From: Minisyncoccota bacterium
GTDB taxonomy: Bacteria; Patescibacteriota; Minisyncoccia; Phycocordibacterales; UBA918
DNA: 64,000 nucleotides
Assembly: GCA_021734905.1 (NCBI GenBank)
Contig: JAIPIB010000001.1
Coordinates: 136,821 to 200,820, forward strand
Direction: 5' to 3'
The notes under the pieces were generated by a model. That model did not search any database and had not been told where the DNA came from. It was given only the letters and a program-made list of their open reading frames with translations. How positions within the stretch are numbered: the stretch's first letter is position 1; each line of letters opens with the position of its first letter. Both the position numbers and the translations under genes were made by a program. Positions 1 through 64,000 of the stretch are shown one piece after another.

Positions 1-291
1 AATGCAGAAATCTCATCACGTGTTGCGAAAGATTTGCTTTCTGAGGTGCTTTTTTCTCAAGTTGATCCAAAGAAATTGGCTTCCGAGAAGGGCCTTTTGC
101 AGGCAAGTTCAGACGATGATCTGTTGCCAATCGTTGCATTAGTCATTGAGCAAAACGAACAAGTTGTGTCTGAATATCGTGGAGGAAAGGAAAGTGCGCT
201 TCAATTCCTTGTGGGGCAAGGTATGAAAATATCTAAAGGTTCAGCAAACCCAACAGCACTCATTAAGCTTTTTAAAAGAGAAATTAACTAG
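1..291 (+). CDS. gatB: Asp/Glu-tRNA amidotransferase subunit B, C-terminal GatB/YqeY domain. The 5' end is cut by the window edge and the frame is open from nucleotide 1.
   Basis: The translation '...GLLQASSDDDLLPIVALVIEQNEQVVSEYRGGKESALQFLVGQGMKISKGSANPTALIKLFKREIN' matches the conserved GatB C-terminal tail. The frame is open back to position 1. Confidence 0.55.
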   Translation, partial: NAEISSRVAKDLLSEVLFSQVDPKKLASEKGLLQASSDDDLLPIVALVIEQNEQVVSEYRGGKESALQFLVGQGMKISKGSANPTALIKLFKREIN

Positions 292-379
292 ACTTGTAGA
301 AATTTTAGCTCTCGCTTTGCCGATATACCCAGTATTGGTGCTGTGCAAGTACTGAACTAGGTGTATACTATATTGAATT

Positions 380-1291
380 ATGGAGACACTTGTTCTTGAT
401 GGGAAGAGCTATGTTAAAGCATCGAAAGCTGCGCGGGAACTTGGCTATGCAACCGACTACGTTGGTCAGTTATGTCGTTCAGGTAAGGTTCAAGCTCACT
501 TGATAGGACGTACATGGTATGTGAATCAGAAAGAGCTTAGTACCCACCGTGTTGAGAAGAAACGCATGTCACGGGTTAAGGCGAGAGAGCAAGCGCACAA
601 GTCGATAGAAGAGCACAGAAGAAAGAGATCAGATACTACAAATAACTATAGAAATATAGCTATTCAGTATGAAAGTGATGATGATGATCTCATGCCAATA
701 ACAAAAAAGTTGGTTGTAAAAACGGATGCTAGGCACTCAGAAAACTATAGCAGTGAAGCAGATGAGGGTGATGAAAAAGAGGTTGTAAACAAGGGAGAAA
801 AAGTGATTATGTCCGGCGATGTAACCGTTGTTGATGTTACCGACGGCCCTGTTGATGAAGAATCATTTGTTTTTGAGCTTGTTGAGGAGAAAAAGAAGCG
901 AGAAAAGAAGGTAAAAACTATTGTTCCTGTTGTTGTTGAGGTTGTCGCAGCGCCAAAAAGGAAGGATTTTGCTCAAAAATTGGAGGTGGAAGGGATTGAT
1001 CTTGATGATGAGGAAGGCCGAGATATCAATATAAATGAAGATATTGAGGAGGATGGGTCGCCTCTTTCATTTGAGTCTGAAAAGAAGCCCAGCACAGAAC
1101 AAATTGAGGGAAAGGGGTATCTTTTTCGATATGTTGCGGTATTGTTATTTATTTTGATCATTTCAACAATGAGCCTTGCTCTATCTTTAAAAATGACATA
1201 TTCCGCCGAGGATGACCATCAAACTATTTTTACATTTATATTTTCTCCAAATAGTGCCAGTACTCTTATCCAGAGTAAAATTTTAAACTAA
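380..1291 (+). CDS. Hypothetical protein with an N-terminal excisionase/MerR-type HTH (HTH_17-like), an acidic Lys/Glu/Asp-rich linker and a C-terminal transmembrane anchor.
   Basis: The N-terminus 'KASKAARELGYATDYVGQLCRSGKVQAHLIGRTWYVNQKEL' fits the HTH_17 pattern. The C-terminus 'YLFRYVAVLLFILIISTMSLALSL' is a hydrophobic helix. Confidence 0.5.
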   Translation: METLVLDGKSYVKASKAARELGYATDYVGQLCRSGKVQAHLIGRTWYVNQKELSTHRVEKKRMSRVKAREQAHKSIEEHRRKRSDTTNNYRNIAIQYESDDDDLMPITKKLVVKTDARHSENYSSEADEGDEKEVVNKGEKVIMSGDVTVVDVTDGPVDEESFVFELVEEKKKREKKVKTIVPVVVEVVAAPKRKDFAQKLEVEGIDLDDEEGRDININEDIEEDGSPLSFESEKKPSTEQIEGKGYLFRYVAVLLFILIISTMSLALSLKMTYSAEDDHQTIFTFIFSPNSASTLIQSKILN

Positions 1292-1402
1292 AATCAAGTT
1301 TTCATTTAAAATTTTAATTTTTTACTATCCACAAAATACGCGATATATCCAGATATAAATTGAGTTGAGAAGGTATCATATAAGTAAATAGTTTTATTTA
1401 TT

Positions 1403-4400
1403 GTGGATACATTTTTGGCACATAATAAAGTTGAGGGTAATTCAATCAGGATTTTTTTTAATGCCAGTGTGGTTGGCCGCATATTTTTTTTGGTCTCTTT
1501 TTTCTTCCTCTTCAGCTACTCAGTTTCTTTTGCCTCTGGTGAGGTTGCGACGAGTTCCCTAATGTTCGATAGTACTCAGAGTCAGTATCTTACAAGAACA
1601 GCCGTAACACCTACAGATAATAAAAAGTGGACATATAGTACTTGGGTTAAGCGTGGACAGATAGGTACAGGTGTCCATAATTCTATACTTGGAGCATACA
1701 CAGATGGAAACAACTATGCGAGCATATATTTTGGTTCAGGTGATATGTTGGTTTTTAAACAGGTGTCCGGGGGAGTAAATGCACCGGAAGTAGATTTCAC
1801 ACCTTTGTTTCGAGACCCATCAGCTTGGTACCATGTAGTAGTTGTATATGATTCAGCCAACACGATACAGAGTCATAGGGTAAGAGCTTACGTTAATAAT
1901 GTTGAGTTGATAGAACAAACATTGTATGGGTCAGAGTCACAAAATCAGGCAAGTTTAATCAACTCTGCAATTGCACACACTGTCGGAAGATATGCAGGCG
2001 GTTCTAATTATCATGACGGCTACCTCTCAGACGCATACTTCGTAGACGGACAAGCGCTCAATCCAACTTCTTTTGGTCAAGCAGATTCAAACACCGGTAA
2101 CTGGATACCAAAATCATATGCAGGGACATACGGTACAAACGGCTTCCATATGAAGTTTAGTAGTTCGACCGCTCTCGGAGCGGACTCATCTGGTAATGGA
2201 AATAATTGGACCACCAATGGTGGAATGTCTTCCACTACTAATCAAGTTATTGATACTCCGCTTAATAACTTTGCGACGCTTAATCCAATCGATATGTATC
2301 AATCAGCCGCGATAACAACTTTCAAAGATGGAAATTTGAGAGCTGATGCAAATAATATAGCCCAAGTATCCTATGTTAGAAGTTCAATGGCCATGAAAGG
2401 CCCAACTTATTTTGAATGGACATTAAATTCTTGGTCTAACTCCAGCTACCCTCACGTCGGAATACGCAGTATAAACGAGCCGATGGCATCACCACCAAGT
2501 GATGGTATTAGATATAGTCAAGATGGAACTATAAATAATGGTGGAGGTAATTACACACTAAATGGAGCATCGTTATACACCGCACTATCTACAAATGATA
2601 AAGGGATGATTGCGTTTGACCCAGCGTCTGGAAAGATTTGGATGGGAAGAAATGGTATATGGTTTAATAGTGGCGACCCAGCAAATGGAACTGGTTATGT
2701 TGCTACCTTCCCAGCTAATGGAGAATATACACCATATATACAACTATCAACTGATTCTACAACATTTAATTTCGGCCAACGCCCGTTCACTTACACCCCA
2801 CCAACCGGCTTCAAATCTCTCTCTACTGCAAACTTGCCCACCCCAACTATCCTCAAACCTAATCAGCATTTTGATATAGTAAAGTATTATGCAGAAACAT
2901 CTAACGGAACATATAGTACTGGCACCTTAGCATTCAAACCAGACTTTACTTGGATTAAAAATAGAGATAATGTTGAGAGTCACTATCTAATAGATATAGT
3001 TCGTGGTAATACCAACATGACAAATAAGTTTCTTTCATCTAACAGCACAGGAGCAGAGGGGGCAGGTGGTGTTTCAGGAACGACTTTCAGTGTTACTCCA
3101 ACGGGGTATGAATTTACAGAAAGTAGTATAGGTGCAGGTGAGCTATATTATTCAGGAAGATCTTATGTTGGTTGGAACTGGAAAGCAGGCAACGCAACCA
3201 CCACCAACACAGACGGAACAATTACAAGTACAGTATCTACAAATCCAACAGCTGGGTTCTCGATTGTCTCGTATACAGGGACAGGTGCAAATGCAACAGT
3301 AGGGCATGGATTAGGTTCATCGCCAACTATGATAATACTAAAAAATAGAACTGATGCTTCTACACCGTGGGCAGTTTGGCACTCTGGAATATCAAATACA
3401 GAATATTTATATTTAAATTCTACAAATGCAAAGGCAACAGGTGTAAACTTATGGAATAGTACATCATCTACTCCTACGACATTTAGTGTTGGTAGTTCTC
3501 AAGATACTAATTATAATACAAAAGAATTTATTGCTTATGCCTTCTCTGAGGTCCCTGGTTACTCCAAGTTCGGCACATACACCGGTAATGGAAGCACTGA
3601 TGGTCCGTTTTTGTATACAGGATTTAAACCACGATACATTATGATTAAACGTACTGACGCTGCGGGATATAGTTGGGATACATATGACACATCGCGCTCT
3701 ACATACAATCCTTTAGATCTTCGTGTTTATGCTGATTCGTCTAGCGTAGAAGTTTCTGCGGGGGGAGGTATTGATTCTGTATCGAATGGTTTTAAGATTA
3801 GGACTGCTGGTAATTATGACATTAATTATTCTGGAGGTACCTATATCTACGCCGCCTTTGCTGAGACTACGATGCTACCTACCGCGGAAGACACCTTTCC
3901 ATCGGTGAGTACTCCAATTGTTGTATCTGTACTTGATACTTCGGCAACCTTTGGAGCCACCTTAGACTCAGCAGGTGACAGTCCTGTCACTGCACGTGGA
4001 ATATGTTATGGAACATCACCAGCTCCAACAAACTGTGTTGCTGATAGTGCTACAACAACAGGAGCATACACCAAGTCGATCGCTGGACTTTCGACATCTA
4101 CCACCTATTACTTCAGAGGATACGCAACCAATGCTCGTGGCACATCATATTCAAGTGACGGCTCAACGATGACACTTGCATCGGTCATTACTTTAGCACC
4201 TCACACCCTAAACCAAGTCACCAACACCTTCACTTCCACAAACAAAACAAACACCGAACTCTTCGCATTCAACCTCTCATCAGGTGATGCTGATGTAACC
4301 GGTATAGCTTTCGATCTTCAAGGAATACAGGGGGTAGAAACAGGAGACCTCACTAACTTCGCCCTCTATGAAGACACAAACAATGACAAAACACACGATG

Positions 4401-5377
4401 GTGGAGATATAGCTGTTGGAGGTAGTGGTACTCCCGTAATCAATGGACAGACAGGTACCATTACGTTTGGTACAACATTTAATGTGAGTACTGACACAGA
4501 CTACATCCTTGTGGGAGACATTTCCGATATTAAAGTACAAGACAGTATGACCGTTTCACTTATTGCAACTGACATCACGTCAACAGCAAGTGTTGTTGCA
4601 ACCACATCACCAACAAACATCCAACATATACGTCTTGGTAAGGCGAGTGAGGGAGGAGGTGGAGGAGGTGGTTTTTCAAAACAAATTATTGGCACTGAGG
4701 CACCAGCTGGAGATGGGATACAGTCTGATGGAAGTGAAAATGGAAACGGAGGGTCATCCATCGACCCCAACACCGGCTCCACCATCGGTAACGAACCCGG
4801 TTTCAACGCACCAAGTAACACTGGCACCCCCTATAGCGCATGGACAGCAGGAGCAAACGCATACAGCTCAGACGGTGTATACACCACAACCTCAGCAAGT
4901 AACCAACAATCATATGGAAACTTCAACTTCACAGTCCCTTCAAACAATCAAATCACTGGTATAGCAGTAAAACTCGAAGCCTCAGGCAGTACCGCTGCAG
5001 GCAACATATCAGTCAAACTCTCATGGGATGGAGGCAGTAGTGTCACTGCACTAAAAACTACAGGAACCATGGGACTCACTGACGCAATATATGCGCTCGG
5101 TGGCCCTTCAGATACCTGGGGTCACTCATGGACACCAGCAGAACTCAACAACGGGCTCTTCACCATTGAACTCATTGCAAACCCGAGTGGAAACACCATT
5201 CAGCTTGATGCGGTGCAGGTTAAGGTATTCTACCAAGCAACAGGTGGGGGTAGAGGTGGTGGGGGAATGATATACAACGACCTTGAACCAAAGAACTTCT
5301 TTGCGAATGTGTATTCTGCAGTTGGATGTATGTTTGGCGCCTTTATTGATAGGATGTTTTGGTGGTTGTGGGAGTAA
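1403..5377 (+). CDS. Giant secreted or surface protein (1324 aa). It has an N-terminal signal/TM, several concanavalin-A/LamG-like beta-sandwich modules, FN3-like modules, Gly runs and Thr/Ser/Asn-rich sequence. Probable adhesin.
   Basis: Hydrophobic N-terminus 'IFFLVSFFFLFSYSVSFASG'. LamG-like segment 'AWYHVVVVYDSANTIQSHRVRAYVNNVEL'. FN3-like segment 'ARGICYGTSPAPTN...TYYFRGYATNARGTSYS'. Poly-Gly at aa ~1010 and ~1290. The start codon (GTG at 1403 or TTG at 1415) is uncertain. Confidence 0.6.
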   Translation: MDTFLAHNKVEGNSIRIFFNASVVGRIFFLVSFFFLFSYSVSFASGEVATSSLMFDSTQSQYLTRTAVTPTDNKKWTYSTWVKRGQIGTGVHNSILGAYTDGNNYASIYFGSGDMLVFKQVSGGVNAPEVDFTPLFRDPSAWYHVVVVYDSANTIQSHRVRAYVNNVELIEQTLYGSESQNQASLINSAIAHTVGRYAGGSNYHDGYLSDAYFVDGQALNPTSFGQADSNTGNWIPKSYAGTYGTNGFHMKFSSSTALGADSSGNGNNWTTNGGMSSTTNQVIDTPLNNFATLNPIDMYQSAAITTFKDGNLRADANNIAQVSYVRSSMAMKGPTYFEWTLNSWSNSSYPHVGIRSINEPMASPPSDGIRYSQDGTINNGGGNYTLNGASLYTALSTNDKGMIAFDPASGKIWMGRNGIWFNSGDPANGTGYVATFPANGEYTPYIQLSTDSTTFNFGQRPFTYTPPTGFKSLSTANLPTPTILKPNQHFDIVKYYAETSNGTYSTGTLAFKPDFTWIKNRDNVESHYLIDIVRGNTNMTNKFLSSNSTGAEGAGGVSGTTFSVTPTGYEFTESSIGAGELYYSGRSYVGWNWKAGNATTTNTDGTITSTVSTNPTAGFSIVSYTGTGANATVGHGLGSSPTMIILKNRTDASTPWAVWHSGISNTEYLYLNSTNAKATGVNLWNSTSSTPTTFSVGSSQDTNYNTKEFIAYAFSEVPGYSKFGTYTGNGSTDGPFLYTGFKPRYIMIKRTDAAGYSWDTYDTSRSTYNPLDLRVYADSSSVEVSAGGGIDSVSNGFKIRTAGNYDINYSGGTYIYAAFAETTMLPTAEDTFPSVSTPIVVSVLDTSATFGATLDSAGDSPVTARGICYGTSPAPTNCVADSATTTGAYTKSIAGLSTSTTYYFRGYATNARGTSYSSDGSTMTLASVITLAPHTLNQVTNTFTSTNKTNTELFAFNLSSGDADVTGIAFDLQGIQGVETGDLTNFALYEDTNNDKTHDGGDIAVGGSGTPVINGQTGTITFGTTFNVSTDTDYILVGDISDIKVQDSMTVSLIATDITSTASVVATTSPTNIQHIRLGKASEGGGGGGGFSKQIIGTEAPAGDGIQSDGSENGNGGSSIDPNTGSTIGNEPGFNAPSNTGTPYSAWTAGANAYSSDGVYTTTSASNQQSYGNFNFTVPSNNQITGIAVKLEASGSTAAGNISVKLSWDGGSSVTALKTTGTMGLTDAIYALGGPSDTWGHSWTPAELNNGLFTIELIANPSGNTIQLDAVQVKVFYQATGGGRGGGGMIYNDLEPKNFFANVYSAVGCMFGAFIDRMFWWLWE

Positions 5378-5555
5378 AATTGACGTTATTTTAACCTTTT
5401 TAGGTAAAAACCAGATTATGTACTGCTGCTCGTGCAATAAAGTTATACACAAATATAAGTGTAGAATTTAGGCACAAAGTTAGTATTGTGCGTTAGAATA
5501 AAAGTAACCAAAGCTCTTGGTGGTAAACAATAATTAAACAATTAATGAACATTTT

Positions 5556-6251
5556 ATGAATCACTCACATTTATTATACTCAGCACGAAACGCGTTTGTT
5601 GCGGCTGTACTCATCCTTTCTCTGGGAGTGATTTCATTCTTCGCTTTTGAACCATCAATTGGACGTGCAGTAACAAGCGGTCCGTTTTCTGTTACTCAAG
5701 AAATCACCAATGAGATCTCTTTTCTCGTGAATGCTACAAATGTGACAATGGCAGGTACCATCGCGGGTATTACGGGAGGTTACGCGACTGGTACAACAGT
5801 GGCTGTTGTACGAACGAACAACGCAACTGGTTACAACATGACTCTTGGCTTCAGTAGCACAACAGCAATGAAGCTCAATAATGCGAGTTCGACAATCAGC
5901 AACTACACACCAGCAGTCGGTGGTGTACCTGATTATGGTTGGGTTGATAATTCATCGGGACAGGCAGCTGAATTTGGGTATACGGTACGAGCATCGACCA
6001 CGTCTGAGGTAGACCCGTCGTTCATGAGTAATGGTTCGACACTTTGTAATACGGGCACCACTGAGTCTGACAACAAGTGTTGGCTTAATCCAAATAATAC
6101 ACCAGAGACAATCATCAATACTTCTGGATCTGTCGCTGGATCAACGACGACCATAAAGTTCAAAGTGGCCGTACCTAATGCGCCGTCACCAGCTCTTCCT
6201 TCAGGATTCTATGTTGCAACCGGAACCTTGACCGCAGTCACCAATCCGTAG
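5556..6251 (+). CDS. Small secreted Thr/Gly/Asn-rich beta protein. It is a paralog of 7346-8110 and resembles a WxL-domain cell-surface protein, but the C-terminus ends 'ATGTLTAVTNP' with no Trp.
   Basis: N-terminal TM/signal 'FVAAVLILSLGVISFFAF'. The C-terminus shares the pattern Y-x-G-T-L-T-x-x with the other small gene of the cluster. Operon position matches csc/WxL clusters. Confidence 0.5.
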   Translation: MNHSHLLYSARNAFVAAVLILSLGVISFFAFEPSIGRAVTSGPFSVTQEITNEISFLVNATNVTMAGTIAGITGGYATGTTVAVVRTNNATGYNMTLGFSSTTAMKLNNASSTISNYTPAVGGVPDYGWVDNSSGQAAEFGYTVRASTTSEVDPSFMSNGSTLCNTGTTESDNKCWLNPNNTPETIINTSGSVAGSTTTIKFKVAVPNAPSPALPSGFYVATGTLTAVTNP

Positions 6252-6256
6252 TAAAT

Positions 6257-7342
6257 TTGGGTTTAATTATGTTTACACCTGTGCATCGTACATATGTCTT
6301 TATTACTGTATTGTGTGCACTTCTCTTTACGAGTATATTACCTCACGTAGTACGTGCTCAAGAGGAATCTTTAGACGTTGAGGTACAGTCCATTCAAGAA
6401 AAAATTGACTTTCTTGACTCAAGTGAAGTCGTTTCATTTTTGAATTTATACCCTACAGAGGGTGTCCCTGGAGGTGGAGATATTCTTGGGGATTTTGTTG
6501 TAGGTCCTGGTAAGGTTGATCTAACACTTTCCCCCGGGGAGACGAAAATTGTTGAGATGACGGTCACGAACAGAACAGGTGAACGTCGTCGTTTTAACAT
6601 TACGACTGAGGACGCAGAGGGTTCTCTTGATACAAACACATCGATTGTTCTTCTGGGTGATGACCGAGGGCCATATTCTATGAAGGATTATGTTTCAGTG
6701 TCACATAAAGTATTTGACCTTGAACATAACCAACGTGCACGTATTCCTGTTACCATATCACTCCCTCTCGATGCAGAGCCTGGAGGATTGTATGGGAGTG
6801 TTCTTGTTAATACGATTGCTATTGAGGCTAAACAAGGTGATTCAGGTGGTGCTGTACCACAGTCTGCTATTATTGCGAGAATTGGTACACTCTTTTTTAT
6901 CACGATACCGGGTGCAGCAGAAAAAGAAGGTGGTTTGAAAGATTTTACAACAATAACTAAAAAGATATTTTATCAAAGTAGTCCAATTACGTTTGGTATT
7001 CTCTATGAAAACAATGGCGTGATACACCTTGCACCGTACGGTGAATTGCGAATCAAAAATATGTTTGATGAGGAGGTCGGGTATGTTCAGCTTGATCCAT
7101 GGTTTGTTTTGCCACAGTCGTTACGGCTCCGTGAAGTGTCTTGGGATAGAGACTTTCTCTTTGGCAGATATACTGCGACTGCGTCTATTAATCGTAGCTA
7201 TGATGATGTTGTTGATGAGTTGAGTTATTCATTTTGGATACTGCCATGGAAACCACTAGCACTTACATTTATAGTTCTCTTCATAGTCTTTTTCTCGATA
7301 AAAACATTTTTCAAGCGATTTGAATTTAAACGTAAAACATAA
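6257..7342 (+). CDS. Cell-surface protein with signal peptide, a ~300-aa beta-rich ectodomain and a C-terminal TM with basic tail. The architecture matches DUF916/DUF3324 (WxL-interacting CscA-type) proteins.
   Basis: Signal peptide 'VFITVLCALLFTSILPHVVRAQE'. C-terminal 'WKPLALTFIVLFIVFFSIKTFFKRFEFKRKT'. The family assignment is by architecture only. Confidence 0.5.
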   Translation: MGLIMFTPVHRTYVFITVLCALLFTSILPHVVRAQEESLDVEVQSIQEKIDFLDSSEVVSFLNLYPTEGVPGGGDILGDFVVGPGKVDLTLSPGETKIVEMTVTNRTGERRRFNITTEDAEGSLDTNTSIVLLGDDRGPYSMKDYVSVSHKVFDLEHNQRARIPVTISLPLDAEPGGLYGSVLVNTIAIEAKQGDSGGAVPQSAIIARIGTLFFITIPGAAEKEGGLKDFTTITKKIFYQSSPITFGILYENNGVIHLAPYGELRIKNMFDEEVGYVQLDPWFVLPQSLRLREVSWDRDFLFGRYTATASINRSYDDVVDELSYSFWILPWKPLALTFIVLFIVFFSIKTFFKRFEFKRKT

Positions 7343-7345
7343 ACT

Positions 7346-8110
7346 ATGTGCATTCGTGAAATAATAATCACAGGAGCTGTAGCGGTGATTTTTACGCCAA
7401 TCGCTATGTCTATTTTTGGGATTGCTGGAGCTCAAGTTATGCAAAGTAGCGGATATCGTATTCAGAGTGACAGCATTAATTTTGGCGGAGGATTATCAAC
7501 ATCGACAAATTATGCATTAGAAGCGACAGCAGGAGAGGTTGCATCAGGGGACGGCGCAAGCGCGAGTTTTAATATAAGGGCTGGATATCAGCAGATGGTC
7601 AATTCGTTCATCTCCATATCTGCAGCATCTTCGGTAACGATGACTCCGTCGATTCCGGGTGTTTCAGGTGGTATAGCGAATGGCTCAACATCAGTGACGA
7701 TCATCACTGATAGTGCTGCTGGATATCAACTTACAATTGCAGCATCACAAAGTCCAGCATTAACTAATCTTGGTAATTCAATAGCAGATTATGTTCCTAG
7801 CGGGAATCCAGATTTCTCTTTTATTACGGGAGCAAGTGATTCTCATTTTGGGTATTCTCCATCAGGTGTCGATATCGTTGATCGATTCAAGGATAATGGG
7901 GCTGTGTGCGGTGGGGGAGGAGGTGAGGTCGCTCTTGCATGCTGGGACGGTCTAAGTACGGATGACGTTCCTATTGCACGGTCATCATCTGCCAATACAC
8001 CAAATGGTGCAACGACAACGGTATATTTTAGGGTTGGTGTAGGGGGCTCCGTTGTGCAGACCGGCGGGACATATACTGCCACGACAACACTTACTGCAGT
8101 ATCATTATGA
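7346..8110 (+). CDS. Small secreted Thr/Gly-rich beta protein, paralog of 5556-6251 (WxL-like, ends 'TYTATTTLTAVSL').
   Basis: N-terminal TM 'IIITGAVAVIFTPIAMSIFGIAGA'. C-terminal 'GGTYTATTTLTAVSL' parallels 'GFYVATGTLTAVTNP' of the first paralog. The gene ends with TGA and overlaps the next gene by 4 nt. Confidence 0.5.
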   Translation: MCIREIIITGAVAVIFTPIAMSIFGIAGAQVMQSSGYRIQSDSINFGGGLSTSTNYALEATAGEVASGDGASASFNIRAGYQQMVNSFISISAASSVTMTPSIPGVSGGIANGSTSVTIITDSAAGYQLTIAASQSPALTNLGNSIADYVPSGNPDFSFITGASDSHFGYSPSGVDIVDRFKDNGAVCGGGGGEVALACWDGLSTDDVPIARSSSANTPNGATTTVYFRVGVGGSVVQTGGTYTATTTLTAVSL

Positions 8111-9675
8111 CCGATATAATACGTAAAACATCTGTATATCTATTTTTATCTATCTTCATATTTTTTAGTTTTATATTTCCTACACACCATGTTGATGCAG
8201 TAACAGATGACTTCACTGTCCGCACCCTTGTCGGGGGCGATACGACACCACCTTCTGTTCCGAGTGCATTAGTCGCTACTCCGGTTGCTGTGTCGCAGAT
8301 TGATCTTGTATGGGCTAGTTCTACTGATGACTATATATTGTCTGGATATAACGTATGGAGAGGCGACTCTATTATTGCAACAACAACTCTGACAACATAT
8401 TCAGACGTTGGGCTCACTGCGAGCACGACGTATAGCTATTATGTAACCGCGTTTGACTCGTCTGGTAATGTGTCAGCCTCCTCAACCATTGTCAGTGCAA
8501 CAACTCTAAGTCCTGCACCAGCAGCTGCTGTGTCAGGTCAAACGTATGGCAGTTACGTAAGGCAACTTGGTGACGAAATTATTTCGCTCGAAATATTTCC
8601 GCAACGAAATTCTGTGAATTTTAAGTACGAGACAAGAGGAAACATTCGAACAGCTATTCGATGGGGAAGGACAGATTCCTATGAACTTGGGTCTCTTGTT
8701 GAAAGCACTTTTAAGAAAGGACATGACACAGAAATCACTGGACTCATTCCAAATACAAAATACACATTTCAGATTGAAGGTGAAAATGGGTTTGGAAATT
8801 ATGGATTGATACATAATGGAACATTTCAGACACTTCCTCCTGAAGATATTTTTCCTCCAGGAAACGTGACGAATCTTAGACTACGAAAAGAAGATGGAGG
8901 AAATACACTGTCGTGGATAAACCCGAAAGACCCAGATCTTGTAAAAATTCGCGTCGTCAGGAGTGATCGGTTCTATCCGAGTGACATCGCGGATGGGTGG
9001 GTTATTTATGAGGGTCTCGGTACAGAGGTGTATGACGCTGGCGTCGCAAGCAGCTCGAGGCAATATTATTCTGTTTTTACTTATGATGAACTCGGTAATG
9101 TCTCTTCTGGAGCAGTCATTGCGACGCCAAGAATAGAAAAAGACGAAGAAACTAAGAATGAAATTGATCCTACAATAAATCTTATATCGTTACGATTTGA
9201 TGGTATGGTATTTACTCAAGAAGGGAGCTTACTTCCTATTAAAGATGGAAGCGTTAGAATTGACGGCTCGAAACTTCTTACTATATCTATACCGTATGAG
9301 CAGGTTCCGGAACATCTAAAGACAATACTGGTAACGGTGATTGACAGTAGAGACCATGGTCGCGAGTTCTCTTTTTTGCTTCGCGTCAATGCAGATAAAA
9401 CTATGTATAGCGGCACACTTTCGCCATTTGGAACGACGGGTGATTTTCCTTTACGAGTGACAATTTTTGATTTTAAGACAGAGCAGATCGGATACACCGA
9501 CGGTGTCATTGCTTCCTATGTAAGCCCAATACACTCTGGATTAAGCTCAGAGGGGTTTTTTAGCTCGATAGTTCGATTTATATCATCTGGAGATGGTATG
9601 TACTCGATATGGTTTATTGTCCTCCTCATCCTTCTTCTTTATTTTGGGCGACGACTTGTACGAACACAGTGGTGA
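8107..9675 (+). CDS. Membrane-anchored surface protein with a signal peptide, two fibronectin type III-like domains and a C-terminal TM.
   Basis: FN3-like module 1 'PSVPSALVATPVAVSQIDLVWASS...YSYYVTAFDSSGNVS'. FN3-like module 2 'PPGNVTNLRLRKEDGGNTLSWINP...YYSVFTYDELGNVS'. C-terminal 'IWFIVLLILLLYFGRRLVRTQW'. Confidence 0.55.
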   Translation: MTDIIRKTSVYLFLSIFIFFSFIFPTHHVDAVTDDFTVRTLVGGDTTPPSVPSALVATPVAVSQIDLVWASSTDDYILSGYNVWRGDSIIATTTLTTYSDVGLTASTTYSYYVTAFDSSGNVSASSTIVSATTLSPAPAAAVSGQTYGSYVRQLGDEIISLEIFPQRNSVNFKYETRGNIRTAIRWGRTDSYELGSLVESTFKKGHDTEITGLIPNTKYTFQIEGENGFGNYGLIHNGTFQTLPPEDIFPPGNVTNLRLRKEDGGNTLSWINPKDPDLVKIRVVRSDRFYPSDIADGWVIYEGLGTEVYDAGVASSSRQYYSVFTYDELGNVSSGAVIATPRIEKDEETKNEIDPTINLISLRFDGMVFTQEGSLLPIKDGSVRIDGSKLLTISIPYEQVPEHLKTILVTVIDSRDHGREFSFLLRVNADKTMYSGTLSPFGTTGDFPLRVTIFDFKTEQIGYTDGVIASYVSPIHSGLSSEGFFSSIVRFISSGDGMYSIWFIVLLILLLYFGRRLVRTQW

Positions 9676-9823
9676 AAATATATCTGTGATTGATAAATAA
9701 TATTGTACAAAATAATAGACATTAGGGAGTATGTAATTGTTTTTAACATTCCCGAGAAGAATAGGTCTACACATGGGATATACTAGGTAGAGAAGCTATA
9801 AGTAACATCATTCAACAAACATT

Positions 9824-10867
9824 ATGAGTACAAGGAAAATTCGCGTAGCGATAAATGGGTTTGGCCGCATCGGGAGAACATTTTTTCGTATGGCCTATGG
9901 GCATCCTGATATTGAAGTTGTCGCAATAAATGATCTTGGTGACATAAAAAATCTTGCGTATCTGCTTACGTACGATACTTCATACGGAAGAAGTCAGTTC
10001 ACTGTTGATTCGGGTGAGCAGGTACTTGTTGTGGACGGGAAAGAAATTACTTGTACAAGTGAACGAGATCCGCTCCGTCTTCCGTGGAAGGCTCAAAATA
10101 TTGATATCGTTGTTGAATCGACTGGAGTGTTTACTTCATACGAAAAAGCAAAAGTTCATCTTGAGGCTGGAGCAAAACGTGTCGTCATTTCTGCGCCAGT
10201 GAAGGATGATCCCGGAGTCGCTGGAGTTAAAGGGAGTACTATCCTCATGGGTGTAAATGACGATGCTCTTTCAACATGCGACATTAGCTCAAATGCTTCA
10301 TGTACAACAAATGCAACGAGTCCGCTCGTTGCAATCCTTGATGCTGAGATTGGTATAGAAAAAGCAATCCTTAACACGATTCATGCATACACCGCATCTC
10401 AATCACTCGTTGATGGACCAAGCAAAAAAGATGTACGCGAAGGAAGAGCAGCGGCACAAAATATTGTTCCATCATCAACAGGTGCGGCTATAGCAACAAC
10501 ACTTGTTCATACCGACCTTAAAGATAAGTTTGACGGAATTTCTATTCGTGTTCCAGTTCCTGTAGGCTCATTACTTGATATAACATTCATAGCAAAACGT
10601 AATACTACGGTAGAGGAAGTAAATGCTGCCCTTGAAAAAGCAGCAGAAGGTGACGCATGGAAAAATCTTTTTGCAGTTACTAAAGAACCGCTGGTATCTT
10701 CAGATATTATTGGTGCGCAATTTGCCTCAATAGCTGATCTTTCATTCACCAGAGTCGTTGGAGGAAATCTCGTGAAAGTACTAGCTTGGTATGATAATGA
10801 AACAAGCTATACGAGTACACTTGTTGAGCATGTTCGTGCTGCAGGAGCATTACTCACAAAACAATAA
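9824..10867 (+). CDS. gap: Glyceraldehyde-3-phosphate dehydrogenase.
   Basis: N-terminal 'KIRVAINGFGRIGR' Rossmann motif. Active-site 'SNASCTTNATSPL'. Confidence 0.9.
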   Translation: MSTRKIRVAINGFGRIGRTFFRMAYGHPDIEVVAINDLGDIKNLAYLLTYDTSYGRSQFTVDSGEQVLVVDGKEITCTSERDPLRLPWKAQNIDIVVESTGVFTSYEKAKVHLEAGAKRVVISAPVKDDPGVAGVKGSTILMGVNDDALSTCDISSNASCTTNATSPLVAILDAEIGIEKAILNTIHAYTASQSLVDGPSKKDVREGRAAAQNIVPSSTGAAIATTLVHTDLKDKFDGISIRVPVPVGSLLDITFIAKRNTTVEEVNAALEKAAEGDAWKNLFAVTKEPLVSSDIIGAQFASIADLSFTRVVGGNLVKVLAWYDNETSYTSTLVEHVRAAGALLTKQ

Positions 10868-10875
10868 TTATTTGT

Positions 10876-11319
10876 ATGACCATTTATTTTGCTACCGATC
10901 ATGCAGGATTTGAATTAAAAGAAAAACTTATTACCTATGTACGTGATGAGCTCGGGTATGATGTTGTTGACTGTGGCGCGCAAGAGTTTGTTGACGGTGA
11001 TGACTATCCAGAATATATACGTCTAGCAGGGGAAGCTGTATCTAAGAGTCCGCATGATTCAAAAGCAATTATTTTTGGAGGATCTGGACAAGGAGAGGCA
11101 ATTGTTGCGAACAGATTTCCATACATACGGGCAATTGTTTATTACGGAGGAAATGATGAAATCATTCGGCTCTCCCGCGAACATAATGATTCTAACGTGC
11201 TGTCCTTAGGCGCTCGTTTCCTTACGGCTTCAGACGCAGAAAAAGCTGTCGCACTGTGGCTTTCAACACCGTTCCGCGAAGAGGAACGACACGTTCGAAG
11301 AATCGGACTTATTGATTAA
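10876..11319 (+). CDS. rpiB: Ribose-5-phosphate isomerase B (RpiB/LacAB family).
   Basis: 'IYFATDHAGFELKEKL...CGAQ...GGSGQGEAIVANRFPYIRA' is typical of RpiB. Confidence 0.8.
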   Translation: MTIYFATDHAGFELKEKLITYVRDELGYDVVDCGAQEFVDGDDYPEYIRLAGEAVSKSPHDSKAIIFGGSGQGEAIVANRFPYIRAIVYYGGNDEIIRLSREHNDSNVLSLGARFLTASDAEKAVALWLSTPFREEERHVRRIGLID

Positions 11320-11331
11320 AATAGAAGTATT

Positions 11332-11979
11332 ATGGCGCAAATTATTCCTGCAATTATCCCGAAGTCACAAGAAAATTTAATACAAATACTTTCTCTCGTT
11401 TCATCATTCACGCATAGTGTCCAGGTAGATATCGTTGATGGTGAATTTGTGCCTTTTGTATCATGGCCATATACAGAAAATGCGTCTCTTTCAGAATTGG
11501 CTTTAGTCATTAAAGATTTTGATGTTGAGATCGACTTCATGATTCTTGGTCCCGAGCTTGTTGTTGAGGAATATCTCAAGGCCGGTGTTACAAGTATTGT
11601 TGTACATCTCGAGAGTACTAAAAATCTCGATAAAATTCTTGCACTCAAAGAAAAATATTCCTTCAAACTTGGACTTTCAATTGGTAACGACACAAATCTT
11701 TCGATTCTTACCGAGGCTATTGAGGTCGCTGATTATGTACAGTTAATGGGAATCCAACATATTGGATCACAAGGGCAACCGTTTGATATCCGTGTGCTCG
11801 ATCGTATTAGGGAATTGAAGTCAAGGTATCCAACACTTCCGATTAGTATTGATGGTAGTGTTAATATGGAGACGGCCTCACTTCTCGTTCAGGCAGGTGC
11901 AGATCGTCTCGTCTCTGGATCTGCTGTCCTTAAGGCTGAAGATCCTCAGATAGCTTATAAATTACTTAAATCACTGTAG
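11332..11979 (+). CDS. rpe: Ribulose-phosphate 3-epimerase-like TIM-barrel protein.
   Basis: 'VQVDIVDGEFVPF' resembles the Rpe motif 'HxDxMDGxFVPN'. 'ISIDGSVN' and 'AGADRLVSGSAV' match the Rpe C-terminal motifs. Confidence 0.6.
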   Translation: MAQIIPAIIPKSQENLIQILSLVSSFTHSVQVDIVDGEFVPFVSWPYTENASLSELALVIKDFDVEIDFMILGPELVVEEYLKAGVTSIVVHLESTKNLDKILALKEKYSFKLGLSIGNDTNLSILTEAIEVADYVQLMGIQHIGSQGQPFDIRVLDRIRELKSRYPTLPISIDGSVNMETASLLVQAGADRLVSGSAVLKAEDPQIAYKLLKSL

Positions 11980-12051
11980 CTTGTTGTGTGTGTCTTCTAT
12001 TAACATGCAAACGATATGATGGAGTAACAGAAAGCGGTATACTATTTTAAT

Positions 12052-12948
12052 ATGCATTATCTTACAGATGAAGATGTTCGTTCATTAGAACTCAAGGCGA
12101 ATGAAATACGTCAAAGCGTGATTGAAATGCTTGTTGAGGCTGGAAGCGGACACACAGCTGGGCCACTGGGAATGGCAGACATCTTTACACTCTTGTATTT
12201 TGAGATTTTGAGGCACAATCCCAAAGATCCTTTTTGGGAAGATCGAGACAGACTCATACTTTCGAATGGACATATTTGCCCAATACTTTATGCCGTAATG
12301 GCCCATTCAGGATATTTTCCCGTTTCTGAACTTTTAACACTTCGTAAATTTGGATCAAGGCTTCAGGGGCATCCCCATAAAGAAACGTTGCCTGGAATTG
12401 AAACAAGTTCGGGACCTTTAGGTTCCGGAGTTTCTCAGGCTGTAGGCATGGCACTTGCTGAGCGTATTAATAATCCGTATTCATCAAAATATTTTTACTG
12501 CCTTACTGGCGATGGGGAACTTGATTGTGGACAAATTTGGGAAGCAATGATGCTCGGAGGAAAGGAGAAGCTTCATAATCTTATTGTTATTGTTGATCGA
12601 AATGGTATTCAAATTGATGGATATACAAAAGATGTCATGCCACTCGAGCCACTTCGAGAAAAATTTGAGTCATTTAATTGGGACGTTCAGGAAGTCGACG
12701 GTCATAATATTCGATCAATTAACGATGCGATTGGAAAGGCACAAGCCGTATACAGTCAACCGTCAATTATTATTGCACATACAATTCCTTCAAAAGGAAT
12801 TGATGTTTTTGAACGAGATTTTAGATGGCATGGTAATCCTCCGGGCCTTGGTCCAGAAGACTTTGTGAAGAAGTCAGAACAAGCGGCGGTCGCACTTAAG
12901 AAATTACGTACTCTCAATGGATATATCAACACACATGAATATGAGTAA
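12052..12948 (+). CDS. tktA: Transketolase, N-terminal (TPP-binding) subunit of a split transketolase.
   Basis: 'GSGHTAGPLGMADIFTLLYF...DRDRLILSNGHICPILYAV...GPLGSGVSQAVGMALA' are transketolase N-terminal motifs. Confidence 0.85.
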   Translation: MHYLTDEDVRSLELKANEIRQSVIEMLVEAGSGHTAGPLGMADIFTLLYFEILRHNPKDPFWEDRDRLILSNGHICPILYAVMAHSGYFPVSELLTLRKFGSRLQGHPHKETLPGIETSSGPLGSGVSQAVGMALAERINNPYSSKYFYCLTGDGELDCGQIWEAMMLGGKEKLHNLIVIVDRNGIQIDGYTKDVMPLEPLREKFESFNWDVQEVDGHNIRSINDAIGKAQAVYSQPSIIIAHTIPSKGIDVFERDFRWHGNPPGLGPEDFVKKSEQAAVALKKLRTLNGYINTHEYE

Positions 12949-13939
12949 TACCCTATTAGCACAGCACGTGAACCCAAATCTGTTTAACAGTGATGTTGAG
13001 ACTGCGCCAAACAGAAATGGATACGGCAATGGTTTAAAAGAGGCAGGAGAACTTGATGAAAGAGTGGTCGCTCTTTCTGCTGATCTTGTTGGATCAACAA
13101 AAACAAATATTTTTGCCGAAGCGTTTCCTCAGAGATTTATTCAGGTTGGTATAGGCGAACAGTCTCTCGCATCTGTTGCATCGGGTATGGCCGCTATGGG
13201 GAAGATTCCTTTCATTGCATCATATGCAATGTTTTCTCCGGGAAGAAGTTGGGAGCAGGTCCGTACTACAATTGCGTATAATGGATCGAATGTAAAAATC
13301 ATTGGTGCTCACTCGGGCATATCTGTTGGTCCGGATGGGGCTACTCATCAGGCTATTGAGGATATTGCAATTATGCGCGTCATTCCACGTATGGTTGTTA
13401 TTGCACCTTGCGACGTGCATGAGGCAGAACGCGCTACACTAGCAATCGCGAAGTATGTCGGTCCGGTTTACATGCGGCTTGCTCGTGAAAATACGCCTGT
13501 AATTACAACTATCGGTTCTCCATTTGAAATAGGAAAAGCAGATATTTATCTTACTCGAGATAAGGCTCACAAAAAAACCGTAGGTATTATTAGTACAGGA
13601 ACAGTCACATATCAGGCTCTTGTTGCTGGACGGACTCTTAACGAGAAGGGAATTGGTGCCTCAGTAATGCATATGGCAACAATTAAACCACTTGATAAAG
13701 CTGCTGTCCTTGCTTTTGCTCAAGAACATGATGTCATAGTTACTGTCGAAGAACATCAGCGAATGGGAGGGCTCGGATCCTCTGTCTCTGAATATTTAAG
13801 CGAGGTGTTTCCAAAGAAAATACTTCGAATGGGAGTCGATGATGTCTTTGGACAGTCAGGAACACCGGAAGAACTTCTAGCTCATTATAAAATTGACAAC
13901 GCTTCAATTGTAGAGGGTGCTCAAAAATTTCTTCAGTAA
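12917..13939 (+). CDS. tktB: Transketolase, C-terminal (pyrimidine-binding) subunit. It overlaps the N-terminal subunit gene by 32 nt.
   Basis: 'FPQRFIQVGIGEQSLASVASGMAAMGKIPFIASYAMF...GPDGATHQAIEDIAIMRVIP'. Confidence 0.85.
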   Translation: MDISTHMNMSNTLLAQHVNPNLFNSDVETAPNRNGYGNGLKEAGELDERVVALSADLVGSTKTNIFAEAFPQRFIQVGIGEQSLASVASGMAAMGKIPFIASYAMFSPGRSWEQVRTTIAYNGSNVKIIGAHSGISVGPDGATHQAIEDIAIMRVIPRMVVIAPCDVHEAERATLAIAKYVGPVYMRLARENTPVITTIGSPFEIGKADIYLTRDKAHKKTVGIISTGTVTYQALVAGRTLNEKGIGASVMHMATIKPLDKAAVLAFAQEHDVIVTVEEHQRMGGLGSSVSEYLSEVFPKKILRMGVDDVFGQSGTPEELLAHYKIDNASIVEGAQKFLQ

Positions 13940-13945
13940 TTTCTT

Positions 13946-13996
13946 CTGAATACAAAAAAACTATCAGATTATATCCGATAGTTTTTTTGTATTCAG
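13946..13996. terminator. Bidirectional intrinsic terminator between convergent tktB (+) and the pfkB-family kinase (-).
   Basis: Perfect 20-bp inverted repeat 'ctgaatacaaaaaaactatc ... gatagtttttttgtattcag' with A and T runs in both orientations. Confidence 0.7.
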
Positions 13997-14012
13997 TAAC
14001 TAAAGTAACTTT

Positions 14013-15014
14013 CTATACCGCTTTAGGAACATAATTTTCCGGAGCATCCTTAAGATACTCTTCAATTTTTTCTCGTGTTAGGAGCCCTGCTTGAGCGCCA
14101 ATTTGTTGAACGACAGACATTGAATTTATTGGACCCCACGCAAGCGCAGTTTTTACATCATGGCCGAGTATTATGGCGCTGGTAAATGTTGAAGAGAAAG
14201 CGTCACCGGCTCCAGTCCTTGAAATTGGCTCTTTCGGATCTGGATACATTGGCATAAACCATACCGTATCCCCATCAAGAGCAAAGGCGCCATTAGGTCC
14301 ATCGGTAATGACAGGAATTTTTGGTCCAAGCAAACGGATACTTCTTAGGAGTTTCGGAATGTCTTGTTCTTCGGTATTTAAGATTTCTTGAGCTTCCTCC
14401 TTGTTACAGAAAAAGATTTCCGTAACAGCGTATAGGTCTTTAAGTTCCTCATACCCAAGTCGAATTTGGAATGTTCCTGGCTGGAATGAAAGTTTTGTTT
14501 CAGGATGCTCAGAGAGGAATTTTGCAATTTCATGATGAAATGCAACCCCGTTTTCTCCAATAGATGAGAAGTATAAGAAACGAGGAGGAAGTCTAAAATC
14601 AGGTAAAGAATATGGATATTCTTCATGTTTGATGAGGATGGTTCTCTCCGCCCCGTATCGTAGTACGTAGTGATAATTTGTATTTTTACCCTCATGAATC
14701 TTAACAAAATCGGTATCAATACCATTTGACCTTAGTGTGTCGAGGCAGTCTTTTCCGTTACGATCATTTCCAAGATTCGCAACGAGAGCAGAACGAAGAC
14801 CAAGTCTGTGTGCTGACACTGCTGCGTTTGGTGAATTTCCCACAGCGTTTACGATGGTAACTTCATCATAGGGAAGCTTGCCGCCAAAGTCCATTTCAAG
14901 TTTTTTTCGACCAGTCTTTTCATTAGTGGTAACACGAGCGTCTTTGTCAGAAAGTTTTATAAAAGCGTCGATGGTGATATCTCCTATTGCTATGAAATCA
15001 TATTGTTGTGACAT
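14013..15014 (-). CDS. PfkB-family carbohydrate kinase (ribokinase/fructokinase-like).
   Basis: 'DFIAIGDITID' N-terminal motif and 'TGAGDAFSSTF' anion-hole motif. Start taken at the internal 'MSQQYD' Met; the open frame extends to 15056. Confidence 0.75.
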   Translation of the reverse strand: MSQQYDFIAIGDITIDAFIKLSDKDARVTTNEKTGRKKLEMDFGGKLPYDEVTIVNAVGNSPNAAVSAHRLGLRSALVANLGNDRNGKDCLDTLRSNGIDTDFVKIHEGKNTNYHYVLRYGAERTILIKHEEYPYSLPDFRLPPRFLYFSSIGENGVAFHHEIAKFLSEHPETKLSFQPGTFQIRLGYEELKDLYAVTEIFFCNKEEAQEILNTEEQDIPKLLRSIRLLGPKIPVITDGPNGAFALDGDTVWFMPMYPDPKEPISRTGAGDAFSSTFTSAIILGHDVKTALAWGPINSMSVVQQIGAQAGLLTREKIEEYLKDAPENYVPKAV

Positions 15015-15100
15015 ATGTAGGATATTGTACCACCTCATCGTATGGTCATGATACAATAGTGTGATTATTTAGTAGTATTTTTCTAATCAATTCTTAGATT

Positions 15101-16072
15101 ATGGCACTTGTATACATAACACGACACATTCCAGACATTGGTATTAATCTCTTACGAGCAGCAGGTCACACCGTAGACATAAGTGAGAAGGAGGGGGTAC
15201 TTACTGAAAAGGAGCTCCTCTCTGCATTAGCAGCGAAGCCTTACGATGCAGTTGTTTCACTTCTTACTGATTCTATTAATAAAGATGTATTTGCCGCTGT
15301 ACCGACAGCAAAGATTTTTGCAAATTATGCAGTTGGGTATAACAACATCTCACTTCCTGATGCTACTGAAGCGGGTGTAACCATAACCAATACACCAGGC
15401 GTTCTTACTGACACCGTTGCAGAATTTGCAATGGCACTCATACTTTCTGTGGCTAAGAGAATTCCAGAGGCGGACAGGTTTACTCGTGCAGGGAAGTACG
15501 ATGGATGGGCTCCAGAACTTTTCCTAGGCAGTGACCTTAAAGGAAAAACCCTTGGTATTTTGGGAGCTGGCAGAATCGGTTATGAAGTTGCAATGCGTGC
15601 ACATCATGGTTTTGGAATGCATGTCATTTATAATGATATTAAACGCGGTGAAGAATTAGAAAAACAGACAAAAGCGACATTTAAAGAAACAACTGAGGAT
15701 GTCCTGCGAGAGGCTGACGTTGTCTCAATCCATGTCCCACTTCTACCAAGTACGAAGCACCTTATAAATGCTGAAAGATTATCTCTCATGAAAAAAAATG
15801 CATATCTTATCAACACCTCACGAGGCCCTGTCATTGATGAGGTCGCACTCGTCGATGCTCTTAAAAATGGTGTGATTCGTGGAGCTGGACTTGATGTTTT
15901 TGAAAATGAACCAGCACTTGCAAAAGGATTGGCATCTCTCGAAAATGTTGTAATTACAGCACATATTGCCTCAGCATCTGAGGAAACGCGAAATAAAATG
16001 TCAGAGATTGCAGCGCAAAATGTTATTGATTTTTTGAACGGCGAGACACCAGAAAACGCTGTAAAGCAATAA
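15101..16072 (+). CDS. D-isomer-specific 2-hydroxyacid dehydrogenase (glyoxylate/hydroxypyruvate reductase-like).
   Basis: NAD-binding 'GILGAGRIGYEVAMRA'. The catalytic region 'TSRGPVIDEVALVDALKNGVIRGAGLDVFENEP' is typical of the family. Confidence 0.8.
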   Translation: MALVYITRHIPDIGINLLRAAGHTVDISEKEGVLTEKELLSALAAKPYDAVVSLLTDSINKDVFAAVPTAKIFANYAVGYNNISLPDATEAGVTITNTPGVLTDTVAEFAMALILSVAKRIPEADRFTRAGKYDGWAPELFLGSDLKGKTLGILGAGRIGYEVAMRAHHGFGMHVIYNDIKRGEELEKQTKATFKETTEDVLREADVVSIHVPLLPSTKHLINAERLSLMKKNAYLINTSRGPVIDEVALVDALKNGVIRGAGLDVFENEPALAKGLASLENVVITAHIASASEETRNKMSEIAAQNVIDFLNGETPENAVKQ

Positions 16073-16141
16073 AGCAAATGAGTTGCGAGTTGAAGATTTC
16101 CTATCGTATGGTATGGTAGTCGTCATTAAACTATATTACGT

Positions 16142-16783
16142 ATGACATTTTCATTAAACGTTGAGACAAGAACGGAACGCGGTAAACAACTTGGAAAGCT
16201 GCGTAATGCGGGGAGACTTCCTGCAGTTATGTACGGTCCGAAAGAAGATACTGTGTTACTGACAGTAGACAAGATTGCATTTGAGAAACTTGTAAAAAAG
16301 ACAGGTGAGTCAAGTGTCATTACCTTAGAAGGACTCTCTTCTCCAAAAGAAGTACTTGTTCGAGGTGTTGCATTCGACCCATTACGTGGAGGGGTTATTC
16401 ATGTTGACTTTTATGCTATTGAAGCAGGTCAGGAAATTACCGTTGATATCCCACTCGAATTCGTCGGGGAAGTTCCAGCAGTTAAACTTGGAGGAACTCT
16501 CACGAAAGTACTTCATGAGGTTGAGGTTACTTGCATGCCAATTAATCTCCCACAACGTATCACAGTTGATGTTACAGTACTCACTGATTTTGAAAAACAA
16601 ATTCATGTCAAAGATCTCCTTGTGCCAGCAAATGTAAAGATTGAAAATGATCCAGAAGAGGTTGTTGCGCTTGTGCAGGCGGTTGAGGAGGAGAGTGAAG
16701 AGCCTACTGTTGTTGATATGGATGCCATTGAGGTGGAAAAGAAGGGTAAGACAGAGGAAGCATCTACAGGCGAATCAAAGTAG
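16142..16783 (+). CDS. rplY: 50S ribosomal protein L25 / general stress protein Ctc.
   Basis: 'ETRTERGKQLGKLRNAGRLPAVMYGPKED' matches the L25 N-terminus. The C-terminal tail is acidic. Confidence 0.8.
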   Translation: MTFSLNVETRTERGKQLGKLRNAGRLPAVMYGPKEDTVLLTVDKIAFEKLVKKTGESSVITLEGLSSPKEVLVRGVAFDPLRGGVIHVDFYAIEAGQEITVDIPLEFVGEVPAVKLGGTLTKVLHEVEVTCMPINLPQRITVDVTVLTDFEKQIHVKDLLVPANVKIENDPEEVVALVQAVEEESEEPTVVDMDAIEVEKKGKTEEASTGESK

Positions 16784-16793
16784 TTAGTATCGT

Positions 16794-16831
16794 ACACAAA
16801 AAAAACAGCTTCAGGCTGTTTTTTTGTGTAC
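16794..16831 (+). terminator. Intrinsic terminator after rplY.
   Basis: 'acacaaaaaaaacagcttcaggctgtttttttgtgt' is a hairpin followed by a T-run. Confidence 0.7.
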
Positions 16832-16867
16832 GTGTACTGATAGATTCAGTATGGTACGATTGTATAC

Positions 16868-18235
16868 ATGCGGATACCGTTTGTTGTTTTATGCTTAATG
16901 GTCTTGGGAGTTTTTTCTGTACCCCATAGTGCAAACGCGCAAGCCTCTATTCCATCGATCTGTAATGACGATGTTGCTGGAAAAACAGAAGATCAACTGA
17001 AAGCTGATCTTGCTCTCTGCAATGCTGAAATTGCAAAATGGCAAGGTGTTTTAAGTGGTACGAGGGATAGGGTCTCATCGATTGATGGTGATGTTAAAGC
17101 ACTTACTGCTAAAATAAAATCTGCAGAGGCAACTATAAAATCAAAAAATATTGCAATCTCACAGTTATCAAAAGATATCAGCCAAAGAAGTCAAAAGATC
17201 TCAGAACTTGAGGTACTTATTGATGAGGGAAAGAAGTCACTCGCTCAACTAATTCGACGCACGAACGAAATAGATAGTTACACACTTGCAGAGGTTGTTC
17301 TCGATAGTAAAAATCTATCAGATTTTTTTGTTGACCTTGATTCTTTTTTCTCTATTCAGCGAGGACTTGAAGCTCATTTTGCAAAAATTCGAAAAATGAT
17401 TTTAGAAACGGATGATGAGCGTCGTCGATTAAGCGATGTCCAGAATCAGGAGTTGGATGCTAAATATGTTATAGAAACAAATAAAAAAACTATTACCAAG
17501 ACTGAACAACAGAAAAAGGAGCTTCTCACAGCTACAAAATTAGAGGCGAAATCATACGAGCAAATAGTTGCTGACAGACAGGCAAAAGCTAGTCAGATCA
17601 ATGCAGCACTTTTCCGTTTGAGAGGTGTTGATGGTGGAGGAATCCCATTTAAGGAAGCTTTGCTGTATGCACGAATTGCCTCTTCATATACTGGTGTGAG
17701 GGCGGCATTTATTCTCGGAATCCTGCGGCAAGAATCAAACCTTGGTGTAAATGTCGGACAATGTCTTCTTGTTGATCCAAACACAGGTGCAGGGAAAGGA
17801 AAAAATACCGGAACGCCGTTTGCAAATGTTATGAAGCCTGAACGCGATGTTCCGTATTTTCTCGAGATGATGAAGCGGTTAGGTAGAGATCCGTATGGAA
17901 CCCCGGTGTCGTGTCCGCAGTCGATTGGATATGGAGGAGCTATGGGCCCAACACAGTTCATTCCATCAACATGGAAAGGGTATGATGCGAGAATTGCGAG
18001 TGCGTTTAAGGTGTCCGTGGGTGACCCATGGAATCCAGAGCACGCAATCATGGCAACCGCGATGTTCCTTCAAGATCTTGGTGCTGGACGAGGTGGGTAT
18101 ACTGCGGAGAGAGAATCGGCCGGGCGGTACTATGCAGGAGGAAATTGGGCAACATATGGACTTGGGTATGCGGCAAGCGTTCTTGCTCATGCAGAGACGT
18201 ATCAGGCCGATATTAATTTCCTTGATAATAAGTAG
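16868..18235 (+). CDS. Secreted protein with an N-terminal coiled-coil region and a C-terminal MltB-like lytic transglycosylase domain.
   Basis: Signal peptide 'VVLCLMVLGVFSVPHSANA'. A long heptad-like region follows. The C-terminus 'GGAMGPTQFIPSTW' resembles the MltB/Slt family motif 'GQTQFMPST'. Confidence 0.6.
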   Translation: MRIPFVVLCLMVLGVFSVPHSANAQASIPSICNDDVAGKTEDQLKADLALCNAEIAKWQGVLSGTRDRVSSIDGDVKALTAKIKSAEATIKSKNIAISQLSKDISQRSQKISELEVLIDEGKKSLAQLIRRTNEIDSYTLAEVVLDSKNLSDFFVDLDSFFSIQRGLEAHFAKIRKMILETDDERRRLSDVQNQELDAKYVIETNKKTITKTEQQKKELLTATKLEAKSYEQIVADRQAKASQINAALFRLRGVDGGGIPFKEALLYARIASSYTGVRAAFILGILRQESNLGVNVGQCLLVDPNTGAGKGKNTGTPFANVMKPERDVPYFLEMMKRLGRDPYGTPVSCPQSIGYGGAMGPTQFIPSTWKGYDARIASAFKVSVGDPWNPEHAIMATAMFLQDLGAGRGGYTAERESAGRYYAGGNWATYGLGYAASVLAHAETYQADINFLDNK

Positions 18236-18285
18236 GCATGCCGTTGTGTTGCGAAATATAGCAATTCTGGTATAGTGTTCCCTGC

Positions 18286-18555
18286 ATGAAAAAAGATATA
18301 CACCCAAACAATTATCGCACTGTCATCTTCCACGATAACTCAAGTGGAGAACGTTTTCTTGTTGGCTCGACAATCCAGGCAGAGAAGACTGAAAAATGGA
18401 CAGATGGAAAAGAATACCCAATAACATTTGTTGATGTGTCGAGTGCGTCACATCCATTTTATACTGGACAGGAGAAGGTAATGGATATTGCAGGACGTGT
18501 TGAACGATTTAAGGCTCGAGCATCAAAAGCAACATCTCGGACAAAGAAGGCATAA
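18286..18555 (+). CDS. rpmE: 50S ribosomal protein L31.
   Basis: '[13 protein letters not shown]...[21 protein letters not shown]'. Confidence 0.85.
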
Positions 18556-18567
18556 GTACACTATGTG

Positions 18568-18600
18568 GAAAACCGGGGAATTTATTCCCCGGTTTTCTCT
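18568..18600 (+). terminator. Intrinsic terminator after rpmE.
   Basis: 'gaaaaccggggaatttattccccggttttctc'. Confidence 0.7.
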
Positions 18601-18632
18601 TTAGGGAGATATGGTACTCTATAATTTATAGT

Positions 18633-19616
18633 ATGGAATTTACAGAAGAACAGTTGGCGTTATTTAGAGAAAATCAAAAGACACAGTTTCTCTGTGGTCA
18701 GTTTGATGAGCTTATAAAAAAAAGAACAGAGGCGCAGGCACTATTTGAGGCAGACGAATCGATGCGTGAACTAGCCGAAGAGGAAATGAATGATCTTGAT
18801 GGGCAACTAGATCATTTGTATACAGAAATGAGTCGAATTATTGAATCTACTAAAGAGGAGGAAGCAAAACCATACGGGGTCCTTCTCGAGGTAAGGGCAG
18901 GTGTCGGCGGAGAAGAAGCAGCACTTTTTGCAGAACAACTTTCGCATATGTATCTCCAGTATGCAGTGATTCGTGGGTGGAGTACGAGTAATATTTCTGA
19001 ATCACGCGCAACGCAAGGAGGATACAAAGAAGCGACGTTCGAAATTGTTGGACCTGATGTATATGACGAACTCCGGTATGAAACAGGGGTGCATCGTGTA
19101 CAACGTATTCCAGTAACTGAGAAGTCTGGGCGTATACACACCTCGACTGCTTCAGTAGTTATTCTCCCAATACGAAAAAAATCAACAATTGAGGTTAATC
19201 CAAGTGATATTGAAATTGAATTTTCACGTTCGGGTGGTGCAGGTGGACAAAATGTAAACAAAGTTGAAACAGCAGTACGACTTATTCATAAGCCTACCGG
19301 TGTTGATGTGCGATGTCAGTCTGAACGTAGTCAGCTCAAAAATCGTGAAAAAGCAATGGTGCTTCTTATAGCGAAACTTGAAATGCTCCATGATGAAGCG
19401 GAGACAAAAAAACATGCTGCAACACGAAAATCACAAATTGGAACAGGTGACCGTTCAGAAAAAATCCGTACCTACAATGTGCCCCAAAATCGTATTACCG
19501 ACCACCGTATAAAAGAATCATGGCATGCAGTGTTTCAGATACTTGGAGGTGACATGAGTGCAGTAGTTGCCTCGCTCAAACAAGCATCACAGGAACTAGA
19601 TGTTGTTGTCGAGTAA
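18633..19616 (+). CDS. prfA: Peptide chain release factor 1.
   Basis: '[14 protein letters not shown]' GGQ motif. '[17 protein letters not shown]' carries the RF1-type PxT tripeptide (PVT). Confidence 0.85.
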
Positions 19617-19643
19617 CTAGGAGATGGTTTGGCTGTAAGTCAT

Positions 19644-19690
19644 TTGCCCGCTTTCCGGAACCTTCCCGGAAGCGGGCAATATTTTTATAA
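19644..19690 (+). terminator. Intrinsic terminator after prfA.
   Basis: 'ttgcccgctttccggaaccttcccggaagcgggcaatattttt' is a stem with one bulge and a T-run. Confidence 0.6.
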
Positions 19691-19772
19691 CAGCGAGTAA
19701 TTGTGCCGTTGCAGAAAGGTATTCTGTGTGGTAGCATTCCATGTGCTCAGTAATTGAGCGCATTTTTTAATT

Positions 19773-20519
19773 ATGAATATAAATCACACATCGGAGAAAA
19801 CACTTATCGAGCGTCTTTTTGACGTTGGTGCGCATTTTGGATTTACTAAATCACGGCGGCATCCAACCGCTGCTCCGTACATCTTTGGAAACAAACAAGG
19901 AACAGATATTATTGATCTTGAAAAGACAGTGGCGTCACTTGAGGTGGCAAAAAATGTATTAAAGGAAGCAGGTAAGGCGGGGAAGACGGTTCTCTTTGTA
20001 GGAACAAAAGAGGAAATTGTTCTCACGGTAAAAGCACATGCGGAGTCAATCGAGATGCCGTATGTAGTAAATAGATGGGTAGGAGGAATGCTTACTAATT
20101 TTTCCGAAATTAAGAAGCGAATTCAACGACTCAGCGATCTAACGGCGCAAGGAGAGTCAGGAGAGCTTGAGCGAAAATATACAAAAAAGGAACGTGTTGT
20201 TATTGGAAGAGAATTCAATAAGCTTACAGTTAATTTTGGCGGAATTCAGAAAATGGACCGAGCTCCATATTTAATGGTTATTGTAGATCCTCGGCATGAT
20301 TCAATTGCTGTATCTGAAGCACGAGAACTAAATATCCCTGTGGTAGGTATCACTAGTTCAGATGCAAATCTTAGACTTATTAAATTTCCTGTTGTAGTTA
20401 ACGACGGACTTCAAGCTAGCGTTGCACTTATTCTTTCTGAACTTACTGAGGCATACACAGAAGGAAAAACGGAATTCGTTCCTGCCAAGAAAGAAGAGAT
20501 ACGAAAAAGCGTACGGTAG
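19773..20519 (+). CDS. rpsB: 30S ribosomal protein S2.
   Basis: 'FGFTKSRRHPTAAPYIFGNKQGTDIIDLEKT...VLFVGTKEE'. Confidence 0.9.
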   Translation: MNINHTSEKTLIERLFDVGAHFGFTKSRRHPTAAPYIFGNKQGTDIIDLEKTVASLEVAKNVLKEAGKAGKTVLFVGTKEEIVLTVKAHAESIEMPYVVNRWVGGMLTNFSEIKKRIQRLSDLTAQGESGELERKYTKKERVVIGREFNKLTVNFGGIQKMDRAPYLMVIVDPRHDSIAVSEARELNIPVVGITSSDANLRLIKFPVVVNDGLQASVALILSELTEAYTEGKTEFVPAKKEEIRKSVR

Positions 20520-20570
20520 GTAACTGACAAAGAACAAACTTTATACATAGTGATATAAGCTCTTTTAATT

Positions 20571-21155
20571 ATGGAAATTACATCAGCACAACTTAAGGAA
20601 CTACGAGACCTTACGGGCATTTCTGTCATGCAGTGTAAGAAAGCTCTTGAGGAAGCAGCGGGTGACATGGACAAAGCAAAAATTATCTTACAAAAGAAAG
20701 GAGGAGAAATTGCCTTAAAGAAGTCCGACCGGGAACTTGGTGCGGGAGTCATAGGAAGTTATGTACACTCAACGCATGAAGTTGCTGCTTTTGTCTTGCT
20801 TGCTTGTGAGACTGACTTCGTTGCTAAGAATGAGGAATTCATCGCACTTGCTCGTGAAATTGCAATGCATGTCGCTGCGCAGAATCCGTTGTATGTAAAT
20901 CGTGCTGAAGTTGATGAGGTCGCACTCGCTAAAGCACGCGAGGTCTTTATGGAAGAGGTGAAAGACAAGCCAGTAGATATGCAGGAGAAAATTTTAGCTG
21001 GTAAACTTGATGCTTATTTCAAAGATCGCATTCTCCTCGAGCAGCCATTTATCAAAGATCAAGAAAAGGCTGTTGGTGATTTACTGAATGCGGCAATGCA
21101 AAAATTTGGAGAAAATGTTGTAATTAGGTCAATTACACGGATGTCTGTAAAATAA
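20571..21155 (+). CDS. tsf: Elongation factor Ts (short form).
   Basis: 'ITSAQLKELRDLTGISVMQCKKALEEAAGDMDKA' is the UBA-like N-terminus of EF-Ts. Confidence 0.85.
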   Translation: MEITSAQLKELRDLTGISVMQCKKALEEAAGDMDKAKIILQKKGGEIALKKSDRELGAGVIGSYVHSTHEVAAFVLLACETDFVAKNEEFIALAREIAMHVAAQNPLYVNRAEVDEVALAKAREVFMEEVKDKPVDMQEKILAGKLDAYFKDRILLEQPFIKDQEKAVGDLLNAAMQKFGENVVIRSITRMSVK

Positions 21156-21160
21156 AGTAC

Positions 21161-21586
21161 ATGGATGGGGTATTAGAAGGATTGCTTATAACTAGCTCTG
21201 TACTGATTCTCCTTACAGTACTTTTTAGGTATGAAGAAGTACGAGGTGTGAGATTTGGGGAAAGATTTCGTATTCGAGCAGATTTTTTTGTTCTCAAGAT
21301 TGTTCATTCTCTGCGAACCAAGGCACGATTTTTTCGTCGGGATTTCCTTAAACAGATCTTTCGCTACGGATTCCATACAGTTTTATTCTTCATCCTTAGA
21401 CTTATTGAAGGGTTTGAGAAATGGTTGCGCACCGTAATGAGGACAAATAAAACTATGGCCCGAATTGCTGAACGAGAAAGTGATACGCTGAACAAATTAG
21501 AAGAGATTGCAATCCATAAGATAGAAACATCTCTTACTGAAGAGGAGAAACAAATTCGGAAAGATAAGACGTTGCAAGGATTATAG
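21161..21586 (+). CDS. Hypothetical small membrane protein. It is Arg-rich with one N-terminal TM.
   Basis: The ORF directly follows tsf. 'LLITSSVLILLTVLF' is a TM segment. No recognisable family. Confidence 0.4.
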   Translation: MDGVLEGLLITSSVLILLTVLFRYEEVRGVRFGERFRIRADFFVLKIVHSLRTKARFFRRDFLKQIFRYGFHTVLFFILRLIEGFEKWLRTVMRTNKTMARIAERESDTLNKLEEIAIHKIETSLTEEEKQIRKDKTLQGL

Positions 21587-21673
21587 TTGCATTTTCCATC
21601 CGTTTCTTACATAATAGCCTTGCGCTAAGCTTAAGCGCTTTTATTTTGCACAAAGGAAAATGGAATCCTAAGA

Positions 21674-21747
21674 GCCACCTTAGCTCAGCTGGTTAGAGCA
21701 ACGGTTTTGTAAACCGTAGGTCCTCGGTTCGAATCCGAGAGGTGGCT
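21674..21747 (+). tRNA. tRNA-Thr, anticodon UGU.
   Basis: Manual cloverleaf: acceptor gccacct/aggtggc, D-arm gctc-agctggtta-gagc, anticodon stem acggt/accgt with loop 'tttgtaa' (anticodon TGT), T-arm ctcgg-ttcgaat-ccgag, discriminator U. CCA is not encoded. Confidence 0.8.
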
Positions 21748-21943
21748 CTTAGGATTTTATTGTGTCAGTTTAGCGAAGCTGGGTGGAGCTAAAACAGTTT
21801 GAGATACTTTTGTAAGCAATCTTCAGTTTAGTAGCCACTCGTTTGAAAAGGAAACCGTATCGTCTTACAGACGCTGTACACCTTTCGCAGAAACTGCTCA
21901 AGGCCTTGCGAACGTGATTCTGCACGTTCTCACCTCGGTTCGA

Positions 21944-22012
21944 ATCCAAGAGGTGGCTCACGACAAAAACTCCCCCGAGGGAGTTTTTTAGTGCCACCCC
22001 AGAAAGCAAACT
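21944..22012 (+). repeat. Copy 1 of a 69-bp direct repeat. It comprises a tRNA 3'-end-like segment ('atccaagaggtggctca'), a terminator hairpin ('aaaaactcccccgagggagtttttt') and 'agtgccaccccagaaagcaaact'. It is preceded by a degenerate T-arm 'cctcggttcgaatcc'.
   Basis: Identical except one base to 22122-22190. It resembles the 3' end of the adjacent tRNA-Thr ('ggttcgaatccgagaggtggctc'). Confidence 0.7.
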
Positions 22013-22121
22013 GTTTTGCTTTCGTTCGGATTCGAAAAGCGGAACGATGTCGCTTCTGCGACACGTGAGCTAGGGCAGGAAGTTCTTAGCGAGTTGGCGA
22101 GCTTAGAAACTTGCGCCGAAC

Positions 22122-22190
22122 ATCCAAGAGGTGGCTCACGACAAAAACTCCCTCGAGGGAGTTTTTTAGTGCCACCCCAGAAAGCAAACT
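22122..22190 (+). repeat. Copy 2 of the 69-bp direct repeat (tRNA 3'-end fragment plus terminator hairpin).
   Basis: 68/69 identical to 21944-22012, 178 bp downstream. Confidence 0.7.
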
Positions 22191-22336
22191 ACTTTACTTC
22201 CACTCGAGGTCCACCTTGCTCTAAAAGTCCTTGATAGGTGCAATTTTTTGAGGGGATGGATGGATTTGTTGCTTCATAACATATTGGCGACAGTGGCTTT
22301 CATTATTATCAAAATGGAGCTATACTCAGCTCCATA

Positions 22337-23917
22337 ATGGCAAAAAACCAACATCTGCTTCCATATGCAGCACGTCCTGATTTTAGGGTGGGGCGCGCTG
22401 AAGAGCTTACCGGAAGAGATAGGCGTCTATACCGATTCCTTGAGATTCTTCCTGGTGCTGCGTCTTGGTTCTCTCTTGTTGGTATGGTTCTTGCGTCTAT
22501 ATACGCACCATTTTTTGCGGCATATTTTATTATTGCCTTTGCTGTATTTTGGGTATTGAAGACTGCATTTTTGTCGTACCATTTAAGGCACAATTGGAAG
22601 CGCCTCAAGCATCACATGACAATCGATTGGAAGGTCATGATAGAACGCTTTGAGTGTGGACATTTATACCAGCTAATTATTTTGCCTTTTTACAACGAGC
22701 CGGAGGAAGTCATTGATGCATCACTCAAAGCTCTTAGTGAGGTAAATTACGACAGGAAGAGTATGATCATCGTCCTTGCACGGGAAGAGCGAGCAGGTGA
22801 AGCGTCTCGTCTTGTGGCAGAAAATATGAAAGCAAAATGGGCAGCGACTTTTGGCGGGTTTCATGTTTCATCACATCCGGCAGATATTCCTGGAGAGATT
22901 GCAGGGAAGGGTTCCAATGCAACGTGGGCAGCAGAAGAGGCTCGGAAACATATCCTTGACCCTCATGGTATACGATATAACCATACTCTGGTTTCTATTT
23001 TTGATATTGATACCGTTGTTTACCCAGAGTACTTCAATTGTCTTGTTTGGCATTTTATGACGGCGCCACGGCCGCTCAAAAGTTCATTTCAGCCGGTACC
23101 TATTTTTAATAACAATATGTGGGAGGCGTCTGCTCTTGCTCGAGTTGTTGCCATGTCGAGTACATTTTGGGAGATGGTGCAACAGGAGCGACCAGAACGT
23201 ATGGCGACATTTTCATCACACTCAGTAAGTTTTCAAGCATTGTATGAGGTTGGGTATTGGCAGACAAACATGGTGAGCGAAGACTCTCGTATTTATTGGA
23301 ATCTTCTTATTGCAAATAATGGAGAGTACGATGTGATACCTCTATCGTACCCTGTATCAATGGATGCAAATGTCGGTAAAACTTTTTTTGGTACCATCAA
23401 AAATATTTACAAGCAGCATCGACGATGGACTTATGGAGTCGAGAATTTTGTCTATGTTGTGTATCACTTCACAAAAAATAAGACGATACCACGCGGGAGA
23501 CGTATTCGAATTGCTCTCCAACAAGCAGAAGGATATTGGTCGATGGTGACGAACCCAATTATGCTTATAATTTTGGGCTGGGCGCCAATATTTTTTGGAG
23601 GACGGGTATTTCACGAGACGGTGCTTTCATACAATTTGCCCATTGTCGTTCGCGACCTCCTCATTGTAGCTATGTTTGGTCTTGTCATTTCCTCAATTAT
23701 TTCATTAACACTTATTCCTGAAAGGCCTGGAAACAAGAGTAGGTTCCTGTACGTAGTTATGGCGTTACAATGGGTACTTGTTCCAGTTACTATGGTCATT
23801 TTTAGTGCCATTCCAGGACTTGATGCCCAAACGCGACTGATGCTTGGTAAGTATATGGGCTTTTGGGTCACTCCGAAACACCGAGATGGTCCAGTACAGA
23901 TTTTAGAAAAGGTATAA
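22337..23917 (+). CDS. Family-2 membrane glycosyltransferase (processive beta-glycan synthase-like; DxD and QxxRW motifs).
   Basis: TM helices at both ends. 'VSIFDIDTV' carries the DxD motif. 'KQHRRWTYG' carries the Q(Q/R)xRW motif typical of cellulose/chitin-synthase-like GT2 enzymes. Confidence 0.75.
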   Translation: MAKNQHLLPYAARPDFRVGRAEELTGRDRRLYRFLEILPGAASWFSLVGMVLASIYAPFFAAYFIIAFAVFWVLKTAFLSYHLRHNWKRLKHHMTIDWKVMIERFECGHLYQLIILPFYNEPEEVIDASLKALSEVNYDRKSMIIVLAREERAGEASRLVAENMKAKWAATFGGFHVSSHPADIPGEIAGKGSNATWAAEEARKHILDPHGIRYNHTLVSIFDIDTVVYPEYFNCLVWHFMTAPRPLKSSFQPVPIFNNNMWEASALARVVAMSSTFWEMVQQERPERMATFSSHSVSFQALYEVGYWQTNMVSEDSRIYWNLLIANNGEYDVIPLSYPVSMDANVGKTFFGTIKNIYKQHRRWTYGVENFVYVVYHFTKNKTIPRGRRIRIALQQAEGYWSMVTNPIMLIILGWAPIFFGGRVFHETVLSYNLPIVVRDLLIVAMFGLVISSIISLTLIPERPGNKSRFLYVVMALQWVLVPVTMVIFSAIPGLDAQTRLMLGKYMGFWVTPKHRDGPVQILEKV

Positions 23918-23921
23918 TATT

Positions 23922-25088
23922 ATGCTACCCTTGAGTGATATGGATTCACAGATACAGGTAAAACCTTTGCCATATAAGACTCGACAAAAGACATTCGGGC
24001 TTTTGTTTTTGGTATTTATTGTCGCTATACCTTTTTTGTATTTATATGCAACAGGATATCGATTTGATTTAGATAAACCAGCAAATTTTGTAAGTACAGG
24101 CGGAATGTATATAGCTGTCGATAGGACAGGAGCTGAAATTTATATTGACGGAGAACTTGTTCGAGAAACGAGAGCTTTTCGAAAGGCATTTTATGCACAA
24201 AGTCTTGATCAGGGAACACATCGTGTTCATGTGCAGAAGGAAGGAAGTCATACGTGGGTAAAAGAGCTGTACGTATCAAAGCATCTTGTTACAGAAGCTG
24301 AAGCGTTCAATTTACCACTTGTACCAAAGGTGCGCGTTATATCAAAATGGTTGACGGCAACAGGTACAGCAATAATCAGTACACCTTTGACACAGGCCTC
24401 ATCTACAAATAATGTTCTTGCAACAACAACGAAGAATACTGTTAAATTTACACAGAACGATGAGTACCGTACATTGCTCACTAATTTTGGGACTACGACG
24501 AGTACGTCGACGAAGAAAGAAACTATAGTGGAATCCATCAAAGATATTATGCTGGGAACCACTTCCGTAGCTGCATCTGAAGAAGGGCAGAGTACGACTA
24601 CTGTTATTTCGAGTGGTGTAAAACTTTTTAAGCAAGGAGATGAATTGTTTGCGAGATGGGTTGGGTCGTTTGAACAGATGCCATATTATTTCTGTGCACC
24701 TGACTTTCTTCCTTATTCAACATCATCGATCGATGATAGTCTGATGATTGACGAAGAAATAGATATTATTGATAACAATATCTCTGTTGATGGAGAGATT
24801 ACTATGCACCCAGTACAATCAGTACCAGCGAATATAGAATGTGATCCAATAATTCGTATTGATAATCAGTCACAGGATATCCGCGAGTTTAACTTCTTTC
24901 CTGGAAGTACCGATCTGGTTGTTGTTGCTTTGGCAAACGGTATTTATGTTGTAGAGATTGATGATCGTTCATGGCAAAATGCGCAACCGCTCATCCTTGG
25001 AGATAATCTGCGTATGTATATTGAGAATGGGAACATTTATGTGTACGATGGGGAACTAATATATCAGGTATTTATGCAACAGACATAA
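23922..25088 (+). CDS. Membrane-anchored protein with a PEGA-like beta-sandwich domain, encoded immediately downstream of the GT2 synthase.
   Basis: N-terminal TM 'FGLLFLVFIVAIPFLYLYATG'. 'GAEIYIDGELVRETRA...GTHRVHVQKEGSHTW' fits the PEGA pattern. Confidence 0.5.
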   Translation: MLPLSDMDSQIQVKPLPYKTRQKTFGLLFLVFIVAIPFLYLYATGYRFDLDKPANFVSTGGMYIAVDRTGAEIYIDGELVRETRAFRKAFYAQSLDQGTHRVHVQKEGSHTWVKELYVSKHLVTEAEAFNLPLVPKVRVISKWLTATGTAIISTPLTQASSTNNVLATTTKNTVKFTQNDEYRTLLTNFGTTTSTSTKKETIVESIKDIMLGTTSVAASEEGQSTTTVISSGVKLFKQGDELFARWVGSFEQMPYYFCAPDFLPYSTSSIDDSLMIDEEIDIIDNNISVDGEITMHPVQSVPANIECDPIIRIDNQSQDIREFNFFPGSTDLVVVALANGIYVVEIDDRSWQNAQPLILGDNLRMYIENGNIYVYDGELIYQVFMQQT

Positions 25089-25090
25089 TT

Positions 25091-25816
25091 ATGATTGAAC
25101 CACAGCAAGGCCACAAACATCCTTTAAGCCATATGATTGCAGAAATCAATGTTATTTTTGCTGACATAGGCTTTGTTTTTGCTGAAGGTCCAGAGGCTGA
25201 GCGCGAGCATTACAATTTTGACCGTCTCAATGTTCCGAAATATCATACGTCTCGTGATATGCAGGATACTTTTTGGTTTAAGAATAAAGACGTCGCTGCG
25301 CCGACAGTTCTTCGTACTCAAACTTCTCCTGTACAAGCACGATACTCAGAATCACACATGCCGCCCATTCGAGTTATTGTACCAGGAAAGGTTTTTCGCA
25401 ATGAGGCGACTGACGCGACACATGAAGCACAGTTCTACCAACTGGAAGGACTCTTTATTGATCGAGGAGTGCACGTTGGTCATTTGAAGGGGGTGATTGA
25501 ATATTTTTTCTCGAAATTTTTTAAGGGCGATGTTGAGGTTAGGTTCCGTCCAAGTTATTTTCCCTTTGTGGAGCCTGGATTTGAAGTTGATATGCGACTC
25601 AACTCCGGAAACTCAAAACTTGTCGGTCGATGGATTGAAGTGATGGGAGCTGGTATGGTACATCCGAATGTACTCAGTAGTTCAGGAATTGATCCGAAAG
25701 TATATTCAGGGTATGCATTTGGTATAGGAATCGATCGTCTTGGTTTTATGAAATATGAATTTGATGATATCCGAAGTCTTTATAATGGCGACCTCCGCTT
25801 TATTAATCAATTTTAA
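25091..25816 (+). CDS. pheS: Phenylalanine--tRNA ligase alpha subunit, minimal catalytic-core form (241 aa; the N-terminal coiled-coil/tRNA-binding region is absent).
   Basis: 'HPLSHMIAEINVIFADIGFVFAEGPEAEREHYNFDRLNVPKYHTSRDMQDTFWF ... FRPSYFPFVEPGFEVD ... GAGMVHPNVL' are class II motifs 1-3 of PheS. Confidence 0.85.
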   Translation: MIEPQQGHKHPLSHMIAEINVIFADIGFVFAEGPEAEREHYNFDRLNVPKYHTSRDMQDTFWFKNKDVAAPTVLRTQTSPVQARYSESHMPPIRVIVPGKVFRNEATDATHEAQFYQLEGLFIDRGVHVGHLKGVIEYFFSKFFKGDVEVRFRPSYFPFVEPGFEVDMRLNSGNSKLVGRWIEVMGAGMVHPNVLSSSGIDPKVYSGYAFGIGIDRLGFMKYEFDDIRSLYNGDLRFINQF

Positions 25817-25818
25817 GT

Positions 25819-27747
25819 ATGAAAGTTGTCTACGATTGGCTTAAAGAATATGTAGGGGAGGAGATTCCCTCAGTTGAGAAACTTGGTGAACTTTTTACAT
25901 TTCATGCGTTCGAAATTGATGGTATAGAAACTATTTCTGGACAAAGCGTTATTGATGTTAAGGTCCTTCCAGACCGCTCGAGTGATTGTCTTTCCCATCG
26001 AGGTATTGCATTTGAGTTAGGGGCACTTATTAAAAAGTCCCTCACTAAGGATATTTTACGTGGCGAAGTTTCTCTTACACCAATTACTAAAAAGGTTACG
26101 GTTACTTTAGAGAGTCCAGAGAATTGCCGACGCTTCAGTGCGGCACTTATTACTGATGTTACCGTAAAAGACTCACCTACTTGGCTTAAAGAACGACTTG
26201 AAACGCTTGGACAACGCTCTATTAATAACGTTGTTGACGCAACAAATTACGTTATGCTCGCACTCGGGCAACCGCTCCATGCATATGATGCCGAAAAATT
26301 TCCTCACCAGAGGGATGTTTGGAATTTTGGTGTGCGTATGTCTCATGAAGATGAAGAAGTAACCACACTTTCCAACGAAACGTACACCCTCACGGAGGGG
26401 GGTGTCCAACTCATCACCGACGCAGCATCAGATACTGCTGTTGGTATTGCGGGTATTAAGGGAGGTAAGTATGCAGAAATAGATGCTAAGACAACAGCAA
26501 TAATTCTTGAAGCTGCGAATTTTAATCCGCAAGTAACGCGAAAAGGAGCTCAGGCAATTAAATTACAGACCGACGCCTCAAAACGTTTTGAAAATGATAT
26601 TTCGCCAGAACTTATTCCGTATGCACTCAAGGAAATAACAGCACTTGTTTTGGAAATTGCTGGAGGAACTCTTGATGGATTTGTTGATGAGTATCCATGT
26701 CCAGTATATAACCCAAAAGTTACCGTAACGCTTGCACAGATTAATGGATTGCTTGGGGTAAATTTAACTCCTGGTATAGTTGAGGATATTTTTACCCGGC
26801 TTGGATTTTCTTTTATTGCAGTTGATGGGAGTTGGGAGGTTGTTGCTCCGTTTGAACGAACAGACATCACTATTCCTGAGGATTTAATTGCAGAAGTTGG
26901 GCGTATATACGGCTATGAACACACTGTTTCTGTTTTACCCAAGAAACAGCCATTGACTGAATATAATTCGCGGCACTACTACTCCGAAAAGATTAGAGGA
27001 ATACTTATTTCGGAAGGTTTTTCTGAGGTGATTACGTCGTCATTTAGAAATAAGGATGATATAGAACTTCAAAATGCTCTCGCAAGCGATAAGCGATATC
27101 TTCGTAGTCAACTTGGTAACAATATTCGCGAGGCGCTGGATCGTAATATGCCAAACATCGATCTTTTGGGAATCCAGTGTATGCAAGTGTTTGAGATTGG
27201 GACTGTGTTCCAAAGAACTGAAGACAAGAGTGATGTTACTGAACATGTTTCTCTTGCCTTGGGGGTTAGGCTGAAACAGCAGGGAAGTTCTCCAAAAGAT
27301 GACATCCGTCTCCGTGAGGTACTTAAAAAGATCGAAGAGGTTTTAGGCATTGAGGTTGAAGCAACTGTTGCTGGAGGTATCCTTGAGTGTGATTTTACAA
27401 AACTTGTATCGAAGTTACCAACGCCAACTGCATACGACGAGTATGTCCCCGATAACTCGACGCTTTTTGCTGCGTACTCGACATATCCGTTTGTATCGAG
27501 AGACATCGCTCTCTGGGTACCAGAAGAAATCCAGATTGAGGAAGTTGAATCATTGATTAAAGAACATGCAGGAGTACTTCTCACTAGAGTCACACTTTTT
27601 GATCAGTTCGCAAAAGAGGGGAAGGTTTCGTACGCATTTAGGTTAATCTTCCAGTCGTTTGAAAAGACACTTACTGACGAAGAGGTTGGTGTGATTATGG
27701 AAAAAATCTCGAAAGAGGCAGAGAATCGAGGATTCGTCGTTCGGTAG
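25819..27747 (+). CDS. pheT: Phenylalanine--tRNA ligase beta subunit (shortened, 642 aa).
   Basis: 'MKVVYDWLKEYVGEEIPSVEKLGELFTFHAFEIDGIE' matches the PheT N-terminus. B3/4-like and C-terminal anticodon-binding-like regions follow. Confidence 0.85.
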   Translation: MKVVYDWLKEYVGEEIPSVEKLGELFTFHAFEIDGIETISGQSVIDVKVLPDRSSDCLSHRGIAFELGALIKKSLTKDILRGEVSLTPITKKVTVTLESPENCRRFSAALITDVTVKDSPTWLKERLETLGQRSINNVVDATNYVMLALGQPLHAYDAEKFPHQRDVWNFGVRMSHEDEEVTTLSNETYTLTEGGVQLITDAASDTAVGIAGIKGGKYAEIDAKTTAIILEAANFNPQVTRKGAQAIKLQTDASKRFENDISPELIPYALKEITALVLEIAGGTLDGFVDEYPCPVYNPKVTVTLAQINGLLGVNLTPGIVEDIFTRLGFSFIAVDGSWEVVAPFERTDITIPEDLIAEVGRIYGYEHTVSVLPKKQPLTEYNSRHYYSEKIRGILISEGFSEVITSSFRNKDDIELQNALASDKRYLRSQLGNNIREALDRNMPNIDLLGIQCMQVFEIGTVFQRTEDKSDVTEHVSLALGVRLKQQGSSPKDDIRLREVLKKIEEVLGIEVEATVAGGILECDFTKLVSKLPTPTAYDEYVPDNSTLFAAYSTYPFVSRDIALWVPEEIQIEEVESLIKEHAGVLLTRVTLFDQFAKEGKVSYAFRLIFQSFEKTLTDEEVGVIMEKISKEAENRGFVVR

Positions 27748-27909
27748 GGAAAATATACGATTTCTTCTATTTTTTGTACCCAAATATACGATACTTTTAC
27801 CAATTTTCCACGAGACAAAACGGCTCAAATTTGCTATACTATCCTTATTGAGCCTTGGTGCTCATTTTGTTTATATTGTACACACTACCGCTCGTAACAA
27901 AACTTTAGC

Positions 27910-30027
27910 ATGGCAAAGAAAGAAGACAAAAAATCAACGAAAAAAGGTTCATATAGTGCTGATTCTATCCAGGTGCTTGAAGGTCTTGAACCGGTGCGAA
28001 AGCGCCCTGGGATGTATATCGGAACAACTGGCCCCGACGGACTACACCATCTTGTGTGGGAAGTTTTTGACAACTCGAGGGATGAGGCAATGGGTGGTTT
28101 TGCAAACCGTGTGGAGGTCGCCCTACTTCCAGGAAATTATATTCGCGTGGTTGATAACGGACGAGGTATTCCCGTTGATATGCACAAGCAGACAAAGGTC
28201 TCAGCACTTGAGACAATCATGACGACACTTCACGCAGGAGGAAAATTTGGTGGAGAAGGCTACAAAGTTTCTGGAGGACTTCATGGTGTAGGTGTATCTG
28301 TTGTGAATGCGCTTTCGACACATGTTATCGCTGAAATTCATCGTGATGGTGGATACTTCATGCAGGAGTACACCATTGGTAAACCGCGGACAAAGGTTAA
28401 GAAAGTTGGACCATCAAAACTTCAGGGTACAGTTATAACATTCAGCGCAGATGGTACTATTTTTCCTGAAATAGAATATGACTTTAAACGAATTGTGTCT
28501 CACCTGAGACAGCAGGCATATCTTGTGAGAGGGATGAAGATTTCTGTTATCGATGCGCGCCACATTGGAGGAGAAACTGAAATGTCGGAGAAAGAAGTTC
28601 AGAAATTTATTGAGAGTGTTCAGGGGAAACAGTACCTTTCCGACAATCACTTTGAGGTTCCTCATGAACATTTCTATTTTGAAGGAGGACTTAAATCACT
28701 CGTTGCCTTTAATAACCAGTATCAAAAACCAACGCACAGCAATATTTTCTATGTTGAAAAACAAGATTATGATTCAGCAGTACTTTCAGTTGAAGTAGCA
28801 CTTCAATACGTTGATGACATAACCCCCCGTATTAGTGCTTTCGCAAATAACATCTACAACCCAGAACATGGTACGCATGTTACTGGTTTTAAGACGGCGC
28901 TGACTCGGACTCTTAATAACTACGCAAAGAAAAATAACTTTTTCTCAGTAAAAGATAAAGATACAGGATTTACTGGAGATGATGTTCTTGAGGGGATTAC
29001 CGCTGTCGTGTCAGTAAAGATGCCGGAGATTCAATTTGAAGGTCAAACAAAATCCAAGCTTGGATCAGTAGAAGCGCGAAGCGCTGTGGAGAGTGTCTTT
29101 GGTGATGCTTTTAACGAATACCTCGAAGAAAACCCTGATGATGCAAAATCAATCATTAACAAAGTGATCATTGCTGTAAAGGCTCGAAAAGCAGCCAAAG
29201 CAGCTAAAGATTCAGTCTTAAGAAAGGGAGCGCTTGAAGGGATGACACTTCCCGGCAAGCTTGCAGACTGTCAATCAAAGAGTGCTGAAGAATCTGAAAT
29301 ATTTATTGTGGAGGGAGATTCTGCTGGTGGATCAGCAAAAATGGGGCGTGATCGTCGAACACAGGCGATTTTGCCACTTCGAGGTAAGATTCTCAATGTT
29401 GAGCGAGCTCGTCTCGATCGCATGCTTGCTTCAGAACAGGTAAAGAATCTCGTTGTTGCACTTGGTACAGCAATTGGAGATGTTTTTGATCTTTCAAAAC
29501 TTCGTTACCACAAAATAATTATCGCAACTGACGCTGATGTTGATGGTGCGCACATTCGTACACTTCTTCTAACACTCTTCTACAGATACTTTAGACCAAT
29601 TATTGATGGTGGATATTTGTACATTGCTCAACCACCACTCTATAAAATCAGTAAAGGAAAGGCTGTAATGTATGCGTACACCGATGAAGAAAAAGTTAAG
29701 TTTCTCGGTGCGGACGCAGTAGTAATCGAGAGTGATGAGCCAGAATCAGAAGGTGATTCTTCAGAGAGCGGTGATGAAGAAGTTAAGGAAGAAGTTGCAG
29801 GGAAGTCACAGAAGGTTCGAATCCAAAGATATAAGGGTCTTGGAGAAATGAATGCAGAAGAGCTATGGGAAACTACGATGAATCCAGAACATCGCGTTCT
29901 GAAGCAGGTGTCTGTTGTAGATGGATTCGAAGCAGATAGGGTATTTGATATTCTTATGGGAACAGATGTTTCAAGTAGGAAATCATTTATTCAGTCCAAT
30001 GCACACATGGCAAATCTTGATGTGTAG
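27910..30027 (+). CDS. gyrB: DNA gyrase subunit B.
   Basis: 'IQVLEGLEPVRKRPGMYIGTTGPDGLHHLVWEVFDNSRDEAMGG' (GHKL ATPase). 'ADCQSKSAEESEIFIVEGDSAGGSAKMGRDRRTQAILPLRGKILNVE' (TOPRIM). Confidence 0.95.
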   Translation: MAKKEDKKSTKKGSYSADSIQVLEGLEPVRKRPGMYIGTTGPDGLHHLVWEVFDNSRDEAMGGFANRVEVALLPGNYIRVVDNGRGIPVDMHKQTKVSALETIMTTLHAGGKFGGEGYKVSGGLHGVGVSVVNALSTHVIAEIHRDGGYFMQEYTIGKPRTKVKKVGPSKLQGTVITFSADGTIFPEIEYDFKRIVSHLRQQAYLVRGMKISVIDARHIGGETEMSEKEVQKFIESVQGKQYLSDNHFEVPHEHFYFEGGLKSLVAFNNQYQKPTHSNIFYVEKQDYDSAVLSVEVALQYVDDITPRISAFANNIYNPEHGTHVTGFKTALTRTLNNYAKKNNFFSVKDKDTGFTGDDVLEGITAVVSVKMPEIQFEGQTKSKLGSVEARSAVESVFGDAFNEYLEENPDDAKSIINKVIIAVKARKAAKAAKDSVLRKGALEGMTLPGKLADCQSKSAEESEIFIVEGDSAGGSAKMGRDRRTQAILPLRGKILNVERARLDRMLASEQVKNLVVALGTAIGDVFDLSKLRYHKIIIATDADVDGAHIRTLLLTLFYRYFRPIIDGGYLYIAQPPLYKISKGKAVMYAYTDEEKVKFLGADAVVIESDEPESEGDSSESGDEEVKEEVAGKSQKVRIQRYKGLGEMNAEELWETTMNPEHRVLKQVSVVDGFEADRVFDILMGTDVSSRKSFIQSNAHMANLDV

Positions 30028-30037
30028 AGTATTCAAA

Positions 30038-30084
30038 TAAAACAAAAAACCACGTGCCGAGCGGCACGTGGTTTTTTGTTTTAG
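30038..30084. terminator. Bidirectional intrinsic terminator between gyrB (+) and a convergent minus-strand gene.
   Basis: 'aaaacaaaaaaccacgtgccgagcggcacgtggttttttgtttt' is a perfect hairpin with symmetric A and T runs. Confidence 0.75.
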
Positions 30085-30091
30085 AGTAACG

Positions 30092-31162
30092 TTAGTCTTG
30101 CAGTGCAACATGCCACACAGACATATTGTTATTTTTGTTTACGTCTTGTGAAGAATAAACCGTTGTTGGAATTCTAACGAAATCTTTTTTCACACTGTCA
30201 TCAATGGTAAAGCCAAGCGTAAATTCAACATGTTCCTGTGGCTTGAGTGCTACTTGTGGATCTGATTTATAGATGCCACCACCAGGGAGTACTATGCTAA
30301 AAGTCCACGTTGAAGATGTCTTTGTTCCAATATTACGAATATCAAATTTAATTGCATTTTTAAGATCGTAATTATAGGTAGGTGTGTAAACAAATACGTT
30401 ATTTTTGAGAATACCACTCCCAATCATTTTAACCTGTAAATCGGAGTATCCGTTTGGATTTGATTGCGGGTAAATTATTTTTTGTGTAAATACAGGAGTG
30501 GTTGCTGCCGGCTTTTGTACCGCAACTACTGCAGCTTCTGGTTCCATAATTTCTCCTTCAGGAATAGTGACGGTAGTCTCGTCAGTAGTTAGTTTTGTAT
30601 CTAATTCCTCCATAGCAAGAGATTCACCTGTAGGTATTGCAGCGTTTACAACGGTTACTTTTGTCTCACCAGTAACTGTTGTGCTGCCAACTTCGTTCGT
30701 AAATCTGACTTTGAGTGGAATGTCACTGAATCTGAGTTCATCAGAATTAACACTGAGAAAAAGTCCATTCACCGTTGAGGGAAGGGAAAGGACATCAGTA
30801 CAACTTACCGGCACAAGATCACCCTCAGCACTTCGAACAAGGAGATCTACTCCGTTGGTGCAGGTGTAGCTGAAATGATATTCACCTGGTTCTTTAAGAT
30901 CAGTCCATGTCACTTGGAATGATTCATCAGAGTTAACAACTGATTTCTCTGTAGAGAGTGAAAAATCCTCTGATGGCCGATACTGTGAAATGTTCTGCGC
31001 TATAGACGCGAGTGAAGAAAAAGCATGAGGCGCACGCTTAATACCCTCTGCAGCAAGCCACACAAGAAAGAAAATTGTGGTAAGAAAACCAATAATCGCA
31101 ATGATCTTGATTGCTGGCTCACGTAATTGTGATGTTTTCATACGCGGCATACTACAATGCAT
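30092..31162 (-). CDS. Hypothetical N-terminally membrane-anchored extracellular protein (beta-rich, Thr/Val-rich), divergent from the sortase gene.
   Basis: 'IKIIAIIGFLTTIFFLVWLAA' TM near the N-terminus. The true start may be the internal Met 21 nt downstream. Confidence 0.5.
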   Translation of the reverse strand: MHCSMPRMKTSQLREPAIKIIAIIGFLTTIFFLVWLAAEGIKRAPHAFSSLASIAQNISQYRPSEDFSLSTEKSVVNSDESFQVTWTDLKEPGEYHFSYTCTNGVDLLVRSAEGDLVPVSCTDVLSLPSTVNGLFLSVNSDELRFSDIPLKVRFTNEVGSTTVTGETKVTVVNAAIPTGESLAMEELDTKLTTDETTVTIPEGEIMEPEAAVVAVQKPAATTPVFTQKIIYPQSNPNGYSDLQVKMIGSGILKNNVFVYTPTYNYDLKNAIKFDIRNIGTKTSSTWTFSIVLPGGGIYKSDPQVALKPQEHVEFTLGFTIDDSVKKDFVRIPTTVYSSQDVNKNNNMSVWHVALQD

Positions 31163-31230
31163 TTTTTATACTGTCAATAGTTTCATATTCCTAAAAGAGG
31201 GGTAGTATTCATAGAGGCTAAAACAACTAC

Positions 31231-31962
31231 TTGACAAAATTGAGAAATGGGGTACTATTTAAAGCTAAATTACTGAGCAATATGGAAGACATGATACATA
31301 AAGATAACGAATTACGAAATATGTCAAAACTTGAAGAGAGGATAGTTTTTTTCTTTGTGTGTATTGGTATTATTTCGATAACATATGGTGTACTTTTTGT
31401 ACTTGATTTTCTCCCAGAGAAGAAAGTGCTTGACACTGATACTGTCGCGCTTATGGATGAACAGCTAGAGAATCTTGAATCGAATGAAGTAACAGCTCTA
31501 GATGAGGAGTCCGTTCCTGTTGAAGCTCTGCCAATAAGCATTATTATTGACTCACTGGATAAGAAAGTAACAATTCTTAATCCAGATACTGATTCTATTT
31601 CAGCACTTGATGAAGCCCTTCTTTCTGGCGTTGTCCGCCATCCAGATTCAGCGGATTTTAATGAGAAGGGAACTATTTTTCTTCTTGGACATTCGAGCTA
31701 TCTTCCGGTAGTAAATAATAAAAACTTTCAAGCATTTAATGGAATTCAGAAACTTAAATGGGGAGACACGATTCGTCTTCGTTCATCTGATACTGAGTAT
31801 GTCTATAGTGTTGCAAGGGTTTACGAAGCAAAGGCGACAGATGCTGAAGTGAAGATTGAAAGAGGTGTTTCAAGCCTCATACTTTCAACATGCAACTCTT
31901 TTGGTACAAAAGATGACCGATTTATTGTTGAGGCTATGTTTGTCGAGTCACATAGTTTTTAA
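31231..31962 (+). CDS. Sortase-family transpeptidase with an N-terminal TM anchor.
   Basis: 'IFLLGHSSY' corresponds to the catalytic His of the sortase 'LAGH' motif. 'LILSTCNSFG' corresponds to the TLxTC Cys. 'DDRFIVEAMFVE' supplies the conserved Arg. TM 'IVFFFVCIGIISITYGVLFVL'. Start codon choice (31231/31282/31321) is uncertain. Confidence 0.7.
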   Translation: MTKLRNGVLFKAKLLSNMEDMIHKDNELRNMSKLEERIVFFFVCIGIISITYGVLFVLDFLPEKKVLDTDTVALMDEQLENLESNEVTALDEESVPVEALPISIIIDSLDKKVTILNPDTDSISALDEALLSGVVRHPDSADFNEKGTIFLLGHSSYLPVVNNKNFQAFNGIQKLKWGDTIRLRSSDTEYVYSVARVYEAKATDAEVKIERGVSSLILSTCNSFGTKDDRFIVEAMFVESHSF

Positions 31963-32016
31963 CCCCTATTTTTAAGTGGAAGCTATAAAAGCTTTAAAAT
32001 AAGCCACCTCAGACCC

Positions 32017-32045
32017 TTGACAAGAAAATTAGTACGACGTATAAT
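32017..32045 (+). promoter_or_regulatory. Consensus sigma70-type promoter (TTGACA-17-TATAAT) driving module 1 of the island.
   Basis: 'ttgacaagaaaattagtacgacgtataat' has perfect -35 and -10 hexamers with a 17-nt spacer. Confidence 0.6.
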
Positions 32046-32051
32046 ATATAG

Positions 32052-32246
32052 ATAAGGTTCTTCTCTTGATGATCTAAAGGTATATTGTTCTCTCACAGGT
32101 TAGGCATATGGTAGTTGGCTTTTTGAATGGAAAAGTTTTAAATCTTCTTTTTAGGAAGCCACCTGCGAGCACATTGTGCGCAAAGGGAGGGTATAAGTCT
32201 GCATGAAGATGTAGACATTGATCGTTGATTTTAAAAGGAGACCATC
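32052..32246 (+). promoter_or_regulatory. Conserved long 5' leader, copy A, upstream of a GC-rich cargo gene. Candidate cis-regulatory RNA.
   Basis: It shares ordered blocks with 35157-35343: 'tggtagttggct', 'tttaggaagccRcct', 'gggaggNNtNNgtctgcat', 'gacaNgtNcattgatNNN...aaaaggag' immediately before ATG. Confidence 0.5.
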
Positions 32247-33374
32247 ATGGTCGTCAAGACAATCCGCGCCATAGTGGCGCTTCTTACCGTAGCAATGTTT
32301 GCTGGATGTGCCCAAATGGGCGGCGGAGGCGGTGCTGGGTCCTCAGAAGGACCAAGCGCCGCAGCTGTCGTGGCAGCACAACAAGTCGCTCTACAAGAGC
32401 AAGCCCGGGCGCAAGCAACTATCGCACCTTCACCGCTGGTTCAAAAAACCAGCATAACCGAACCAGCGGCAGCAAGATTGCCGTTGGCGAGAAAGGGAGA
32501 AATCTCTTCTACAAAGGTGCTCGCGAAGAACATTCGCGAAGCACTTGCGAAGGATCCTTCCGGTAACAAGAGGTTGGTCAAGGGGACCAATACCACAGCA
32601 GCTGGCTTTCTTGCTTCAGTGCAAGCCGCCGGTGGCACGGTGAATGGCCTCGAGGCACTTCCTGTATATCTTGAGTCGCTCATGGCTCGTGATATGCCTT
32701 CGGGCAAACTTACGATGTCGCGGGTGTTGTACTCGGCAGGGAAAGGTGTCGAGAAGTATCAGCTCGACATCAAGAATGGCTTCACACGCTTGGCGCACAA
32801 GGGAGAAAAGGGGTGGTACGACGCCAATACGGGTCGCCTTATTCTCGCTGGTGACTGTAGCAACAGTCCTCTCAGGTTTACCGAGGGGCCAGTTGCAACA
32901 GTGCCTGTGCAACAAGCACAAGCGACACAGCCAGCTCTTCAGTGCGGCGACGGCAAGAAGTATTTTGTCGTTCGTATCTTGCAAAAGGAAGCGATGGAAG
33001 TCGCAGGCGTCAGGGGAGCGGTCGCCGTTGAGCGGGCGAAGCGTCAGTATCATGACGGCGCATCACTTTCGGGTACATTCGCTGCTGAATTCAAGGCGAT
33101 GCTCGACGCGGGGGAGTTGTCTCGGAGCACAAAACCCCACAAGGTTTCAGTGAATCTACTGAAGCCAGACGGTGGTGTGGTCGAAGTCCTTCCCTTCGGT
33201 GCCGTCGTGGGAGAATATCGCAATGAATTGCCCAAGGAATTTCGTGGGCAGGATCAAATGCAGGTAGTTTTTCCCGAGTCGATCAAGCTTCTTCATTATC
33301 CCTTCAAGGATATGAGGGAGATGCGATCAAGCTTCGTCAATTGCGTGAATGTTTTTTACGCAATCGAGAAGTAA
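32247..33374 (+). CDS. Putative lipoprotein (375 aa) encoded by a GC-rich, compositionally foreign gene.
   Basis: Lipobox 'LTVAMFAGC'. Poly-Gly/Ala/Gln N-terminal linker. Coding GC is roughly 55-60% against about 40% for flanking genes (by eye). No family recognised. Confidence 0.55.
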   Translation: MVVKTIRAIVALLTVAMFAGCAQMGGGGGAGSSEGPSAAAVVAAQQVALQEQARAQATIAPSPLVQKTSITEPAAARLPLARKGEISSTKVLAKNIREALAKDPSGNKRLVKGTNTTAAGFLASVQAAGGTVNGLEALPVYLESLMARDMPSGKLTMSRVLYSAGKGVEKYQLDIKNGFTRLAHKGEKGWYDANTGRLILAGDCSNSPLRFTEGPVATVPVQQAQATQPALQCGDGKKYFVVRILQKEAMEVAGVRGAVAVERAKRQYHDGASLSGTFAAEFKAMLDAGELSRSTKPHKVSVNLLKPDGGVVEVLPFGAVVGEYRNELPKEFRGQDQMQVVFPESIKLLHYPFKDMREMRSSFVNCVNVFYAIEK

Positions 33375-33388
33375 TCTTCTGAGGTTGA

Positions 33389-33432
33389 GTAGCAGGTGCG
33401 CTCGCGCACCTGCTACTAATCTCTTTTTTCAT
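33389..33432 (+). terminator. GC-rich hairpin with T-run after the lipoprotein gene.
   Basis: 12-bp stem 'gtagcaggtgcg...cgcacctgctac' followed by 'taatctctttttt'. Confidence 0.65.
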
Positions 33433-33489
33433 TCTTTCAATATTCTTACGTGCTGAACGTAGGTGAGAATATTCAGAAGTATGAACAAT
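33422..33489 (+). promoter_or_regulatory. Conserved ~65-nt element, copy A, with an internal inverted repeat, between the hairpin and the VPYTG-protein gene.
   Basis: 'ttcattctttcaatattcttacgtgctgaacgtaggtgagaatattcagaagtatgaa' is about 80% identical to 36573-36644. The inverted repeat aatattc/gaatatt is replaced by aatactc/gagtatt in copy B (compensatory change). Confidence 0.5.
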
Positions 33490-33512
33490 ATTTTAGAAAA
33501 TTATTTATTGCT

Positions 33513-35060
33513 ATGAAAAAAATATATTCAAAAATAAATATACTAGTACTTCGAGGTAGTCTCGTTGCGTTTTTTCTCGTTGTATTTTTTACTCAAAGTA
33601 TAGGATCTACACTTAGTGCTCAATATGCTTACGCCGATGAAGGGGGAGTTGGGAGCTCAGTATTTGTTTACATTGATGAGGGAGGTGTAGGAAGTAGCAA
33701 TTATGAACCATGGCCTGATATCGACTATGGTGCTTATACAGAAGGAGGGATTGGGAGTAGCTATGGTTCAGTTCAGTCTGTCACAAGTAATACTTCAGGT
33801 GCAGCCGTGTCATATGAATACATAGTCCAGTATGAGAATAGTCCATATGCATATTCGTATGCCCCGACAACATACTCATATAATCCGACGACGTATGGTT
33901 CATATCAGTATTCATACGCCCCAACAAACTACTCATATAATCCAACAACATACTCAGATAGATCATCAACATATTCAACCTATGATTATTCATATGATCC
34001 AAAAATATATAATGATTATGGTGACGTGCGATGTGATATTGATGCGAGTGATACACGTGTAGAAAAAGGTGATCGAATTACACTTGATTGGAATACGACG
34101 AATGCAGATGATGTTCGTATCAATCAGGGTATTGGAGATGTTTCTGATGATGGAAGTAGACGAGTCACGATAACGAAAGATACAACCTTCACACTTACGG
34201 CGCGCAATGGTTCTGATACGAGAACATGTCGTGTACAGGTTAGGGTTGACGATGATTCAGATGATATTCCTCGTTGTCGACTTACTATTTCAGATACCCG
34301 TATTCAGGTGGGAGAGCAAGTAACGCTCTCATGGGATAATCTTCGCACCGATCGACTTGTCCTTCGAGATAGTCATGGAATTACCATCGCTGATTCAAAG
34401 TATGATCGTACGCTCGATGAAGATGCAGGAGCACTCTTTCTTCGTCCAACAAGGCAGACAGATTATGTGGCAACGGTATATAACGGAAATGAACGACGAA
34501 CGTGTACTGTTGGTGTGCAAACTGACAACGTGGTAATTACGAGTGTGCGTTCACAGGGTGGTATTCCACTTGCTGGGGTTCCATATACAGGTTTTGAGGC
34601 TGGTCCAGCTCTAACAACTTTCTTTTATCTCGTCCTTATAATTTGGGGGGTTATTATTGCCTACGTCCTTGTGATAAGAAAAAAAGTACTTGTAAATGAA
34701 CCTGACGTCCTTGATGTATATACAAAAATGACAGAGACAAATATGCCAGAGATTTCTGTCGATATGTATGAACAATCACTAGCAACACCAAGTAATTTAC
34801 CCATTGATACTGATGAGAGTCAGGATGATGAAGACTCTCCATTACTTGATGAAACATTTCAAGCACTCGAAGGCTACGCACATGAGCATAAAACACTTGT
34901 TTCAAGTGAAGCACTTCGCTTTATTGAATCACAAGGAGGGACTATGGAAGCGCAGGTTGCAACTCTTGATCATGTTATAAAGTTGGCGAAAGCGCGATAC
35001 CCAATAGAAAATGGATGGACAGTTCTTAATAAAGATCGAGTAATCACCCTACTTGAATAG
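33513..35060 (+). CDS. Surface protein with signal peptide, 'EGG[VI]GSS' and Tyr-rich 'YSY(A/N)PTTY' repeats, and two Ig-like Cys-pair domains. It ends in a 'VPYTG' + TM + 'RKK' sortase-like sorting signal, followed by an extra ~125-aa C-terminal domain.
   Basis: 'MKKIYSKINILVLRGSLVAFFLVVFF' signal. 'SQGGIPLAGVPYTGFEAGPALTTFFYLVLIIWGVIIAYVLVIRKK' then 'VLVNEPDV...ITLLE'. Start taken at 33513 (signal-peptide Met); an in-frame ATG also exists at 33450. Confidence 0.6.
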   Translation: MKKIYSKINILVLRGSLVAFFLVVFFTQSIGSTLSAQYAYADEGGVGSSVFVYIDEGGVGSSNYEPWPDIDYGAYTEGGIGSSYGSVQSVTSNTSGAAVSYEYIVQYENSPYAYSYAPTTYSYNPTTYGSYQYSYAPTNYSYNPTTYSDRSSTYSTYDYSYDPKIYNDYGDVRCDIDASDTRVEKGDRITLDWNTTNADDVRINQGIGDVSDDGSRRVTITKDTTFTLTARNGSDTRTCRVQVRVDDDSDDIPRCRLTISDTRIQVGEQVTLSWDNLRTDRLVLRDSHGITIADSKYDRTLDEDAGALFLRPTRQTDYVATVYNGNERRTCTVGVQTDNVVITSVRSQGGIPLAGVPYTGFEAGPALTTFFYLVLIIWGVIIAYVLVIRKKVLVNEPDVLDVYTKMTETNMPEISVDMYEQSLATPSNLPIDTDESQDDEDSPLLDETFQALEGYAHEHKTLVSSEALRFIESQGGTMEAQVATLDHVIKLAKARYPIENGWTVLNKDRVITLLE

Positions 35061-35068
35061 GTGGGTGA

Positions 35069-35110
35069 CTACCGGATCAGCCAGACGTATATGTCTGGCT
35101 GATCCGGTAG
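35069..35110 (+). terminator. Hairpin terminator after the first VPYTG-protein gene.
   Basis: 'ctaccggatcagccagacgtatatgtctggctgatccggtag' is an 18-bp perfect stem. Confidence 0.6.
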
Positions 35111-35122
35111 GAGGTGTTATAT

Positions 35123-35150
35123 TGACATCGATACCATTATGCAGTATAGT
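35123..35150 (+). promoter_or_regulatory. Near-consensus sigma70-type promoter (TTGACA-17-TATAGT) driving module 2.
   Basis: 'ttgacatcgataccattatgcagtatagt'. Confidence 0.55.
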
Positions 35151-35156
35151 TTTGCA

Positions 35157-35343
35157 CAAATAAGTTCTCGGGGCGTTCTTAATTTTTTTCGGTCTCAAAC
35201 CGAAAAAACAAAAATTGGTAGTTGGCTCGCTGTATAGAAAATTTCTTTTAAAATTCTATTTAGGAAGCCGCCTATGATTGATGTAGGGGGAGGCGTCTGC
35301 ATTTTTGTGGACACGTTCATTGATATGAAAAGGAGGTCGCACC
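35157..35343 (+). promoter_or_regulatory. Conserved long 5' leader, copy B (paralog of 32052-32246).
   Basis: Same ordered blocks as copy A. It ends 'aaaaggaggtcgcaccATG'. Confidence 0.5.
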
Positions 35344-35835
35344 ATGACAAAACTTACGTGGCGTCGCTACTGGTGGAGTGTCATGATTGTGGCACTCCTT
35401 GCATTTATAGCAGGAATTGATTCTTCACCAAAAGTACGTGCTCTTGCAAAAGGTTATTACCAACTGGTGATTGACCTGAAAGGAGACTTTGCTGGAGCAG
35501 TCAAGGCACGCACTTCACCTAACAGCGAGTTTGAAAAAACTGTTGTTATGAAAACAAAACCTAGAGAGAGTCCTCCAAAACTAGAGGAGTCTTTGGAAGG
35601 TTTGACTCCTGAGCCAGCATCAAAAAAGGCTGAGTCAGAGAAGGTTGTGGTCCTGCCTTCGAAAGCGGAACCATTACCTACGAAGGTGAAGAAGGAAAAG
35701 AAGCAAGCGAACAAACCTGCCAAAGAATCCTCTTCGAGGAAACCTGCAGTTGTGTGTAGGGATGTCGATGTAGGACCATCCAAGGCAGACGCCATTCTTG
35801 GGATTCCTCCCAGAAGTGTATGTTCAAACTCATAG
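35344..35835 (+). CDS. Hypothetical membrane-anchored Lys/Pro/Glu-rich protein (GC-richer cargo gene).
   Basis: TM 'WWSVMIVALLAFIAGI'. Low-complexity 'KPRESPPKLEESLEGLTPEPASKKAESEK...'. The initiation context 'ggaggtcgcaccATG' is identical to that of the next gene. Confidence 0.45.
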   Translation: MTKLTWRRYWWSVMIVALLAFIAGIDSSPKVRALAKGYYQLVIDLKGDFAGAVKARTSPNSEFEKTVVMKTKPRESPPKLEESLEGLTPEPASKKAESEKVVVLPSKAEPLPTKVKKEKKQANKPAKESSSRKPAVVCRDVDVGPSKADAILGIPPRSVCSNS

Positions 35836-35849
35836 AAGGAGGTCGCACC

Positions 35850-36509
35850 ATGAAACGTAACAATTGGTTTTTGCCTGTTGTGGCAGTGCTTGCACTCGTC
35901 ACGAGCGGATATGCCTTTGCAGCATCGTGTACCAAGCACGAACAGAAAGGCTGTCTGGAAATTCAGGTCCTCAATGTCTCGTGGGAGAAGGGAAATTCAA
36001 ACCTTCAAGGACTAGACGGGCCGCCAAAAGATGACGACGACAGACTGAGACGCACCAAGAGTCTTGGGCCGGATTTGCTCAAGGCATACGAGAGAGGTGA
36101 TGTCGAAGCGGCAGCACCTCGGTCGTACCATGTCTTCTTTTGGAAACCGAACATGGACATCACGACTGAAGCGATGGCATCATGGCGGTTGAACGGGAAG
36201 ATAGTTTCACGTGGGGATGTTGAGGAGGTTACGGGGAAGGTCCCAGGGCCAAAATCGACTGGGCTTGGAGAACCAAACCGCGTCTATAGGGTTTGGGTGA
36301 CTGGAGAAAAAGCTTTTGCTCTTTCATTTCAGGCACCGTGGGACCTGTTCACCAAAGATACGGTGATTATGGTCACCCCTGAAGGCGGGAAAAGTGTCCA
36401 TCCAGGGAACGGAAAAGCGCTCTGGATCATGCCAAAATACCTGAACGAAACAATCAGGGTCGGGGCGTGGGATTGGGTATTGATGGCCTTTGTCCTCAAT
36501 CCTGAGTGA
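35850..36509 (+). CDS. Hypothetical secreted protein (signal peptide; Trp-rich; GC-richer cargo gene).
   Basis: 'MKRNNWFLPVVAVLALVTSGYAFAAS' signal. Start chosen at the Met preceded by 'gaaggaggtcgcaccATG'; the ORF-track start at 35820 is probably too long. Confidence 0.5.
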   Translation: MKRNNWFLPVVAVLALVTSGYAFAASCTKHEQKGCLEIQVLNVSWEKGNSNLQGLDGPPKDDDDRLRRTKSLGPDLLKAYERGDVEAAAPRSYHVFFWKPNMDITTEAMASWRLNGKIVSRGDVEEVTGKVPGPKSTGLGEPNRVYRVWVTGEKAFALSFQAPWDLFTKDTVIMVTPEGGKSVHPGNGKALWIMPKYLNETIRVGAWDWVLMAFVLNPE

Positions 36510-36534
36510 GGTTGTTCTTTTGAAGTATGGATCT

Positions 36535-36585
36535 ATCCAGCAGTCACACGAATGTGTGTGACTGCTGGATAATCTTTTTTATTCA
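36535..36585 (+). terminator. Hairpin with T-run after the secreted-protein gene.
   Basis: 15-bp stem 'atccagcagtcacac gaat gtgtgactgctggat' then 'aatcttttttatt'. Confidence 0.65.
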
Positions 36586-36644
36586 TTCTTTCAATACTCA
36601 TGCGTACATGATGTAGGTGGGAGTATTTAGAAGCATGAATCAAT
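36573..36644 (+). promoter_or_regulatory. Conserved ~65-nt element, copy B (paralog of 33422-33489).
   Basis: 'ttcattctttcaatactcatgcgtacatgatgtaggtgggagtatttagaagcatgaa'. Confidence 0.5.
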
Positions 36645-36651
36645 AATAAGT

Positions 36652-37719
36652 ATGAAAAATAATATTAAGACAAGTAGCAAAATGAGTACCTGGATGTATG
36701 TGTGTCTTACTGCGCTCATGCTTATGGTTGGACTCTATATAATTCTTCCTTCATTCGTATTAACAGAAAGAGTTGAGCGTGTTGTGTATACCACAATGAA
36801 TGCTGATGCGTTTGGTGGAGGTGGAGGTGGTGGTGGTGGTGGAGGTGGTGGTGGAGGCGATGCAGGTCCTGGTGTCGGAGACGCCGGCAGCGTTGGTGGA
36901 GGAGAAGGCGGAGTTGGAGTTTCTGCAGCTGCTGCACCAGCTGCGCCTAGTTCCCCTGCATCTGGAGGAGAAGGTGGGGTTGGGTCAAGCGTAGGAGCTT
37001 CAGGAGCATCTGGAGGAGAAGGTGGAGTTGGGTCAAGCGTAGGAGCTTCAGGAGCATCTGGAGGAGAAGGCGGAGTTGGGTCAAGCGTAGGAGACTCATC
37101 TAGTGTAGGTTCCTCTGGAGACACTGGAGGAGCTGGAGATACTACCTTGGCACTTGCTCCAGTCGTACCACCAGTAGTGCCTCCAGTCGTACCACCAGTA
37201 GTGCCTCCAGTAGTACCTCCAGTGGTTCCACCCGGAGGTGGAGGAGGGGGTGGCAGTAGTAGTGGTGGAGGTGGAGGAGGTTCAAGCTCACCTCGATGTG
37301 TTTTTACGGTTTCTGACAACGTTATCACTCTAGGTCAAACAGTAACGCTTTCATGGAATAACACGAGAACAAATAACATTACTATCATTGACAGTCTTGG
37401 TATTGTTTTTGTCGACACTGTTAACGCACCGATTTTTGATGAAGATACAGGAAGTGTCACCATTACTCCGATTCAATCAACAACATATACACTTACAGCA
37501 ATACGTGGAGCACGTACTCGAGATTGTTCCGTGGATGTTTCAATCGTGGATTTAAATAGTGCGAGATCTCAAGATGGAATTTCTCTATCTCGAGTCCCTT
37601 ATACCGGCATTGGAACAAATCTTTCTATAGTATTCTTTGGCGGTGTTGCGGCATGGCTTGCATCTGTAGGATACGCTCTCCATATTCGACGCAGAAAAGT
37701 AGTTACGGAAAAAATATAA
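36652..37719 (+). CDS. Surface protein with an N-terminal TM/signal, a very long Gly/Ser/Ala/Pro low-complexity region built from DNA tandem repeats, and one Ig-like Cys-pair domain. It ends in a 'VPYTG' + TM + 'RRRK' sortase-type sorting signal.
   Basis: '...SQDGISLSRVPYTGIGTNLSIVFFGGVAAWLASVGYALHIRRRKVVTEKI*'. The Ig-like domain is homologous to those in 33513-35060. 'GGEGGVGSSVGASGAS' occurs 3 times, 'VVPP' 6 times, and the Gly run is 14 residues. Confidence 0.6.
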   Translation: MKNNIKTSSKMSTWMYVCLTALMLMVGLYIILPSFVLTERVERVVYTTMNADAFGGGGGGGGGGGGGGGDAGPGVGDAGSVGGGEGGVGVSAAAAPAAPSSPASGGEGGVGSSVGASGASGGEGGVGSSVGASGASGGEGGVGSSVGDSSSVGSSGDTGGAGDTTLALAPVVPPVVPPVVPPVVPPVVPPVVPPGGGGGGGSSSGGGGGGSSSPRCVFTVSDNVITLGQTVTLSWNNTRTNNITIIDSLGIVFVDTVNAPIFDEDTGSVTITPIQSTTYTLTAIRGARTRDCSVDVSIVDLNSARSQDGISLSRVPYTGIGTNLSIVFFGGVAAWLASVGYALHIRRRKVVTEKI

Positions 37720-37734
37720 AGATAAGATTATAAT

Positions 37735-37766
37735 AAAAAACACAAGGCGCTGCCTTGTGTTTTTTA
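37735..37766. terminator. Bidirectional terminator between the VPYTG-protein gene (+) and thrS (-).
   Basis: 'aaaaaacacaaggcgctgccttgtgtttttt'. Confidence 0.7.
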
Positions 37767-37786
37767 TTTGCAGAGAGCCAGACTGC

Positions 37787-39550
37787 CTATAGAATTTTTG
37801 CTTCTATTTCAGTAATAAGATGATTGCCAAGTCTGCTCAGTGACATCTCTACAGATTCTCCTTTTCGTGATTCGAGAGTAACATTTTTCGCCTCAACTTC
37901 TTTGTCTCCGACAACAACAAAGTACGGAAGTCTGTCTTTTTTTGCGTTTCGAATTTTCTTCCCCATAGATTCGTTTGAGGTATCGAGAGAAGCACGAATT
38001 CCAATTGCTTTAAGCTCTGTGTAGATTTGTGCTGCGTACGCGTTATGTACTTCAGAAACAGGGATAATTTTGATTTGTTCTGGAGAAAGCCAGAGTGGGA
38101 AGTTGCCGCCAAAATGTTCAATAAGGAACGCTACAAACCTTTCGTGAGTAGAGAGTGGTGCGCGATGGATTACGAATACGTCGGTAGCTTTTTGACCATC
38201 GGCACCAATGTATGACAAACCAAATCGTTCTTTTGCAATGAAGTCGAGTTGGATTGTTGACATTGTTTCTTCTCGGCCAATAATGGATTTAAATTGTACG
38301 TCAACTTTAGGGCCGTAAAATGCAGCTTCATCGTCAACTTCGATGAACTTAACTCTCATTTCAACCAGTACCTCGCGGATAACGCTTTCAGCATGTTCCC
38401 AACTTTCAGGCTCATCAAAATATTTATCCATACGGTTTGGGTCCCATTTCGAAAGGCGGAACCAATAATCAGTGAGACCAAATGTCTTAAAATGATTCAT
38501 GGTGAGCTCTAGGACAGATTTGAATTCTTCTTTTATCTGATCTTTTCTGCAGTAGATATGTGCGTCATTCATATCGAGTCCACGAACGCGAAGAAGGCCT
38601 GCGAGTGTCCCAGAACGTTCATTGCGATATACGGTACCGTACTCCGCGAGTCGAATAGGGAAGTCGCGATAACTTTTTGGCGCATGCTGAAATATTCGGT
38701 GATGATGTGGACAGTTCATTGCTCTGAGGTAATAGGTTCCATCATCCATCTCCATTGGAGGGTACATGTCTTCTTTATAGTATGGAAGGTGCCCTGACGT
38801 TAGAAAAAGTTCTTCCTTTGCAATATGTGGTGTACTTACACGCTCGTATCCAGCTTTTCGTTCTGACTCAATAGCAAAAGTTTCTATTTCAGATTTAATG
38901 ATATTTCCTTTTGGCAACCACATGACGAGGCCTTTACCAACCATTTCATCTATAAAAAACAACTCCATTTCTTGACCAATCTTTCTATGGTCACGTTTTT
39001 TTGCCTCCTCTAGTTGAGCTAGATAGGCGCCAAGCTCATCTTTTGTGTTGAATGCAAGTCCATAGATACGGGTAAGCATCGGATTTTTTTCACTCCCGCG
39101 CCAGTATGCACCAGCGAGCGAAGTGAGTCTAAATGAATCAATATCAATATCGGTTGATGGAGAGTCACAGTGACCACCACGACAGAGATCGGTAAACTCA
39201 AAATGACCTTCACCTACGGTATAGAGAGTAATTTCTTCACCAGCTTTCTCAAGCTCATCGATGAGTTCTGTCTTGTAGAGATTATCTTTGAAAGTTTCTC
39301 GAGCTTCATCTGCAGTTACACTTTTATGTGAAAAATTTTTCCATGAAGAAAGTGCCTTCTTCATATTTTTTTCGATATTTTTTATATCATCATCTTTTGG
39401 GGCGGGTCCACCACTAAAATCAAAATCATAGTAGAAACCATTTTCGATAGCGGGGCCAATAGTAGGAAGAGCATGAGGGAAATCTCTCCGTATTGCGAGG
39501 GCAAGGAGGTGTGCGAGAGTGTGTCTTTTGTATTCCAGATTTTTATCCAT
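37787..39550 (-). CDS. thrS: Threonine--tRNA ligase (no N-terminal TGS domain; editing-domain HxxxH/CxxxH motifs present).
   Basis: 'RHTLAHLLA' and 'CRGGHC' editing motifs. 'DHRKIGQEMELF' and 'AMNCPHHHRIFQH...FPIRLAEYGTVYRNERSGTLAGLLRVRGLDMNDAHIY' are class II motifs. Confidence 0.9.
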   Translation of the reverse strand: MDKNLEYKRHTLAHLLALAIRRDFPHALPTIGPAIENGFYYDFDFSGGPAPKDDDIKNIEKNMKKALSSWKNFSHKSVTADEARETFKDNLYKTELIDELEKAGEEITLYTVGEGHFEFTDLCRGGHCDSPSTDIDIDSFRLTSLAGAYWRGSEKNPMLTRIYGLAFNTKDELGAYLAQLEEAKKRDHRKIGQEMELFFIDEMVGKGLVMWLPKGNIIKSEIETFAIESERKAGYERVSTPHIAKEELFLTSGHLPYYKEDMYPPMEMDDGTYYLRAMNCPHHHRIFQHAPKSYRDFPIRLAEYGTVYRNERSGTLAGLLRVRGLDMNDAHIYCRKDQIKEEFKSVLELTMNHFKTFGLTDYWFRLSKWDPNRMDKYFDEPESWEHAESVIREVLVEMRVKFIEVDDEAAFYGPKVDVQFKSIIGREETMSTIQLDFIAKERFGLSYIGADGQKATDVFVIHRAPLSTHERFVAFLIEHFGGNFPLWLSPEQIKIIPVSEVHNAYAAQIYTELKAIGIRASLDTSNESMGKKIRNAKKDRLPYFVVVGDKEVEAKNVTLESRKGESVEMSLSRLGNHLITEIEAKIL

Positions 39551-39704
39551 ATTACTTTGGGAGCTGTTCGCTGGAAAATTTCTTTGTCAAAACTTTGATT
39601 TTTTCCTTCATCATACGTAGAAGTATGTCTCAGTCACAAATCTTGTTTTTCCTCGAACTTTCCTCAGCGGACAGCTCCCTGGTTATTTGTACTATTAATA
39701 TATA

Positions 39705-39905
39705 ACGAAAAAACGTCCGAGCAAAAATACGCCTTCGTCGTTTTTTTGCCCGGACGATCTTTGCATTTCTGCAAGCCGCGGTTCCACCGAGCTTCCGGTT
39801 TATGGCCGACGCTTTATTCACAGATTAGGGAAGAGAATCTTCCGCACTATTCCAGTTAACTGGAATAGTGGTACTGGCGGTTGGTAGGCGCCACAACTTC
39901 TGTCC
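39705..39905 (-). promoter_or_regulatory. Probable T-box riboswitch leader (Thr-specific) upstream of thrS, with intrinsic terminator.
   Basis: Minus-strand RNA contains 'agcucGGUGGAACCGCGGcuug', matching the T-box core GGUGGNACCGCG. Its variable base A is complementary to the U discriminator of the tRNA-Thr in this window. Hairpin 'uggcg-ccuACCAac-cgcca' exposes an ACC (Thr) codon followed by A. Downstream 14-bp terminator 'cguccgggcaaaaa...uuuuugcucggacg' + UUUUUU (plus 39708-39756). Candidate promoter 'ttgaca-16-taggat' at about 39905-39935. Confidence 0.5.
39845..39870. repeat. Palindrome 'cactattccagttaactggaatagtg', member (a) of the TTCCAGTTAACTGGAA palindrome family. It lies inside the thrS leader.
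   Basis: Perfect 26-nt palindrome. The same 16-nt core is at 47297-47312 and 54190-54205. Confidence 0.6.
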
Positions 39906-39953
39906 TATATATCCTAGCGTGTTCGTCGGTATTGTCAATGATGCCTTGGATGT

Positions 39954-42900
39954 CTATTCTGTTGTGAGTTCTTTCGGTGTTAGATCTTTTAGTCGCTCAA
40001 TAACGATGGTTGGTTCCTCGTTCCTCATTGATAGTTTTCCCTGGAGTGCAACACATGATCCAGGAATAAGGAGACTTTGATGAGCCCTATATATTTCTGG
40101 AAAAGCGACGAGTTCGATATTTTCTATTCCATCACTGAGAATAACAAATGCCATACGGTCACCTTTCTTTGTAAGAAGCTCACGTACTGTCTCAATCATT
40201 CCTGCAGTCACTACAGGAATGCCATTGCGTGTTTCTTTTTTAAGGACGCCAATACGTGGACGCTTTGCCAACTCTTCCTTGAATGCATCAAGTGGATGTC
40301 CTGAAACATACACGCCCAGAAGTTCTTTTTCCCAAAGTAACTTTTCTCCTTTTGCTGCTGGGGCCCCTGGTTCAAGTGTGAGTGTAAGGACTGATGATCC
40401 AGCAAGATTACCAAAGAGTGAGTCCTGGGCAGATTCCTTTCCGTGTAAGTGTTCTTTATGGTAGGCGAGTATTGTTTCGAGGTTGTGCATCATCGTTCCA
40501 CGTTCTTCAAAGCAATCAAATGATCCAGACATGATGAGTGCTTCAAGTGATTTTTTGTTGAGGTTCTTACTGGTCACGCGAGACAAAAAATCCTGTAGTG
40601 ATTGGTACGGGCCATTTTCTTTTCGCTCATCAATGATTGACTCCGCAATACCTTCACCAAAATTTTTGATGGTTGTGAGTCCGAATCTGATTTTAGCATT
40701 CACCTCATACCCCAGGGCACCCTCTCTGCCTTCGGCATTCACCTTGTCTTTTGCGGGAACGACAGAAAAAGGCCCGAAACTTTCATTAATGTCAGGGGGA
40801 AGTACTTCGATATCCATTCGGACACACTCGTGGATAATCTCTGAGATTTTTTCTGTATCACCAGCGTCAGCAGTGAGTACGGCTGACATATATTCAACAG
40901 GGTAGTTCGCCTTCATGTAGGCTGTCTGGTATGCGACTCGTCCATAGCTTGCTGCGTGAGCCTTGTTAAAACCATACGCGGCAAATGGCTCAATGAGTTT
41001 CCAGAGTTTGTCAGCGTGTGCTGAACTGAGTTTTCCATGCTCGGTAAATCCTTTCAGAAGTTTTTCTTTCTCAGCTTCCATCACTGCAGGAATTTTTTTA
41101 CCCATTGCTTTTCGGAGCATGTCAGCTTCAAGCCACGAGTATCCAGCAAGTTCACGAGCAATCATCATGACGTCATCTTGATAGGTTATAACCCCGTATG
41201 ATCGATCGAGAATTTTTTCAAGTCGTGGATCGATGTAGGTAATAAGTGAAGCGTTGTGTTTTCTTTCGATATATTGTGGAATCGATTCCATAGGACCTGG
41301 GCGATATAGTGCAACCATCGCATTAATATCGTGGATGCTTGTTGGGCGAAGTTGTTTAAGAAAAGCTGTCATTCCAGTCCCATTGAGCTGGAAGAGCCCC
41401 ATTGTTTCTCCTCGAGCAAGCATCTCAAAGGTCTTGATGTCATCAACGTGGATTTTTTCAATATCAACTTCAACTCCATGAATTATGCGCACACGACGCA
41501 CTGCCTCTGCAAGAATAGAGAGATTTTTGATACCGAGGAAGTCAAATTTAAGAAGACCAACCCCGTCTTCACCTACGGAGTGCATTTCATATTGCGTAAT
41601 AAGCTTGCCTGACTTTGGATCTGGTTGAAGTGGTACAAATTCAGTAAGTGCCTGAGGTGCAATAACGACGCCGGCAGCATGTACACCAACGTGTCGAACA
41701 CGACCTTCAATTTGTTTTGCTAGATCAATGACTTCTTTTGTGTCAGGATCTTTTTTGTAGAGTTCTTTAAGGTCAGGCTCAATCTCTAAAGCTTTTTCGA
41801 TTGTCATAGGAAACCCTTGGCTTCCAATTGGGATGAGCTTGGCTATACGGTCGCCGGTTGAGTAGGGATGACCAAGTGCACGAGCAACGTCTCTTACTGC
41901 AGCTCGTGCCATCATTGTTCCGAATGTGCCAATCTGCGCAACGTTATCTGTACCGTACATAGCTCGAGCGTAATCAATGATTTCATCGCGACGATTGTCG
42001 GCATAATCCATGTCGATATCTGGCGCCGAAGGACGTTCTGGGTTAAGGAATCGTTCAAAGGGGAGCTTGTATTCAAGTGGGTCTACGTTCGTAATACCAA
42101 GTACGTATGTCGTGAGAGATCCTGCGACAGACCCTCGAATTGTTGTAAGGATTTTTCGCTCACGTGCTTCTCGGATGAGATCTCCAACCACAAGAAAGTA
42201 TTTTGCGTAACCTTTCATTTTAATGACCCCCAATTCATAGTCGAGACGTTCCTTTACGATTGGGTCATCAAGTGAGAGTCCTCGCCACGCAACTCCTGCA
42301 TAGGCAGTATCGGTAAGTTCGGTATCAGGCTCTTTTCCACTTTTAATTTTGTAGTCAGGGAAGTACCACGTTGAGCCGAGACTCATCTCAACGGTACATT
42401 CTGAAGCAATCTCCACAGAGTGCTTGAGGGCTTGTCTTTCGATATCAGTATGAAAAAGTTCTTTTGCTTTTTCTTGCGATATAAATGAAAAATTTGGAGC
42501 AAGTTCGCCTTCTGTGTCTTGTGTTTCCACAACGCCACCGCTCTGAATTTTAATCATGGTCTCGCGTGCGAGGTAGTCACTTTGGTTGAGATAGTACACA
42601 TCGTGGGCAGCAACTAGTTTTGTATTTGTTTTTATACCAAGATCAATAATATTTTTCTGAAGTTCCTCATGGTCCTTGATTTCTGGATGGTGAGTAATTT
42701 CGAGGTAGCAATCATCTCCGAAAATACCTTTGTACCAATCGAGTGTCGCCTCAGCTTGTTCGTGTGCAGAATCTTTGAGAGCAAGGACGGGCTCGCCACT
42801 GAATGAAGGGATAATACATATGAGACTGTCATGAAGTTTTGAAATAAGGTCATGGTCAACACGCGGTCGATAGTAGAAGCCATGAACATACGATTCAGTT

Positions 42901-43259
42901 ACCATCTTGATGAGGTTTTTGTACCCCTCATTATTTTTTGCAAGAAAGATTACCTGCCCGCGTGGTTTGTCGATTCCTGCATCTTTATCAAATCGTGTGC
43001 GTGGAGCAAGGTGCGTATCAATACCGATAATTGGTTTGATATTTTCTTTCGTGCAGGCTTTGTAGAAATTAATGGCACCATAGAGACCACCGTTGTCGGT
43101 GAGGGCAAGTGCGGGCATGTCGTACTCCTTTGCACGTTGCACGAGCTCTTTTGGTGTTGGAAGCGCGTTTAAAAGAGAATAGTGTGAGTGCGTATGGAGG
43201 TGAATAAAATCAGCTTTGAGGGTATTTTGGGGTGCGTTCTTATTGCTCATAGTAAGCAT
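39954..43259 (-). CDS. dnaE: DNA polymerase III alpha subunit.
   Basis: PHP 'IHLHTHSHYSLLNALPTPKELVQRAKEYDMPALALTDNGGLYGA'. The polymerase core is conserved throughout. Start set at 'MLTMSNKNAPQ'; the open frame extends to 43406. Confidence 0.9.
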   Translation of the reverse strand: MLTMSNKNAPQNTLKADFIHLHTHSHYSLLNALPTPKELVQRAKEYDMPALALTDNGGLYGAINFYKACTKENIKPIIGIDTHLAPRTRFDKDAGIDKPRGQVIFLAKNNEGYKNLIKMVTESYVHGFYYRPRVDHDLISKLHDSLICIIPSFSGEPVLALKDSAHEQAEATLDWYKGIFGDDCYLEITHHPEIKDHEELQKNIIDLGIKTNTKLVAAHDVYYLNQSDYLARETMIKIQSGGVVETQDTEGELAPNFSFISQEKAKELFHTDIERQALKHSVEIASECTVEMSLGSTWYFPDYKIKSGKEPDTELTDTAYAGVAWRGLSLDDPIVKERLDYELGVIKMKGYAKYFLVVGDLIREARERKILTTIRGSVAGSLTTYVLGITNVDPLEYKLPFERFLNPERPSAPDIDMDYADNRRDEIIDYARAMYGTDNVAQIGTFGTMMARAAVRDVARALGHPYSTGDRIAKLIPIGSQGFPMTIEKALEIEPDLKELYKKDPDTKEVIDLAKQIEGRVRHVGVHAAGVVIAPQALTEFVPLQPDPKSGKLITQYEMHSVGEDGVGLLKFDFLGIKNLSILAEAVRRVRIIHGVEVDIEKIHVDDIKTFEMLARGETMGLFQLNGTGMTAFLKQLRPTSIHDINAMVALYRPGPMESIPQYIERKHNASLITYIDPRLEKILDRSYGVITYQDDVMMIARELAGYSWLEADMLRKAMGKKIPAVMEAEKEKLLKGFTEHGKLSSAHADKLWKLIEPFAAYGFNKAHAASYGRVAYQTAYMKANYPVEYMSAVLTADAGDTEKISEIIHECVRMDIEVLPPDINESFGPFSVVPAKDKVNAEGREGALGYEVNAKIRFGLTTIKNFGEGIAESIIDERKENGPYQSLQDFLSRVTSKNLNKKSLEALIMSGSFDCFEERGTMMHNLETILAYHKEHLHGKESAQDSLFGNLAGSSVLTLTLEPGAPAAKGEKLLWEKELLGVYVSGHPLDAFKEELAKRPRIGVLKKETRNGIPVVTAGMIETVRELLTKKGDRMAFVILSDGIENIELVAFPEIYRAHQSLLIPGSCVALQGKLSMRNEEPTIVIERLKDLTPKELTTE

Positions 43260-43383
43260 ATTGTATAGTAGTGAGATAGTTTGGGAAACTATCTCACGAC
43301 CTTGAGCAATTTCTGCGAAAGGTGTACATCTCCTGTAAGGAGTGGGTGAAAAGAAAATTGTCTTAAAAAATGGCTTGTTTCTT

Positions 43384-43482
43384 ATGAAATCTAAACTAAA
43401 ATACATTGTCGGAATCGATGAAGCCGGTGAGAAGCGAATACATGGAGCTTCGCAAGAGGTTGTCTGCTATTTTGAAGTATGA
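43384..43482 (+). pseudogene. Short ORF that is a diverged duplicate of the rnhB 5' end ('MKSKLKYIVGIDEAGEKRIHGASQ...'), located 60 bp upstream of the real rnhB.
   Basis: 'atgaaatctaaactaaaatacattgtcggaatcgatgaagccgg' versus rnhB 'atgaataagttaaaatatatatttggaatcgatgaagccgg' (17-nt identical run). It encodes 32 aa then stop and has no RNase H catalytic residues beyond DEAG. Confidence 0.35.
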
Positions 43483-43544
43483 GAAATAGCGACAACCTGA
43501 ACAGCTTCTGTTAAGAAGGAGGTCCACAGAAAAATCACTGTCAT

Positions 43545-44171
43545 ATGAATAAGTTAAAATATATATTTGGAATCGATGAAGCCGGCCGAGGCCCACTAGC
43601 TGGCCCCGTTGCAGTGGGGGTCGCCTGTGTTCCTGTTGATTTTGATTGGAGACTAATTCCAGGAGTTAATGACTCAAAGAAAGTTACGGAGAAAAATCGC
43701 TTCGCGATTTTTCTCCGTGCAAAGATGCTTAGGAAACAAAAAATCATTAATTTTTCAGTTTCACTTGTGGGAGCGTCAGTAATTGATCGTATTGGCATCA
43801 CGCAGGCAGTCGCACTTGGTATCTCAAGGTCTCTTCACAAACTAGCTCTTGACCCCTCTACAGCAGATGTGCGACTTGATGGGCTTCTAGAGGCTCCGCA
43901 TGAATATAAACATCAAAAGACGATCATTAAGGGAGATCAAAAAGAAAAGGCGATAGGGCTTGCATCAATTGTTGCGAAAGTGACTCGCGATAGATATATG
44001 GTTCGCACAGCTTCACGTTATCCTCAATATCACTTTGGTATACATAAGGGATACGGAACACTTGTTCATCGAAATCTAATTAAAAAAATTGGAATGTCTG
44101 CATTACATAGAAAAACCTTTTGTAGAAACCTCACTGAGAAGAAGCTTGTGAAGAAGAAGGTTTTGAGATAG
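43545..44171 (+). CDS. rnhB: Ribonuclease HII.
   Basis: 'IFGIDEAGRGPLAGPVAVGV' N-terminal catalytic motif. 'GDQKEKAIGLASIVAKVTRDRYM' and 'HKGYGT' C-terminal motifs. Confidence 0.85.
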   Translation: MNKLKYIFGIDEAGRGPLAGPVAVGVACVPVDFDWRLIPGVNDSKKVTEKNRFAIFLRAKMLRKQKIINFSVSLVGASVIDRIGITQAVALGISRSLHKLALDPSTADVRLDGLLEAPHEYKHQKTIIKGDQKEKAIGLASIVAKVTRDRYMVRTASRYPQYHFGIHKGYGTLVHRNLIKKIGMSALHRKTFCRNLTEKKLVKKKVLR

Positions 44172-44237
44172 TATCAAATTAACGACATACCATTATGGTG
44201 TGTCGTGCATCACCAACAAAAAGAAAAGGAGGTCCAA

Positions 44238-44456
44238 ATGAAAAGTTGTAAAAAGAAAGTAACGCATAGTCCCCAAAGAGGGAACAGGCAGGATATGTTG
44301 TATGTGTGGAGCGATGAAGAGGGCGGATCACATCTGTCTGATCAAAGTTACTACAATAGAAGCGACAATCCTGCGCCATCATGTATGGCAGGAAAAGTTG
44401 TCTTGTATCAGAATCGATGCAAAGAAAAGCATTTGCTCGTGAAGGGTAAACAATAA
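44238..44456 (+). CDS. Hypothetical small Cys-containing protein (73 aa).
   Basis: Strong RBS 'aaaggaggtccaaATG' and a downstream terminator hairpin. Sequence 'MKSCKKKVTHSPQRGNRQDMLYVWSDEEGG...CMAGKVVLYQNRCKEKHLLVKGKQ'. No family recognised. Confidence 0.4.
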   Translation: MKSCKKKVTHSPQRGNRQDMLYVWSDEEGGSHLSDQSYYNRSDNPAPSCMAGKVVLYQNRCKEKHLLVKGKQ

Positions 44457-44483
44457 CAACAAACTCTCTTTAGAGAAAAATGC

Positions 44484-44512
44484 AAAAGTCGAGTATTCGT
44501 ACTCGGCTTTTT
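44484..44512 (+). terminator. Intrinsic terminator after the small Cys protein gene.
   Basis: 'aaaagtcgagtattcgtactcggcttttt'. Confidence 0.55.
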
Positions 44513-44598
44513 CTATAGACAGAGTTAATTTACTATGGTACAGTATCATCTGGTTTGTTCGATTATGAAGTTAGACATTAAGACAAAAGGGAGTAGCG

Positions 44599-44976
44599 AT
44601 GGTACTTTTTAAGTGCGGAAAAGATCCTGTAGTGACGCATTGTGGGACGGCAAAACATATCCAGGAGGAGGTCGTTGCAATGATGAGTGGTGATCTTTCC
44701 AGTGTACGGGCAGTTGTGCACTTCGCTCCTGGTCATGAAGCAGGTAGAGCTGCATTCATTATGACCTTCACAAATCCTAAGAAAACTGAAATGGAGGAAA
44801 AAACAAAAGGAACGATTCGCGGTATCGTCCAGGGCAGTGATTTCAAGGATTGGATCACTGGCGTCCTTGCCCGACGCCATGAATGGGACAACTTCCGAAT
44901 CAGGGTCCCCAGGCGGGAAAAACCGGAAGAATATGTATGGGCGATTGAGCAAAGGTCATTAGCTGCTCGTTCTTGA
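44599..44976 (+). CDS. Hypothetical protein (125 aa).
   Basis: RBS 'aaagggagtagcgATG' and a terminator directly downstream. No recognisable family. Confidence 0.45.
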   Translation: MVLFKCGKDPVVTHCGTAKHIQEEVVAMMSGDLSSVRAVVHFAPGHEAGRAAFIMTFTNPKKTEMEEKTKGTIRGIVQGSDFKDWITGVLARRHEWDNFRIRVPRREKPEEYVWAIEQRSLAARS

Positions 44977-44989
44977 GTTCATGAAGGAA

Positions 44990-45018
44990 GCCGGGTAGAA
45001 GCAATACCCGGCTTTTTT
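44990..45018 (+). terminator. Intrinsic terminator.
   Basis: 'gccgggtagaagcaatacccggctttttt'. Confidence 0.7.
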
Positions 45019-45045
45019 GTTGCTTTTTTTGATAGATTTGGTATA

Positions 45046-45342
45046 GTGCTTGCCATTATGGTTATACGAATGAGACATACGCGGTCCCATACAGGGAACC
45101 GCCGTTCACACCACGCGCTTAAAGCGATCAATCTTTCGAAGTGTTCAAACTGTAGTGCGGCACATCGACAGCATCATATGTGTCTTTCGTGTGGATATTA
45201 CAATGGCCGACAAGTCATGGACCTTACTGCAGAGAAGGCAAAGAGAGACGCACGCATTAAGGCAAAGGAAGAAAGAATCAAGAGTACCAACGAGGTTCCG
45301 TCAGAACTACCCGCTCTCGACGAAGTAAAGGAATCGAAGTAG
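45046..45342 (+). CDS. rpmF: 50S ribosomal protein L32 with a ~40-aa Lys/Glu-rich C-terminal extension.
   Basis: 'MRHTRSHTGNRRSHHALK' N-terminus. The CxxC...CxxC zinc ribbon is 'CSNCS...CLSCG'. Confidence 0.75.
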   Translation: MLAIMVIRMRHTRSHTGNRRSHHALKAINLSKCSNCSAAHRQHHMCLSCGYYNGRQVMDLTAEKAKRDARIKAKEERIKSTNEVPSELPALDEVKESK

Positions 45343-45369
45343 GAAGTTGGTGAGTGGTCTTGCTCAAAA

Positions 45370-45400
45370 CACAAACATCCCCAGGTTGGGGATGTTTGTG
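45370..45400 (+). terminator. Hairpin after rpmF. There is no T-run, so terminator function is uncertain.
   Basis: 'cacaaacatccccaggttggggatgtttgtg' is a 13-bp stem. Confidence 0.35.
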
Positions 45401-45441
45401 TGAAAGCATCTGGTATACTAAAACGCAGTAGTTCATTTTTT

Positions 45442-46356
45442 ATGGCAAATCGGCATCTTTCAAGATCAATTGTTCTTCAATCACTCTTCGAGTGGGATTT
45501 AAATAGTATAGAAAAAAACGTTGTGCATGAGACGCTTATGCGTAACGTTGAGGAGTTTGCACCAAACAAGTCTGACACACCATTCATGGAGAATCTTCTT
45601 GATGGTGTTTTAAGTAAACAAGGCGAACTTGATCTTGTTATAGAAAAAGCTGCCCCCGAGTGGCCAATTGACCGAATTGCCCCCGTTGATCGAAATATTT
45701 TACGGTTAGGCTTATATGAACTTTTGTTTTCTGACCGAAAACAGGTTCCAGCAAAAGTTGCTATTAATGAAGCAATTGAACTTGCAAAGCAATTTGGCGG
45801 TGAAAATTCGAGTCGGTTTGTAAATGGTGTTCTTGGTGCTGTATATAAGGAAATTGGAGAGCCTGGTAAAGAAGAAGTTTCTCGATCAAAAAAGAAGAAA
45901 GATATACCCTATGAACAAATGGCCATTGAGCGTTTGGCTGGAGCTGTTGTGTATGCGATTCATGAAGGGGTCATGTACCTTGCACTTGTCCATGACATTT
46001 TCGGTCACTGGACTCTTTCAAAGGGTAAGATTGGCGACAGGCCTGAGATTGCGAATGAAAGTGTTGAGGACGGAACCATGCGCGAAGTAAAAGAGGAGAT
46101 TGGACTTGCGATTGAGATCGAAACCGAGCTCGGTAAAAATGAGTACATTGCATCACATCCCGAGAAGGGAAAGGTTCGAAAGCAGGTTGTCTATTTCCTT
46201 GCGAAGGCACCATATGTGGATTTGAAACTCGAACAGAAGGGTGGTCTTGATGATGCAAAGTGGTTCAAAGTTGCAGATATCCTTGAACTTAATTTTTACG
46301 AAGACATACTACCTATTGTGACAAAGGCTATTACGATGCTTGTCTCACGAAAATAA
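45442..46356 (+). CDS. Fusion protein: N-terminal NusB-like antitermination domain plus C-terminal Nudix hydrolase domain.
   Basis: NusB motifs 'RHLSRSIVLQSLFEWDL ... VPAKVAINEAIELAKQFGGENSSRFVNGVLGAV'. Nudix box 'GKIGDRPEIANESVEDGTMREVKEEIGL' (GX5EX7REVXEEXG). Start taken at 'MANRHL'; a GTG at 45400 also opens the frame. Confidence 0.7.
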   Translation: MANRHLSRSIVLQSLFEWDLNSIEKNVVHETLMRNVEEFAPNKSDTPFMENLLDGVLSKQGELDLVIEKAAPEWPIDRIAPVDRNILRLGLYELLFSDRKQVPAKVAINEAIELAKQFGGENSSRFVNGVLGAVYKEIGEPGKEEVSRSKKKKDIPYEQMAIERLAGAVVYAIHEGVMYLALVHDIFGHWTLSKGKIGDRPEIANESVEDGTMREVKEEIGLAIEIETELGKNEYIASHPEKGKVRKQVVYFLAKAPYVDLKLEQKGGLDDAKWFKVADILELNFYEDILPIVTKAITMLVSRK

Positions 46357-46531
46357 ACTAAATTGAGTGATTACATCGCGGTACTACAAAGAATACTTTG
46401 CACTATATTAACCATACCGCTCAAAATATTTTTATCGTCCCTCTCGTACGCATCTCAATTTTGTTTATTTTCAAAACCTGTCGGAATAATAATTTCTAGT
46501 CCGTAATTAACTTTTGTGGTAGTCTATCGCC

Positions 46532-47248
46532 ATGACAGAAGCACATGAAATCCCAGAAAGCCTTATAAGACTCGAAAAGCTGATCGGGGTTACTTTTAAT
46601 GAATCGAAACACCTCCTTACTGCGATAACACATCGTTCGTATCTTAATGAACATCGTGAGGCAAAACAAGAGCATAATGAACGATATGAGTTTCTTGGGG
46701 ACGCTGTCCTCGAGTTAGTTATTACTGATTTTCTTTTTCATAAATATCCTGAAAAGCCAGAGGGTGATCTTACGGCAGTCCGTGCAGCACTTGTTAATAC
46801 CTTGTCATTGGCAGAAGTTGCCACAAATATGAATATCAATGAATTTCTTCTTCTTTCAAAAGGTGAGGAGAGAGATACGGGGCGCGCGCGACAATATATT
46901 CTTGCAAACACATTTGAATCGATTATTGGTGCTATCTATCTTGATCAAGGATATGATGCGGCAAAAGAATTTATTGGAAGCCATCTTTTTGATAAAACGG
47001 ACACAATCGTTGCTAAACGCCTTTGGCAGGATGGAAAAAGCAGGTTTCAAGAATTGGCGCAAGAACATACAAACATTACTCCAAGTTATGAGACGTTGAG
47101 TCAGACAGGACCTGACCACGATCGTGTTTTTACTGTTGGTGTTTTTCTTGGCGGTGAAAAAATTGCAGAAGGAAAGGGTAGGTCAAAACAAGAAGCAGAG
47201 CAAGCCGCTGCTGATGCTGGGGTATCTGTAAAGGGTTGGGAGTACTAA
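46532..47248 (+). CDS. rnc: Ribonuclease III.
   Basis: Signature 'NERYEFLGDAVLELVITDFLF'. C-terminal dsRBD 'GPDHDRVFTVGVFLGGEKIAEGKGRSKQEAEQAAA'. Confidence 0.9.
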   Translation: MTEAHEIPESLIRLEKLIGVTFNESKHLLTAITHRSYLNEHREAKQEHNERYEFLGDAVLELVITDFLFHKYPEKPEGDLTAVRAALVNTLSLAEVATNMNINEFLLLSKGEERDTGRARQYILANTFESIIGAIYLDQGYDAAKEFIGSHLFDKTDTIVAKRLWQDGKSRFQELAQEHTNITPSYETLSQTGPDHDRVFTVGVFLGGEKIAEGKGRSKQEAEQAAADAGVSVKGWEY

Positions 47249-47273
47249 TGTTAAAAAGCAGAGGTGTACAAAC

Positions 47274-47329
47274 CTCCAAAAATAAACGGACCCTTCCAGT
47301 TAACTGGAAGGGTCCGTTTATTTTTGGAG
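47274..47329. terminator. 56-nt perfect palindrome acting as a bidirectional terminator after rnc. Family member (b) with core TTCCAGTTAACTGGAA.
   Basis: 'ctccaaaaataaacggacccttccagttaactggaagggtccgtttatttttggag' has 20-bp arms and A/T runs on both sides. Confidence 0.7.
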
Positions 47330-47385
47330 AATATCAGAAGTGATTAACATCCATACCTTATTTTGGAGTGAGTGCATGGTAAAAT

Positions 47386-47880
47386 ATGTGCATGAGATTT
47401 TTATCGTCTAGTAAGCGTGCTTTCACGTTGGTGGAGATTCTTATTGTTATGGCTGTTATTGGGATTTTATCCACTATTGTCATGTCCAATCTTCAAGAAG
47501 GAAGAAAGAGTGCACGTGATTCTCAGAGAAAGAGTGATCTTCAACAGATTCAACTTGCAATGCGCGCGTATCGTGATGCAGAATCGACTTCTGAGCACCC
47601 TTCATTTGCAGCAGGTGACCTTATTGGTGATGGTTTAGGTTTCGATAGTGTATTCTCTGGTTATGTTACAGGAAACATAAAGGATCCTCTCGACCGCGAC
47701 GAGTATCATTATTATTATGATAGTAGCTATACGTGTAATGGAGTAAATACGGTTGTCCTTGTCCAAACTATGGAGCGGTCTGGAGCTGGGAACTATAGTA
47801 GTGTTTGTAGTAGTGCGCCGTCAGATCTTGGAAATGGAATCACACCAACTGCAGACTCATACATCGTGATATTAAAATAA
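47386..47880 (+). CDS. Prepilin-type N-terminal cleavage/methylation domain protein (type IV pilin or pseudopilin).
   Basis: 'KRAFTLVEILIVMAVIGILSTIV' is a class III signal with Ala rather than Gly at -1 and Glu at +5. Confidence 0.65.
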   Translation: MCMRFLSSSKRAFTLVEILIVMAVIGILSTIVMSNLQEGRKSARDSQRKSDLQQIQLAMRAYRDAESTSEHPSFAAGDLIGDGLGFDSVFSGYVTGNIKDPLDRDEYHYYYDSSYTCNGVNTVVLVQTMERSGAGNYSSVCSSAPSDLGNGITPTADSYIVILK

Positions 47881-47884
47881 AGAC

Positions 47885-50170
47885 ATGTACCTTAAAGAAC
47901 TCACAATCAATGGATTCAAATCGTTTGCTCGCAAGGGTGAGCTTGAATTCACGACTCCTATCACCGCCATTGTTGGGCCGAATGGTTCTGGTAAATCAAA
48001 TGTTGCCGAGGCGTTTCGCTTTGTGCTTGGTGAGCAATCAATAAAATCTATGCGAGGAAAGCGTGGTGAGGATCTTATCTTTAATGGGTCTGAAAGTATC
48101 TCTCGTTCAAATCGTGCGTCTGTTACGATTTCACTTTTGAATCCATTAAGGAATGGAACAAGGGTCTTTCCTCTTGATTTTGATGAAATCACGGTTGAAC
48201 GTGTTGTTAATAGGGATGGCACAAATGAGTATTCTATCAATGGCTCGAAGACACGCCTTAAGGATGTCCAGGAGCTCCTTGCTGCAGCAAACATTGGTTC
48301 TACTGGGCACCATATTATTTCACAAGGCGAGGCTGATCGGATTCTTTCAGCAAGTCCTCGGGAGCGACGTGAAATGATTGAGGACGCACTTGGTCTTAAG
48401 GTGTTTCAATATAAAAAAGCAGAAAGTGAACGAAAGCTTAAAAAGACTCTTGAAAATATTGATCAGGTTGAGTCACTGCGCAGGGAAGTTGCACCTCACC
48501 TCAAATTCCTTGAACGACAGATTAAAAAAATTGAACGTGCACTCGCGCTTCAGGAGGAGCTTAAGGTTGTCTATGCTGAGTATCTGAAGCGCGAGGATAC
48601 CGTTATTGCATTCCATCACGATAGACTGACAAAGGCTCGACATAGTCCCGTTAAAAGACAAAAAGAACTTGAGGAGGCACTTGCTGTTGCAAAAGAAAAA
48701 CTTAAAGTTCAAGAACAGGATGATACAAGTGATGCTCTTGTTGAGCTTGAAGAAAAAATGTCTGTAGCGCGACGCGAACGACATGAAATATCTCGTATTG
48801 TAGGACAACTTGAAGGACAGGTATTGTTTCTCGAGCGGCAAATTAATGAAAAACAAAAAAGAAGAGAAGCAGAAGAAGAAACACCAATTCCTCGGAGCGA
48901 ATTCAAGAAGGTTATGGAACAAAGTGAGCGTAGCATTTCCCAAGCACTCGCAAACGGTGACATAAAAATTCTCTCTCGAGCAATCACCGACGTGATGCGG
49001 TCACTTAAGGTTCTCCTTACTCACACATTTAAAAATGATGATGCTGATGGCCTTAAAAATCTTGAACATGAGCTTGCAGAGTTAAAAAAGAAAAAAGCAC
49101 ATACAGAAAAAGATACGGAGAAGCTTCAGGACGAAGAAGGGAAATTAGCAGAAGAGTACAACGAACTGAAGCGTAAGGTTGAGTCAGAGAGTACTGAAAG
49201 TCGTGAAGCTGAGCGTGAAGTATTTTCACTCATGAATGAACAACGAGAAGTTGAACAGACCATTGATGGGTTTGACCGTGAACTCATAATGCTTGAGCGC
49301 GACCGGCAAGAATTTAAAGACGAGTTACAAGAGGCTGTGTCACTCCTTGGGCGTGGGGCTGGAATGTATTTTGAATATGAGGTTGTTGATACAGAAGGCA
49401 AAAAGCTACCACCCGAGGAACTAGTTAATGAGAATCGGTCAGTACAGCACGGAAGAAGGCGTGAACTGGAACGAATGAAGATACGTCTTGAAGAGCTTGG
49501 GATTGGTTCAAATGATGATGTTCTCAAGGAGTACAAAGAGGTAAAGGGGAGAGATGAATTCTTGATGCACGAGCTCAGCGATTTAACTTTGTCAGTAGAA
49601 AAACTCGAGGCACTCATTCAGGAACTCACCAATGACCTCAATGAACAATTTATTTTAGGTATTGAGAAAATAGGTTCTGAGTTTAGTAAATTCTTTGTAC
49701 TCATGTTTGGCGGAGGAAGTGCTGAGCTCTTAAGAATTAAGCCGAAGGTATCAAAGAAGAATGAAGAAGACCTCGAGAATATTGATATCGATGAAGTGGT
49801 CGAAGAAGAACCAGAAGAGGGGATTGAGATTGATGTTAAGCTCCCGAACAAGCGTGTTCGGGGATTAGATATGCTCTCAGGTGGAGAACGTGCCCTCACC
49901 TCTATTGCACTTATCTTTGCGATGAGTCAGGTGAACCCACCACTCTTTGTGATTCTTGATGAAACAGATGCGGCACTTGATGAGGCGAACAGTCGTCGAT
50001 ACGGCGATATGATTTCCGCGCTCGCAGAAAAGTCACAGCTTATTTTGATTACTCACAATCGAGAGACAATGGGACGTGCGGGAGTTCTTTACGGAGTGAC
50101 AATGGCAGGGGACGGTATTTCTAAATTACTTTCAGTAAAGTTTGACGAGGCAGTTGCAGTAGCGAAGTAA
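47885..50170 (+). CDS. smc: SMC-family ATPase (short chromosome-partition protein, 761 aa).
   Basis: Walker A 'VGPNGSGKSNVAEA'. Long coiled-coil middle. Signature and Walker B 'LSGGERALTSIALIFAM...FVILDETDAALD'. Confidence 0.8.
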   Translation: MYLKELTINGFKSFARKGELEFTTPITAIVGPNGSGKSNVAEAFRFVLGEQSIKSMRGKRGEDLIFNGSESISRSNRASVTISLLNPLRNGTRVFPLDFDEITVERVVNRDGTNEYSINGSKTRLKDVQELLAAANIGSTGHHIISQGEADRILSASPRERREMIEDALGLKVFQYKKAESERKLKKTLENIDQVESLRREVAPHLKFLERQIKKIERALALQEELKVVYAEYLKREDTVIAFHHDRLTKARHSPVKRQKELEEALAVAKEKLKVQEQDDTSDALVELEEKMSVARRERHEISRIVGQLEGQVLFLERQINEKQKRREAEEETPIPRSEFKKVMEQSERSISQALANGDIKILSRAITDVMRSLKVLLTHTFKNDDADGLKNLEHELAELKKKKAHTEKDTEKLQDEEGKLAEEYNELKRKVESESTESREAEREVFSLMNEQREVEQTIDGFDRELIMLERDRQEFKDELQEAVSLLGRGAGMYFEYEVVDTEGKKLPPEELVNENRSVQHGRRRELERMKIRLEELGIGSNDDVLKEYKEVKGRDEFLMHELSDLTLSVEKLEALIQELTNDLNEQFILGIEKIGSEFSKFFVLMFGGGSAELLRIKPKVSKKNEEDLENIDIDEVVEEEPEEGIEIDVKLPNKRVRGLDMLSGGERALTSIALIFAMSQVNPPLFVILDETDAALDEANSRRYGDMISALAEKSQLILITHNRETMGRAGVLYGVTMAGDGISKLLSVKFDEAVAVAK

Positions 50171-50198
50171 GAAGACTTATTTATTAAAATAAAAATAG

Positions 50199-50228
50199 CA
50201 AAACCCAGACGGATGTCTGGGTTTTTTG
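50199..50228. terminator. Bidirectional terminator between smc (+) and a small minus-strand gene.
   Basis: 'aaaacccagacggatgtctgggtttttt'. Confidence 0.7.
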
Positions 50229-50246
50229 TAAGCACGTTGACGTATG

Positions 50247-50489
50247 TCAAAGCGCTTCTGATTTTGAACAAATACAATGTCCAACCTGGACACTGAGATG
50301 GTTAAGTTTGAAGAACTCCTCAATCTCTTCCGCGGTCACACCATCCCCGAAGTCCATTTTTGCCGAATAGTTCAAAGGAGAACGTTCAGCCCTGGTTATT
50401 TTCTTCGCCGGATATTTCTTCCATAGAGCCGCAAGGAACAACTTGACTGCATACTCCGGTCCACAAACGACAATTCCGCATTCAGCCAT
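50247..50489 (-). CDS. Hypothetical small protein (80 aa).
   Basis: RBS 'gagaggagacagaaATG' on the minus strand, bracketed by a terminator. No family recognised. Confidence 0.4.
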   Translation of the reverse strand: MAECGIVVCGPEYAVKLFLAALWKKYPAKKITRAERSPLNYSAKMDFGDGVTAEEIEEFFKLNHLSVQVGHCICSKSEAL

Positions 50490-50610
50490 TTCTGTCTCCT
50501 CTCATATTTAACAATGGTCTAATTATATTATACAACAAAAAAACTTGAATTACAATAAGCATTGTTGGAAATGCTGTATTTGTTTATTTTTTAGTGTTTT
50601 AAATAGAAGT

Positions 50611-52554
50611 TTAAGCAAGCTCAAAATCAAGGACTCGTTCTTCCATGTCGGCACGTGTAAGTTTGATGCGAATTCCACCTCCCAGTGAATAGGTTTTTCC
50701 GGTACGATTACCTTTGACTCTGTATTTGCTTGATTCGTGTGTAAAGAAGTCACTTTTCATACTTGAGAGACGAATCATACCTTCGCATCGTGTTTCTTTT
50801 ACTTCAACATACATGCCCCAATCTGTAACTCCAGTAATGATACCGTCAAATTCTTGTCCGACTTTATCAAGCATGTACTCAACCTGCTTGTATTTGATTG
50901 AATCACGTTCAGCGGTAACCGCGGTCATTTCACGTTCAGATGACTGAATTGAGAGTTTTTCAAATTTAATTATTTCAGAACTTTTTATTACTGACCCATC
51001 AAGGTGTCGCCGAAGGAGACGGTGTGCCATGAGGTCGGGATATCTTCGAATTGGCGATGTGAAGTGTGTGTAGTATTTAAAAGCGAGACCATAGTGCCCA
51101 ATGTTTTTTGTGGTGTAGATTGCTTTTGCCATTGAACGAATCGTTGCGGTCTTAATGAGATTTTCCTCAGGCGTTCCCTCGATAGACTTTAAGAGTTTGT
51201 TAATATCCCTAGCGTCAACAATACCTTTATTCGATTTAAATTCATGACCCAGTGCATGGAGAAAGATGGTGAGGTCTTCAATTTTTTCTGGATTGGGAAG
51301 ATCATGAACACGATAGACGAATGCGGCATCTCGTCCAAGTTTTTTTGTGTGGCTATGCACGAATTCTGCCACACGACGATTTGCGAGAAGCATAAAATCC
51401 TCAATCATGAGCATGGTCTCTGTGCGGACTTTTGCGTAGACTCGCAGTGGTTTACCTTCTGCATCAAGTTCAAATCTGACCTCAGGTTGGTCAAAGGCAA
51501 TAGCTCCGTCCACGAACCGTTGTTTTCGTAACATCCTCCCGATACTCATTAATGTTGAAAGTTCAGTGTGAAGCGGTCCTTTGCCAGAATCCAAGACTTC
51601 CTGCGCTTCTTCATAGCTGAATCGTTTATCTGAATGAATGATCGTCTGCCCGTACCATTCATTATGAATTTTACCCTGTGCGTCCATTTCGAAAACAGCA
51701 GAAAAAGAAAGTCGGTCTTCATTGGGACGAAGGGAACAGAGGTCGTTTGAAAGTACTTCAGGAAGCATCGGAATGACACGATCGACAAGGTAGATAGACG
51801 TGCCTCGTGATTGGGCCTCTTTATCGATAATGTCATCTTCTCGGACATAGTGTGAGACATCAGCAATATGGATACCAACCTCGTAGTTACCATTTTCGAG
51901 TGCGTGAAAAGAAATTGCATCATCAAAATCTTTTGCGTCAGCAGGGTCAATGGTACAGGTAGTACGATCACGCATGTCTCGCCGTTTTGGTTTTTCGCCT
52001 TGTGTATCAAGAACAGCTTGGGCAAAAATCGCTTCTTTTCTGGCATAAAGCTCTTGCCCAGCTTTTGCAATTGGTTCAGGAAAGTTTTCTGAGAAACCAC
52101 CACCTCGAATAATTGCTTGCATTTCAGTTTCGTGATCTCCGGCAGGACCTAGAATTTCCGTGATAGTACCAGTAGGGTCGGCGAGCGGGCTTTCCCAGGC
52201 TTTTATATGGACAACAACCTTCATTCCTTCATGTGTCGTCGTTGCATCGGGAAGTAGAGGTCGTATATGAATACGTCGATTGTCGGGAAGGAGCCTATAG
52301 ACACCAGCTTTCTTTTGGACTGAGCCGATAAACTCAGTATATTTTCGATCAATGACGCGGAGAACTTTTCCTTCCTGTCTCTTTCCGGGTACTTTTTTTC
52401 CAATCTCAAATTCTACAATGTCTCCATCGAGTGCGAAGGAAAGCGCTTCTGTTGGAATGAGAATATCCTCTTCATAATTTGGGACAGCAACAAACCCCGT
52501 GCCTTTTCCACGAATCATGATAACACCTTCAAATATTGATTTTTCTGCTTCCAT
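50611..52554 (-). CDS. rnr: Ribonuclease R / RNB-family 3'-5' exoribonuclease with a C-terminal S1 domain.
   Basis: RNB motifs 'IDPADAKDFDDAISFHALENGNYEVGIHIADVSHYV'. C-terminal S1 'GIITGVTDWGMYVEV...MIRLSSM'. Confidence 0.85.
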   Translation of the reverse strand: MEAEKSIFEGVIMIRGKGTGFVAVPNYEEDILIPTEALSFALDGDIVEFEIGKKVPGKRQEGKVLRVIDRKYTEFIGSVQKKAGVYRLLPDNRRIHIRPLLPDATTTHEGMKVVVHIKAWESPLADPTGTITEILGPAGDHETEMQAIIRGGGFSENFPEPIAKAGQELYARKEAIFAQAVLDTQGEKPKRRDMRDRTTCTIDPADAKDFDDAISFHALENGNYEVGIHIADVSHYVREDDIIDKEAQSRGTSIYLVDRVIPMLPEVLSNDLCSLRPNEDRLSFSAVFEMDAQGKIHNEWYGQTIIHSDKRFSYEEAQEVLDSGKGPLHTELSTLMSIGRMLRKQRFVDGAIAFDQPEVRFELDAEGKPLRVYAKVRTETMLMIEDFMLLANRRVAEFVHSHTKKLGRDAAFVYRVHDLPNPEKIEDLTIFLHALGHEFKSNKGIVDARDINKLLKSIEGTPEENLIKTATIRSMAKAIYTTKNIGHYGLAFKYYTHFTSPIRRYPDLMAHRLLRRHLDGSVIKSSEIIKFEKLSIQSSEREMTAVTAERDSIKYKQVEYMLDKVGQEFDGIITGVTDWGMYVEVKETRCEGMIRLSSMKSDFFTHESSKYRVKGNRTGKTYSLGGGIRIKLTRADMEERVLDFELA

Positions 52555-52956
52555 GTGGTGTCGAGTGTATCATGGACTTGATTGATGGGCTACATAGGGT
52601 ATATTTTAAATAGGAGTGGAAGAAATCAACCGAGATTCCTGTACGGAACAATGTATTGGAGTAGCCAGCTCGCAAACGGCCGATTTTATCGGTTGGAAGT
52701 TATCTAAGCGCGCACTCATGGGTGTTACCTCAACAGTGGTCTGACAATAATTGCAGGGATTGTGGTCCTGCGAGGAAAACAGGCTACGCTACGTTGTCCG
52801 TACATCCACGGCTAAACCGTTCCTCCCTATTCCATGGCCAGTGAACCTTTCCAAGGTATGCTGGCTTTTTCTTTTTACGAACTTGGTGTGGGGTTGACCA
52901 TTGTGGCCCATTCTGGTACTCTTCTTCGCACTACAAGTGAGCGAGTGAGGGATGTG

Positions 52957-52992
52957 GACAAAACAAAGACAGCAGTTTTTGTTTTGTATATA
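52957..52992 (+). terminator. Hairpin with T-rich tail upstream of rpsP. It may terminate an upstream plus-strand transcript.
   Basis: 'acaaaacaaagacagcagtttttgttttgtatat'. Confidence 0.4.
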
Positions 52993-53029
52993 TCCGAACG
53001 AGAGAAACTTGTATAAATTTTGAATTTAT

Positions 53030-53527
53030 ATGTTAAAGATGCGATTACAACGAATTGGCCGAAAAAATAACCCCGCATACCGGGTTGTTGTTACTGATTC
53101 TCGAAATGCTGCAAAGCGCGGAACTAGTGTTGATGTTATTGGTTCGTATGATCCAAAGGCAGGTAAGTTCCAGATTGACGGAGAGAAAGCAAAACACTGG
53201 ATTTCACACGGGGTTCAAGTTTCAGATACGGTTCATAACTTCCTTATAAGCGAGAAAATCATTGAAGGGAAGAAGATAAATGCACTTTCAAAAAAATCTC
53301 CTATTGTAGATGAGGCGAAGATTAAGGCAGAAGCTGAAGCGAAGGCAGCAAAGGAAGCAAAAGCTATAGCAGATGCAGAAGCGAAAATCGCTGCAGAGAA
53401 AGCAGAGGCTGAAGCTCCAGCTGTAGCTGAGGTAGAGGAAGTTGTTACTGAAGAGGCGGTAGTGGTGGAAACTCCTGCTGAAGAAGCGTCAGCTCCAGAT
53501 GTGGTGGAAGAAGAAGTGAAGGCATAA
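53030..53527 (+). CDS. rpsP: 30S ribosomal protein S16 with an Ala/Glu/Lys-rich C-terminal extension.
   Basis: 'MRLQRIGRKNNPAYRVVVTDSRNAAKRG' matches the S16 N-terminus. The tail is 'AKIKAEAEAKAAKEAKAIADAEAKIAAEKAEAEA...'. Confidence 0.85.
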   Translation: MLKMRLQRIGRKNNPAYRVVVTDSRNAAKRGTSVDVIGSYDPKAGKFQIDGEKAKHWISHGVQVSDTVHNFLISEKIIEGKKINALSKKSPIVDEAKIKAEAEAKAAKEAKAIADAEAKIAAEKAEAEAPAVAEVEEVVTEEAVVVETPAEEASAPDVVEEEVKA

Positions 53528-53676
53528 TATATTTGATTTAGGAAGTAATACACCCACATGAGGATTCTCCTCATGTGGGTGTATTGACGTATGCGTTCTA
53601 CCTGCTACCATTCTAGTCAGTACGTTTTAGTAATGAACGTCACGGAAGCTTAACAGAGTAAGTTCTCAATTCACAT

Positions 53677-54030
53677 ATGGAATTAGATCAACAGTTTCTT
53701 GAACAGCTTGTAGTATCACTCGTAGATCATCCTGAAAGCGTAAAGGTTAATCGAACTGTAGATGAGATGGGAGTACTACTTACACTTGATGTGCACGCAG
53801 AAGACATGGGGAAGATAATTGGTCGTTCTGGAAATACAGCAAAGGCAATTCGAACACTGCTTCGTGTTGTAGGCATGAAGAACGAAGCGCGAGTTAATTT
53901 GAAAATCAATGAACCTGAAGGAGGGACGCGTTCAGTTGCATCTGCTGATGCAAACGTTGATGTAAGTGCTGACGAGGTACCGAATGAGCCTAAGTCTTTA
54001 GACGAAGCAATCGACGGTTTGCGCATATAA
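53677..54030 (+). CDS. KH-domain RNA-binding protein (UPF0109/YlqC-like), at the usual position after rpsP.
   Basis: 'VKVNRTVDEMGVLLTLDVHAEDMGKIIGRSGNTAKAIRTLLRV' carries the GxxG KH motif. Confidence 0.75.
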   Translation: MELDQQFLEQLVVSLVDHPESVKVNRTVDEMGVLLTLDVHAEDMGKIIGRSGNTAKAIRTLLRVVGMKNEARVNLKINEPEGGTRSVASADANVDVSADEVPNEPKSLDEAIDGLRI

Positions 54031-54167
54031 TTCCACAGTTGGAAAATTTCGTTGTTGAAACTTCAATTTCCTTCCTCGCCGTACGAGATGTACGGCTCAG
54101 TCGTAAATTTCGTTTCGCCTAGAACTTTTCTCAACTCTGAAATTATCTGTCGTAGATAGACGTAAGA

Positions 54168-54217
54168 TCTCCAAACACAAAACCTTCCAGTTAACTGGAA
54201 GGTTTTGTGTTTGGAGA
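54168..54217. repeat. 50-nt perfect palindrome, family member (c) with core TTCCAGTTAACTGGAA, inside the rpsP-trmD operon.
   Basis: 'tctccaaacacaaaaccttccagttaactggaaggttttgtgtttggaga' has 17-bp arms. Confidence 0.65.
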
Positions 54218-54245
54218 AAGTCTGAAATTATGCAAAACTATCTAG

Positions 54246-54680
54246 ATGAAAAAGGGAATTGATTACACAGGCATTGTCGTGGTATTTGCTTGTCACGATG
54301 GAGAAGGTAATTTTCTTTTTGCAAAGCGAGGCAAGGGCGCTCGTGATGCGGTAGGTATGTGGGAGATTAACGGCGGTGGCCTTAAGTTTGGCGAGACTGT
54401 CGAGGATTCATTACATAGAGAACTGAAGGAAGAGCTTTGTACTGTGGCGATAAATCATCAATTTGCAGGATTTTGTGATCTTATTGACACACGTGACGGG
54501 AAGAATAACCATTGGCTCGCTATGATTTATCAAGTTAGAGTTGATCCTAGAGCCGTTTCGATTGGTGAGCCAGACAAGTGTGACGAGCTTTTGTGGTGTT
54601 CGTTAGACAATTTACCATCACCACTGCATATTGGGGTATTGCCAACTCTCGAAAAAATTAAATCACTCAAATCAAATTAA
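54246..54680 (+). CDS. Nudix hydrolase.
   Basis: Nudix box 'GGGLKFGETVEDSLHRELKEELC'. Confidence 0.8.
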   Translation: MKKGIDYTGIVVVFACHDGEGNFLFAKRGKGARDAVGMWEINGGGLKFGETVEDSLHRELKEELCTVAINHQFAGFCDLIDTRDGKNNHWLAMIYQVRVDPRAVSIGEPDKCDELLWCSLDNLPSPLHIGVLPTLEKIKSLKSN

Positions 54681-54690
54681 TACTCCAAGT

Positions 54691-55374
54691 ATGCATTTTC
54701 ATGTAATAACTTTATTTCCAGAAATTTGTGAGACATATACAAATTCTTCTATTCTTGGTCGTGCCCAGAAAACAGAGAAGGGGAAGGGAGCAAAACATCG
54801 AGGGAAAAAAATAAGTGTCACCTACTACAATCCACGAGGATACACCAAGGACAAACATCATAAGGTAGACATGCGCCCATACGGCGGTGGCCCTGGTATG
54901 GTGATGATGGCTGAACCAATTCTTAAGGCGTGGGAAAAAGCAGTAGGGAGGAAAAAGGATCACAAGAGGGTGAAGACGCTCATCATGTCTCCACGAGGAA
55001 AAAAGTTTGATACTGCTATGGCGAAGAAACTCGCAGAAAAGTATGATCACCTCGTGCTCATTTCAGGGCGCTATGAGGGGATTGATTCTCGAGTGAAAAA
55101 GATTTTAAAAGCAGAGGAAGTTTCAGTGGGGGATTACGTACTCACGGGAGGGGAGCTTCCTGCGCTTACGATTATTGATTCTGTCTCACGCCAAGTGCCA
55201 GGAGTTCTCGGTACCTTCGAGTCGCTCGAAGAAGAGCGTGTCTCAAGTGGGGAAATGTACACGCGCCCTGAAGGCCTCGAATATAAGAAGAAGAAATATA
55301 AAGTCCCGTCGGTGCTTATGAAAGGGAATCATGCGGAGATAGAGCGTTTTAAGCTTTCTCAAAACAAGAAATAA
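54691..55374 (+). CDS. trmD: tRNA (guanine37-N1)-methyltransferase.
   Basis: 'MHFHVITLFPEICE...' and 'LISGRYEGIDSRV...GDYVLTGGELPALTIIDSVSR' are TrmD SPOUT motifs. Start set at MHFHV; the ORF-track start at 54631 overlaps the nudix gene. Confidence 0.85.
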   Translation: MHFHVITLFPEICETYTNSSILGRAQKTEKGKGAKHRGKKISVTYYNPRGYTKDKHHKVDMRPYGGGPGMVMMAEPILKAWEKAVGRKKDHKRVKTLIMSPRGKKFDTAMAKKLAEKYDHLVLISGRYEGIDSRVKKILKAEEVSVGDYVLTGGELPALTIIDSVSRQVPGVLGTFESLEEERVSSGEMYTRPEGLEYKKKKYKVPSVLMKGNHAEIERFKLSQNKK

Positions 55375-55375
55375 C

Positions 55376-55417
55376 GAACTTACCCTACCTCGTCCACGTG
55401 GACGAGGTAGGGTAAGT
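55376..55417 (+). terminator. Long hairpin after trmD.
   Basis: 'aacttaccctacctcgtccacgtggacgaggtagggtaagtt' is an 18-bp stem. Confidence 0.55.
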
Positions 55418-55535
55418 TGAAATAGACCACTTAAAATAGACTACTTAAAGAAATGTAACCAAGGCATAGACCAACAGGACCGCGCTGTTCAAACAGGTCG
55501 GTCCTGTTAGGTTTTGGTTGTTAGAGTCTGTTGTA

Positions 55536-55564
55536 TTGACGTAAAACGGTAAGTTTGTTATACT
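55536..55564 (+). promoter_or_regulatory. Putative sigma70-type promoter for rpoBC, followed by a ~275-nt leader.
   Basis: 'ttgacgtaaaacggtaagtttgttatact' reads as -35 ttgacg, 17-nt spacer, -10 tatact. A small hairpin + T-run at about 55745-55772 ('cacgcaaacgcgtggtttttt') could be an attenuator. Confidence 0.45.
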
Positions 55565-55838
55565 CTCGCCCATACGCAATACGCTCATGAATGTGTCCTG
55601 GATGTGCGATTTTTATATGGAGGGGTTTAGCGAGTATATGTAAGTGGTACATATACAGGATGAGGCACCATACGGGGCTTCATAAATCATACATCACGTG
55701 ATGCACGTATTACACGCTAAGTAAAAAAAGTATCGTTAGAAAGACACGCAAACGCGTGGTTTTTTGGTTTAGAGGGAGAGACTTAAGTGGTCCTAAAATG
55801 TCGACTAATTATTTAATTATTAACTAGCACAATATTCT

Positions 55839-58800
55839 ATGGCACAGGCACCTCAGGAGACAACAAACGTAACTGTCGGGAAATTCCCAAAGAAGCGGTT
55901 TCAGAATTTCAGAGATTCACAAGTCCCACTTCCAGATCTCGTTGAACCTCAGCGACTTTCGTATACCAACTTTATTGAAGTTGGGCTCAAAGATGTCTTC
56001 AAGGAATTTTCTCCGATTAGTGATTATTCTGAGAAGAAGTTTGAATTGGTACTCAAGAAGTATGAACTTGGCGCTCCTAAAACGACACCTGAGTATGCCC
56101 ATGACAATAAAATTACTTACGAAGCGCCACTTCGTGCACAGATAGTTTTAAAGAATAAGACTTTTGGAGGTGAAAAAGAGCAGGAGATTTTCCTTGCAGA
56201 CATTCCTGTAATGACTGAAAATGGAACATTCATCATCAATGGTGTAGAGCGTGTGATTGTGCCTCAGTTGGCAAGATCATATGGAATCTTTTTTACAACA
56301 AACGAATCAAAAGGTAGGACACTTTTTGGAGCAAAAATAATCCCAGCCAGAGGTGCTTGGGTTGAGATCGAATCTGAGGCTGATGGTGTGATCTATGTCA
56401 AAATCGACCGAAAGCGAAAATTCCCAGTTTCGTCACTTTTTCGCGTGTTTGGAATAACAGTCGATAAGGATATCCAGAAGCTTTTTAAGGGAGTACCCCA
56501 TGCAGATGAGTACATAACAAAGACACTTGCAAAGGATGTTGCAAAGACGACGGATGACTCATTTATTGAAATATATCGACGACTTCGAGATGGAGACCTT
56601 GCGACAGTAGAAAATGCAAAGGAATTTGTAGGGTCAATTTTTAGCGCACAGCGATATGACTTGTCAGAGATAGGACGACATCACTTTAACGAGCGTTTTG
56701 GCCTTGCAACAGATGCTAAGGCAGTATCACAACGAACAATTAGTGTTGATGATTTGGTGGCAATAATAAAAAATATTATTGAACAGAATCATACTCCCGA
56801 TGCACTTGCTGATGATATTGACCATCTTGGATTCCGTCGAGTTCGATACTTTGGTGAAATGCTCCAACAGCGTATGCGTGTTGGAATGACCCGCGTAAAG
56901 CGAAATATTCAGGATCGTATGTCTACGATTGAAGCAGAGACATCACTCCCAATGCAGCTCGTTAATCCTCGACCACTTCAGGCAGCTATTAAGGAATTTT
57001 TTACAACAAACCAACTCTCGCAGTTTATGCAACAGCAAAACATGCTTGCGGAACTTGAAGGACTCCGTACACTTTCTGCGCTTGGTCCCGGCGGACTTAC
57101 TCGAGAAAGAGCTGGCTTTGAGGTACGTGACGTACATACATCACATTATGGACGACTCTGTCCGATTCATACTCCAGAAGGACCAAACATCGGTCTCATT
57201 CTCCGTCTCTCTATGTATGCGCGTGTTAATCGTTTTGGAATTATTGAAACACCGTACGCTAAAGTTGAGAAAGGTGTCGTTAGTGATGAAATTGTATATT
57301 TTAACGCACATGAAGAAGAGCACTTCCATATTGCACATGCTGCTATTGAGGTTGGTGATGACGGAAAAATTAAACCAGACATGGTTGAAGTTCGTTTCCA
57401 TGGAGAACCGCGAATGGTTCCAAAGAAAGACGTTCACTACATGGACATTGCAACAAACCAGGCATTTTCAGTTGCAACATCAATGATTCCGTTTATTAAC
57501 CACGATGATGCAAACCGTGCACTCATGGGTAGTAACATGTTGAAACAAGCGACCCCCTGTATCGTCCAAGAGGCACCTCTTGTTGGAACAGGAGTTGAAG
57601 AAATGGCTGCGCGAGACACTGGAAGAATGATTGTTGCTGAAGATGCAGGTGAGGTTGTTGAAGCAGATGCACGACACATTGTTGTTAAGAATAAAGATGG
57701 AAAGAAAAAAGAATATACGCTTATAACATTCCAGCGAACAAACGATTTCTCAGCTTTCTCACATCGAACGTCAGTTTCTGTTGGAGATAAAGTAAAACGA
57801 GGTGATGTTCTTGCGAACACGTCATCGACTGACGAAGGTCAGATGGCTCTTGGGCAAAATATGCTTGTTGCTTTCATGAGTTGGAGTGGAGCAAACTATG
57901 AAGATGCGATCATCATCTCTGAACGAGTGGTAAAGGATAGTAAATTCGCAACGATTCATCTCGATGAGCTTGATGTTGCGGTTCGAGATACCAAACTTGG
58001 GCCTGAAGTTACCACTCCAGATATTCCAAATGTAAGTGAACAAAAACTTCGCAATCTTGATGAAGAGGGAATCATCCGTGTTGGGGCAGAGGTTCGACCT
58101 GGAGATATTCTTGTTGGTAAGGTTACTCCAAAGGGAGAGACACAACTTACACCAGAAGAACGACTCCTCAGATCAATCTTTGGTGAAAAAGCAAAGGATG
58201 TTAAAGATACATCACTTCGTCTTGAGGCAGGGAAACGAGGACGGGTCATTGGTGTAAAGATATTTACTCGAGAAAATGGAGATCAGCTTGAGAGTGGGGT
58301 TATTAAACGAATTCATATTACTGTTGCTCAAGTTCGTAACGTATCTGTTGGAGATAAATTGGCAGGCCGTCATGGAAACAAGGGAGTTATTTCGCGGATT
58401 CTTCCAGAAGAGGATATGCCGTACACAGAGGATGGAAAGCCAGTTGATGTCATTCTTACACCACTAGGAGTCCCTAGCCGTATGAACCTTGGACAGATTC
58501 TTGAGCTCCATCTTGGTATGGCTGCGAACACGCTTCAGTATCAAGCGATTGTACCTCCATTTGCCGGAGCGACAGAAAATGATGTAAAGGCAGAACTCGT
58601 TGCTGCAGGTTTTCCATCTGATGGAAAGCTTCCACTTCGAGATGGGCGTACTGGAGAGGCATTTGCACAACGTATTTCAGTCGGGTATATGTATATTCTT
58701 AAACTTCACCACATGGTTGAAGATAAGATCCACATGCGTTCAATTGGTCCCTACTCACTTATTACGCAACAGCCACTCGGCGGTAAGGCGCAAGTTGGAG

Positions 58801-59048
58801 GACAGCGATTTGGAGAAATGGAAGTCTGGGCACTTCTCGGTTATGGAGCTGCCTATACACTTCGTGAAATGCTTACCATCAAGTCAGACGATATTGTCGG
58901 TCGTTCAGCAGCATTCGATGCAATAGTCCGTGGAGAAAAAATTAGTCATCCACATACACCAGCAGCATTTAACGTGCTTGTAAATCAATTGCGTGGTCTT
59001 TCGCTTGATATAGATTTACGAAATGATGGGCACTCAGATCGAAATTAA
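55839..59048 (+). CDS. rpoB: DNA-directed RNA polymerase subunit beta (compact, 1069 aa).
   Basis: Conserved blocks include 'GRHGNKGVISRILPEEDMPY' and 'GGQRFGEMEVWALLGYGAAYTLREMLTIKSDD'. Confidence 0.95.
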   Translation: MAQAPQETTNVTVGKFPKKRFQNFRDSQVPLPDLVEPQRLSYTNFIEVGLKDVFKEFSPISDYSEKKFELVLKKYELGAPKTTPEYAHDNKITYEAPLRAQIVLKNKTFGGEKEQEIFLADIPVMTENGTFIINGVERVIVPQLARSYGIFFTTNESKGRTLFGAKIIPARGAWVEIESEADGVIYVKIDRKRKFPVSSLFRVFGITVDKDIQKLFKGVPHADEYITKTLAKDVAKTTDDSFIEIYRRLRDGDLATVENAKEFVGSIFSAQRYDLSEIGRHHFNERFGLATDAKAVSQRTISVDDLVAIIKNIIEQNHTPDALADDIDHLGFRRVRYFGEMLQQRMRVGMTRVKRNIQDRMSTIEAETSLPMQLVNPRPLQAAIKEFFTTNQLSQFMQQQNMLAELEGLRTLSALGPGGLTRERAGFEVRDVHTSHYGRLCPIHTPEGPNIGLILRLSMYARVNRFGIIETPYAKVEKGVVSDEIVYFNAHEEEHFHIAHAAIEVGDDGKIKPDMVEVRFHGEPRMVPKKDVHYMDIATNQAFSVATSMIPFINHDDANRALMGSNMLKQATPCIVQEAPLVGTGVEEMAARDTGRMIVAEDAGEVVEADARHIVVKNKDGKKKEYTLITFQRTNDFSAFSHRTSVSVGDKVKRGDVLANTSSTDEGQMALGQNMLVAFMSWSGANYEDAIIISERVVKDSKFATIHLDELDVAVRDTKLGPEVTTPDIPNVSEQKLRNLDEEGIIRVGAEVRPGDILVGKVTPKGETQLTPEERLLRSIFGEKAKDVKDTSLRLEAGKRGRVIGVKIFTRENGDQLESGVIKRIHITVAQVRNVSVGDKLAGRHGNKGVISRILPEEDMPYTEDGKPVDVILTPLGVPSRMNLGQILELHLGMAANTLQYQAIVPPFAGATENDVKAELVAAGFPSDGKLPLRDGRTGEAFAQRISVGYMYILKLHHMVEDKIHMRSIGPYSLITQQPLGGKAQVGGQRFGEMEVWALLGYGAAYTLREMLTIKSDDIVGRSAAFDAIVRGEKISHPHTPAAFNVLVNQLRGLSLDIDLRNDGHSDRN

Positions 59049-59073
59049 TAGTAGTCTTCTAAAAGTACATAAT

Positions 59074-62000
59074 ATGAAAACACAACCTCGTGAACAATTC
59101 AGTGAAGTAAGTCTCAAACTTGCATCACCTGAACGAATTCTTGAATGGTCTAAAGGCGAAGTCACAAAGCCAGAGACCATCAACTACCGAACGCAACGTC
59201 CGGAAAAACACGGACTTTTCGACGAGCGAATATTTGGACCGGTTGAAGACTACGAATGTGCATGTAAAAAGTACCGAGGTATTCGGTATAAAGGTATTAC
59301 GTGTGAAAAATGTGGTGTTGAAATCACACGATCAATCGTACGACGTGAACGAATGGGACATATTGATTTATGTGTTCCTGTGTCTCACATTTGGTTTCTT
59401 CGAGGGGTACCAAGTCGTATAGCTCTCATTTTGGGCACATCTGCAGCAAGCATTGAAAAAGTGATCTACTTTGCTGGGTATATCGTGACTAAAGTAAATG
59501 TGGCTGAAAAAACAAGAATCCTTAAAGACCTTGATGTTGAGTTTAAAACAAAATACAAAGAATTGAGTAGTGAAACTGCCCGTGATGAACTTAAGAGTCG
59601 TATGGACGGTATTAAGCATGAAATCGAGAGTATTACGCAAGGAACCATACTTGATGAGATGCACTACCATAAGTATTCGATGAAATACAGTACCTTGTTT
59701 GAGGCACGTATTGGAGCAGAAGCAATATTTGATATATTCAATAATCTCGATATGGTGCTTCTTCGTGATCGTCTTGAAAAAGAACGAGAGACTGCTGGCG
59801 CTGCAGAGAGAACAAAGCTTGATAAACGACTTTCACTTATCAAGGGAATGATTCATGCTGAAGTCCGACCTGAATGGATGTTCCTTGTACGACTTCCAGT
59901 TATTCCACCAGCCCTTCGACCTATGGTTGCACTTGAAGGCGGACGACACGCTTCGTCAGACCTAAACGACCTCTATCGTCGTGTGATAAATAGGAACAAT
60001 CGACTCAAAAAACTTATTGATATCATGGCTCCGGACGTTATTCTTCGAAACGAAAAACGTATTCTTCAAGAAGCAGTTGATGCCCTCATTGATAACTCAA
60101 TTCGTCATGGAAATACAGCGTACTCAGCAATGAGTCAAGCGCAACGGCGACCGCTTAAATCACTTTCAGATTACCTCAAGAGTAAGCAAGGTTATTTCCG
60201 TCAGAACCTTCTCGGAAAGCGTGTTGACTACTCTGGTCGTTCAGTGATCGTTATTGGTCCAGATCTTGCACTTGACCAGTGTGGACTTCCAAAACATATG
60301 GCACTTGAACTCTTCAGACCATTTGTTATTTCAAAGCTTCTTAAACAAGAGCTCGCGTACAACATCAGAGGTGCTGGTCGTCTCATTGAAGATGGGGTGC
60401 CAGAAGTTTGGGCAATACTCGAAGATGTCATTAAAGACAGACATGTCTTGCTCAACCGTGCTCCAACACTTCACCGACAGGGTATTCAGGCATTCCGCCC
60501 AGTACTTATTGAAGGTAACGCGATTCAGGTCCATCCACTTGTCTGTCGAGCATTCAATGCTGACTTTGACGGAGACCAAATGGCTGTACACGTACCACTT
60601 TCTGATGAAGCTCAGTATGAGGCAAGAGAAATAATTTCTGCAAACAAAAATATTCTAAAGCCAGGTAGTGCTGATCCTGTTGTTTCTGAAAAACTTCTCG
60701 ATATGGCACTTGGAGCTTTCTGGATGACGAAGATTATCCCAGATGCGAAAGGAGAGGGTAAATTCTTTCCGTCACCAAACGCTGCGATTACTGCCTACGA
60801 CTTCGACGTCATTGACATCAGAGCGAAGGTAAAAGTTCTTGCAACAGATACTCCAAAATATGCGCAGTTCGGAAACAAAATTTTCGAAACATCAGTAGGA
60901 CGACTTCTCTTTAACAGCGTTCTTCCGAGTGACCATTCATTTATTAATGATGTAATTACGCAACGAACGCTCTTTGGTGTCATTATCGACCTGATTGATG
61001 AACAGGGTATTGGATCTGTTCCGAAGATTGTTGACCGTATGAAGCGTTTTGGATTCCAGTACGCTACAAAGTCTGGCACAACATGGGGAATTGACGATGT
61101 TGTTGTACCAGAAGAAAAGAAAGGTATTATCGAGGCTGCACGAAAGGAAGAGGCAGGAGTTCTTGCTTTCTTCGATACGGGTCTTATTTCTCGAGATGAG
61201 CGACGCCGTATGGTTATTGAGATATGGCACAGAGCAAAGACCGAGATTGAAAAAACCCTTCCTGCAACGCTTGACGTAAATGGTTCTGTTTATGACATGT
61301 GGAAGTCAGGAGCTCGAGGATCAATGGGGCAGATTGCCATGATGGCAGGTATGAAGGGACTCATTATCAATACACGAGGTGAAACTCTTGAGTTTCCAAT
61401 TTTGTCGTCAATGAAAGAGGGTATGAGTCCGATTGAATATTTCATTACAACTCACGGTTCACGAAAAGGTCTTGCCGATACAGCACTCCAAACAGCAAAG
61501 GCTGGATACCTCACAAGACGCCTCTTCGTTGTTGCGCAAGACGCAATTGTTACTGAGGATGACTGTAAGACAAAGGAAGGAGTAACAATAGGTCGCGTAA
61601 GTTCTTCGGGTATTGAGATTGCGTTTAGTAAAGCGATTCGCGGACGTATTCTTGCCGCTGATGCAGTAACGAAGAGTGGTGATGTGTTGTTCAAAAAAGG
61701 ACACCTTCTCTCACGTATTGACTCAATGGGAGTTGAGAAGTCTGACATTAATACGGTTGAGGTACGTTCTCCAATGACTTGTAAGACGCTCCAGGGAGTC
61801 TGTCAGCAGTGTTATGGCATCGATTTGACTACGAATAAGCTTGTTGATATTGGAGAAGCAGTAGGTACTGTGGCAGCACAGGCGATTGGTGAGCCAGGAA
61901 CACAGCTTACGATGAATACAAAGCACGCTGGAGGAGCCGCATCAGTCGGTGGAGACGTGACACAGGGCCTTCCTCGTGTGGAAGAGGTGTTTGAAAAACG

Positions 62001-62730
62001 AGCTCCAAAGATTCCAGCAATTATTTCAAAGACCGACGGTATCATTACGAATATTCGTACCGAAGGAAAGGAAAAAATTATCACCGTTGCACCAACACTG
62101 GGCTCAAAGTATGCGACAAAGAAAAATGACAACATAGATTATGCTGTACATTTCAGACGAGTTGTTATAGTCGCTGAAGGAGATTCTGTGAAACAAGGAC
62201 AACTCCTTACAGACGGATCTGTACATCTTCCTGATTTATTTAAGTATGCTGGAGAGCAGATTACACAAGAGTATATTATCAACGAGACAAATAAGATTTA
62301 CGAATTACAGGGAGTTACGATAGCACGAAAACACATTGAGCTTATTGTGAAGCAGATGATGAGTCGCGTAAAAATAACTTTTGTAGGAGATAGTCATTTC
62401 ACTGTTGGTGACGTTGTCGAAGAATGGATTCTTGTGAAAATGAACAATGAGCTTAAAGAGGCTGGAAATGAAACAGCTAAGGGGGAAAAACTTATCTTGG
62501 GTATCACTGAGACATCTCTTTCACGAAAGAGCTTCCTTTCTGCAGCATCATTCCAAAATACAACACGTGTATTGATTAATGCAGCGGTACGAGGAAGTGA
62601 AGATAAACTTAGTGGACTTATGGAGAACGTAATTATCGGTCGTCTTATCCCAGCAGGAACGGGATTCAAAGGAAGTAATAAATATGAAGCGATAAAGAAA
62701 TTTGGGATAGACGCCGAGCGCGAAGATTAA
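59074..62730 (+). CDS. rpoC: DNA-directed RNA polymerase subunit beta'.
   Basis: Zinc motif 'CACKKYRGIRYKGITCEKCGVE'. Catalytic 'NADFDGDQMAVHVPLS'. Start set at 'MKTQPREQF' after the rpoB stop; the ORF-track start at 59023 overlaps rpoB. Confidence 0.95.
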   Translation: MKTQPREQFSEVSLKLASPERILEWSKGEVTKPETINYRTQRPEKHGLFDERIFGPVEDYECACKKYRGIRYKGITCEKCGVEITRSIVRRERMGHIDLCVPVSHIWFLRGVPSRIALILGTSAASIEKVIYFAGYIVTKVNVAEKTRILKDLDVEFKTKYKELSSETARDELKSRMDGIKHEIESITQGTILDEMHYHKYSMKYSTLFEARIGAEAIFDIFNNLDMVLLRDRLEKERETAGAAERTKLDKRLSLIKGMIHAEVRPEWMFLVRLPVIPPALRPMVALEGGRHASSDLNDLYRRVINRNNRLKKLIDIMAPDVILRNEKRILQEAVDALIDNSIRHGNTAYSAMSQAQRRPLKSLSDYLKSKQGYFRQNLLGKRVDYSGRSVIVIGPDLALDQCGLPKHMALELFRPFVISKLLKQELAYNIRGAGRLIEDGVPEVWAILEDVIKDRHVLLNRAPTLHRQGIQAFRPVLIEGNAIQVHPLVCRAFNADFDGDQMAVHVPLSDEAQYEAREIISANKNILKPGSADPVVSEKLLDMALGAFWMTKIIPDAKGEGKFFPSPNAAITAYDFDVIDIRAKVKVLATDTPKYAQFGNKIFETSVGRLLFNSVLPSDHSFINDVITQRTLFGVIIDLIDEQGIGSVPKIVDRMKRFGFQYATKSGTTWGIDDVVVPEEKKGIIEAARKEEAGVLAFFDTGLISRDERRRMVIEIWHRAKTEIEKTLPATLDVNGSVYDMWKSGARGSMGQIAMMAGMKGLIINTRGETLEFPILSSMKEGMSPIEYFITTHGSRKGLADTALQTAKAGYLTRRLFVVAQDAIVTEDDCKTKEGVTIGRVSSSGIEIAFSKAIRGRILAADAVTKSGDVLFKKGHLLSRIDSMGVEKSDINTVEVRSPMTCKTLQGVCQQCYGIDLTTNKLVDIGEAVGTVAAQAIGEPGTQLTMNTKHAGGAASVGGDVTQGLPRVEEVFEKRAPKIPAIISKTDGIITNIRTEGKEKIITVAPTLGSKYATKKNDNIDYAVHFRRVVIVAEGDSVKQGQLLTDGSVHLPDLFKYAGEQITQEYIINETNKIYELQGVTIARKHIELIVKQMMSRVKITFVGDSHFTVGDVVEEWILVKMNNELKEAGNETAKGEKLILGITETSLSRKSFLSAASFQNTTRVLINAAVRGSEDKLSGLMENVIIGRLIPAGTGFKGSNKYEAIKKFGIDAERED

Positions 62731-62944
62731 GGTATCGTAGCGAACTCTGGAAAACCCGTGGAAGACTTCGTCTTCCCCGGGTTTTCCAATGAAAAATCCT
62801 GAGGTAGGGTTAATGACCCTTCCTCCATTTTATCTATATGTGAATGGTATTGAACAGTCAAAAATAAACGGTGAATAGTGTTTAAAAACACCTGTTTTCA
62901 AACTGTTTCAGTATTACTAATTCATCGCGTATAATACTCGTACT

Positions 62945-64000
62945 ATGGCTGCTACACCTGTTGAGCAAATAAAAGAGCGATTGTCTATTGTTGATGTTAT
63001 TGGTGGCTATATAGAGCTGAAAAATGCAGGGAAGAGCTATAAAGGGAAATCTCCTTTCACTAACGAAAAGACTCCGTCGTTTTATGTCTCACCAGAGCGA
63101 GGTATGTATTATTGTTTTTCTTCTCAGCAAGGAGGAGACATTTTTACCTTCATTGAAAAGATGGAGGGGGTTGATTTTAAGGGTGCGCTTAAAATACTTG
63201 CAGAACGAGCTCATATCGAACTTGTTCCTGAAGATCCGAAAAAAAGAGATGCTAGAGAAACCCAGTATGCTCTCCTTGAGGAAGCGACGCAATATTTTTT
63301 TAAGACACGTGAAGAGCACTCTAAAATTGGTGAGTATATCGAAAAGCGAGGTGTGAAGGTCCAGACGGTACATTCATGGCGTATAGGGTATGCAAGAGAT
63401 GAGTGGAGAGCGGTGCGTCAGCATCTTAGTATAAAAGGGTTTACCGATGAACAGATGCTTTCTGCTGGACTGATAAAGAAGGCAGACCAAGGGAAGGAAC
63501 CGTATGATGTCTTCCGTGATCGTATTGTATTTCCTATTATGGATTCATCGGGGCATGTAGTTGCGTTTTCGGGTAGAACGATGAAAACTGAAACTGGTAT
63601 CCCCAAATATGTAAATTCTCCGGAGACAGAGCTATTTCAAAAGTCGGAGATTCTCTATGGATATGATAAAGCCAAGCACGGAATTCGCCAGTACGACTTC
63701 TCGCTCGTTGTGGAAGGGCAGTTTGACTTAGTTCTCGCGCATCAGGCGGGATACACGAATACTGTTGCAGTATCAGGTACAGCACTAACAAAGCATCATA
63801 TAATGCTTCTCCAGAGGCTCTCACAGAATGTTGTTCTAGCTCTTGATGCTGACAGGGCTGGTGTGTCTGCGGTTAAGCGATCCGCACTTCCGATGCTGCT
63901 CCAAGGCATGGATGTAAAAGTGGCACACATGCCTGACGGGCTTGATCCTGCAGATATCGTGCAAAGAGACCCTCATGAGCTTAAACAAATAGTAGGAAAG
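62945..64000 (+). CDS. dnaG: DNA primase, truncated at the 3' end by the window edge. Three of the four zinc-ribbon ligands appear substituted.
   Basis: Manual translation from ATG 62945: 'MAATPVEQIKERLSIVDVIGGYIELKNAGKSYKGKSPFTNEKTPSFYVSPERGMYYCFSSQQGGDIF...'. The TOPRIM segment is 'EGQFDLVLAHQAGYTNTVAVSGTALT...ALDADRAG'. There is no stop before position 64000. Confidence 0.85.
   Translation, partial: MAATPVEQIKERLSIVDVIGGYIELKNAGKSYKGKSPFTNEKTPSFYVSPERGMYYCFSSQQGGDIFTFIEKMEGVDFKGALKILAERAHIELVPEDPKKRDARETQYALLEEATQYFFKTREEHSKIGEYIEKRGVKVQTVHSWRIGYARDEWRAVRQHLSIKGFTDEQMLSAGLIKKADQGKEPYDVFRDRIVFPIMDSSGHVVAFSGRTMKTETGIPKYVNSPETELFQKSEILYGYDKAKHGIRQYDFSLVVEGQFDLVLAHQAGYTNTVAVSGTALTKHHIMLLQRLSQNVVLALDADRAGVSAVKRSALPMLLQGMDVKVAHMPDGLDPADIVQRDPHELKQIVGK

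Follow-up and report, generated by a model that had tools for sequence, protein, structure and literature searches.

A conserved four-gene surface operon of Patescibacteria with a DUF916/WxLIP homologue and pilin-like proteins

Gene organisation and conservation

The window, a 64,000-nt stretch of contig JAIPIB010000001.1 from a bacterium of the phylum Minisyncoccota/Patescibacteria, carries four tightly packed, co-directional genes on the + strand, as are all features given below: ORF1 (P1; 5556-6251, 231 aa), ORF2 (a DUF916 protein and candidate chaperone; 6257-7342, 361 aa from a TTG codon), ORF3 (P3; 7346-8110, 254 aa) and ORF4 (an FN3 protein; 8107-9675, 522 aa). The ORF list and the measured spacings (5 nt, 3 nt, then a 4-nt overlap) agree with the initial annotation, which had described these genes as a surface operon and suggested a system outside Firmicutes, as the source organism bears out. 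The ATG at 6269, where the ORF2 family consensus begins and likewise the protein in NCBI (357 aa), is probably the true start of ORF2, so that the gap following ORF1 is more likely 17 nt. N-terminal signal peptides are present in all four proteins. Motif searches of the window returned no sortase, LPXTG, prepilin or pilus-ATPase motifs.

Relatives were found in 155 species-representative genomes, and a search for the same synteny in other Patescibacteria, one of the checks proposed at the outset, found the order P1-chaperone-P3-FN3 preserved in about 72 of the 81 related loci, the others being interrupted by contig ends. This arrangement is far beyond chance. In most loci the four genes occupy a fixed chromosomal position beside gapdh, rpiB, rpe and tkt. 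The giant surface protein said to adjoin the operon lies directly upstream (1403-5377, 1324 aa) and is a tail-fibre-like protein with a DUF7483 match (PF24299, E = 1e-104) and matches to PHROG 19943 (E = 1e-171) and PHROG 24898, 'tail fiber' (E = 2e-65). A protein of this kind directly precedes the operon in 21 of the 48 loci with enough upstream sequence and is absent from locus L001; it is a facultative neighbour outside the conserved core.

The DUF916 protein and its pilin-like partners

ORF2 has the topology initially assigned to it: a signal peptide precedes two Ig-like beta-sandwich domains, which are followed by a C-terminal TM helix (7247-7333; residues ~331-359, from hydropathy and the AF2 helix) and a basic tail (KRFEFKRKT). 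It had been read as a DUF916/DUF3324 (CscA-type) protein, and the DUF916 half of this reading stands: ORF2 scores 27.7 bits against PF06030 (gathering score, 27.3), all 65 members of its family match the same profile, the family aligns with ten Firmicutes WxLIPs (hhalign, 96.2%, E = 2.7e-9), and NCBI annotates the protein as DUF916. DUF3324, on the other hand, was undetectable by sequence, both in a Pfam scan of the 65 members and by hhalign. The DUF916 (WxLIP_PGBD) domain, delimited by Pfam, hhalign and the PDB match to EfmWxLIP1, spans 6518-6808 (residues 88-184). In Foldseek the AF2 model (pLDDT 84.6) best matches two solved WxLIP structures from E. faecium, 9i1y and 9i25_C (E ~1e-12), followed by the chaperones CfaA, CsuC, CupB2, Caf1M, FimC and DraB (1e-9 to 1e-6) and also by RbmA; a search for a PapD-family Pfam match found none. 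From the PF06030 score above gathering, the hhalign result and the Foldseek E-value, we conclude that ORF2 is a genuine homologue of the DUF916/WxLIP (CscA) family.

The most invariant stretch of ORF2 (6857-6913; residues 201-219, PQSAxxARIGTLFFxTxPG) runs from the tail of a long low-confidence loop through the final strand of domain 1 and shows a pattern of alternating hydrophobic residues; in the model, pLDDT dips at 181-210 and the strand occupies 208-217. By analogy with the WxLIP hairpin predicted to complete the WxL sandwich (PMC10599100), this stretch could be a donor (G1-like) strand.

Sequence comparison shows ORF1 and ORF3 to be paralogues, with 32% identity in BLASTP (E = 1e-16) and an hhalign match of 99.9% between the two families (E = 9e-31), in keeping with the pair of small secreted paralogues described at first. 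Their T/S/G-rich composition and their C-termini, 'FYVATGTLTAVTNP' and 'GGTYTATTTLTAVSL', had been reported correctly, and a C-terminal hairpin is conserved in both. The resemblance of these termini to Trp-less WxL motifs did not hold up. None of 137 members of the P1 and P3 families matched PF13731 (WxL) even at E ≤ 10, hhalign against bona fide WxL domains did not exceed 5% probability and did not outdo an FN3 control, and the profile scores fell inside the column-shuffled null. The solved WxL chain 9i25_A, present in the Foldseek library, was not among the top 50 matches of P3. A WxL-domain assignment of P1 and P3 was rejected on the profile searches, hhalign and the shuffled null as not detectable. 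The csc/WxL interpretation of the initial annotation is thus half right, and the alternative it offered itself, membership of the small proteins in a known pilin family, came closer to the truth.

P3 matches the NCBIfam model NF058579 PamT ("CPR-type pilus protein PamT") with E = 6.6e-8 and 32 bits, below the equivalog cutoff of 240 bits, over an alignment confined to signal peptide, linker and initial strands. The same model is matched below cutoff by all 67 members of the ORF3 family (best E, 6e-14) and by 38 of 47 long relatives of P3, two of which also weakly match CPR_Pam_pilin_C. On these sequence matches the small proteins appear to belong to a large CPR superfamily matching the PamT model; the P3 family counts 1559 clusters at 90% identity and 1517 at 50%, the P1 family at least 260. 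Among 70 P1-family members there was no match to the WxL model, the PamT model or any other Pam model, and 28 gave weak, sub-threshold matches to the Caf1 subunit. The beta domain of P3 (7598-8107; residues 85-254, pLDDT above 90) ends in a conserved strand, 'GTYTATTTLTA'. The top Foldseek matches of its AF2 model are the pilin domains of PapG, PapE, CfaB and FimA together with TasA, TLP (TLP-1b) and cannulae, all of them weak (E ≥ 5e-3, TM-score ≤ 0.53), and in this fold the superfamily weakly resembles donor-strand pilins. We consider P3 a PamT-like pilin and a candidate polymerising or stalk subunit.

Upstream of this domain lies an N-terminal linker (7436-7597; residues 31-84, VMQSSGYRIQSDSINFGGGLSTSTNYALEATAGE...FNIRAGYQQM), whose motif is specific to P3 genes. 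Residues 29-84 have a pLDDT below 50 in the AF2 monomer model and are predicted to be disordered; conservation is nevertheless higher in the linker than in the folded domain, both within the close family (0.82 vs 0.75) and among diverse representatives (0.56 vs 0.52), and the linker is a candidate donor-strand region. In 23 of 150 representative clusters it lies between the pilin domain and an N-terminal LamG, DUF2341, CBM or H-lectin domain, which it connects. Another arrangement, found in 16 of the 150, is an in-frame fusion of chaperone and P3 in which the TM helix is followed by a K/R loop, the P3 signal peptide and an AxA site. P1 mostly lacks the linker, a single short N-terminal strand being left ('GPFSVTQEIT'), and is a candidate cap, tip or adaptor subunit with a pilin-like beta domain.

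ORF4 is the FN3 membrane protein that had been proposed, with fn3 profile matches and a C-terminal TM helix (~9595-9663; residues ~497-519) followed by a basic tail. A gene of this type always comes fourth in related loci. Its N-terminus carries a short conserved strand ('DDFTVRT') like that of P1, and the N-termini of the two families align by hhalign (43%, E = 2.5e-4). We regard ORF4 as a candidate base or anchor, PamR-like and a functional analogue of CscD and TafF.

Relation to known surface systems

The Pam pilus was described in Candidatus Mycosynbacter amalyticus (CPR, Saccharimonadia) in a preprint that relies largely on AlphaFold for the assembly pathway (Troman et al., bioRxiv 10.64898/2026.03.03.709456). 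[quoted passage not shown] Both systems are CPR-specific, have Sec-exported Ig-like pilins and have a tail-fibre-like protein in the neighbourhood. Set beside them by their descriptions, ORF2 is a TM-tethered chaperone like PamC and PamD, and ORF4 combines FN3 and a C-terminal TM helix like PamR. The PamT model is matched throughout the ORF3 family, the pilin domain is preceded by a linker more conserved than itself, in agreement with the Pam description, and the NTD-linker-CTD design of the lectin-bearing P3 relatives is that of PamA/B and of FimH/PapG. In contrast, the operon has only four genes and one chaperone, the window contains neither a two-domain PamA/B/E pilin nor the ATP synthase that is a conserved pam neighbour, the ORF3 score lies far from the PamT cutoff, P1, ORF2 and ORF4 match no NCBIfam Pam model, and the lineage is of the Parcubacteria/Paceibacteria type rather than Saccharimonadia or Microgenomatia. 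The weak pilin folds, the sub-cutoff PamT scores, the lack of Pam-model matches for P1, ORF2 and ORF4, and the proposed non-polymerising nature of PamT itself were all counted against reading the operon as a fibre system.

In the Csc systems of Firmicutes, CscA is the DUF916/DUF3324 WxLIP, CscB and CscC are small and large WxL proteins, and CscD is a small LPXTG protein. Here the DUF916 protein is homologous to CscA and matches it in signal peptide, two Ig domains, TM helix and size; enterococcal clusters likewise encode a small protein, a DUF916 protein and a second protein, and the subunits of ~230-250 aa and a separate anchoring protein recur. Both systems have small forms as well as large forms with an N-terminal ConA/LamG-type lectin and the module at the extreme C-terminus, and the prediction for both is that the DUF916 protein supplies a strand completing the subunit sandwich. 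Unlike Csc proteins, the subunits lack both WxL motifs and significant WxL profile similarity, sequence searches do not detect DUF3324, an FN3-TM protein takes the place of a sortase substrate as anchor, and the organisms are Patescibacteria.

Gram-negative chaperone-usher pili (Fim, Pap, CFA/I, Csu, Caf1) share a two-Ig-domain chaperone and incomplete-Ig pilin-like subunits with a conserved C-terminal strand at their very end. The general design also recurs: an adhesin combines a lectin and a pilin domain, the polymerising subunit bears an N-terminal extension, and there is a terminator. The resemblance does not go beyond the fold and is weak for the subunits; here there is no usher, no outer membrane and no PapD-family Pfam match, the chaperone is membrane-tethered, and the extension measures ~50 residues instead of ~15. 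Archaeal tafi (TafC/TafE/TafA/TafF) and related donor-strand filaments also occur in single-membrane organisms lacking an outer membrane, with a LamG-bearing tip, small Ig-like subunits linked by N-terminal donor strands and a subunit-like anchor with a C-terminal TM helix; however, they have no chaperone and are exported by Tat with a dedicated signal peptidase, and a sequence relationship was seen in the lectin domain only.

A putative assembly mechanism and its alternatives

On balance, the operon probably encodes a minimal relative of the Pam pilus: a compact donor-strand system, usher-less and chaperone-assisted, for building a surface fibre or stalk anchored in the membrane. Export of all four proteins is via Sec, as their signal peptides show. 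ORF2, held in the membrane by its C-terminal helix, would lend a beta-strand to the incomplete Ig-like domain of newly exported P1 or P3, as its WxLIP homology, its PapD/CfaA/Caf1M-type fold and the natural chaperone-P3 fusions suggest. By analogy with donor-strand pilins, P3 would donate a strand and polymerise, its linker displacing the chaperone strand in the preceding subunit to give P3-P1 and possibly P3-P3 joins. P1, with its vestigial linker, would be a distal cap or adaptor, and the N-terminal strand of ORF4 would close the chain, its FN3 stalk and TM helix tying the fibre to the membrane. A role in adhesion to host cells or surfaces is likely, since relatives carry lectin-type domains fused to the same linker-plus-pilin module. 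Because the chaperone is homologous to CscA/WxLIP, the operon would work like a csc/WxL cluster and be partly related to one, with subunits unrecognisable as WxL; the homology of ORF2 connects CPR Pam-type fibres and Gram-positive WxL/Csc, two surface systems hitherto treated as separate.

A non-polymerising Csc/WxL-type complex, in which the DUF916 protein is a permanent scaffold for one P1 and one P3, ORF4 is an extra anchor and the binding surfaces serve adhesion or polysaccharide capture, seems rather unlikely to us. In its favour, ORF2 is a true WxLIP/CscA homologue, and enterococcal WxL clusters share the gene order; their protein sizes are similar as well (PMC1534035). A stable partnership of WxLIP with WxL has moreover been described (PMC10599100), a complex of the two has been solved (9i25), PamT-like proteins are proposed not to polymerise (bioRxiv 10.64898/2026.03.03.709456), and the chaperone-P3 fusions would fit a permanent 1:1 complex equally well. 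Yet those fusions carry an internal signal peptide with a cleavage site, which implies release of P3 from the chaperone. Furthermore, P1 and P3 show no detectable WxL-domain similarity, the closest folds of P3 are polymerising donor-strand subunits, and its conserved yet disordered linker would have no obvious role in a static heterotrimer and sits, in the relatives, where the donated strand of PamA/B sits.

We consider it improbable that the small proteins form a TasA/TapA-like or tafi-like self-assembling matrix fibre with no chaperone, ORF2 being just another surface Ig-domain protein. The TasA fibre, TLP-1b and archaeal cannulae do appear among the structural matches of P3, tafi share the logic of tip, shaft and TM anchor (PMC11821415), and TasA homologues have been reported in Patescibacteria (PMC9245690). 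The TafC model is matched by 7 of 47 long P3 relatives, but these matches fall on LamG-containing proteins and so probably reflect the lectin domain. Scans of the P1 and P3 families gave no PF12389 (Peptidase_M73/TasA) match, and a crude motif test found no SipW-like peptidase motif in the window. ORF2 also strictly co-occurs with P3, is fused to it in some relatives and has a chaperone-like fold, all of which speaks for a part in the mechanism.

We think it very improbable that the four genes are a module of phage origin or kinship, for example a surface structure for receptor binding or superinfection exclusion, that is carried along with the giant tail-fibre-like protein. The upstream ORF does match PHROGs for phage structural proteins and tail fibres, and weak HTH_17 and Bro-N genes lie upstream both in the window and in L001, but no further phage genes, integrase or repeats were noted, the chromosomal site is fixed in most loci, the operon occurs with or without the giant protein, and host-like genes can sit in PHROG families.

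Organization, conservation and surroundings of the operon

The four ORFs are co-directional on the forward strand, with spacings of 5 nt and 3 nt followed by a 4-nt overlap, as the initial annotation described. According to the ORF calls, ORF1 (5556-6251) codes for the 231-aa protein P1, ORF2 (6257-7342) for a protein of 361 aa, ORF3 (7346-8110) for the 254-aa protein P3, and ORF4 (8107-9675) for a protein of 522 aa. The TTG start of ORF2 at 6257 was set mechanically and is probably wrong; the consensus of the ORF2 family ('MFxxVHR') and the NCBI protein (357 aa) both begin at the ATG at 6269, which is probably the start, and the gap between ORF1 and ORF2 is for this reason more likely 17 nt. 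Hydropathy analysis confirmed the signal peptides on all four proteins and the C-terminal transmembrane (TM) helix and basic tail of ORF2 and ORF4. The C-terminal sequences and the T/S/G-rich composition ascribed to ORF1 and ORF3 were also correct, and the two are paralogous (BLASTP, E = 1e-16; family against family with hhalign, 99.9%, E = 9e-31), no further paralogue being found within the window. Identical proteins have been deposited for a MAG named 'Candidatus Pacebacteria bacterium' (locus tags K9M10_00650/00660), and the carrier organism belongs to the phylum Minisyncoccota (CPR/Patescibacteria). Since a promoter and terminator scan returned nothing beyond the shuffled expectation, the operon boundaries rest on spacing and synteny.

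The four-gene synteny was sought in other Patescibacteria and proved to be kept in about 72 of 81 loci: when scored with family HMMs, the order P1-chaperone-P3-FN3 was intact in 70 and present with split ORFs in 2, the remaining loci being interrupted by contig ends. GAPDH is the usual gene after the operon in related loci. The conserved chromosomal context of the operon led us to reject a prophage origin. Relatives of the ORF3 family occur in 155 species in a scan of one genome per species, which recovered close relatives only, and at 90% identity the ORF3, ORF2 and ORF1 families comprise 1559, 1612 and 260 clusters, respectively. Among the best 80 loci, the labels are Paceibacterota, Kaiserbacteria, Parcubacteria, Nomurabacteria, Taylorbacteria or a generic 'uncultured Saccharibacteria'. 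The last type of label ('uncultured Candidatus Saccharibacteria'), borne by many of the loci L003-L080, looks generic; the proteins of these loci are 50-70% identical to Paceibacteria-type ones and have the same housekeeping neighbours. Locus L057, labelled Acidimicrobiales, is probably a mis-binned CPR contig.

A 'giant adhesin' had been placed next to the operon. A large protein of 1324 aa is indeed encoded upstream (1403-5377). It is tail-fibre-like, matching DUF7483 (E = 1e-104), PHROG 24898 'tail fiber' (E = 2e-65) and PHROG 19943 'virion structural protein' (E = 1e-171); it carries an anchor at the N-terminus, and its C-terminus is hydrophobic and rich in Gly. This protein is a frequent yet facultative neighbour, present in 21 of the 48 loci with enough upstream sequence; in locus L001 a Bro-N protein lies in its place. 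A 'tail fibre-like protein' is also a conserved neighbour of the pam genes, which code for the CPR pilus of Candidatus Mycosynbacter amalyticus (bioRxiv 10.64898/2026.03.03.709456). ATP synthase is the other conserved Pam neighbour, and no Walker motifs of an ATP synthase were found in the window. The motif scan also detected no sortase, LPXTG, prepilin, pilus-ATPase or ATP-synthase motif in the window ORFs. Elsewhere in the window, a 303-aa ORF (380-1291) combines a weak HTH_17 (excisionase-like) N-terminus with a long middle part of acidic low complexity and a hydrophobic segment at the C-terminus, and one tRNA gene (21674-21747) is the sole Rfam match at the gathering threshold in 64 kb.

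The DUF916-containing protein encoded by ORF2

Pfam analysis revealed that ORF2 contains the predicted DUF916 domain (PF06030; 27.7 bits, with the gathering score at 27.3), and PF06030 matches 65/65 members of its family (best E = 5e-10). The family profile matches EfmWxLIP1 in the PDB (E = 3.7e-5). We collected ten WxLIPs, the DUF916/DUF3324 proteins also called CscA, and 18 WxL domains from Firmicutes plasmids as hhalign references; the ORF2 family aligned with the ten WxLIPs across the DUF916 domain (96.2%, E = 2.7e-9). The DUF3324 domain (PF11797), which had also been ascribed to ORF2, matched none of the 65 family members, and hhalign gave 1% for the second domain of ORF2 against the second domain of the WxLIPs. 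Despite this lack of sequence similarity to DUF3324, a second Ig-like domain is present in the AF2 model (pLDDT 84.6), which consists of two beta-sandwiches and a TM helix. Its top Foldseek matches are the solved WxLIPs of E. faecium (E ~1e-12), including an entry 'bound to long WxL', with an alignment of ~270 columns that covers both domains. The next matches are RbmA followed by the chaperones CfaA, CsuC, CupB2, Caf1M, FimC and DraB (1e-9 to 1e-6). ORF2 also has the layout expected of a WxLIP/CscA protein, with a signal peptide, a C-terminal TM helix and a size within the range reported for these proteins, ~320-380 aa (PMC1534035). ORF2 is therefore a DUF916/WxLIP homologue with a pilus-chaperone-like fold.

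ORF2 is most invariant at residues 201-219, which correspond to the end of a low-confidence loop and the last strand of domain 1. Chaperones of the PapD type donate their G1 strand. For WxLIPs, a hairpin has been described that, oriented in parallel, 'completes the WxL beta-sandwich' (PMC10599100). By analogy with this hairpin and with the G1 strand, residues 201-219 are a candidate donor strand.

The pilin-like proteins P1 and P3

The initial annotation had likened the C-termini of ORF1 and ORF3 to those of WxL proteins, and had named a pilin or TasA-like family as the alternative. WxL proteins are marked by two conserved Trp-x-Leu motifs located on neighbouring strands; the distal motif has the context 'Y-x-T-T-L-T-W-x-L-x-D-x-P'. 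ORF1 contains two Trp residues ('YGWVDN', 'CWLNP') and ORF3 one ('CWDG'), none of them in a WxL context. The WxL model (PF13731) matched neither protein nor any of the 67 + 70 members of their families (137) at E <= 10. Likewise, hhalign comparison of the ORF1 and ORF3 family profiles and of broader CPR profiles with 13-18 WxL domains taken from ten Firmicutes plasmids gave at most 4.6% probability, not above an FN3 control. As controls, we used reversed profiles, the FN3 profile and a column-shuffle null; the ORF1- and ORF3-to-WxL profile scores (15.0 and 14.5) fell inside the column-shuffled null (12.8 +/- 2.0). The WxL profile itself was validated by its recovery of 9i25_A, the 'WxL domain surface protein' chain of a solved WxLIP-WxL complex, at E = 6e-7; this chain did not appear among the 50 best Foldseek matches to the ORF3 model. 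ORF1 and ORF3 are not detectable WxL proteins, and their WxL homology was rejected on the grounds of Pfam, hhalign, the controls and the shuffle null. Visual comparison does show similar C-terminal hairpins ('IKFKVAVP...Y-V-A-T-G-T-L-T-A' and, in WxL, 'I-x-L-x-V-P...Y-x-T-T-L-T-W-x-L'), a likeness that is statistically indistinguishable from an effect of composition and is best taken as a lead rather than as evidence. The genetic setting described for WxL proteins is matched here: both genes adjoin the DUF916 gene, and the module is C-terminal and occurs in small and large forms.

The pilin alternative fared better. NCBIfam holds models for the recently described Pam pilus, among them PamT (NF058579), with an equivalog cutoff of 240 bits. 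NF058579 matched ORF3 at 32 bits (E = 6.6e-8), far under this cutoff, and 67/67 members of its family (best E = 6.4e-14), indicating that ORF3 and PamT are distant homologues and not orthologues. The match runs from the signal peptide through the linker into the first strands of the folded domain, which accounts for the lack of any match of the ORF1 family to the PamT model. Neither ORF1 nor ORF3 matched the CPR_Pam_pilin_C model (NF058581). The TasA side of the alternative found no support in Pfam, as the subunit model PF12389 was absent from the ORF3-family scan and from the top 25 of the 35 families matched by the ORF1 family.

The AF2 model of ORF3 shows a beta domain at residues 85-254 (pLDDT >90), preceded by a disordered segment (residues 29-84, pLDDT <50). 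The linker within it (residues 31-84) is more conserved than the folded domain, both in the close family (0.82 vs 0.75) and among diverse representatives (0.56 vs 0.52); high conservation of the donated linker has likewise been stated for Pam pilins, in which the linker strand is described as completing a truncated Ig-like C-terminal domain (bioRxiv 10.64898/2026.03.03.709456). Every top Foldseek match of ORF3 is a subunit of a donor-strand fibre (the pilin domains of PapG and PapE, CfaB, FimA, the TasA fibre, TLP-1b and cannulae), but these matches are weak (E >= 5e-3, TM <= 0.53). Sub-threshold matches to the Caf1 subunit occurred in 28 of 70 ORF1-family members. When PDB sequences were searched with ORF3 or its profile, only marginal noise (filamin, ABC-binding proteins) was returned.

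An exhaustive search with the ORF3 profile yielded 1517 clusters at 50% identity (E <= 1e-3), and we surveyed the architecture of the 150 best of them. Stand-alone P3-like pilins accounted for 100 clusters. In 23 clusters another N-terminal domain (LamG/ConA-like, DUF2341, CBM, H-lectin or toxin receptor-binding) is followed directly by linker and pilin, 10 have a large insertion between linker and pilin domain, and 1 joins FN3 repeats to a pilin. The insertions in P0381, P0418, P0401, P0438 and P0463 are domains of 150-350 aa that separate the conserved linker motif from the pilin domain; in P0456 (1205 aa) FN3 repeats are joined to the pilin module, and P0440 reaches 2187 aa. The NTD-linker-CTD design of such relatives is that of PamA/B, of the two-domain adhesins FimH/PapG and of the 'large WxL'/CscC proteins. 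Matches to the TafC model were rejected as evidence of pilin homology; they probably reflect a shared LamG domain.

The idea that all long relatives are lectin-pilin fusions was also discarded, 16 of the 150 clusters being in-frame chaperone-P3 fusions. These fusions were confirmed in DNA (L092:386-2140 and L093:367-2031), and at their junction the chaperone TM helix is followed by a K/R loop, the P3 signal peptide, an AxA site and the linker. Correct insertion and cleavage into the two usual products would be expected of such a polyprotein. In the window (7340-7348), ORF2 and ORF3 share a frame and only TAA + ACT lies between them. We take the fusions as Rosetta-stone evidence for a joint action of chaperone and P3; with the lectin-fused relatives, they provide ready-made constructs and predictions for experiments.

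Relation to known surface systems and proposed assembly

ORF4 is the FN3 membrane protein anticipated from sequence, with fn3 domains and a C-terminal TM helix. Its N-terminus bears a short conserved segment ('DDFTVRT'), and the N-termini of the ORF1 and ORF4 families align (43%, E = 2.5e-4). Its architecture may correspond to that proposed for the Pam terminator/anchor PamR (RbmA-like FN3, C-terminal TM and an extra N-terminal strand), although ORF4 is longer than PamR and matches none of the Pam models. In function it may be comparable to TafF (PMC11821415) or CscD (PMC1534035). As modelled, ORF2 also fits the description of PamC/D, a PapD/FimC-like chaperone with a C-terminal TM helix. Unlike the Pam system, the window codes for no two-domain major pilin of the PamA/PamB type, only P1 and P3 being present.

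By analogy, the system would work like the Pam pilus, a csc/WxL cluster or an usher-less chaperone-usher pilus. Judged from sequence, family membership holds only for the DUF916 component, the tests for PamT equivalog, WxL, DUF3324, PapD and TasA having been negative. The likeness of ORF2 to the chaperones of chaperone-usher pili lies at the fold level only: neither ORF2 nor its family matched the PapD-family models (PF00345/PF02753), and the operon has no ORF of usher size. Motif and Pfam results led us to reject sortase-built, type IV and TasA/SipW-type readings: the window ORFs contain no LPXTG or TLxTC motif, a crude motif test found no ORF with an SPase (SipW-like) motif near the operon, and the ORF1 and ORF3 subunits end directly past their last beta-strand.

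The following assembly may be envisaged. ORF2 would transiently complete the incomplete Ig-like domains of P1 and P3, until the P3 linker displaces the chaperone strand and joins the subunits. P1, with only a vestigial linker, would cap the structure, and ORF4 would donate its N-terminal strand and anchor it. The product could be a long P3 homopolymer or just a short P1-P3-ORF4 stalk, presumably serving adhesion.

Patescibacteria/CPR are mostly uncultivated episymbionts whose attachment machinery is little known. It was not until 2026 that the Pam pilus was described, its pilins being found mainly in Saccharimonadia and Microgenomatia (bioRxiv 10.64898/2026.03.03.709456). The operon extends such systems to at least 155 species-level lineages of Parcubacteria/Paceibacteria type; the wider pilin superfamily comprises ~1,500 clusters at 50% identity. 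The searchable literature connects DUF916/WxLIP neither with pilus chaperones nor with Pam. From the partial likenesses, this lack of a literature link and the taxonomic placement of Pam in the preprint, we therefore regard the operon as a minimal four-gene form with single-domain pilins. Its new element is the connection of CPR pili with Gram-positive WxL clusters via a shared chaperone-like protein, the DUF916 protein, which for the first time links a CPR pilus-type operon at the sequence level with csc/WxL clusters. The mechanism of the latter has been debated since 2006. Because DUF916 bridges the two, our results suggest the testable idea that DUF916 proteins are strand-donating chaperones.

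A broader proposal, which we put forward tentatively and consider rather doubtful, is that csc/WxL clusters, CPR Pam pili and the four-gene system form one ancient usher-less, donor-strand family with membrane-tethered chaperones. On this view, DUF916/WxLIP proteins would serve as pilus-type chaperones, WxL proteins would be pilin-like or pilin-derived, and P3 would polymerise via its ~50-residue linker into an unseen thin fibre on Paceibacteria-type cells. If true, the operon would be a 'missing link' among the surface systems of bacteria without an outer membrane.

In the Enterococcus plasmids L082, L085, L087 and L089, the first gene of the WxL clusters encodes a very small protein of the LPXTG type; its mature part starts with a short beta-strand-like segment, e.g. 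'EGSIGFTGVYEP' or 'GVTAFYGKYEYP'. By analogy with the N-terminus of ORF4, this segment could be a strand donor. One enterococcal WxL cluster has its own class A sortase.

Follow-up and report, generated by a model that had tools for sequence, protein, structure and literature searches.

Downstream of a sortase gene in the 64,000-nucleotide stretch analysed here (the window), two gene groups of the same layout follow each other. The original prediction took them for a cassette system that loads foreign, GC-rich secreted-protein genes behind a fixed expression context. This raises the question of what the conserved non-coding parts of the locus are and where the genes between them come from.

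A conserved sortase locus in CPR bacteria

The island is this genome's form of a chromosomal locus that a clade of CPR (Paceibacteria-type) bacteria has conserved. The gene order gyrB–orf356(−)–sortase–…–surfA–thrS(−)–dnaE(−) was found again in about 80 CPR metagenome contigs, and its conserved content is made up of a sortase with one or two VPYTG substrates and a divergent membrane protein. The window genome carries two units in tandem, the first leading from cargo1 to surfA and the second from cargo2a and cargo2b to surfB (Table 1). As predicted, each unit consists of a promoter, a related leader of about 200 nt, GC-rich cargo, a terminator, an element of about 60 nt and a VPYTG gene. Three outcomes had been named that would count against the prediction, namely leaders and elements unique to this genome, native codon usage of the cargo, and a chimeric assembly. 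Leaders and elements were found elsewhere, the codon usage of the cargo is non-native, and the island is not an artefact, as the same arrangement is present in two independent Logan assemblies (SRR12088350 and SRR12088351), each island protein has two NCBI accessions in the database, and syntenic loci are present in other genomes.

Table 1. Coordinates of the features of the sortase locus (positions in the window)
Feature	Position	Strand	Characteristics
orf356, divergently transcribed	30092..31162	−	N-terminal membrane helix; conserved sortase partner
sortase	31291..31962	+	Pfam PF04203 at 8.9e-17
promoter 1	32017..32045	+	TTGACA-17-TATAAT; score 12/12
leader 1, cargo1 5′ UTR	32046..32246	+	fold z-score −2.6
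cargo1	32247..33374	+	375-aa lipoprotein; lipobox FAGC; GC3 0.548
intrinsic terminator 1	33388..33417	+	13-bp stem (8 G-C); T-run runs into element 1
element 1, 5′ UTR RNA hairpin	33420..33492	+	hairpin 33428-33485; CM R1 86.6 bits, R2 55.6 bits
surfA, predicted sortase substrate	33513..35060	+	VPYTG at 34578-34592
inverted repeat I1	35069..35110	+	palindromic hairpin after surfA stop; 21 bp; without T-run
promoter 2	35122..35150	+	TTGACA-17-TATAGT; score 11/12
leader 2, leader 1 paralogue	35151..35343	+	GTTCTC boxes, long hairpin (35216-35273), second hairpin, SD
cargo2a	35344..35835	+	163-aa membrane-anchored; Lys/Pro/Glu-rich; GC3 0.384
cargo2b	35850..36509	+	219-aa secreted; signal peptide ending AFA-AS; GC3 0.543
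intrinsic terminator 2	36534..36571	+	16-17-bp stem (scan: 17 pairs, 8 G-C), then T-run
element 2, second hairpin copy	36574..36646	+	CM R1 90.5 bits, R2 67.7 bits
surfB, predicted sortase substrate	36652..37719	+	VPYTG at 37594-37608
inverted repeat I3, between surfB and convergent thrS	37732..37768		perfect hairpin; 17 bp; A-/T-run flanks; probably a bidirectional terminator

The sortase is nearest to classes D and E and not assignable to a class, every NCBIfam class model scoring below its cut-off. Its His, Cys (LSTC) and Arg align with those of the B. anthracis sortase 2kw8. The start codon, previously placed at 31231, most likely lies at 31282 or 31291. The neighbouring orf356 adjoins the sortase in 49 related loci (tblastn) and had no match in Pfam or NCBIfam.

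In the six-frame translation of the window VPYTG occurs only twice, each time followed by a membrane helix, in line with the predicted sorting-like signals. SurfA starts with a signal peptide and a Tyr/Gly-rich low-complexity region; two Cys-bracketed repeats then lead to VPYTG, behind which come a membrane helix and a tail. In surfB the signal peptide is followed by Gly/Ser repeats, a (VVPP)n stalk and a single Cys-bracketed repeat, and VPYTG by a membrane helix and an RRRK tail. In three loci (L003, L016 and L019) the surfB orthologue directly follows surfA without a module of its own. No recognisable SD precedes the surface-protein genes, and their true start codon is ambiguous. The closest counterparts are the sortase/LPXTG and pilus loci of Gram-positive bacteria (classes A, C, D and E), where the sortase likewise lies beside substrates in which a signal peptide is combined with repeated beta-rich domains and with an xPxTG motif before a membrane helix. 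The short basic tail of surfB also fits, as does cargo1, whose two domains are A (about 75-215) and B (about 235-375), the latter with Gram-positive pilin beta-sandwich domains as its best match. In contrast to these loci, the motif is VPYTG(F[E/D]AGP), for which a literature search found no description, the sortase stays under every class cut-off, the organism belongs to the CPR, and surfA runs on for about 115 aa into a cytoplasmic tail with a conserved domain at its end.

The two promoters are the best matches on the plus strand within 9 kb, which agrees with the consensus-like sigma-70 promoter predicted for each unit, and TTGACA-17-TAnnnT directly follows the sortase in loci with and without cargo alike. 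The predicted conserved leader is likewise present in both units and in other genomes. In leader 1 the GTTCTC-type boxes (32057-32065 and 32087-32094) are followed by a long hairpin at 32109-32164, a second one at 32197-32216 and a strong SD at 32235-32241. Leader 1 can be aligned with its counterparts in L003, L005 and L027 (E 2e-14 for L027 with nhmmer), and it is thus common to loci with partly different cargo. Within this clade the members have a consensus hairpin in common, which is supported by one-sided changes only; more distant loci have leaders of like architecture that are not machine-alignable. The leader core TGGTAGTTGGCT-N~35-TAGGAAGCC is found in exactly two copies in the 64-kb window against 0 expected. 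An initiation context said to be used three times, AAGGAGGTCGCACCATG, occurs exactly only at 35330 and 35836, while cargo1 has the variant AAGGAGACCATCATG. The predicted GC-rich hairpins are present in both units and are nothing unusual, being ordinary intrinsic terminators. The junction of terminator and element recurs in L003, L005, L007, L016, L019, L053 and L099-L101.

A structured RNA hairpin before the surface-protein genes

Judged by its pattern of base changes, the conserved element is a structured RNA hairpin that belongs to the 5′ UTR of the gene for the sortase substrate. Its presence in both units had been predicted and could be extended to many other genomes. The two 62-nt copies in the window (33424-33485 and 36578-36639) are 79% identical, both fold as a single long hairpin (z-scores −3.1 and −2.7), and copy 2 differs from copy 1 by a compensatory change from U-A to C-G. 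With CM R2, 42 plus-strand hits were obtained in 0.95 Mb, one per locus and two in the window, always immediately upstream of a surfA-type gene; the remaining hits are antisense shadows. In about 13 loci the place of the standard hairpin is taken by a different upstream sequence or a degenerate one, and no Rfam family matched the element.

Among 34 distinct hairpin sequences, 83.7% of the cells are paired against 76.9% after shuffling (0/500 shuffles reach this value), a control that related sequences can exceed without structure. Double changes are found at fourteen pairs, and pair 26-59 occurs as UA in 18, CG in 12 and UG in 4 sequences, with none broken. The many G·U pairs fix the strand, and as the substitutions keep G·U on the plus strand only, they point to RNA rather than DNA. 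The apical part (UAYUCUUGCGUAC…GGUGUAGGURRGARUA) barely varies, and its pairing is uninformative either way. Wherever an AUG is present 9-10 nt past the hairpin core, the MFE fold has it paired. It opens the long surfA ORF in about 10 loci and just a uORF of 3-11 codons in both window copies; at the 3′ base of element 1 the conserved AUGAA leads into a uORF of 11 codons, the stop codon of which overlaps the start of surfA (ATGA).

An action of the element as DNA, either as operator of a dimeric repressor or as alternative-sigma promoter of the surface-protein gene, is unlikely. In favour of such a role, both arms are highly conserved in sequence, beyond the needs of pairing, and the clade of the window shows no other promoter between terminator and surfA. 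However, loop length ranges between about 2 and 10 nt, too widely for a fixed promoter or operator spacing, the changes are compensatory with G·U included, and a G·U conserved in 29 of the 34 sequences would amount to a mismatch, C·A, if the palindrome acted as DNA. Furthermore, a sigma-70 scan gave no match in the element, and in loci without cargo it lies inside the transcript, 60-130 nt past the strong promoter.

The element was also considered as the end of a cassette, and this was rejected since cargo-free loci carry it, equally conserved, as the 5′ UTR hairpin of surfA. Integron-like capture would have the hairpin serve as an attC-like single-stranded site at which a site-specific recombinase inserts promoter-less genes. 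Known integron arrays (intI, attI, Pc, attC) indeed share with the locus variable genes behind a fixed, strong upstream promoter, blocks that each close at their 3′ end with an imperfect inverted repeat of about 60 nt, and a cargo composition unlike that of the host. They differ from it in that neither an integrase or transposase nor repeats typical of a loading mechanism were seen at the locus, the called genes of the syntenic loci L001-L006 contain no integrase, transposase or recombinase Pfam domain, and the repeat acts at the RNA level as judged from its plus-strand G·U pairs. The hairpins number one per surface-protein gene and not one per cargo gene, the synteny is never interrupted by a gene outside the conserved set, and the cargo families are confined to this one locus and largely vertical, their type following the host phylogeny. 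The exchange of alleles described below resembles homologous recombination across long identical flanks. Capture of this kind is therefore considered highly improbable.

A variable slot for secreted-protein genes

In the empty state of the locus the promoter is followed by the GTTCTC boxes, the hairpin and surfA. This state was found in about 19 contigs, which represent about 15 distinct loci and come almost all from one clade of the sortase tree. In the sister clade an insert of 0.8–4.5 kb lies between promoter and hairpin and encodes one to three secreted proteins or lipoproteins, usually with raised GC3. The slot ends in an intrinsic terminator in the clade of the window and elsewhere in a hairpin, often without T-run. 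The slot is occupied by proteins with a signal peptide or lipobox from at least 10 families unrelated by BLAST; the families differ between lineages, with domains shuffled, and cargo type largely follows the sortase tree. Homologues of cargo2b sit after cargo1-type or D-type genes (L005, L007, L100, L085 and L098), and cargo2a, annotated as hypothetical at NCBI, has no homologue in any related locus fetched.

Pairs of related loci indicate that cargo alleles are exchanged by homologous recombination, as read from sequence comparison of loci outside the window genome. Between L043 and L045 the leader is 97-100% identical at the nucleotide level and the sequence from the element onward 99-100%, compared with 87% for cargo B and 74% for cargo A (about 70% in 100-nt windows); dS is 1.24 and 0.54 in the cargo genes against 0.02 in surfA. 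Between L003 and L016/L019, thrS is 88-99% identical (mostly >90%) and the cargo is unalignable, with the boundary at the terminator and element. Near-identical strains thus differ sharply only in cargo, with breakpoints in leader and element, which argues for allele replacement by recombination.

An ordinary, tandemly duplicated surface-protein operon with fast-evolving accessory genes, whose non-coding parts are merely promoter, UTR and terminator, would also have standard parts (promoter, SD, terminator), a cargo type that mostly follows phylogeny, and a dN/dS of about 0.1, as measured between L043 and L045 and expected under ordinary purifying selection. This is rather unlikely, for in near-identical strains the jump in divergence coincides exactly with the cargo borders, GC3 is shifted systematically, and the hairpin retains about 75-92% nucleotide identity in genomes that share 40-55% identity in their flanking surface proteins. 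In the window, the two leaders (69-76% identical overall), like the two elements, differ from each other as much as from their counterparts in other genomes, leader 2 being no closer to leader 1 than to leaders elsewhere, which argues against a simple recent tandem duplication.

The codon usage of the cargo proved non-native. The GC3 of cargo1 and cargo2b lies about 6 SD above the window background (0.324 ± 0.037 in 33 other ORFs of at least 200 aa), whereas that of cargo2a is only mildly raised, so that the predicted GC richness applies fully to two of the three genes. Cargo genes have a higher GC3 than their flanks, the mean difference being +0.136, with a positive value in 18 of 21 genes; GAPDH, rpoB and rpoC show no raised GC3. 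A recent horizontal acquisition from high-GC organisms, such as the host bacteria of the epibionts, could produce such an excess, which is found in most occupied loci. It is nevertheless very unlikely: all cargo1 homologues with readable context lie in the same CPR sortase locus, and the family is tiny (84 clusters among 1.84 billion representative proteins), contrary to the predicted origin in high-GC taxa. Cargo divergence tracks or exceeds that of the flanks, with no anomalously high similarity to outsiders, and in L005 the GC content of the cargo is native. Orthologues that are about 47-59% identical stay GC3-rich in hosts of differing GC content, and the high GC3 at about 47-51% identity suggests a maintained bias and not a recent import. 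Raised GC3 is common to these genes in general, and a by-product of frequent recombination, through GC-biased gene conversion as a guess, or a shared gene pool is a more likely source of it.

Proposed organization and its meaning

Taken as a whole, the locus is probably, with moderate confidence, a conserved sortase locus with a UTR hairpin and an accessory operon slot that is exchanged by recombination. Sequence conservation suggests that the strong sigma-70-type promoter just past the sortase drives the substrate gene, whose 5′ UTR ends in the hairpin of about 60 nt, with the outer stem pairing with the start-codon region. The hairpin may gate translation through a factor that recognises the near-invariant apical part. 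In one large subclade this UTR houses, past the promoter-proximal GTTCTC boxes and ahead of the hairpin, an accessory operon with its own structured leader, a strong SD and one to three genes for small secreted proteins or lipoproteins, and the surface-protein gene downstream would be reached through terminator read-through. These transcription starts, the read-through and the translational control are predicted from sequence. In related loci the conserved leader and the terminator or hairpin act as de facto homology arms, the cargo being the hypervariable part of which close strains hold anciently diverged alleles. The second unit probably stems from an old duplication or from an import of promoter, leader and hairpin. 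Of the predicted cassette system, the variable slot in a fixed regulatory frame is retained, without integrase and high-GC donors.

Hypervariable loci swapped by homologous recombination include the pneumococcal cps locus (dexB–aliA) and O-antigen clusters. There, too, near-identical strains hold deeply diverged alleles or different gene sets, breakpoints lie in conserved flanks and composition is atypical. Unlike in these clusters, the unit that is swapped here lies within another gene's 5′ UTR and comprises only one to three genes for small secreted proteins or lipoproteins, and the flanks are non-coding regulatory RNAs instead of genes. Cis-acting hairpins that control translation from the 5′ UTR are represented by ROSE and fourU RNA thermometers, protein-binding operators and the expression platforms of riboswitches. 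The element resembles them as one conserved hairpin immediately before an ORF, with a basal stem that pairs with the start-codon region. It differs from them by the lack of an Rfam match and of an evident SD and by its apical half, whose near invariance is more suggestive of a specific partner than of simple melting.

A role in surface remodelling or host interaction is plausible and is put forward as a candidate role only. The finding describes a conserved sortase and surface-protein locus of CPR bacteria with a slot for fast-changing, unusually GC-rich secreted-protein genes, which is framed by a conserved leader and an RNA hairpin not catalogued before.

Organisation of the locus and its surface proteins

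The proteins of the region are residue for residue those of K9M10_00770-00795, hypothetical proteins of a 'Candidatus Pacebacteria/Paceibacterota' MAG. The window has a G + C content of 42%, and the locus is surrounded by the housekeeping genes pheST, gyrB, thrS and dnaE, with GAPDH and rpoBC farther off. The original prediction described two consecutive units behind a sortase gene, each with promoter, leader, cargo, GC-rich hairpin, conserved element and a VPYTG surface protein. All of these items are present, and the single error is a small one: the ribosome-binding context said to be used three times, AAGGAGGTCGCACCATG, is found twice in its exact form. The first unit carries cargo1 (a lipoprotein) and the surface-protein gene surfA, the second cargo2a, cargo2b and surfB. 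The positions of the features are listed in the table.

An assembly chimera was excluded, since the same arrangement is found in two independent Logan assemblies (SRR12088350 and SRR12088351) and syntenic loci occur in other genomes. Two of these (L003 and L005) were reached via cargo1 homologues. Furthermore, with the C-terminus of surfA as query, metagenome contigs yielded 190 loci, of which 80 were fetched, and the order gyrB–orf356(−)–sortase–…–surfA–thrS(−)–dnaE(−), in which orf356 encodes a divergent membrane-helix protein, is common to almost all of them. The window also encodes a protein of 1271 aa in which a DUF7483 domain is recognised (E 9e-105).

Positions of features in the window and in related loci (L handles)
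Feature	Locus	Position
DUF7483 protein gene	window	1562-5377
Promoter 1	window	32017
Promoter 2	window	35122
GTTCTC-like boxes	window	32057-32065, 32087-32094, 35164-35180
GTTCTC-like boxes	L031, L034, L037, L062, L066 (cargo-free)	
Terminator 1	window	33388-33417
Terminator 2	window	36534-36571
Palindrome between surfA stop and promoter 2	window	35069-35110
surfB tandem repeats	window	36796-37300
Hypervariable surfA/surfB N-terminal regions	L003	9448-9700, 11104-11500
B+A cargo pair	L054	7402-8216
Long stretch between sortase and element	L057/L058	3774-8267
Long stretch between sortase and element	L033	4643-8678

The sortase matches Pfam PF04203 with 61.4 bits (cut-off 26.6, E 8.9e-17). Of the catalytic residues, the His, the TLxTC-motif Cys and the Arg were compared, and the alignment with the Bacillus anthracis sortase 2kw8 shows them retained as GH(S), L(S)TC and (D)R(F)IV. 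It fits none of the curated NCBIfam classes A-F: class D scored best with 34-38 bits against cut-offs of 140-165, and class E reached 26 bits against a cut-off of 160. In the literature, CPR sortases appear merely as a family.

The two genes predicted to encode VPYTG surface proteins do encode the only two such proteins in the window. Both consist of a signal peptide, a hypervariable low-complexity N-terminal region, Cys-bracketed repeats of about 85 aa, the VPYTG motif and a membrane helix. Compared with the LPXTG-type signal, defined as an xPxTG motif, a hydrophobic helix and a short basic C-terminal tail, surfB ends with VPYTG as a variant of the motif, followed by a helix and the tail RRRKVVTEKI, and in surfA motif and helix are followed by a cytoplasmic tail of about 115 aa. 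Neither protein matches the NCBIfam LPXTG models, and searches of Pfam, NCBIfam and PDB sequences gave zero matches for any cargo or surface protein. A literature search for VPYTG returned no relevant result.

The conserved cytoplasmic domain of surfA, unusual for a putative sortase substrate, was modelled as an AAA+ lid-like helical bundle (pLDDT 80-89). A role as a nucleic-acid-binding autoregulator of the hairpin described below is unsupported, the modelled fold resembling an AAA+ lid or a Lon alpha-subdomain. Homologue searches recovered 3 proteins only with the surfA C-terminal fragment and 2 only with cargo2b, so that the second structure model rests on a shallow alignment.

Between L003 and the related loci L016 and L019, surfA and surfB have 30-60% nucleotide identity in their low-complexity N-terminal regions; in the same genomes, thrS and the surfA C-termini are mostly more than 90% identical. 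In surfB, in-frame tandem repeats take three forms: a poly-Gly run, a 48-nt unit (GGEGGVGSSVGASGAS) present three times, and 12-nt VVPP repeats. Repeat numbers differ in the L003 and L016 orthologues; these repeats are likely length-variable between strains. A 21-bp loopless palindrome (95% complementary, without a T-run) separates the two units.

Promoters, leaders and a conserved 5′UTR hairpin

Both predicted sigma-70 promoters could be recovered as the top matches on the + strand in 9 kb, with 12/12 and 11/12 agreement to the consensus for the first and second, respectively. The shared leader stood up as well: its hairpin-forming core occurs exactly twice in 64 kb (0 expected), and the leaders are 69-76% identical. 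With an alignment of the window, L003 and L005 leaders as query, nhmmer detected the leader in a further locus (L027, E 2e-14), where it precedes a cargo with a different N-terminal domain. In distant occupied loci, i.e., those containing cargo genes, promoter and boxes are followed by a long hairpin (base GCAAGC…GCUCGCAGAAC), a second hairpin, a GUUCAUUGAAAC-like motif and the SD sequence. This similarity is based on inspection and the one nhmmer match, because MAFFT with RNAalifold did not recover the long hairpin from the distant leaders and short-motif regex scans for them were unspecific. In the window's own clade, the leader hairpin is backed by one-sided changes only. Given the nhmmer match and the common architecture, but also these one-sided changes and the failed alignment, the leader is regarded as a conserved family with a candidate hairpin structure. 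A leader-encoded peptide (a 32-aa ORF called by Logan) was rejected, as a 2-nt indel shifts the frame between leaders 1 and 2.

GTTCTC-like boxes follow the promoter in cargo-free and cargo-bearing loci, and often two of them flank a small hairpin. They are complementary to the 3′ arm of the element (GAGAAU), which makes an alternative pairing of the two conceivable.

The GC-rich hairpins behind the cargo genes are intrinsic terminators, and, in the order given by the original prediction, each is followed by a copy of the conserved element, which is 62 nt long and located immediately 3′; the two copies are 79% identical. In L003 and L005 the element is about 80-90% identical to that of the window at the nucleotide level, and the proteins there are just about 50% identical. 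Covariance-model matches place it on the + strand, directly 5′ of the surfA gene. The second of two models yielded 42 matches over 0.95 Mb. Each matched locus has one of them except the window, which has two and is the only locus searched with this model that contains two elements; the remaining matches were antisense shadows of the true ones and nothing else. A pattern scan of genome contigs gave 12 matches, of which 10 were chance matches in unrelated taxa and only L007 and L016 were real. At gathering score, Rfam contained no match to the element and detected just one tRNA in the whole window; over 31900-37800, nothing came near any gathering score.

Among 34 distinct sequences, the hairpin shows compensatory changes: the pair 26-59 is UA in 18, CG in 12 and UG in 4, and is broken in none. 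In total, 83.7% of the cells are paired vs. 76.9% in shuffles, and with slid partners the value is 37-55%. Frequent G·U pairs, one of them kept in 29 of the 34 sequences, and a loop length of 2 to 10 nt favour an RNA structure formed by the coding strand over an operator or promoter acting as DNA. In particular, a reading as sigma-70 or ECF promoter was rejected because of the variable loop length and poor hexamers.

In the basal stem, UUCAU (or UUCGU) pairs with a conserved AUGAA. The AUG contained in the latter starts a long surfA reading frame in about 10 loci; elsewhere, including both copies of the window, it opens a uORF of 2-11 codons whose end coincides with the annotated start codon or lies shortly 5′ of it. 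No SD sequence is visible for the surface-protein genes, and AAGGAGG is found at the cargo genes. We infer that the hairpin would control the initiation of surface-protein translation, probably via a partner recognising its nearly invariant apical sequence. It is probably a new cis-regulatory RNA motif.

In two groups of loci (L024, L069, L089 and L096; L032, L039, L054 and L081), the standard hairpin 5′ of surfA is replaced by shorter UTR motifs. In one kind, a small hairpin precedes GGTGTAGGTA (or GGTATAGGTA); the other kind is TCCGGAATGATCCGGTGAGTG or a sequence very similar to it. What is essential for function may be the GUAGGU core.

Variable cargo between conserved flanks

Empty loci, which are free of cargo, were found on about 19 contigs (about 15 distinct loci). 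There, the sortase stop codon is followed by cTTGACAaa-17-TAnnnT, one or two GTTCTC-like boxes around a small hairpin, 40-100 nt, the element and surfA; the two promoters and boxes of the window correspond to this promoter-proximal UTR. In occupied loci, 0.8-4.5 kb between boxes and element encode one to three signal-peptide or lipobox proteins from at least 10 families unconnected by BLAST. Stretches of 4-4.5 kb between sortase and element in L057/L058 and L033 include genes with non-secreted-looking products, namely a 396-aa protein (L057) and a glutaredoxin-like 77-aa ORF (L033).

Cargo domains are shuffled between loci. Cargo1 has domains A and B in the window and L003, A alone in L005, and C and B in L027; the L016 cargo looks like C and B too by inspection of the upstream ORF, and the cargo1-type protein of L099 is a membrane-anchored long form. 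Genes of the cargo2b type follow a cargo1-type gene in L005 and L100 and a D-type gene in L085 and L098, so the window looks like a cargo1-cargo2b operon split into two units. Its leader pair is 69% and its element pair 80% identical, vs. up to 73% and 86% to other genomes. As the copies within the window resemble each other no more than they resemble copies from elsewhere, the second unit would be an old duplication or import.

The clearest case of exchange is provided by two near-identical strains (L043 and L045), with amino acid identities of 100% for thrS and 99% for surfA. At the nucleotide level, their leaders are 97-100% identical, cargo B 87% and cargo A 74% (about 70% in 100-nt windows), and 99-100% identity resumes exactly at the element. 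The dS values are 0.54 and 1.24 for the cargo genes (1.24 for cargo A) and 0.02 for surfA, with a cargo dN/dS of about 0.1. Targeted hypermutation of the DGR type was considered on the basis of its hallmarks, namely substitutions specific to adenines and a reverse transcriptase gene with template repeat close by. It was rejected because the synonymous divergence is saturating and the cargo A substitution spectrum has no adenine bias; neither a reverse transcriptase among the flanking genes nor a direct repeat of cargo sequence was found. In these sequence comparisons, the cargo genes are alleles of ancient divergence that entered by recombination. In the window's own clade, the cargo of L003 cannot be aligned with that of L016 and L019, the boundary lying at the terminator/element. 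In other pairs, too, the cargo diverges much more rapidly than its flanks, e.g., between L085 and L098 (sortase 80%, surfA 75%, cargo2b 25% identity).

The cargo type largely tracks the sortase tree, with one 'empty' and one 'occupied' clade. Within the otherwise cargo-free clade, L054 holds a B+A cargo pair with 57% and about 43-56% identity to L043/L045, which suggests that the pair either moved between clades or was lost repeatedly.

The original prediction further held the cargo to be GC-rich and foreign, and expected the best matches in high-GC taxa if it had been transferred. The first part applies to cargo1 and cargo2b, with a GC3 of 0.55 vs. 0.324 ± 0.037 for 33 other long ORFs, and less so to cargo2a with 0.38 only. 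Across loci, cargo GC3 exceeds that of the flanking genes by a mean of 0.136 (positive in 18 of 21 cargo genes), an excess shared by L099-L101 and the majority of further loci. The origin in high-GC taxa fails, because the family is tiny (84 cargo1 relatives among 1.84 billion representative proteins), every homologue with readable context is located in the same sortase locus, the type follows the sortase tree, and orthologues of about 47-51% identity stay GC3-rich in hosts of differing G + C content. Nor is the bias explained by codon optimisation for high expression, since GAPDH, rpoB and rpoC have an ordinary GC3. A candidate explanation of the shift is GC-biased gene conversion at a recombination hot spot.

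Relation to known systems and biological meaning

The locus would work like a sortase/surface-protein locus of Gram-positive bacteria and, as in hypervariable antigen-type loci, alleles are swapped between conserved flanks. The proposed cassette system holds in part, insofar as variable cargo between conserved leader and element is swapped by recombination; it lacks an integrase, its hairpin exists without cargo and there is no high-GC origin. The likeness to an integron is superficial. Integrons have an adjacent tyrosine-recombinase gene intI, whereas the called genes of the syntenic loci L001-L006 (pheST, gyrB, orf356, sortase, thrS, dnaE and Pfam-less ORFs) contain no integrase domain. In addition, integrons carry one attC per cassette, folded as single-stranded DNA, whereas here one hairpin is found per surface-protein gene. 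The element was rejected as an attC site, given that it is kept in cargo-free loci and its G·U-type substitutions indicate RNA. In the literature searches, neither the VPYTG family nor the hairpin nor the locus was found to have been described. The Pam pilus of CPR (2026), in whose description sortases appear as background only, is assembled by donor-strand exchange with chaperone-like proteins and is found mainly in other CPR classes.

Tentatively, and at rather low probability, leader and hairpin would form a fixed regulatory and recombinational frame in which small secreted proteins and lipoproteins are swapped between lineages, with the hairpin as a new class of riboregulator. The swapped proteins would work with the sortase-anchored surface protein, e.g., as host-specificity determinants in these episymbiotic bacteria, and the hairpin would couple translation of the surface protein to some signal or protein.

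With about 40 distinct examples, the structured RNA motif is suitable for Rfam-style curation, and the locus is a natural marker of strain-level variation in metagenomes.

CPR/Patescibacteria make up a large, mostly uncultured share of bacterial diversity and live attached to other microbes; to our knowledge, the way in which they recognise and attach to their hosts is largely unknown. At a fixed chromosomal position, the locus unites a conserved sortase with an undescribed family of putative VPYTG substrates, hypervariable recombining cargo and two conserved non-coding RNAs, and this combination makes its proteins concrete candidates for host-interaction determinants.

What the first reader, a model, noticed from the sequence alone, without database searches (positions are those of the whole stretch)
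34540..37700. 'VPYTG' as a candidate sortase recognition motif
Two paralogous surface proteins end with '...(S/A)RSQ(G/D)GI(P/S)L(A/S)(G/R)VPYTG' followed by a ~25-residue hydrophobic segment and a basic cluster (RKK or RRRK). This is the topology of LPXTG-type sorting signals, and a sortase gene opens the island. VPYTG is not one of the commonly cited motifs (LPXTG, NPQTN, LAXTG, LPXTA). It may define the specificity of this sortase.
Basis: inference. Interest (0 to 1): 0.55.

Follow-up and report, generated by a model that had tools for sequence, protein, structure and literature searches.

The report
Candidate sortase signal VPYTG in Paceibacteria
Two surface proteins of an uncultured ultra-small bacterium carry a conserved VPYTG motif next to a membrane helix and lie beside an intact sortase gene, so they are probably that enzyme's dedicated substrates, but unlike any known sortase substrate most relatives carry a folded cytoplasmic domain after the signal.

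Summary
The motif is real. VPYTG, a transmembrane helix and a basic cluster occur twice in the window (34578 and 37594), against 0 of 200 shuffles. The window comes from a Candidatus Pacebacteria (CPR) genome.

The upstream gene is a genuine sortase. It passes the Pfam threshold, has an invariant His-Cys-Arg triad and a sortase fold, but reaches the cut-off of no curated class.

The second protein (P3) ends with a classical sorting signal. The first (P2) continues for about 125 residues into a conserved, confidently folded cytoplasmic domain.

The VPYTG-FEAGP-helix module is found in 939 protein clusters. P, T and G are invariant, and about 90% of members have cytoplasmic extensions. It occurs about once per genome. 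The sortase lies 1.7-6.5 kb upstream in 68 of 70 informative loci, and the module lies downstream of the sortase in 27 of 29. All of these loci share one conserved syntenic block.

VPxTG motifs are already known sortase sites, so the pentapeptide itself is not exotic. My best reading, at about 0.65, is a dedicated sortase-substrate pair with an unusual mid-protein signal.

Side finding: in 16 relatives an A9 tract after the helix breaks the frame, which gives a short classical form and probably a slippage-dependent long form.

The parts
31291..31962 (+). Sortase gene. The ORF is open from 31231. The NCBI-annotated start gives 223 aa, and orthologs align from MSKLEER at 31321. It has an N-terminal membrane helix and a catalytic beta-barrel.
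   Evidence: Pfam PF04203 scores 61.4 bits against a cut-off of 26.6. The identical protein is named 'sortase' in a Candidatus Pacebacteria MAG. The AF2 model has pLDDT 83, and its top Foldseek hits are all sortases.
31690..31692 (+). Catalytic His, in LLGHSSY (His124, numbering from 31321).
   Evidence: It aligns to the active-site His of B. anthracis SrtA 2kw8. It is invariant in 58 homologs and in 6 syntenic orthologs.
31891..31893 (+). Catalytic Cys, in LSTCNS (Cys191).
   Evidence: It aligns to the TLxTC cysteine of 2kw8, 2ln7 and 4d70 and is invariant.
31918..31920 (+). Catalytic Arg, in DDRFIVEA (Arg200).
   Evidence: It aligns to the conserved Arg of PDB sortases and is invariant.
33513..35060 (+). 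P2, the long VPYTG protein (515 aa as annotated; the ORF is open from 33450). Its order is: signal or anchor helix, low-complexity Gly/Ser/Tyr region, two Ig-like domains, VPYTG, TM helix, RKK, disordered linker, cytoplasmic domain A.
   Evidence: (100% identical to K9M10_00785), and 55 (AF2 domain map).
34029..34526 (+). Two Ig-like beta-sandwich domains of P2, each with a conserved Cys pair.
   Evidence: AF2 pLDDT is above 90. Foldseek hits are tandem Ig domains. The Cys residues are conserved.
34578..34592 (+). VPYTG pentapeptide of P2. The putative sortase cleavage site is between Thr and Gly.
   Evidence: P, T and G are invariant in homologs. The motif lies in a low-pLDDT linker just before the TM helix.
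34593..34685 (+). FEAGP, the TM helix and RKK of P2. This is the conserved extension of the signal module.
   Evidence: The consensus is VPYTGFEAGPxLTxxFYxxxxLWGxxxAYxLVxKK. AF2 predicts a helix at residues 365-393. A profile of this module finds 939 clusters.
34842..35054 (+). Cytoplasmic domain A of P2 (LExxAHxxxxLxSSxALRF...LDxVIxxAKxxYPxExGWxVxNKxR). It is a compact alpha/beta domain with no known family.
   Evidence: It is conserved in homologs. AF2 pLDDT is 93-97. Nothing matches in Pfam, NCBIfam or PDB sequences.
36652..37719 (+). P3, the short VPYTG paralog (355 aa). Its order is: N-terminal helix, Gly-rich and (VPP)n low-complexity region, one Ig-like domain, classical tripartite sorting signal.
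   Evidence: Orthologs with the same architecture occur in L002 and L016.
37594..37608 (+). VPYTG pentapeptide of P3.
   Evidence: GIxLSxVPYTG is retained in P3 orthologs although the residues after Gly differ from P2.
37621..37698 (+). TM segment and RRRK of P3. Only 6 residues follow before the stop codon.
30092..31162 (-). N-terminally anchored Ig/CARDB-like protein, transcribed divergently from the sortase. It is a constant member of the cassette; its role is unknown.
   Evidence: It is present next to the sortase in nearly all related loci. Precomputed Pfam lists PF07705 CARDB as weak or faint in orthologs. Conservation map.

Best explanation
The window carries a lineage-specific, dedicated sortase-substrate cassette of Paceibacteria (CPR/Patescibacteria). 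A membrane-anchored sortase with a complete His-Cys-Arg site is encoded a few genes upstream of one or two secreted Ig-domain proteins. The ectodomain of each ends in a flexible linker carrying [V/T/L/I]-P-Y-T-G, followed directly by a transmembrane helix and a basic cluster.

The most likely mechanism is inferred, not shown. The helix and basic residues hold the precursor in the membrane. The sortase cleaves between Thr and Gly, then transfers the ectodomain to a cell-envelope nucleophile: a peptidoglycan precursor or another protein. P3 is a classical substrate.

P2 is different, and so is most of the family. The same cut would split a bitopic protein, releasing or anchoring the ectodomain and leaving the helix plus a folded cytoplasmic domain in the membrane. 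The conserved FEAGP-helix part of the module, together with the equally conserved membrane helix of the sortase, suggests that recognition extends into the membrane. This last point is speculative.
For: (1) The sortase is real and looks active. It scores 61 bits on PF04203. His, Cys and Arg align to solved sortases and are invariant in 58 homologs. Its AF2 model superposes on SrtA of Listeria and B. anthracis, with TM-score normalised to the target of 0.71-0.82.

(2) The motif matches the sortase consensus at the critical P, T and G positions, and VPxTG sites are documented.

(3) Topology fits. The motif sits in a low-confidence linker a few residues before a predicted TM helix, which is followed by RKK or RRRK.

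(4) The pentapeptide is the most constrained part of the module. P, T and G are invariant in 32 aligned modules. Among the 58 first-round homologs that carry the module, all have xP[Y/H]TG, and 127 of 130 further cluster representatives have xPYTG. It survives in paralogs whose flanks diverged: P3 has VPYTG-IGTN, L016 has VPYTG-FDAR, and L066 has VPETG.

(5) Linkage is tight. The sortase is on the same strand, upstream of the module, in 68 of 80 substrate-anchored genome loci, which is 68 of 70 where enough upstream DNA is held. V/TPYTG plus a helix lies 1.7-6.5 kb downstream of the sortase in 27 of 29 sortase-anchored metagenome loci with enough downstream DNA.

(6) No other sorting-signal-like ORF is present in the window.

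(7) A short form with classical C-terminal topology is maintained independently. It exists as a separate paralog here and in L002 and L016, and through an A9-tract truncation in 16 other genomes.
Against: Cleavage has not been shown. About 90% of family members carry 60-330 residues after the helix, with conserved domains, and no characterised sortase substrate that I know of has this. The residues after Gly and the helix itself are far more conserved than in ordinary LPXTG signals, so constraints other than sortase recognition are acting. All linked loci lie in one syntenic block flanked by housekeeping genes (PheT-GyrB ... ThrRS-DnaE), so adjacency could partly be inherited gene order. Two sortase loci lack the substrate nearby (L090 and L108), and one or two substrate loci lack a sortase within reach (L031 and possibly L032). 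The LPXTG-anchor models do not match. The sortase reaches no curated class cut-off.
Confidence: 0.65

Rival explanations
1. The VPYTG-FEAGP-helix module is simply the conserved juxtamembrane and transmembrane region of a bitopic receptor- or adhesin-like protein that is never cut by sortase. Its conservation would reflect helix packing, oligomerisation or signalling to the cytoplasmic domains. The sortase would be a neighbour only because gene order in this block is conserved, and it would act on other proteins elsewhere in the genome.
For: Most members have conserved cytoplasmic domains A and B after the helix. Conservation runs through the whole helix, with F, Y, W, G and Y positions nearly invariant. 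The entire neighbourhood, including housekeeping genes, is syntenic. L108 keeps the sortase without the neighbouring substrate. The LPXTG HMMs do not match.
Against: The invariant residues are exactly P, T and G of a sortase motif. Paralogs lose FEAGP but keep VPxTG. Short forms without any cytoplasmic domain are maintained. No alternative sortase substrate was seen in the window. A small CPR genome retaining a conserved active-site sortase (58-69% identity across the clade) argues for a conserved local substrate.
Confidence: 0.22
2. The sortase works as a pilin polymerase, like a class C enzyme. It would join VPYT- of one subunit to a lysine of another Ig-domain protein (P2, P3 or the CARDB-like neighbour) and build a covalent fibre rather than anchor a monomer to peptidoglycan.
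For: VPxTG motifs are typical of pilus subunits (RrgC, Cpa). The substrates are made of Ig-like domains. Some relatives carry DUF11 repeats and give a weak hit to an isopeptide-forming fimbrial domain. Two substrates plus a third Ig-like membrane protein sit in one cassette.
Against: No invariant lysine or pilin-type motif was found in the ectodomain alignments of P2 or of the CARDB-like protein. There is a single sortase and no second, housekeeping one in the locus. The sortase model shows no class C preference: its top structural hits are class A, and its best NCBIfam score is class D, far below cut-off.
Confidence: 0.1
3. The motif is a chance resemblance in two paralogs and has no functional meaning.
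For: None beyond the fact that pentapeptides can recur in paralogs by descent.
Against: 0 of 200 shuffles give even one such arrangement. The module is conserved in 939 clusters at 50% identity, with P, T and G invariant.
Confidence: 0.01

Closest known systems
LPXTG-type cell wall sorting signal with a housekeeping or dedicated sortase (Gram-positive SrtA and SrtB-D systems)
   Same: The signal is tripartite: an xPxTG pentapeptide, a hydrophobic helix and a basic cluster. The sortase is membrane-anchored and has a His-Cys-Arg triad. The substrate is encoded next to a dedicated sortase, as with SrtB-IsdC or the 'marine' class GN sortase and its single target (the comparison rests on established knowledge of these systems). 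P3 fits this in every sequence feature.
   Different: The first position is Val or Thr and the X position is a fixed Tyr. Residues after Gly (FEAGP) and the helix are strongly conserved. In P2 and about 90% of relatives the signal is not C-terminal but is followed by folded cytoplasmic domains. The sortase reaches no curated class cut-off, and the LPXTG anchor HMMs do not match. The organism is a CPR bacterium whose envelope chemistry is unknown.
Pilin sorting signals VPDTG (S. pneumoniae RrgC) and VPPTG (S. pyogenes Cpa)
   Same: They share the V-P-x-T-G core, which class C and class B sortases recognise experimentally (PMC5640630, PMC3019223).
   Different: Those proteins are pilus subunits with short C-terminal tails and variable helices. 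No pilin lysine motif was found here.
Membrane-retained C-peptide of sortase substrates sensed by a two-component kinase in Streptococcus gordonii (as summarised in PMC11326707)
   Same: It is a precedent for the fragment left in the membrane after sortase cleavage having a function of its own.
   Different: There the remnant is only the roughly 30-residue signal. Here it would carry a conserved 70-200-residue cytoplasmic module, and any signalling role is conjecture.
Two protein isoforms from an A-rich slippery tract, as in dnaX tau/gamma (E. coli A_AAA_AAG -1 frameshift; Thermus A9 transcriptional slippage). This comparison is from my own knowledge.
   Same: In 16 relatives an A9 tract, containing A_AAA_AAG or A_AAA_AAC in frame, separates a short product from a conserved downstream reading frame that is reachable by a -1 shift.
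   Different: This is not seen in the window itself, where P2 has an in-frame A7. No expression data exist. There is no consistent downstream RNA structure.

Membership tests
Sortase superfamily (Pfam PF04203) | Profile match above the curated threshold | tested here: met
   61.4 bits against a cut-off of 26.6, covering profile positions 2-123 of 125.
Sortase superfamily (Pfam PF04203) | Catalytic His, Cys (TLxTC-like) and Arg present | tested here: met
   LLGHSSY, LSTCNS and DDRFIV align to the active-site residues of 2kw8, 2ln7 and 4d70. H124, C191 and R200 are invariant in 58 sequences.
Sortase superfamily (Pfam PF04203) | Eight-stranded beta-barrel sortase fold with an N-terminal membrane anchor | tested here: met
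   The AF2 model has pLDDT 83 and an N-terminal helix at residues 3-29. The listed top Foldseek hits (50 shown) are all sortases, and 127 matches have E <= 0.001.
A curated sortase class (A, B, C, D, E, GN; NCBIfam subfamily models) | Score above the class model cut-off | tested here: not met
   The best is class D at 38 bits against a cut-off of 140. Class E scores 26 against 160 and class C 22 against 160. TIGR01076 scores 30.5 against 39.35. Structural hits mix classes A, E, C and D.
LPXTG-type cell wall sorting signal | Pentapeptide of the form [aliphatic/aromatic]-P-x-T-G | tested here: met
   VPYTG is present in both proteins. P, T and G are invariant in relatives.
LPXTG-type cell wall sorting signal | Hydrophobic membrane segment directly after the motif, then a cluster of basic residues | tested here: met
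   The sequence shows this directly. AF2 predicts a helix at residues 365-393 in P2, followed by RKK. P3 has RRRK.
LPXTG-type cell wall sorting signal | Signal lies at the extreme C-terminus, with only a few residues after the basic cluster | tested here: not met
   This is met for P3, which has 6 residues after RRRK. It is not met for P2, which has 124 residues after RKK including a folded domain. In the family, only 18 of 188 proteins have 45 or fewer residues after the pentapeptide, and most of those are A9-tract truncations.
LPXTG-type cell wall sorting signal | Match to the curated anchor models (PF00746 / TIGR01167) | tested here: not met
   Neither protein hits at E <= 0.1. The only weak hit is NF033073 at 13.8 bits against a cut-off of 48.
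LPXTG-type cell wall sorting signal | N-terminal secretion signal | tested here: inconclusive
   Both proteins have an N-terminal hydrophobic helix. No signal-peptide predictor was available.
LPXTG-type cell wall sorting signal | Cleavage between Thr and Gly and covalent transfer by sortase | not testable with these tools
   This needs biochemistry or proteomics.
Dedicated sortase-substrate gene pair | Substrate gene conserved next to the sortase across genomes, about one per genome | tested here: met
   68 of 70 and 27 of 29 informative loci. 148 module-encoding stretches in 185,579 species genomes, with the 80 kept loci all on distinct contigs. The caveat is a single syntenic block.

The most novel reading that the evidence does not exclude
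In this CPR clade the sortase signal is embedded in the middle of a bitopic protein. Sortase cleavage would then separate a surface-displayed Ig-domain ectodomain from a membrane-tethered stub bearing conserved cytoplasmic domains of unknown family (A, and in many relatives also B). That would couple surface display to an intracellular function such as signalling, quality control or localisation. The cell appears to tune the ratio of 'signal-only' to 'signal-plus-cytoplasmic-domain' forms, either with two paralogs (this window) or with a selected A9 slippage tract (16 relatives). Neither a sortase substrate with a folded cytoplasmic domain nor slippage-controlled isoforms of one is described in the curated libraries searched or in the papers retrieved.
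Probability: 0.4. Interest if true: 0.75.

Novelty: new variant of a known kind. Interest (0 to 1): 0.55.

Why it matters
Sortases are present in more than half of CPR genomes (PMC6744442). None of the papers retrieved here names a sorting motif or a substrate for a CPR sortase, and 'VPYTG' appears in no relevant paper.

This locus gives a concrete, testable enzyme-substrate pair for a large uncultured clade. The extended motif GIxL[ST]x-VPYTG-FEAGP-helix has no model in Pfam or NCBIfam and could be turned into an annotation profile.

If cleavage is confirmed, the family would show that a sorting signal need not be C-terminal, and that sortase can act as a site-specific 'splitter' of transmembrane proteins. 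The sortase may also be of interest as a ligation tool with a different recognition sequence. The A9-tract isoform switch would add a case of programmed slippage in a surface-protein gene of reduced genomes.

Tried and rejected
- Pfam and NCBIfam scans of P2, P3, the three intervening ORFs and the CARDB-like protein gave nothing above threshold. Scans of long relatives found only DUF11 repeats in some ectodomains.
- A profile of cytoplasmic domain A against PDB sequences gave only noise, E >= 0.86.
- Foldseek of the whole P2 model against PDB returned only generic tandem Ig hits, so the cytoplasmic domain's fold stays unidentified.
- The third homolog search, with the P3 C-terminal half, returned nothing at E <= 0.001, not even the protein itself. 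P3 orthologs were instead found in fetched loci.
- A literature search for 'VPYTG' returned two unrelated eukaryotic papers. CPR papers mention sortase only in passing. The new CPR 'Pam' pilus is a different, donor-strand-exchange system in other classes.
- I looked for a pilin-type invariant lysine in P2 and in the CARDB-like neighbour and found none.
- I looked for a stimulatory RNA structure downstream of the A9 tracts. The mean z-score was -0.5, with no consistent hairpin.
- I rejected homopolymer assembly error as the cause of the A9 frame breaks. 16 of 18 shifted genes have exactly A9, all shift to the same frame, and they fall at three different positions. No in-frame gene has an A10 tract, and one locus carries the same frame break at an A7 tract. 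Only 25 A9/T9 tracts exist in 2.0 Mb of related loci.
- I could not run a complex prediction of sortase with peptide, and I could not scan a complete genome for further substrates.

Full report
**What is in the window.** The region lies in a Candidatus Pacebacteria (Parcubacteria, CPR/Patescibacteria) genome. P2 is 100% identical to NCBI protein K9M10_00785, and the upstream gene to a protein that NCBI names sortase.

Between gyrB (27910-30027) and thrS (37787-39550, minus strand) sits a cassette of seven genes:
- an N-terminally anchored Ig/CARDB-like protein (30092-31162, minus strand);
- the sortase (31231/31291-31962);
- a lipoprotein-like ORF (32247-33374);
- P2 (33450/33513-35060);
- two small ORFs (35344-35835 and 35820-36509);
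- P3 (36652-37719).

**Check of the observation.** Both proteins contain ...RSQxGIxLxx-VPYTG, followed by a stretch of about 24 uncharged residues and then RKK or RRRK. They are paralogs, with 39% identity over one Ig-like domain plus the signal. A pattern of [VLI]PxTG, an uncharged 17-mer and a basic pair is found twice in the six-frame translation and in none of 200 codon-shuffled windows. No other ORF in the 64 kb has this arrangement.

The description is wrong in one important respect. P3 ends 36 residues after the pentapeptide, but P2 runs on for 155 residues.

**The sortase.** It passes the Pfam sortase threshold, 61 bits against 26.6. It reaches no NCBIfam class cut-off; the best score is class D at 38 bits against 140. 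Its His (LLGHSSY), Cys (LSTCNS) and Arg (DDRFIV) align to the catalytic residues of B. anthracis SrtA and SrtD and of C. perfringens SrtD. All three are invariant in 58 homologs.

The AF2 model (pLDDT 83) has an N-terminal membrane helix and a beta-barrel. The barrel matches class A sortases best, with class E, C and D structures close behind. The family is large and well conserved: 1738 hits, with the top 120 at 58-69% identity.

**The substrate family.** Sixty homologs of P2 show 47 VPYTG, 7 TPYTG and single L/I/M-PYTG and VPHTG variants. Conservation continues as FEAGPxLTxxFYxxxxLWGxxxAYxLVxKK.

A 57-position profile of this module was searched against 1.84 billion cluster representatives. 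It finds 939 proteins at E <= 1e-3 and 329 at E <= 1e-10. Of 130 new ones, 111 have VPYTG and 125 have FEAGP or FDAGP.

Ectodomains differ between members: tandem Ig-like domains here, DUF11 repeats elsewhere.

The part after the helix is the surprise. Of 188 proteins, only 18 have 45 or fewer residues after the pentapeptide; 31 have 60-90, 47 have 130-170, and 68 have 270-340. There is a single helix.

The tails contain a conserved domain A, present in P2 and modelled at pLDDT 93-97. Many also contain a domain B. Neither matches Pfam, NCBIfam or PDB sequences.

In the P2 model, VPYTG lies in a low-confidence linker between the second Ig domain and the helix. That is where a protease-accessible site would be expected.

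**Linkage.** The pattern [VT]PYTGF[ED]AG matched 153 stretches in 185,579 species genomes, and 148 of them encode a relative of the module. All of the 80 loci kept are Paceibacteria, Kaiserbacteria, Nomurabacteria or Parcubacteria-type MAGs, or MAGs with evidently wrong labels, each on a separate contig.

A sortase of this family lies upstream on the same strand in 68 of these 80 loci. Ten of the twelve exceptions simply lack upstream sequence, which leaves L031 and perhaps L032.

In the reverse direction, 29 sortase-anchored metagenome loci had at least 3.4 kb of downstream DNA. Of these, 27 have V/TPYTG plus a helix 1.7-6.5 kb downstream. L090 and L108 do not, and L108 is a rearranged locus in which dnaE abuts the sortase.

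There is a caveat. All these loci share the block PheT-GyrB-CARDB-like(-)-sortase-...-VPYTG protein-ThrRS(-)-DnaE(-). Adjacency is therefore not independent evidence in each genome.

**Why I still favour a sortase signal.**
- The invariant residues are exactly the P, T and G that define sortase motifs.
- VPDTG and VPPTG are experimentally recognised motifs.
- Paralogs that have lost FEAGP keep the pentapeptide: P3 has VPYTG-IGTN, its orthologs in L002 and L016 have VPYTG-FDAR, and a paralog in L066 has VPETG.
- A conserved, apparently active sortase in a reduced genome needs a substrate, and none other is visible nearby.
- A classical short form is maintained as well (see the next section).

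Against this reading stand the cytoplasmic domains, the unusually conserved helix, the shared synteny and the absence of any experiment. I put the sortase-substrate reading at about 0.65. The 'uncleaved bitopic receptor' reading is at about 0.2. A pilus-polymerisation variant is at about 0.1; no invariant lysine was found.

**A side finding that bears on the interpretation.** In relatives that look short-tailed, domains A (and often B) are still encoded immediately downstream in another frame. Among 106 distinct module genes:
- 84 have domain A in frame;
- 4 lack it (P3, its two orthologs, and a Kaiserbacteria form);
- 18 have it frame-shifted.

Of the 18 shifted genes, 16 break at a tract of exactly nine A's, and all 16 require the same -1 shift, equivalent to one extra A. 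One further locus (L041) has the same shift at an A7 tract. The A9 tracts sit at three different positions between the helix and domain A. At the main site the tract contains the classical slippery heptamer A_AAA_AAG or A_AAA_AAC in frame.

Only 25 A9/T9 tracts exist in 2.0 Mb of related loci, so about two thirds of them are at this one site. No in-frame gene has A10, which argues against assembly error. There is no consistent downstream RNA structure, which fits transcriptional slippage or unstimulated frameshifting better than stimulated frameshifting.

These genomes therefore probably make a short, classical sorting-signal form by default and a long form by slippage. The window genome encodes the two forms as separate paralogs instead: P3 short, and P2 long with an in-frame A7. 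That both forms are kept by two different genetic routes suggests both are needed.

**Comparison with what is known.** The system works like a dedicated sortase with an LPXTG-type signal. P3 meets every sequence-level feature of such a signal except the curated HMMs. P2 and most relatives fail the 'C-terminal' criterion. The sortase is a member of the superfamily but of no curated class.

Sortases are known to be common in CPR (PMC6744442). However, I found no paper and no curated model that describes a CPR sorting motif, this module, or its cytoplasmic domains. A functional membrane remnant of a sortase substrate has a precedent in S. gordonii, but not one with a folded cytoplasmic domain.

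**Verdict.** This is a real, conserved, lineage-specific feature. The pentapeptide itself is an ordinary variant of LPXTG. The architecture around it is not ordinary. I class it as a new variant of a known kind, with interest 0.55.

Noticed in passing
Related loci L008, L014, L015, L018, L023, L028, L043, L045, L060, L067, L068, L070, L073, L075, L119, L122 (for example L075:10159-10167). The window equivalent, 34679-34685, is an in-frame A7.: In 16 relatives an A9 tract just after the membrane helix, or just before cytoplasmic domain A, breaks the reading frame. The conserved domains continue in the -1 frame. The tract contains A_AAA_AAG or A_AAA_AAC in frame, occurs at three positions, and accounts for about two thirds of all A9/T9 tracts in 2.0 Mb of loci. 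One further locus (L041) has the same break at an A7 tract. This looks like programmed slippage (transcriptional or ribosomal) or a phase-variable tract that gives short and long isoforms.
   Followed up: partly
window 34842-35054 (domain A). Domain B occurs only in relatives, for example P0187 residues about 985-1090.: There are two conserved cytoplasmic domains with no match in Pfam, NCBIfam or PDB sequences. Domain A (LExxAHxxxxLxSSDAxRF...YPxEDGWxxxN) is modelled at pLDDT above 93. Domain B (GSLAEAIxxGNxxAAYxMIxxRPMxALADAAADLD...AVKMAIMKA) is very strongly conserved. Their function is unknown.
   Followed up: partly
window 30092-31162 (-): An N-terminally anchored protein with Ig-like and CARDB-like domains is transcribed divergently from the sortase in nearly every related locus. 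It is a constant member of the cassette, with no sorting motif and no invariant lysine.
   Followed up: partly
window 31321-31410 (sortase N-terminal helix): The membrane anchor of the sortase (SKLEERxVFFFVxVGVIxLTYGxFFxIDFLPEKP) is unusually conserved, with invariant V, G, T, F, P and E. The substrate's helix is equally conserved. This hints at recognition within the membrane.
   Followed up: no
window 32247-33374 (+), 35344-35835 (+), 35820-36509 (+): Three accessory ORFs lie between the sortase and the substrates. The first is lipoprotein-like (lipobox FAGC) and lies in a stretch richer in G+C than its surroundings (0.47 against about 0.41). Homologs of the first and third recur in only some related cassettes (L009, L010, L016, L023, L032, L034, L085), so the interior of the cassette is variable.
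   Followed up: partly
window 33600-34010 and 36800-37290: The N-terminal halves of P2 and P3 are low-complexity: EGG(V/I)GSS repeats, Tyr/Ser/Thr/Pro-rich YSYxPTTY repeats, a (VPP)6 run and poly-Gly. AF2 gives pLDDT below 50 there. A long antisense ORF (36735-37328) is a by-product of this composition.
   Followed up: no
L066:11002-12789: A further paralog, directly downstream of the main VPYTG gene, carries VPETG followed by a helix, and possibly a second helix. This shows that the Tyr is not absolutely required in the family.
   Followed up: partly
Record titles of L009, L011, L013, L025, L037 and others: Many MAGs holding this Paceibacteria-type locus are labelled 'uncultured Candidatus Saccharibacteria', Acidimicrobiales, Patiriisocius or Azotimanducaceae. 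These are probably generic labels or mis-binned contigs.
   Followed up: no
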